The notes below the pieces were generated by a model. The model made no database searches. It saw only the letters and a list, made by a program, of their open reading frames with translations, and was not told where the DNA came from. Below are positions 1 to 14,156 of a stretch of 14,156 nt of DNA, piece after piece. The stretch lies in the IMG/VR virus record IMGVR_UViG_3300011960_000019; one strand, written 5' to 3'. Within the stretch, counting starts at the first letter, position 1. Every line of letters begins with the position of its first letter. The position numbers and the translations under genes were made by a program. The DNA is from a virus (Duplodnaviria; Heunggongvirae; Uroviricota; Caudoviricetes).

Positions 1-1
1 C

Positions 2-1897
2 GCACTGGAGGGGAATGTTCAGGGCGCAATGCCAGGCATTCAGATGTACGAAGCCTATAACAATGGCTATCCGACAAGCTACGGCAACATCCTGTATATG
101 AAAGGCGCACAAGCAAGTGGTGAGGGCGAGCTGCTTGTTGGCTGGAGTGGGTCAGATGGCGCTCATGCGCCGGTTTATATTCGTTCTCGCCGTGATACAG
201 TGGGAGCGAACTGGTCTGGTTGGGCACAGGTTTACACCACAGCACACAAGCCTACAGCCCGAGATGTCGGCGCAATGTCCACTACTACGCTTTCATTTAA
301 CGGCGGGGCTGGTTGGTTCAAAATTGCTACTGTAACCATGCCGCAAAGTACCTGTGTGGTGATGATTCGTATGATTGGAGGGGCTGGTTACAACACCGGA
401 ACCTTTGATCAGGCGACAATCAGTGAGCTGGTTCTGCGTGCGGGGAACAACTCGCCTAAAGGGATAACGGCTGTAGTCTGGCGTCGTTCAACGCAGGGGA
501 TTAACGGAGCTGCGTGGATTAATACGTCAGGTGACTCCTACGATATTTACGTCAACCTGCCTAACTACGCAACAACACTGAATATTCAGTGGGACTACAC
601 CAGCAATGCCGGTGTAAGAATTCATAGTGCGCCAGCATATTCGGCGGCTCAGCCTGAAGGGGCGACGATTGCTCAGGTTCACAATCTCTACAGTACTTTG
701 ATAAAGCCGACACCCACGGAAATTGGAGCGTTGCCACTATCTGGCGGAACAATGACTGGTGTGCTGACGCTGCAAAATGTCAGTCAGCCTCTCAAGACGC
801 CAGGTGGAGGTATTCTGGCAAATGACGGAAATTTATACATCAATAAGTCGGGATTTACAGGCTGGATTGATGCGCTATTTATGAAAAACAGCGGCGGTAC
901 AATGTCCGGGCCGCTTAAGATTCGCGCTACGGATGGGTTGCGCATTTACGATGCGGCATACGGAATGATTTTTCGCCGTTCTGAAAATAATTTTTACCTT
1001 ATCCCGACAGCAAAAGACCAGGGGGAAAATGGTGCTATAGGTTCACTTCGTCCATTTTATTTAGATCTCACTAATGGCAGAGTAACAATGGGTAATGGTG
1101 CTGTCATTAACGGTGGTCTTGGGCTGGGTGTGGTCAATGGTCTTGGCGGTAATTCCATTGTTCTGGGTGACAATGACACCGGCTTTAAACAGAACGGAGA
1201 CGGCATTCTGGATGTTTACGCCAATAGTGCTCATGTTTTTCGGTTCGTTAATGGCACGCTGCAAAGCCTTAAGCCTTTGAGTGTATCGGGGGATATCACG
1301 TCAAGTGCGTGGGTCTACGCCAACCGTTTTTCCATCAACAGCAGTTCTGGCTCATGGATCGATATGCGTAACCAGAACGTAATCTTCGGGAGGAACGCTG
1401 TAAGCACAAGCTCTGCACAAGCATTGTTGAGACAAGACCATGCGGACCGCAAATTCTTCGTTGGCGGCTTGGGAAACAGTCAGTTTGGTTTTTACATGAT
1501 CAACAACTCACGTACCGCAAACGGCACGGATGCCCAGGCATACCTCCAGAATGATGGTACTTGGGTTTGTGGCGGTAATGGAAGCTTTAATGATGTGTAC
1601 ATTCGTTCTGACCGTCGTAGCAAACGCAATATTAGACGAATTGAGCGTGCGCTGGACAAGCTGGATCGGATCGAAGGTGTTCTGTACGAGATTCAGGTTT
1701 GTGGCCGTTATGAGCAGTCTGGTGGTCTCATCGCTCAGGACGTCCAGAATGTTCAGCCTGAACTGGTAACGGTTGACCAAAACGATCAGTCCGGAGAGCC
1801 TCGTCTGCGTCTGAACTACAACGGCGTTATCGGTATGCTGGTTGAGGCCGTCAAGGAGCTGCGCGAGGAAGTGCGTGAACTGAAGGCGAGAATGTAA
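2..1897 (+). CDS. Long tail fibre protein, 5'-truncated by the window; C-terminal T-even gp37-like region and Peptidase_S74 intramolecular chaperone
   Basis: The frame is open from base 2 (ALEGNVQGA before the ATG at 29). It has fibre linker motifs HKPTARDVGA and KPTPTEIGALP, two GGTM(T/S)G motifs, DNDTGFKQNGDGILDVYAN typical of gp37/Stf fibres, and RSDRRSKRNI...GGLIAQDVQ...LNYNGVIGMLVEAVKEL (S74 chaperone with terminal coiled coil). Confidence 0.93.
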   Translation, partial: ALEGNVQGAMPGIQMYEAYNNGYPTSYGNILYMKGAQASGEGELLVGWSGSDGAHAPVYIRSRRDTVGANWSGWAQVYTTAHKPTARDVGAMSTTTLSFNGGAGWFKIATVTMPQSTCVVMIRMIGGAGYNTGTFDQATISELVLRAGNNSPKGITAVVWRRSTQGINGAAWINTSGDSYDIYVNLPNYATTLNIQWDYTSNAGVRIHSAPAYSAAQPEGATIAQVHNLYSTLIKPTPTEIGALPLSGGTMTGVLTLQNVSQPLKTPGGGILANDGNLYINKSGFTGWIDALFMKNSGGTMSGPLKIRATDGLRIYDAAYGMIFRRSENNFYLIPTAKDQGENGAIGSLRPFYLDLTNGRVTMGNGAVINGGLGLGVVNGLGGNSIVLGDNDTGFKQNGDGILDVYANSAHVFRFVNGTLQSLKPLSVSGDITSSAWVYANRFSINSSSGSWIDMRNQNVIFGRNAVSTSSAQALLRQDHADRKFFVGGLGNSQFGFYMINNSRTANGTDAQAYLQNDGTWVCGGNGSFNDVYIRSDRRSKRNIRRIERALDKLDRIEGVLYEIQVCGRYEQSGGLIAQDVQNVQPELVTVDQNDQSGEPRLRLNYNGVIGMLVEAVKELREEVRELKARM

Positions 1898-1904
1898 TCA
1901 AGGC

Positions 1905-1929
1905 GATTGGTGGGGCTTCCCCACCAATC
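1905..1929 (+). terminator. Hairpin between the fibre and adhesin genes (possible terminator or processing signal)
   Basis: GATTGGTGGGG-CTT-CCCCACCAATC is an 11-bp perfect stem, followed by ATCTATTTTC (imperfect U tract). Confidence 0.6.
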
Positions 1930-1961
1930 ATCTATTTTCACATCGAATAAGGAGATTAGGT

Positions 1962-2750
1962 GTGCCAATTGTCGGTGTTCCCGGTTGGATTGGGTCTTCG
2001 GCTGTTAGTGTTACCGGCCAGAGATGGATGAGCGCGGCTCGAACTGCGGTGCAATTGTCTGCTGCTGGGAATATGTCTCAGTTAGCAGGTCGTTCTAAGG
2101 AAATTCATTACAGTATCGGTGCGAATCATAACTACAACAAAGACACACTGATCAACTATTTAAAATCCCAGGGGGCGACGCCAGTCGTTGTTACCATTAC
2201 AGGGGATCTGGTGTCGTCCAGCAGCGGCGTGCCATGTTTAGATTTCCCGAGTTCGCTTACCAACTCTTATATCAGCCTGGTAATCAACGCAGGTGTAACT
2301 GTCTATGGTCGTGGGGGTAATGGTGGCGTTAAAGGTGGCGGTGCTGCCGGTGGCACTGCTATTAACAACGGGATTGGGACTCGTTTAAGAATAACCAATA
2401 ACGGCGCTATTGCCGGTGGCGGTGGCGGTGGTGGCGGTAACTCAGCCGATGGTGGTATGGGTGGTGGCGGTCGCCCGTTTGGTGTTGCAAACACTACAAG
2501 GCCGCCAGCTTCAGGTTCGCGTGCGGCAACTTCTGGCACTTTAACCGCTGCCGGTATTGGCGCTCAATATTTAATCGGCACTACCGCTGTCCAATACACA
2601 TGCGGTAGTGGAGGTAATGTGGGGGCTGCTGGTGCGGCTGCTACTGGACGATTGGGGACAATGTACGGAGGGGGCGCGGCGGGTAAGGCTGTCACGGGGA
2701 ACGCGCCTACATGGACTAAAGTCGGTGCAATTTATGGTGCTCGTGTGTAA
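1962..2750 (+). CDS. Receptor-recognising tail fibre adhesin, T2/Ox2-type gp38 family
   Basis: GTG start with TAAGGAG RBS at 1948-1954. The N-terminus MPIVGVPGWIGSSAV...TGQRWMS, the glycine-rich motifs (YGRGGNGG, GAIAGGGGGGGG, GGGGRPFG) and the C-terminus APTWTKVGAIYGARV match the T2-type gp38 architecture. It follows an S74-bearing fibre. Confidence 0.92.
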   Translation: MPIVGVPGWIGSSAVSVTGQRWMSAARTAVQLSAAGNMSQLAGRSKEIHYSIGANHNYNKDTLINYLKSQGATPVVVTITGDLVSSSSGVPCLDFPSSLTNSYISLVINAGVTVYGRGGNGGVKGGGAAGGTAINNGIGTRLRITNNGAIAGGGGGGGGNSADGGMGGGGRPFGVANTTRPPASGSRAATSGTLTAAGIGAQYLIGTTAVQYTCGSGGNVGAAGAAATGRLGTMYGGGAAGKAVTGNAPTWTKVGAIYGARV

Positions 2751-2767
2751 GTACTTACCTACCATGC
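2743..2767 (+). promoter_or_regulatory. Operator-like repeated motif, copy 1
   Basis: GTGTGTAAGTACTTACCTACCATGC is 20/25 identical to 8190-8214 and lies just upstream of an extended -10 element. Confidence 0.55.
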
Positions 2768-2779
2768 AAGGGTGATTTG

Positions 2780-2788
2780 TGGTATAAA
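2780..2788 (+). promoter_or_regulatory. Putative extended -10 promoter for the lysis cassette
   Basis: TG-G-TATAAA, about 35 nt upstream of the ATG at 2825. Confidence 0.45.
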
Positions 2789-2824
2789 ACAGCCATCCCG
2801 ATTTGACGATTCATGGAGGAAATA

Positions 2825-3148
2825 ATGTCGAACGAGATGGCAGGCGTAACGCCAGAGCAGGTAGAGCGCATTGCCGCTATCGTTGCGCGTGAAGTTGTCG
2901 GCAAATTAGGTAAGGAGTTACGTGAGGAAATTGGCCAGGAGGTCAACGACCAGCTCAAAACCTACTTTGGCGATATGACGCCTTCGCAACACAGCATTCA
3001 GCACTCCAACCTGGACAAACTACTTAATCGGCTAGACGCCATCTCCAGCGGGTTCTTTGGCGGCATTATCTCAAAGATAACGTCGTTCCTGATTACCGCG
3101 CTGCTGCTGGGTCTGGCCGCTTATGGCGTGAAGAATGGACTGCAATAA
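2825..3148 (+). CDS. Small membrane protein, putative holin or lysis regulator (107 aa)
   Basis: The GGAGG RBS at 2815-2819 favours the ATG at 2825 over 2813. It has a soluble helical N-terminus and one C-terminal hydrophobic segment (FFGGIISKITSFLITALLLGLAAYGV), and is the first gene of the lysis cassette. Holin function is inferred from position. Confidence 0.55.
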   Translation: MSNEMAGVTPEQVERIAAIVAREVVGKLGKELREEIGQEVNDQLKTYFGDMTPSQHSIQHSNLDKLLNRLDAISSGFFGGIISKITSFLITALLLGLAAYGVKNGLQ

Positions 3149-3161
3149 CAGGAGATCAAGG

Positions 3162-3854
3162 ATGAAAACTCCGAGAGGCATTCGTAATAACAACCCTGGC
3201 AACCTCGACAAAGGTTCGCCGTGGCAGGGGTTAATTGACAACCCTGCCGAACCGCGTTTCTGCACGTTCAAAGATCCCGTATGGGGCATTCGAGCGCTGG
3301 CAGTAACGCTCATTACCTACCACGACAAGCGCCGCGCGAAGGATGGCTCCAGCATCGATACGATCCGCGAAGTCATCGAACGCTGGGCGCCTCCGCATGA
3401 AAACAACACCGTAGCTTACGTGAACGAGGTCTCTAAAGCCGTTGGCGTCACCCCGGACATGATTATCGATCTGCACGACTACGACACTCTGCGTCCGCTG
3501 GTGGAGGCAATTGTCCGTCATGAAAATGGCCGTGGCCCGCTCAAAACGCCGAATACCTGGTATGCGGCAGAAGTTATTGAGGAAGGTCTGCGTCGCGCTG
3601 GTGTCGTTAAGCCGGTGAAAACCGTGAAGGCTGTTCCTGTAACCAAAGAGACTGCCGGTGCGACCGTTACGGCGGGAATTGGTCTGGCACAGCTGGCCGA
3701 CGTCATGCCACAGATCTCTGCGGCAATGGACAAGGCGCAGGGACACATCACCAGTGGTGATACGGTTCGGATCATCTTCGGTATCGCGACCATTGTGGTG
3801 GCCGGCTTTATCGCCTGGTCACAGGTGCGAAAACACCAGAACGGGATGGTCTGA
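3162..3854 (+). CDS. Probable endolysin (RGIRNNNPGN family, often annotated as structural protein P5-like) with a hydrophobic C-terminal extension
   Basis: AGGAG RBS at 3150-3154 and start MKTPRGIRNNNPGNL. Lysozyme-like family motifs are present (WGIRAL, IERWAPPHENNT, AIVRHENG). It sits directly upstream of a spanin pair and has the C-terminal TM-like segment IIFGIATIVVAGFIAW. Confidence 0.7.
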   Translation: MKTPRGIRNNNPGNLDKGSPWQGLIDNPAEPRFCTFKDPVWGIRALAVTLITYHDKRRAKDGSSIDTIREVIERWAPPHENNTVAYVNEVSKAVGVTPDMIIDLHDYDTLRPLVEAIVRHENGRGPLKTPNTWYAAEVIEEGLRRAGVVKPVKTVKAVPVTKETAGATVTAGIGLAQLADVMPQISAAMDKAQGHITSGDTVRIIFGIATIVVAGFIAWSQVRKHQNGMV

Positions 3855-3855
3855 T

Positions 3856-4107
3856 ATGACCGGCAGCCTATTTTCAAAGCTGAAGTTTGCTCTGATGACT
3901 CTGGCTGCCGTTCTTTTCGTGCTTGTCGGTGCTTATACGATGGGAGGTCGTGCGGCCCGGCAAGCAATCGAAGAGAAGGCCAGACAGGAGGACAGGAAAA
4001 GGCTTCAAAGCACAGTGGACGTCAAAAATGAGACACTTAATGAAGTGCGGCGGAAAGATGCTTCTGCTGTTCATCGCGAGCTGCATGATAAGTGGCTGCG
4101 TGATTAA
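3856..4107 (+). CDS. i-spanin (Rz-like), 83 aa
   Basis: The ATG is 1 nt after the lysin stop. It has an N-terminal TM helix (FALMTLAAVLFVLVGAY) followed by a charged helical periplasmic region, and its 3' end overlaps a lipoprotein gene in another frame. Confidence 0.78.
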   Translation: MTGSLFSKLKFALMTLAAVLFVLVGAYTMGGRAARQAIEEKARQEDRKRLQSTVDVKNETLNEVRRKDASAVHRELHDKWLRD

Positions 4108-4255
4108 GACACAGACCGTGGGTGTACAATTCTGCGATGTCGCAAATCCTATCTATGTGAGTAGAGAGGATTTTATGACCGAGGAAACAGAGCGGCAGCT
4201 GCTTATCCACAATACGATAGGTGAAAGGTTGTGTAAGTGGGAGCACCGGAGCTGA
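4058..4255 (+). CDS. o-spanin lipoprotein (Rz1-like), about 65 aa
   Basis: Signal peptide MLLLFIASCMISG|C with a lipobox and two further Cys in the mature part. It overlaps the i-spanin 3' end. The start could alternatively be at 4040 or 4028. Confidence 0.75.
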   Translation: MLLLFIASCMISGCVIKTQTVGVQFCDVANPIYVSREDFMTEETERQLLIHNTIGERLCKWEHRS

Positions 4256-4360
4256 GTTGGTGATTTATGGGCGTCAGAAATTATGTGGCGCCTCCAATTT
4301 ACCTTATATCCTAAAGATGGCATCTTCACCCGTATACACGCTTCTTAACGCAACCTCATG

Positions 4361-4389
4361 TTGAACCATTTAGCAATTTGATGTAGATT
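4361..4389 (+). promoter_or_regulatory. Putative sigma70 promoter for the 4498-5615 cassette
   Basis: TTGAAC - 17 bp - TAGATT, with 4/6 matches to consensus in each box. Confidence 0.45.
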
Positions 4390-4497
4390 TATTAGGCATC
4401 CACGTAAGTGGGACACATACAAGCTACGCATACTCGTAGCCTTTAACCCCGGAAGGGGTGCCGCAATGACACTTGTGTTAACGGCTAAGGTGGACAC

Positions 4498-4881
4498 ATG
4501 CTGAACGAGAAACGTTCTATACAAACTATTCGCGATTGCACGAGTATTATCGAAACTCATGTGCTGCATCAGCACAAGCTCGAAGTACGTAAGCTCAATA
4601 ACGACGCTATTGAACCTGAAGACTCACGCTTCATCGTTACCTTCAAAGACGATGTCGAGCGCGCCGGTGCAAGTGTGAAACCGTTGGCTGAAGCAATTTA
4701 CCTGAATGGTCGTGTTCGTTTTGTAGTGAAGCCAGCCAAACAGTACCCTGAGCTGTCTCGTTTTATCGAGGCTTTTTCGGAGGTTATTGAACATTCTATT
4801 CGCCGCTTCTTGCGTAATCATGGTAGCATTGTCAGTACGGTTAAGGCTGATGACTCTGCTACAAGATGGCTCCTACACTAG
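4498..4881 (+). CDS. Hypothetical protein (127 aa), upstream partner of the GNAT-like gene
   Basis: TAAGGTGG RBS before the ATG. The stop overlaps the next gene by 16 nt. No recognisable motif. Confidence 0.75.
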   Translation: MLNEKRSIQTIRDCTSIIETHVLHQHKLEVRKLNNDAIEPEDSRFIVTFKDDVERAGASVKPLAEAIYLNGRVRFVVKPAKQYPELSRFIEAFSEVIEHSIRRFLRNHGSIVSTVKADDSATRWLLH

Positions 4882-5615
4882 ATACCGCATATTCAAAAGA
4901 TCTAAGCGAGTTTCCTCATCAAGGGGAGACTCGTGTTGCTCGTTTTGGCTTTCTCATCAACGAAGCCTCCCTCTATAAAATCTCAGAAATTGAAATCATC
5001 GAGCCAGAAGATGACATTTGTCTGTATGTCTCTATGGAGCGAGTAGGTGCGCACGACCAGAGCGACCTGAGTGAATTTATCTTAGATCGAGCTGATGAAG
5101 ATGCCCCTGAAGAAGAGATCATTAAAGAGGCGCTCCAGTCCGGACTTCTGGACGAAAGCAAAAACACGATCGCAGGCAGGATAGCTCTGCGTGAATATAG
5201 TTTTGTTGAAGACGGCAATCAGATCGAATGTTACCAGGTAGCAGGGGTCGAAACCGTCAGAGCGCTTCGTCAGCGAGGATTGTGTCACCGTACCTATCTT
5301 TTCCTTCTTCATTGGTACGAGCATTTGGTCTGCGACGATAAACAAACCATTCCTGGCGCTAAGATCTGGGCTGGCCCTCTCATGCGTACCGGCGATGTGC
5401 GTATATACAATGCCAAAACAGAAACGTTCGAGGACGTGCTAGGTGAATACGGCATGGGCAAGAACACGGGTTTTTTACCTTGGAATCGTGGGTTACTGCT
5501 CGATCCCGAACTCAGTTCATGGCTGCCTAACAAAGTTCAGGTCAATGTACAGAAGTTCATTGTTCTAATCATCTCTCGTTGCTCAAGAGCACCCGTCGGC
5601 CTATACATTAAATAA
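4866..5615 (+). CDS. Putative GNAT-fold acetyltransferase (249 aa)
   Basis: YQVAGVETVRALRQRGLCHRTY resembles GNAT strand 4 plus the (Q/R)xxGx(G/A) acetyl-CoA loop. It is followed by LVCDDKQTIPGAKIW, which resembles the SDxxQTxxGxxxW pattern of phage-type GNATs. The N-terminal half is acidic. The ORF is confident; the function is tentative. Confidence 0.55.
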   Translation: MAPTLDTAYSKDLSEFPHQGETRVARFGFLINEASLYKISEIEIIEPEDDICLYVSMERVGAHDQSDLSEFILDRADEDAPEEEIIKEALQSGLLDESKNTIAGRIALREYSFVEDGNQIECYQVAGVETVRALRQRGLCHRTYLFLLHWYEHLVCDDKQTIPGAKIWAGPLMRTGDVRIYNAKTETFEDVLGEYGMGKNTGFLPWNRGLLLDPELSSWLPNKVQVNVQKFIVLIISRCSRAPVGLYIK

Positions 5616-5622
5616 ACAGTCT

Positions 5623-5645
5623 GGCGGTTGTGTGCCGCCTTCTCG
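5623..5645 (+). terminator. Possible weak intrinsic terminator after the GNAT-like gene
   Basis: GGCGGT-TGTGT-GCCGCC hairpin followed by TTCTC. Confidence 0.4.
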
Positions 5646-5810
5646 CCAAAAGTTGTTTACCTCTTCTCATTCTTAATCTCAAGATCCTCTCTATCTCGAT
5701 AATACCTACCATTTCACCTTTACACCGCAGCCGTAGGCATTTAGGCTATATCGCATATAAGAAAACAAGTTGTTTCATACGACAATAATTCACGCAAAGG
5801 GAACTATTCA

Positions 5811-6476
5811 ATGACTAGGATCATTGTGGTTGGCGGCACGAAGGGTGGCCCGGGTAAATCGACCGTTGCCCAGCAAATAGCGGTTTGCCTGAAAGTTAAA
5901 AAGAAAAAGAAAACCCAAGTTACCGACATCGACATCCAGCGCACCACTACCAGCTGGTGCGAAGACCGTCGACAGAATGAAGATCTCGATCTCATTCCTT
6001 TCGCTTACGTTCAGGAAGACGTCGTTAAGCATCTCAAATCGCTTCAGGGGCGCTTCGATTATGTGGTTGTAGACGCAGGGGGCTTCGACTCCGAAATCCA
6101 GCGACAAGCTATGCTGATGGCTGATGTTATCGTCATACCGCTGCGCCCTAAACGCCGTGACCTGAAATCGCTGCGCGACATCGACCCGATTATCGACAAT
6201 GTACGCAATGTGAACGAGAAGGTGAAAATACGTGCCGTTATCAACCAGTGCCCGTCACTACCTTCCCAGGTGTCGCGTATTCTGGCCGCCAAAGAAATCG
6301 TTGAGACGTTTGGTATCGAAGCTGCACCGGTCAATTTGTACAACCGTAACGTCTACGATGATGCAGAAGAGGCTGGTCGTTCTATCTTTGAAATGACTGG
6401 CGCCGAACGCGACAAGAAAGCAGAAGCCGAGTTTGAACAGTTTGTTGATTATATCTTGAGTCTGGAGGAAGAGTAA
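5811..6476 (+). CDS. parA: ParA family partition ATPase (short type Ib, no N-terminal HTH)
   Basis: Deviant Walker A GGTKGGPGKST, DIDIQ (A'), and VVVDAGG (Walker B) in 221 aa. Confidence 0.93.
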   Translation: MTRIIVVGGTKGGPGKSTVAQQIAVCLKVKKKKKTQVTDIDIQRTTTSWCEDRRQNEDLDLIPFAYVQEDVVKHLKSLQGRFDYVVVDAGGFDSEIQRQAMLMADVIVIPLRPKRRDLKSLRDIDPIIDNVRNVNEKVKIRAVINQCPSLPSQVSRILAAKEIVETFGIEAAPVNLYNRNVYDDAEEAGRSIFEMTGAERDKKAEAEFEQFVDYILSLEEE

Positions 6477-6835
6477 TGTCCATGAAGATGGGAGACCTTG
6501 CTAAGCGCAAAGAACCGGATGCTCCGGCCAAAAACAGCACGCCATTGCGCCAACCAGTCAGACCACAGGGCCGCCCGACTCGTGGGAAAGAGAAAATAAA
6601 GAGCCGTACCATGTCGCTGGAGGACGAATACTTCGATCTGCTGGAGATGATGAAATTCATCCCTCGCTTTGAGAAGTTCACCCGTTCTGACGTGATTCGT
6701 GCAGCCATTTACCATCTGGCAGAGAAGTCGCCGCAGGAAATCGAGGACATTGTGAAACTGAATGAGGCGATCACCGCTGCTGATGTCACGATGCGCACTG
6801 ACGAAATCAAGCGCGAGTTGATGAAAAAAAACTAA
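6476..6835 (+). CDS. Putative centromere-binding partner of ParA (ribbon-helix-helix-like, type Ib)
   Basis: The ATG overlaps the parA stop (TAATG). A flexible basic N-terminus is followed by KSRTMSLEDEYFDLL...FTRSDVIRAAI, which fits the RHH strand-helix-helix pattern. Confidence 0.72.
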   Translation: MSMKMGDLAKRKEPDAPAKNSTPLRQPVRPQGRPTRGKEKIKSRTMSLEDEYFDLLEMMKFIPRFEKFTRSDVIRAAIYHLAEKSPQEIEDIVKLNEAITAADVTMRTDEIKRELMKKN

Positions 6836-6837
6836 TA

Positions 6838-6870
6838 ATGTGGGCTGAAGCAGCCCATGTTTTTTTATTT
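6838..6870 (+). terminator. Rho-independent terminator of the par operon
   Basis: TGGGCTG-AAG-CAGCCCA stem followed by TGTTTTTTTATTT. Confidence 0.8.
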
Positions 6871-6887
6871 AAATAGGAATGGTAATT

Positions 6888-7637
6888 ATGCATTCATTTG
6901 CATTTGCTTTCAAAAACATCCTCAAGACCATGATGTTTATACTGGGAATATTAAATGACTATTTCTCTGTGGGTTTAAGGAGAAAAGATATTAAAGAAAA
7001 AATCAGTGAACTCAATGAAAAAAAAGAAAGATTAAAGCGCGAAGAAATTATCATTGATTTATACAAGAAAAAGCTCGCCTCTAGCAAGGGGAAAGTTGAT
7101 GACAAAATCAGAGAAAAAATCGCTCAACATATTGCCAGAGAGTTGGAAGATAACCTTGATGATGAAATTCTGCGACATGATGTTTTCATGAAGATAAGTG
7201 AGGCAGGAGAACAGGTTGAAGTTATAATTCATGAAAGAAAAGTCAGTGAGCAGGTAAATAAAAAAGAAACTGTAGTGAATTTGTTTTTATTGCATGAAAA
7301 GAATAAATTATTTAAAGCTAAGGCATTATCTGCTTTTTTTATAATTATAAACTTAGTGATGGTTGCAACTTTGAATCTACCAGCTTGGTCTTTTGTTATA
7401 GGTTGTATCATTATCTTTCTAATCGAGTTAAAAGATCAACTGCTTACCTTTCGTGTCTCTAAAGGATATTTTGGCACAAGTGCATATGAAGCGATTCAGT
7501 TGCTTAAATTTATCAGAGAAAATTCCGATAAATTCGACTCAGATGATAATGACGGCAACCCACGACGTATATTAAATCCAAAGGACATAACAAAAAAATC
7601 AGACAACTTATTTGAAAAAGGATGGCAGAATGTTTGA
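6888..7637 (+). CDS. AT-rich hypothetical membrane protein A (coiled-coil N-terminus, two adjacent TM helices)
   Basis: AGGA at 6875-6878 suits the ATG at 6888 (6879 is too close; later Mets are possible). It has a K/E-rich helical region and hydrophobic segments SAFFIIINLVMVATL and PAWSFVIGCIIIFLIEL. Spot GC counts are 19/60 (6901-6960) and 12/60 (7261-7320). Confidence 0.8.
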   Translation: MHSFAFAFKNILKTMMFILGILNDYFSVGLRRKDIKEKISELNEKKERLKREEIIIDLYKKKLASSKGKVDDKIREKIAQHIARELEDNLDDEILRHDVFMKISEAGEQVEVIIHERKVSEQVNKKETVVNLFLLHEKNKLFKAKALSAFFIIINLVMVATLNLPAWSFVIGCIIIFLIELKDQLLTFRVSKGYFGTSAYEAIQLLKFIRENSDKFDSDDNDGNPRRILNPKDITKKSDNLFEKGWQNV

Positions 7638-8052
7638 CGCTGACGCCATCACTAAACGATTAAATCAGTGCCTTGATCTACTTTTCCTCAAGCAGCCCTT
7701 AAGAACTGTATTCGGAATGCTGGTGGGGTTCATTATTTTTGTTTTAGTTTACTCATTTAGGCTGGCGATAGCTCAAAGTCTTTTTGAAGTAGATCGTGTA
7801 CATTACACTGCATGTTTCGTTATCGGTCTTTTGATTGTTCACACAAGAACAATTATTGACGCTTTCCAAGGCACAGCTGTTGATGAAGAAATAAATAGCA
7901 TGATCGGTGTTGTTATGAAACAGCCGCACTTATCCGATCTACAAAAAAATATGATGATCGCTGAAATACTTCAAAAGGAAATTGCTGCTATAGGCCAAAA
8001 GAGATTAGATATGGCCTCACAAGAAATAACCGAGAAAAAGACAACTGATTAA
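7630..8052 (+). CDS. AT-rich hypothetical membrane protein B (two TM helices, about 140 aa)
   Basis: AAAGGA RBS at 7617-7622; the ATG at 7630 overlaps the stop of gene A. Hydrophobic segments are VFGMLVGFIIFVLVYSF and YTACFVIGLLIV. Confidence 0.8.
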   Translation: MFDADAITKRLNQCLDLLFLKQPLRTVFGMLVGFIIFVLVYSFRLAIAQSLFEVDRVHYTACFVIGLLIVHTRTIIDAFQGTAVDEEINSMIGVVMKQPHLSDLQKNMMIAEILQKEIAAIGQKRLDMASQEITEKKTTD

Positions 8053-8059
8053 ATTAATT

Positions 8060-8113
8060 GCCTGCGTCTGTATATTAAATATTAATTAGCTAATTAGATA
8101 TACAGACGCAGGC
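8060..8113. repeat. 16-bp perfect inverted repeat enclosing a 22-nt AT-rich spacer that contains a 14-bp palindrome
   Basis: GCCTGCGTCTGTATAT (8060-8075) pairs with ATATACAGACGCAGGC (8098-8113). The inner palindrome is TAATTAGCTAATTA (8083-8096). Confidence 0.95.
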
Positions 8114-8148
8114 TTTGAACTCCCAGACACATTCCCTTCCGATTCTAC

Positions 8149-8177
8149 TTCCAAAAACAGTCTCCAGTCGCTATGAT
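8149..8177 (+). promoter_or_regulatory. Putative sigma70 promoter for the replication operon
   Basis: TTCCAA - 17 bp - TATGAT, 44 nt upstream of the ATG at 8222. Confidence 0.55.
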
Positions 8178-8189
8178 TCGCCCATTGTG

Positions 8190-8214
8190 GTAAGTAAGTA
8201 GCTACCTATCATGC
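8190..8214 (+). promoter_or_regulatory. Operator-like repeated motif, copy 2
   Basis: GTAAGTA-AGTAGC-TACCTAT-CATGC lies between the predicted -10 and the GAGG RBS. Confidence 0.55.
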
Positions 8215-8221
8215 GAGGCAC

Positions 8222-8947
8222 ATGAGCCAGATCTTCTTTAACATTATTAACAACGACCAGTACGACTTCATGACCGAGTGGGACACCACAGTCATGGACA
8301 AGTGGGTGGCCGAGAATATTGGGCTGTCACGCTGCAAGGATGAGGCGGAGCTGTTCGAGACAAAGTGGTTTGATTACCGCGACATGCACCCGCTTATGGC
8401 CACATGCCTCTTCACTGAGGCATACAAGCGCCAGTACTCATACATTATGCTGTCGCATGGCCGCGAACACTATGAGACGGCCCAATTCACTACCGGTTTG
8501 AAACGTGTGCCGTATCAGGAGCTGTCGACGGCCAACAAAACGTCTCTCTGGAAAGCACGCCAGTTTGCCGACCAGTACTGCTGCTCTTATGACTACTTCA
8601 TTTCTACCGTTCTTTCCGCAGCTGCACGCCGTCTGTGGGACAAATTACCTCGTCCCCAGCATCTCTGGCAGCCCGAGCTGATCGAGATATTCGAAGAGAA
8701 GTTAGCCAAACGCGCTGTAACCCGTCTGGATGACTCGCTGGTGAGTTTTAAGCATCTGGGAGACATGCAGCACGACCCGATTCAAGAACGCTATTTTGAG
8801 TGGGTTCTGGAGCGTCTGCGTGGCATTACCCGAGACAAGCGCGTCCGCATCATCTTCTCCGCTGTCTGGTTGATGGAAATCGTGCCTGAGCGTGTGGTTT
8901 ACACGCACTTCCCGGAAGAACTGGAAGAAGCACGGCGATTCTGTTGA
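8222..8947 (+). CDS. Conserved phage hypothetical protein upstream of the helicase (possible replication or loader role)
   Basis: 241 aa ORF with a GAGG RBS and backbone-like composition. It is the first gene of the helicase-primase cluster. The function is a positional inference only. Confidence 0.8.
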   Translation: MSQIFFNIINNDQYDFMTEWDTTVMDKWVAENIGLSRCKDEAELFETKWFDYRDMHPLMATCLFTEAYKRQYSYIMLSHGREHYETAQFTTGLKRVPYQELSTANKTSLWKARQFADQYCCSYDYFISTVLSAAARRLWDKLPRPQHLWQPELIEIFEEKLAKRAVTRLDDSLVSFKHLGDMQHDPIQERYFEWVLERLRGITRDKRVRIIFSAVWLMEIVPERVVYTHFPEELEEARRFC

Positions 8948-9007
8948 TCCCCTATTTGGCTTTTTTAGTATTAGAAAACAAATTGTTTAAGCACCAAAGG
9001 AAAGCAC

Positions 9008-10348
9008 ATGACCGAACTTTGCCACACAGGACGAGGGTTGTCTGAAGAGTTCGACGACGATTTCCAGAATCGACTCGCAGCCTACTTCTGTCGCGACCAT
9101 GAATTTCTGACTCGCGCCGGTGATCTGGTTGCGCCAAACCAGTTCTCCAATGCGGCTAACGCCATTCTGGTGAACATGGTGTCGGGCTACTACAGAATGT
9201 ATAAGAGTGCACCATCATCGTCGGCCATCCTCGACATGCTCAAACGCGCCAAACGCGATAAGACTATCCGCGAAGAGCTATTCCCCGACGTCGTTGAGGC
9301 GTTTAAGCGGATTCTCGCTGAGAAGCTGTCAGACACGGTGTACATGGTCGACCAAGTCGCGACATTCGCCAAAAGCGTGGCGTTCGACGATGCGCTAATC
9401 AAAGCGGCTGAGATGAAGGAGAAGGGCGATTTCCAGGGCGCGATGGCAATCATGGCCAAAGTCCAGCAAATCGGCTCTAACGAAGCGACCGGCATCTACG
9501 ATTACTTCTCTGAGTCAGCAGAGCGTTACAAGTCGCGTGAGTACGAGGCATCCGATGATTACGTGCCAAACAGCATCACTACGGGTCTTCCCCTGCTCGA
9601 TAAACTGCTTTACCAGAAAGGCTGGGCCAAGCGTGAAATGGTGCTGTTCATGGGATTCGCGAAGTCTGGTAAATCGACGGCGATGGGGGAGTTCTCGATC
9701 AACGCTACGCTTGCCGGTTACAACGTCCTGTATCTGTCGCTGGAAGTACACACCTCTATTCTGTCAGACCGTTTTGACGCCCGTCTGTCTGAGACCGAAA
9801 TGTCCAAGCTGGTGGAACGCCGCGACGATGTCCATCGCAAACTTGCAGAGCTGGGCGCGACGAAAGGCGTGGGGAGTTTGTGGATTGTAGAGCGACCGTC
9901 CGGAAGCATGTCGCCTGCAGATCTGGATCGTATGTTGGGCAGTATGAAAGCCAATGGCATGATCCCCGACATGGTCGTGGTCGACTACGCCGACCTGATG
10001 CGTGCCAGCTACGACCTCCGCGACGACCGCGCCAACATTCGTAGCATCTACACTGACCTGCGTGCGCTGTACGACAAACACAACGTTGCCGGTATCACTG
10101 CATCGCAGACCAACAGGGAAGGTGGCGCTTCTGAGGTGGCCACAATGATGCACGCAGCGGACAACATCGAGAAGGTGCGTATCGCCGACCTCGTTATCAC
10201 TATCAACAAAACAGAAGAGGAAGAAGCAAAAGGCGAGGCAAGACTCTACTTTGCTGGTTCACGTAACCAGAAGGGCGGGGTGAGCATCCGTGTCAAACAG
10301 AACCTGGAACAAATGCGATTTATCGAAAGAATCATGGATGTTTTATAA
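9008..10348 (+). CDS. dnaB: Replicative DNA helicase, DnaB/SF4 family
   Basis: ITTGLPLLDKLL..GW, Walker A GFAKSGKS, H1a YLSLE, Walker B VVVDYAD, H3 TASQTNR, and a C-terminal SRNQ arginine-finger-like motif. Confidence 0.92.
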   Translation: MTELCHTGRGLSEEFDDDFQNRLAAYFCRDHEFLTRAGDLVAPNQFSNAANAILVNMVSGYYRMYKSAPSSSAILDMLKRAKRDKTIREELFPDVVEAFKRILAEKLSDTVYMVDQVATFAKSVAFDDALIKAAEMKEKGDFQGAMAIMAKVQQIGSNEATGIYDYFSESAERYKSREYEASDDYVPNSITTGLPLLDKLLYQKGWAKREMVLFMGFAKSGKSTAMGEFSINATLAGYNVLYLSLEVHTSILSDRFDARLSETEMSKLVERRDDVHRKLAELGATKGVGSLWIVERPSGSMSPADLDRMLGSMKANGMIPDMVVVDYADLMRASYDLRDDRANIRSIYTDLRALYDKHNVAGITASQTNREGGASEVATMMHAADNIEKVRIADLVITINKTEEEEAKGEARLYFAGSRNQKGGVSIRVKQNLEQMRFIERIMDVL

Positions 10349-10353
10349 AAAAC

Positions 10354-10378
10354 AGGCGTGGAAAGTCTCTCCACGCCT
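10354..10378. terminator. Hairpin after the helicase gene (possibly bidirectional terminator)
   Basis: AGGCGTGGA-N7-TCCACGCCT, preceded by an A-tract (TAAAAAAC), which would be a U-tract on the minus strand. Confidence 0.55.
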
Positions 10379-10498
10379 TAATCCATCAGAGATTTAAGTT
10401 TTCTTTTGCCAAAACCACAAAAGAAAAACACATGAGCCTCTATGGTAACTAAAAACCGAGAGTAATCAAAATATTGCCTGAAAAAAGTAGGTTTAAAC

Positions 10499-11614
10499 GT
10501 GAGCGACCTGAAAGAGTTACTGACCGAGCTGGATTTTGAACAATGGCTCGATACTGAAGGCATTATCTATCGTCGCGGCGGAGTGAGTACGCGCGGGCGA
10601 GAAATTAACATCAAAGAGTGTCCAGTATGCGGCAGCTCAAACTGGAAAGTGTATTTCAACCTCTCTCATGGCGTAGGTAAATGTTTTGCGGGCGATCACC
10701 CCGAAGAGATTCAGTTTAACAAGCTGGTTTTTCTTAAGCACTACAGTGGCAAATCACGCCGGGATTTTGAGGCATACGTTCAGAATGCCTTAATCTCGCA
10801 GGGGTGGGCGCCGAAGAAAGAAGAAGTGGTGTTATCCATTGGTGTTGAGCTTGAGGGGCCAGTTGCTCTTCCTCGCCACTATGAACTGCCTATCGATGGG
10901 CGACTTCCTGATTATCTCGTTAAGCGTCTCATAACGCCGGAAATGGCCAGATACTTTGACCTTCGTTATTGCGTGGAAGGTAAGCACGCGTATGTCGATC
11001 CCTACACCGACCAGGTGAAGGGGCAGGTGTTTGACATGCGCATTCTCATACCGGTTTACGATCTGGATGGTGTCATGAAGACATTCCAGGGGCGTGATGT
11101 CACCGGCACAGCAGAACGTCGCTACCTTTTCCCCATGCAGCTGCCAGCCTCCGGAAAGTTTCTCTACAACGGCCATAACGCGGTCGGAAAGCAGACGGTC
11201 GTCGTGTGTGAAGGTGCGTTTGATGTCATGGGGGTTAAGCGCGCCATATTCGAAGAAGAGACGTTGCGAGAGTACGTCGAGCCAATAGGTACGTTCGGGA
11301 TGCACTTATCCGGAAACACAACGGAAGATGCAGAAGACCAGCTGGGCGCGTTCCTGACATTGAAGGCCCGTGGCCTGCGAAACGTCATTATGATGTGGGA
11401 TAGCGAGAAGCAAGCGATCCGCAACACGATGTCGGCTGCCAGACGGATCGCCAGTCTGGGCATCAATGTTAAAGTCGCCTGCTTGGGAGAGGAAGGACTT
11501 GACCCGGGCGACGCGACGCCAGAGCAAATCCTCAAGGCTTATTATCGTGCTAAACCATATACCAAACAGCTTGAATTGTTAGCCAAAATTAAAGGAATAG
11601 CAGCATTACTTTGA
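10499..11614 (+). CDS. Phage DNA primase (zinc-binding domain plus TOPRIM)
   Basis: GTG start. CPVC...C/H zinc-binding region, FQGR and YLF catalytic-core motifs, TOPRIM VVCEGAFD, MMWDSE and DPGD. Adjacent to the helicase. Confidence 0.88.
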   Translation: MSDLKELLTELDFEQWLDTEGIIYRRGGVSTRGREINIKECPVCGSSNWKVYFNLSHGVGKCFAGDHPEEIQFNKLVFLKHYSGKSRRDFEAYVQNALISQGWAPKKEEVVLSIGVELEGPVALPRHYELPIDGRLPDYLVKRLITPEMARYFDLRYCVEGKHAYVDPYTDQVKGQVFDMRILIPVYDLDGVMKTFQGRDVTGTAERRYLFPMQLPASGKFLYNGHNAVGKQTVVVCEGAFDVMGVKRAIFEEETLREYVEPIGTFGMHLSGNTTEDAEDQLGAFLTLKARGLRNVIMMWDSEKQAIRNTMSAARRIASLGINVKVACLGEEGLDPGDATPEQILKAYYRAKPYTKQLELLAKIKGIAALL

Positions 11615-12859
11615 GTTAACTTCGGAAATATAGACGTTCACAGAGAACGTCTTTACCTCAGTTTTGAAGTTGTCTGTCATAACCGCAAGGTAGGCATTAT
11701 TGCTTTCATTGAATCGCTTCAAAATAATCTGGACATTGTCTGTGCAGACAAAGGATGTTGCCTGATTTCCTGCATTGTCTGTATTATCTTGTAGAAAGTT
11801 ACAGTCAATTTTTCCATTATTAGCTTTGAAGGTGGCAACGTCACTCTGCCAAGTAAATGTCGCATTTACACCTTTATCTATTGATTTTGCAATAAGACGA
11901 TTGCTATCAATTTTATTCTTTGGTTGTTTTACAGACGTGCGAAAATAACCTAGTCTCTTCATATCATTAAGTGAGTCGCAGCCAATTTTTTCGCCTTTGT
12001 CACAAGATGTCTGATAAAGTTCACTTGCTTTTTGGTAGTCTTTTTTTACGCCCAATCCGTTTAAATACAAATATCCTAAGTTTGCCAAGGCCGCCTCATT
12101 GCCTTTATCTGCCGCCTTTTCTAAGTATGAGCGGGCAAGAGAATAATTCTTTGGAGTGCCTTCACCATGAATGTACATATAACCAAGATTTGACATACCC
12201 ATAGGATCTCCAAGATCTGCTGCCTTTTTGTACCATTTAATGGCTTCAGCATCATCTCGTTTTGTTCCAATCCCTTCATCATACAATGAGGCCAGGCTAG
12301 TAATAGCTTTTACATAGTTTTTATCAGCCGCTTTTTTATACAATTCAAAAGTTTTCTTACTATTCTTAGGGACTCCGTTTCCAGACAGATATTTCGCACC
12401 TAAATAATACATAGACTCTGGACTGCCGGCAGCCACAGCAAGTTTATAGTATTTAATAGCTAAAGCAGAGTCCGGGTTACCTACCAGGCCTTTTTCATAA
12501 AAAACTGCAAGATTATTGTAGGCAGCACCTTCTACCGCATTGTCAGCAATTTTATATAACTGTTCAGCCCTACGGTAATCCTTGTTGACGCCATATCCAA
12601 ATGTGTACATTAATGCGAGGGCGTGAGAGGCTGGCTTATCTCCTTTTTCCACTGCCGATGTGAGCCATTTTTTTGCTTGAGGATAGTTCTTTTCGAAGCC
12701 GTTTATGCCTTTTAGATAGTTTACCCCTAAATCACGCTGCGAAATGATATCTCCACCTGCGGCAGATTCAATAAGTCTCTGATTTTCATTAGCTACCGCC
12801 GAACCAGAATTTAGAAACAGTGACAATGCGAGTAGTGCTGTTGAGTTGATGAATTTCAT
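11606..12859 (-). CDS. Secreted Sel1-like repeat (SLR) protein with about 7 repeats and a C-terminal beta-rich domain
   Basis: Signal peptide MKFINSTALLALSLFLNSGSAVA. Seven 36-aa repeats follow the pattern A...LG..Y..G.GV.KD...A...Y.KAA..G. GC is low (15/60 at 12301-12360). It is the only long minus-strand gene and overlaps the primase stop by 9 nt. Confidence 0.9.
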   Translation of the reverse strand: MKFINSTALLALSLFLNSGSAVANENQRLIESAAGGDIISQRDLGVNYLKGINGFEKNYPQAKKWLTSAVEKGDKPASHALALMYTFGYGVNKDYRRAEQLYKIADNAVEGAAYNNLAVFYEKGLVGNPDSALAIKYYKLAVAAGSPESMYYLGAKYLSGNGVPKNSKKTFELYKKAADKNYVKAITSLASLYDEGIGTKRDDAEAIKWYKKAADLGDPMGMSNLGYMYIHGEGTPKNYSLARSYLEKAADKGNEAALANLGYLYLNGLGVKKDYQKASELYQTSCDKGEKIGCDSLNDMKRLGYFRTSVKQPKNKIDSNRLIAKSIDKGVNATFTWQSDVATFKANNGKIDCNFLQDNTDNAGNQATSFVCTDNVQIILKRFNESNNAYLAVMTDNFKTEVKTFSVNVYISEVNSK

Positions 12860-12984
12860 ATCGTTTCGTGTTTAACCAAGTGAATGTCGTGTGGTAGTCA
12901 AAGGTGCGTTTGTAGTTAGAGAGGTTACTTCAATTCGGTGAGCCTGTCAGTGTCAGTCTTCAAAGCGAGAGAGTGCCTACATTA

Positions 12985-13004
12985 ATAAGTAGATACATAC
13001 TTAT
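12985..13004 (+). promoter_or_regulatory. Operator-like repeated motif, copy 3 (perfect dyad)
   Basis: ATAAGTA-GATACA-TACTTAT, about 40 nt upstream of the ATG at 13046. Confidence 0.6.
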
Positions 13005-13045
13005 GTTTCTGTAAGAATAAGCGCATTGTTGAGTGAGGAATACCG

Positions 13046-13648
13046 ATGAAAGAAGACATTCAAAAATCCGTGACAGAGATGATTGATAAATCGGGCGTGG
13101 AAATCGACGCTGACGAACGCCAGAAAATTGTTGGTGAAGCCATCGATGCGGCGTTGGAGCATATTGCACAGGTGCTGAAGACTGTATCGCTTGCAGAAGG
13201 TTCTTCTTACATGCGGGTATGGGTTCGCTTTGGAGAGTCCCATATCGAACGCTTCATGAAGCGCCTGGACGAGAACGAAGAGGGGGAGATGGGCAAAGAT
13301 CCGGATTCTGTTTACGAGTTCAAGCGTACCCGCAGCTGGTGGAAGCTGAAAGATGAGGATTCCGAAGACGGTGAAATCATCGACTTCGAGCCAGGCGACC
13401 CGGACTCAGGCTTTGCACATACGCTGGGCAAGATAGTGATTCGTCTGGAGAACGGCGTCATCGTTCGTGCCAGCGGTATCAAGCATAAGTACCTGGATGA
13501 AATCTGGAACAATCAGGAGAAGTATCGTGGACGCATCGTCGAGGTTCACTGCCATGAGAAAACGCCAGACGGTAGTTTACGCCACCCACGTCTGAAGTGG
13601 CCGAAATGTCTGCGAGATACCGAAGACCGTATTGGAGATAAAGACTGA
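13046..13648 (+). pseudogene. Apparent in-frame fusion of the N-terminus of an unrelated phage protein (aa 1 to about 65) with the C-terminal part of an ATP-dependent DNA ligase
   Basis: Ligase motifs IV (EGEMGK, 13280-13297), V (WWKLK) and the OB-fold/VI region (GSLRHPR) are present. Motifs I (KxDG), III and IIIa are absent from the 200 aa ORF. Confidence 0.75.
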
Positions 13649-13824
13649 TGCTCGGCTGGATGATTGTATTTTTGGTCGTCGGCATTGTTATCGGCAGTCT
13701 GGTGATGTCAAGCTGCATCAACGATTACGTAAAAGCCGGTGTCATGCAGAGGCGCGGCCGCATTTACCGCATTGTAGATATCACGTACACACTGAAGGAG
13801 ATTAAGGATGATCATGTTAAGTAA
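13648..13824 (+). CDS. Small single-pass membrane protein (58 aa), not in the supplied ORF track
   Basis: The ATG overlaps the previous stop (TGATG). Translation: MLGWMIVFLVVGIVIGSLVMSSCINDYVKAGVMQRRGRIYRIVDITYTLKEIKDDHVK. Confidence 0.72.
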   Translation: MLGWMIVFLVVGIVIGSLVMSSCINDYVKAGVMQRRGRIYRIVDITYTLKEIKDDHVK

Positions 13825-14020
13825 ACGGGAGAAAGAAACTCTGCGTGAAATCAGCCAGTGGAAACAGTTCTATGCCAACTGGAAGCCAAAGACCCGAGCC
13901 AAACTGGAACGTATGAATCTTGTCGCTAACGTTTCGCCAAAGGGATGTGTGGAGAACTATCAACTCACTGAAAAAGGACACTCACTATTGCAGCAATTGA
14001 CTGAGGCGGGGGCGTTCTGA
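13808..14020 (+). CDS. Small hypothetical protein, possible winged-helix DNA-binding fold
   Basis: AAGGAG RBS at 13795-13800. LSKREKETLREI...LERMNLV...YQLTEKGHSLL resembles a wHTH with a wing-terminal LTxKG motif. Confidence 0.68.
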   Translation: MIMLSKREKETLREISQWKQFYANWKPKTRAKLERMNLVANVSPKGCVENYQLTEKGHSLLQQLTEAGAF

Positions 14021-14156
14021 TGATTCCATACATCCTATTATCTTTTGCTGGGGGCCTGGCCCTCGGCTTCAGTATCTGTCGCGACCTGGTCAGGCAGGAA
14101 CTGAAAACCAAAACGCTTCGCATCGGTAAGCGTCTGTATCGGGTTGTTCACGAGAC
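14020..14156 (+). CDS. Small single-pass membrane protein, 3'-truncated by the window
   Basis: TGATG coupling to the previous gene. Translation: MIPYILLSFAGGLALGFSICRDLVRQELKTKTLRIGKRLYRVVHE..., with no stop before the window end. Confidence 0.68.
   Translation, partial: MIPYILLSFAGGLALGFSICRDLVRQELKTKTLRIGKRLYRVVHE

What the first reader, a model, noticed from the sequence alone, without database searches (positions are those of the whole stretch)
6888..8052. AT-rich two-gene membrane cassette at an apparent insertion hotspot: candidate defence or superinfection-exclusion system
Seen: two translationally coupled genes have much lower GC (spot counts 12-25 per 60 nt versus 31/60 in dnaB at 9121-9180) and are wedged between the par terminator and a large inverted repeat. 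Protein A has a long K/E coiled region, a two-TM hairpin and a conserved-looking GYFGTSAYEA tail; protein B has two TMs and a helical tail. I recognise no domain. Established: prophage variable loci are enriched in small membrane-acting abortive-infection and exclusion systems, and two-TM effectors such as SLATT are common. Inference: this may be an undescribed heteromeric membrane sensor/effector or pore.
Basis: partly seen in the sequence, partly recalled or inferred. Interest (0 to 1): 0.72.

Follow-up and report, generated by a model that had tools for sequence, protein, structure and literature searches.

The report
Paired membrane genes in defence slot
Two overlapping, AT-rich genes for small inner-membrane proteins fill a swap-in/swap-out slot of an SSU5-type phage-plasmid that in sister elements holds proven anti-phage genes. 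They belong to a large, unnamed, always-paired family, so they are a strong but untested candidate for a new membrane-acting phage-defence or exclusion system.

Summary
Gene A (6888-7637, 249 aa) and gene B (7630-8052, 140 aa) overlap by 8 nt. Their GC is 0.34 against 0.505 for the backbone. They lie between the parB terminator and a 16-bp-arm hairpin.

The window is an SSU5-type phage-plasmid, 99.9% identical to Enterobacter hormaechei pMS-37c. In 82 related loci the parB-to-phrog_2500 interval is a true cargo slot:
- empty in 4 loci
- PD-T4-3 in 24
- DUF2971/PDC-S31 in 22 (5 of them alongside the A-B pair)
- KAP NTPase/PDC-S49 in 8
- PD-T7-5 in 2
- the A-B pair in 13, including phage SSU5 itself

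A's C-terminal core defines an unnamed family of at least 607 clusters at 50% identity, with no Pfam, NCBIfam, PADLOC or PDB match. Every context I inspected has a B homologue overlapping A's stop codon. Outside phage-plasmids the pair sits next to Tiamat, a complete Retron III-A and a SIR2 gene, and inside P2-like and lambdoid prophages.

It is not a detectable SLATT_1 relative (hhalign probability below 2%). Function is untested. I favour an anti-phage membrane module: about 0.45 abortive infection and about 0.2 entry exclusion.

This scan reached the same reading earlier for at least seven E. coli phage-plasmid windows, so the family is not new to the scan.

The parts
6476..6835 (+). parB-like partition gene (phrog_5111), the conserved left flank of the cargo slot
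   Evidence: PHROG match at 6.3e-79. It is 89-99% identical across 76 related loci while the cargo behind it changes.
6837..6871 (+). Intrinsic terminator after parB (11-bp stem, 3-nt loop, T-run), the left edge of the cargo
   Evidence: Terminator scan. SSU5-type variants lack it; there gene A starts 1-2 nt after the parB stop.
6888..7637 (+). Gene A, 249 aa. It has a hydrophobic N-terminal helix, a variable K/E-rich helical region (about 30-125), a conserved core made of a long helical hairpin with two membrane spans (about 129-192), the juxtamembrane motif YR[IV]xKGxFGxNxxEA, an acidic loop, and a C-terminal tail with a conserved Gly.
   Evidence: phrog_22270, 2.4e-90; AF2 pLDDT 94-96 for residues 130-210.
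7630..8052 (+). Gene B, 140 aa. It has an N-terminal helix, two membrane spans (about 27-47 and 59-75) and a helical charged C-terminal tail. It is the obligate downstream partner of A.
   Evidence: phrog_17322, 4.4e-60; partners of distant A homologues match the B profile at 1e-24 to 9e-15.
8060..8113 (.). Conserved backbone hairpin (16-bp perfect arms, A/T-rich centre) marking the right edge of the slot. It is not cargo.
   Evidence: The same hairpin is present in empty sites and next to every other cargo type. The window copy differs from the common form by paired changes on both arms.
8222..8947 (+). Conserved right-flank gene (phrog_2500, function unknown), lying ahead of the DnaB-like helicase
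   Evidence: PHROG match at 1e-108. It is 87-99% identical in the 83 enterobacterial-type related loci used to map the slot, and 64% in the divergent L088.

Best explanation
A and B form a two-protein, inner-membrane anti-phage module that the plasmid-prophage carries as exchangeable cargo and expresses while resident.

Proposed working, with each step marked:
1. Topology (inferred from positive-inside charge counts). Both proteins insert as helical hairpins with their soluble parts in the cytoplasm.
2. Effector (inferred). A's conserved core is the effector. This core is the long two-span hairpin plus the invariant juxtamembrane R189/G193/G196/E201 motif.
3. Trigger specificity (inferred). 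A's N-terminal half sets what is sensed. It is a coiled coil here and two extra membrane spans in SSU5-type variants.
4. Partner role (inferred). B is the obligate partner that holds A inactive or co-assembles with it.
5. Outcome (inferred). Infection by another phage releases the assembly, which permeabilises or depolarises the membrane and aborts the infection.

Shown here: the genes are real. They are strictly paired and inherited as a unit. They are swappable cargo in a slot otherwise filled by known defence genes, and they recur beside defence systems in unrelated elements. Everything about activity is inference.
For: 1. The slot is a defence hotspot. In 82 loci the parB-to-phrog_2500 interval spans 202-2214 bp. 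It holds nothing in 4 loci, PD-T4-3 in 24 (PADLOC 5e-24), DUF2971/PDC-S31 in 22 (3e-41), KAP NTPase/PDC-S49 in 8 (6.5e-24), PD-T7-5 in 2 (6e-138), or A-B in 13. PD-T4-3 and PD-T7-5 are experimentally selected E. coli defences (Vassallo et al. 2022, my own knowledge). A DUF2971 protein is listed as validated system DS-45 in PMC13092281 (supplements).

2. Contexts outside phage-plasmids point the same way.
- In the Kluyvera chromosome the pair is two genes from TmtA of Tiamat (PADLOC E=0).
- In L101 the pair lies directly upstream of a complete Retron III-A: PRTase 5e-76, WH 4e-29, RT 1e-139.
- In L096, a P2-like prophage, the pair follows the CI repressor, is followed by bPH and SIR2 genes (2e-65), and lies near putAbiC.

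3. Pairing is strict. All eight extra contexts have a 133-149 aa gene overlapping A's stop by 1-11 nt. The four that were not used to build the B profile match it at 1e-24 to 9e-15. A and B divergences correlate (r=0.91; 0 of 5000 permutations reach that value).

4. The pair diverges fast against a stable backbone. Within the slot, A is 37-41% and B 31-58% identical to the window's copies, while the flanks stay 88-99%.

5. The cargo looks foreign. GC is 0.34 against 0.505, and the pair's GC is lower than its flanks in all seven other contexts that have measurable flanks.

6. Expression in the resident state is plausible. In SSU5-type variants A starts 1-2 nt after the parB stop, inside the partition operon.

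7. Base rates are favourable. Six of 8 randomly picked unknown-function loci from P4 defence hotspots protected against phages (PMC13586616). Curing an SSU5-like Klebsiella plasmid raised the plating efficiency of three phages by 1-2 logs, with the responsible gene unknown (PMC8969562).
Against: - No experiment exists for any family member. The held literature has no mention of SSU5_035/036 or of the RefSeq accessions.
- No detectable homology to any known defence protein (PADLOC 2.0), Pfam family, NCBIfam model or solved structure.
- Fold searches return only generic helical hairpins.
- No promoter-like site was found on the + strand between 5600 and 8300, and in this window a terminator separates parB from A. 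Expression here is therefore unproven.
- Guilt by association cannot separate abortive infection from entry exclusion or from an addiction module.
- The sampled loci are not de-replicated, so the counts overstate independence.
Confidence: 0.45

Rival explanations
1. Superinfection exclusion. A and B sit in the inner membrane of the lysogen and block genome entry of incoming phages, for example by interfering with the channel or host factor used for DNA translocation. The cell is not killed.
For: - Both products are small inner-membrane proteins with cytoplasmic helical parts.
- They are carried by temperate elements only: phage-plasmids, P2-like and lambdoid prophages, and islands.
- In SSU5-type variants they lie in an operon that is expected to be on in the resident state.
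- Known exclusion proteins such as T4 Imm, P22 SieA and HK97 gp15 are likewise small prophage or phage membrane proteins (my own knowledge).
Against: - Known exclusion proteins are mostly single genes, whereas a strict two-gene unit with a long cytoplasmic coiled coil looks more like a sensor plus effector.
- The slot's other occupants are intracellular defences, not exclusion proteins.
- No homology to any Sie or Imm protein was found, although I did not check whether those families are in the libraries searched.
Confidence: 0.2
2. Addiction (toxin-antitoxin or post-segregational killing) module that stabilises the plasmid-prophage. A would be a membrane-damaging toxin and B its protein antidote, with no primary role against phages.
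For: - Two small overlapping genes lie next to the partition operon.
- A neighbouring variable position upstream of parA carries a GNAT/DUF1778 toxin-antitoxin pair in a Citrobacter relative.
- Small hydrophobic toxins are a known class (Hok, TisB, GhoT; my own knowledge).
Against: - The pair also occurs in integrated prophages and chromosomal islands, where plasmid stabilisation is irrelevant.
- Empty slots and replacement by defence genes show that the backbone does not need it.
- A, at 249 aa with a large soluble part, is unlike the 30-60 aa membrane toxins.
- Many toxin-antitoxin pairs also act as abortive-infection systems, so this rival partly overlaps the main reading.
Confidence: 0.1
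3. Another accessory membrane function unrelated to phage conflict. Examples are lysis timing (holin/antiholin-like), envelope-stress handling, or immunity against a membrane-targeting bacteriocin or contact-dependent toxin.
For: - In the lambdoid prophage L099 the pair lies between the replication/nuclease genes and HNH-terminase, a place where lysis or moron genes can sit.
- No catalytic or nucleic-acid-binding domain is recognisable.
- The ESM Atlas feature search for A gave only weak leads, the best named one being TraX-like at 0.84, below the 0.9 level the tool treats as meaningful.
Against: - The window already has a complete lysis cassette at 2813-4255.
- The pair is dispensable for the phage-plasmid (empty slots) and also occurs in non-phage islands.
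- Nothing in the neighbourhoods points to a cognate secreted toxin.
Confidence: 0.2

Closest known systems
PHROG families phrog_22270 and phrog_17322 (function unknown), including Salmonella phage SSU5 genes SSU5_035/SSU5_036
   Same: Direct sequence membership: 2.4e-90 and 4.4e-60. The SSU5 pair sits at the same slot, with B 37% identical over its full length and the A core 39% identical.
   Different: The SSU5-type A is 214 aa. It has two extra N-terminal membrane spans instead of the long K/E coiled coil, it abuts parB without a terminator, and it is followed by a DUF2971 gene.
Lambda RexA/RexB prophage abortive-infection pair
   Same: Both are two-gene modules carried by a temperate element, expressed in the lysogen, and include an inner-membrane component thought to collapse membrane potential. 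In L096 the pair even sits right after the CI repressor gene. This analogy rests on my own knowledge of Rex.
   Different: RexB has four membrane spans and RexA is cytoplasmic. Here both proteins have a two-span hairpin. No sequence or fold similarity was found.
SLATT-type two-span membrane effectors of conflict systems (CBASS, Pycsar and others)
   Same: The overall plan matches: helices flanking a two-span hairpin in a small protein found in defence contexts.
   Different: - No Pfam SLATT hit for A, for B or for 38 diverse A homologues.
- hhalign against an alignment of seven SLATT_1 domains gives probability below 2%.
- No nucleotide-signal synthase is attached or adjacent.
- The A family has its own invariant juxtamembrane motif.
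Small membrane superinfection-exclusion proteins (T4 Imm, P22 SieA, HK97 gp15)
   Same: These are small inner-membrane proteins made by a resident or infecting phage to keep other phages out (my own knowledge). The carrier type and cellular location match.
   Different: Those are single genes without a conserved partner. No homology was detected, and their mode of action (blocking entry) is only one of the options open here.

Membership tests
phrog_22270 / phrog_17322 (PHROGs v4, unknown function) | Full-length profile match to both families | tested here: met
   A matches at 2.4e-90 over profile positions 23-255 of 255. B matches at 4.4e-60 over 1-136 of 136.
SLATT two-span effector superfamily | Sequence or profile similarity to a SLATT family | tested here: not met
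   - No Pfam hit at E<=0.1 for A or B.
- No SLATT family among the hits of 38 A homologues or 20 B homologues.
- hhalign of A3, A4, A5 and A6 against seven SLATT_1 domains gives probability 0.1-1.9%.
- Only SLATT_1 was tested profile-to-profile.
SLATT two-span effector superfamily | Fusion to, or operon with, a nucleotide-signal generating or sensing domain (SMODS, SLOG, TIR and similar) | tested here: not met
   The cassette holds only A and B. All ten contexts inspected show the same two genes as one unit.
Lambda Rex-type abortive-infection pair | A four-span membrane protein (RexB) plus a soluble cytoplasmic partner (RexA) | tested here: not met
   A and B each have a two-span hairpin; neither is soluble and neither has four spans. 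A sequence comparison with Rex proteins was not run, and I did not verify whether PADLOC 2.0 holds Rex models.
Any system in PADLOC-DB 2.0.0 | Profile match to a known or candidate defence protein | tested here: not met
   B has no hit at E<=1. A's only hit is LeoBC at 0.0044 (14 bits) inside the K/E-rich helices, which I judge compositional. No consistent hit appears among 38 A homologues.
Anti-phage defence system (operational definition) | Recurrent location in defence hotspots or islands | tested here: met
   - The SSU5 slot is shared with PD-T4-3, PD-T7-5, DUF2971 and KAP NTPase genes.
- Elsewhere the pair lies beside Tiamat, Retron III-A and SIR2.
Anti-phage defence system (operational definition) | Expression lowers phage plating efficiency or progeny in a naive host | not testable with these tools
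   This needs cloning and plaque assays. No published test was found.
Type II-like toxin-antitoxin / addiction module | One product is toxic alone and is neutralised by the other | not testable with these tools
   Only the two-small-overlapping-genes layout is met. Toxicity was not assayed.

The most novel reading that the evidence does not exclude
The pair is the founding example of a widespread, previously unnamed two-component membrane immune effector. The family has at least 607 clusters at 50% identity and spans enterobacterial phage-plasmids, P2-like and lambdoid prophages, chromosomal islands and at least one cyanobacterium. It would have its own conserved juxtamembrane motif and a mode of sensing, such as detecting phage genome entry or envelope perturbation through A's variable N-terminal half, that is unlike Rex, SLATT or Zorya-type systems.
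Probability: 0.3. Interest if true: 0.75.

Novelty: new variant of a known kind. Interest (0 to 1): 0.55.

Why it matters
If the pair protects against phages, it would add a broadly distributed, very compact (1.2 kb) membrane-acting immune module to the known repertoire. It would also put a function on two PHROG families and several hundred unannotated protein clusters. In addition, it would mark the parB-proximal slot of SSU5-type phage-plasmids as a defence-exchange site. These elements are common in clinical Klebsiella, Enterobacter, Salmonella and E. coli, so this bears on phage therapy and on competition between mobile elements. The strict pairing, the invariant R/G/G/E motif and the variable N-terminal region give clear handles for mutagenesis and structural work.

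Tried and rejected
- Complex prediction of A core (118-249) with B, both as alignments: score 0.19 and 0.09 against a mark of 0.32. The tool returns no verdict, so this counts neither for nor against binding.
- Foldseek of the A model against PDB: best E=1.2, nothing usable.
- ESM Atlas structure search: all TM scores at or below 0.41.
- VIA-align wide search: Z at or below 9.3, all generic long helical hairpins (designed bundles, ESCRT-III, YaxB/XaxA and similar). This is below the noise level of about 13 that the tool quotes for helical models.
- Profile searches of PDB sequences: none for A; only E of 0.17 or worse for B.
- ESM Atlas feature search: for A the best named lead was TraX-like at 0.84, below the meaningful range, and I rejected it. 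B's neighbours are all unnamed clusters of its own family.
- PADLOC LeoBC hit on A (0.0044, residues 33-136): rejected as coiled-coil composition.
- A versus B profile comparison: unrelated, probability 0.7%.
- The genome search with the A-core profile: 0 of 401 genomes of the class, and 1 marginal hit (7.9e-4, inside a 466-aa frame, probably spurious) among 401 genomes of the family. The pair is therefore rare in species-representative genomes. The tool's loose first look may also miss short membrane proteins.
- DefensePredictor systems DS-33 (GNAT pair) and DS-37 (single gene), which a 2025 preprint reports in Salmonella SSU5 phage-plasmids: neither is the A-B pair. The A/B motifs are absent from that paper's supplementary tables, some of which are truncated in the held copy.
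- The Klebsiella Kp1604 p2 record (OK644452) is not in the held collections, so I could not see what its slot carries.
- Literature searches for the gene tags or accessions, and for similar two-gene membrane systems, returned nothing relevant.

Full report
**What the window is.** The window carries a tail fibre with a gp38-like adhesin, a lysis cassette, parA and a parB-like gene. It also carries a DnaB-like helicase, a primase and a truncated ligase. Region 5811-9000 is 99.9% identical to Enterobacter hormaechei plasmid pMS-37c (NZ_CP053193). Its flanks are about 90% identical to Salmonella phage SSU5, but only 61% of the query is covered there; the gap is exactly the region of the finding. 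The element is an SSU5-type phage-plasmid.

**The observation.** Gene A (6888-7637, 249 aa) and gene B (7630-8052, 140 aa) overlap by 8 nt (ATGTTTGA). RefSeq annotates both with the same coordinates in pMS-37c. Cassette GC is 0.343 against 0.505 for the backbone, and GC3 is 0.31/0.35 against 0.56-0.67. An intrinsic terminator (6837-6861 plus a T-run) follows parB. An inverted repeat with 16 perfect pairs (8060-8113) follows B. Both proteins match PHROG families of unknown function end to end (phrog_22270 and phrog_17322).

**The slot.** I fetched 85 loci around homologues of the downstream gene (phrog_2500) from IMG/VR and GTDB genomes. I then located parA, parB, A, B and phrog_2500 in each. 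With the window and three annotated records, 82 loci have both flanks.

The parB-to-phrog_2500 distance ranges from 202 to 2214 bp, while the flanks stay 83-100% identical (59-68% in the divergent L088). Clustering the ORFs in the interval and scanning representatives gives these counts:

| Cargo in the slot | Loci |
|---|---|
| Empty | 4 |
| GIY-YIG protein matching PD-T4-3 (5e-24) | 24 |
| DUF2971 / PDC-S31 (3e-41): 13 alone, 4 with another gene, 5 behind an A-B pair | 22 |
| 374-aa unknown protein | 16 |
| KAP NTPase / PDC-S49 (6.5e-24) | 8 |
| PD-T7-5 (6e-138) | 2 |
| Singleton unknowns | 2 |
| A-B pair | 13 |

All cargo has lower GC than the backbone (0.31-0.48). In PLSDB, 516 plasmids match the region and 75 carry an A homologue by tblastn, nearly all about 110-kb non-mobilisable plasmids of Klebsiella, Escherichia, Enterobacter, Cronobacter, Citrobacter and Salmonella.

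The loci are not de-replicated, so these are occupancy figures, not counts of events. A 2025 preprint that ran DefenseFinder on SSU5-group elements also lists PD-T4-3 and PD-T7-5 among their defences, but it does not describe this slot.

**Borders.** Alignment of the junctions shows that the hairpin right of B is backbone. It is present about 30 nt after the parB stop in empty sites and to the right of every cargo type. The window's copy differs from the common form by changes on both arms that keep the pairing. Cargo therefore enters between the parB stop and this hairpin.

Two layouts of the A-B pair exist. In the window and its relatives a terminator separates parB from A. In SSU5-type variants A begins 1-2 nt after the parB stop, which puts it in the partition operon. 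No sigma-70-like site was found on the + strand in 5600-8300, so how the window's copy is transcribed is open.

**The family.** Phage SSU5 itself carries the pair (SSU5_035/036). Its A core is 39% identical to the window's and its B is 37% identical. Word-indexed searches found only phage-plasmid-sized contigs.

An exhaustive HMMER search with a profile of the A core (residues 118-249) found 607 clusters at 50% identity with E<=1e-3, and 111 with E<=1e-10. The domain is always C-terminal in proteins of about 160-340 aa. One member is from a cyanobacterium.

In 137 aligned members the invariant or nearly invariant positions are R189, G193, G196, E201 and G245, within the motif YR[IV]xKGxFGxNxxEA...FIxxNxDxIDFxDxxG. 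The N-terminal half varies in length and kind: a K/E coiled coil here and two extra membrane spans in SSU5-type proteins.

No member of either family hits Pfam, NCBIfam or PADLOC in a meaningful way. No solved structure is related by sequence.

**Pairing.** In every further context read, a 133-149 aa gene overlaps A's stop by 1-11 nt. Those contexts are L090, L094, L095, L096, L097, L098, L099 and L101. The four partners not used to build the B profile match it at 1e-24 to 9e-15. Pairwise divergence of the A core and of B across 14 pairs correlates at r=0.91, and 0 of 5000 label permutations reach that value. The two genes are therefore inherited as one unit. Shared ancestry alone would give this result, so it does not show physical contact.

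**Contexts outside phage-plasmids.**
- In Kluyvera ascorbata the pair lies in a chromosomal island two genes from TmtA of Tiamat (PADLOC E=0). Antirestriction, RadC and CbeA genes are nearby.
- In L101 it lies directly upstream of a complete Retron III-A and near an integrase.
- In L096 it follows the CI repressor of a P2-like prophage. It is followed by bPH and SIR2 genes, with putAbiC at the locus edge.
- In L099 it lies in a lambdoid prophage, between the replication/nuclease genes and HNH-terminase.
- Representative genomes rarely carry it: 0 of 401 in the class, and one marginal hit among 401 in the family. That fits sporadic mobile cargo.

**Structure.** With a 137-sequence alignment, AlphaFold2 models A as all-helical (mean pLDDT 79.5). 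The core at residues 130-210 scores 94-96. It is a long hairpin (helices 129-162 and 167-192) followed by a short helix (199-211) and a disordered tail. B is modelled less confidently (pLDDT 69.6) as two membrane helices plus a long C-terminal helix.

Hydropathy and charge counts place the Lys/Arg-rich segments on both sides of each hairpin. This suggests cytoplasmic N- and C-terminal parts and short periplasmic loops; it is an inference from the positive-inside rule.

Fold searches return only generic helical hairpins. Profile-profile comparison with seven SLATT_1 domains taken from genomes gives probability below 2%.

**Interpretation.** The best-supported reading is an anti-phage module acting at the inner membrane. 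Three things support it:
- the company the pair keeps, both in the slot and elsewhere;
- its strict two-gene unit and its fast divergence against a stable backbone;
- published base rates for unknown genes in such hotspots (PMC13586616: 6 of 8 protected).

I favour an abortive-infection mechanism in which A's conserved hairpin and juxtamembrane motif form the effector, A's variable N-terminal half sets the trigger, and B controls or completes the assembly (0.45). Entry exclusion (0.2), an addiction module (0.1) and an unrelated membrane function (0.2) remain open. None of these can be separated without experiments.

**Relation to earlier work in this scan.** A sequence look-up shows that follow-up agents examined the E. 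coli version of this pair in at least seven other windows. They reached the same reading, with lambda RexAB or SLATT as the closest analogues. This report agrees and adds the following:
- a slot census with empty sites and named alternative cargoes;
- the finding that the right-hand hairpin is backbone;
- the size of the A family (607 clusters) and its invariant motif;
- the Tiamat, Retron III-A and SIR2 neighbourhoods;
- a negative profile-profile test against SLATT_1;
- the two operon layouts.

**Verdict.** This is a real, well-delimited cargo cassette of an unnamed family. It is a good experimental target, but its function is still inferred from context only.

Noticed in passing
window 8060-8113; same element in L042, L043, L046, L078 and all other slot loci: The hairpin right of the cargo slot is conserved backbone, present even when the slot is empty. 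Its arms show paired (compensatory) changes between lineages, which suggests selection on the structure. Candidate roles are a par-operon terminator, a partition site or a recombination anchor.
   Followed up: partly
L033:4689-5813:- (also L022, L037, L016, L062 and others); L007:4961-5638:-; L088:5002-5748:-: Other occupants of the same slot have no Pfam, PADLOC or NCBIfam match. One is a 374-aa protein present in about 16 of 82 loci, sometimes split into two ORFs; the other two are singletons of 225 and 248 aa. By the same logic they are further defence candidates.
   Followed up: partly
window 11606-12859 (- strand): A second low-GC island (0.39) encodes a 417-aa protein with a signal-peptide-like N-terminus and seven Sel1 repeats (Pfam 4.8e-57; phrog_8741). 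It is convergent with the primase gene and looks like another cargo gene.
   Followed up: no
window 4498-5615; L003:1-580: The two-gene unit upstream of parA (phrog_2594 and phrog_3307, no Pfam hit) is conserved in SSU5. A Citrobacter relative carries a GNAT/DUF1778 toxin-antitoxin pair next to parA at that side. This hints at a second variable position. The GNAT pair resembles the kind validated as DS-33 in PMC13092281.
   Followed up: no
window 13046-13648; compare L097:14783-16105: The ligase-like ORF is only 200 aa and matches just the C-terminal part of the phage ATP-dependent ligase profile (positions 379-507 of 634). A related phage-plasmid has a 440-aa ligase at the equivalent place, so the window's copy looks truncated or fused.
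   Followed up: no
L087 and L088 (GTDB genome contigs): SSU5-type contigs are filed under metagenome bins labelled Bacillota and Candidatus Fimivivens. L087 is 94% identical in the flank gene to enterobacterial elements, so it is probably a binning artefact. L088 is a genuinely divergent relative (64%) with its own unknown cargo.
   Followed up: no
P0005 (JGI record of a 234-aa A homologue): One source names an A homologue 'DNA gyrase/topoisomerase IV subunit A'. Nothing supports this; it is most likely a compositional match to the K/E-rich helices.
   Followed up: no
L001:6387-7538 versus window 9008-10348: RefSeq calls the DnaB-like helicase of pMS-37c from an internal start (383 aa). The open frame, and the SSU5 annotation, give 446 aa.
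   Followed up: no
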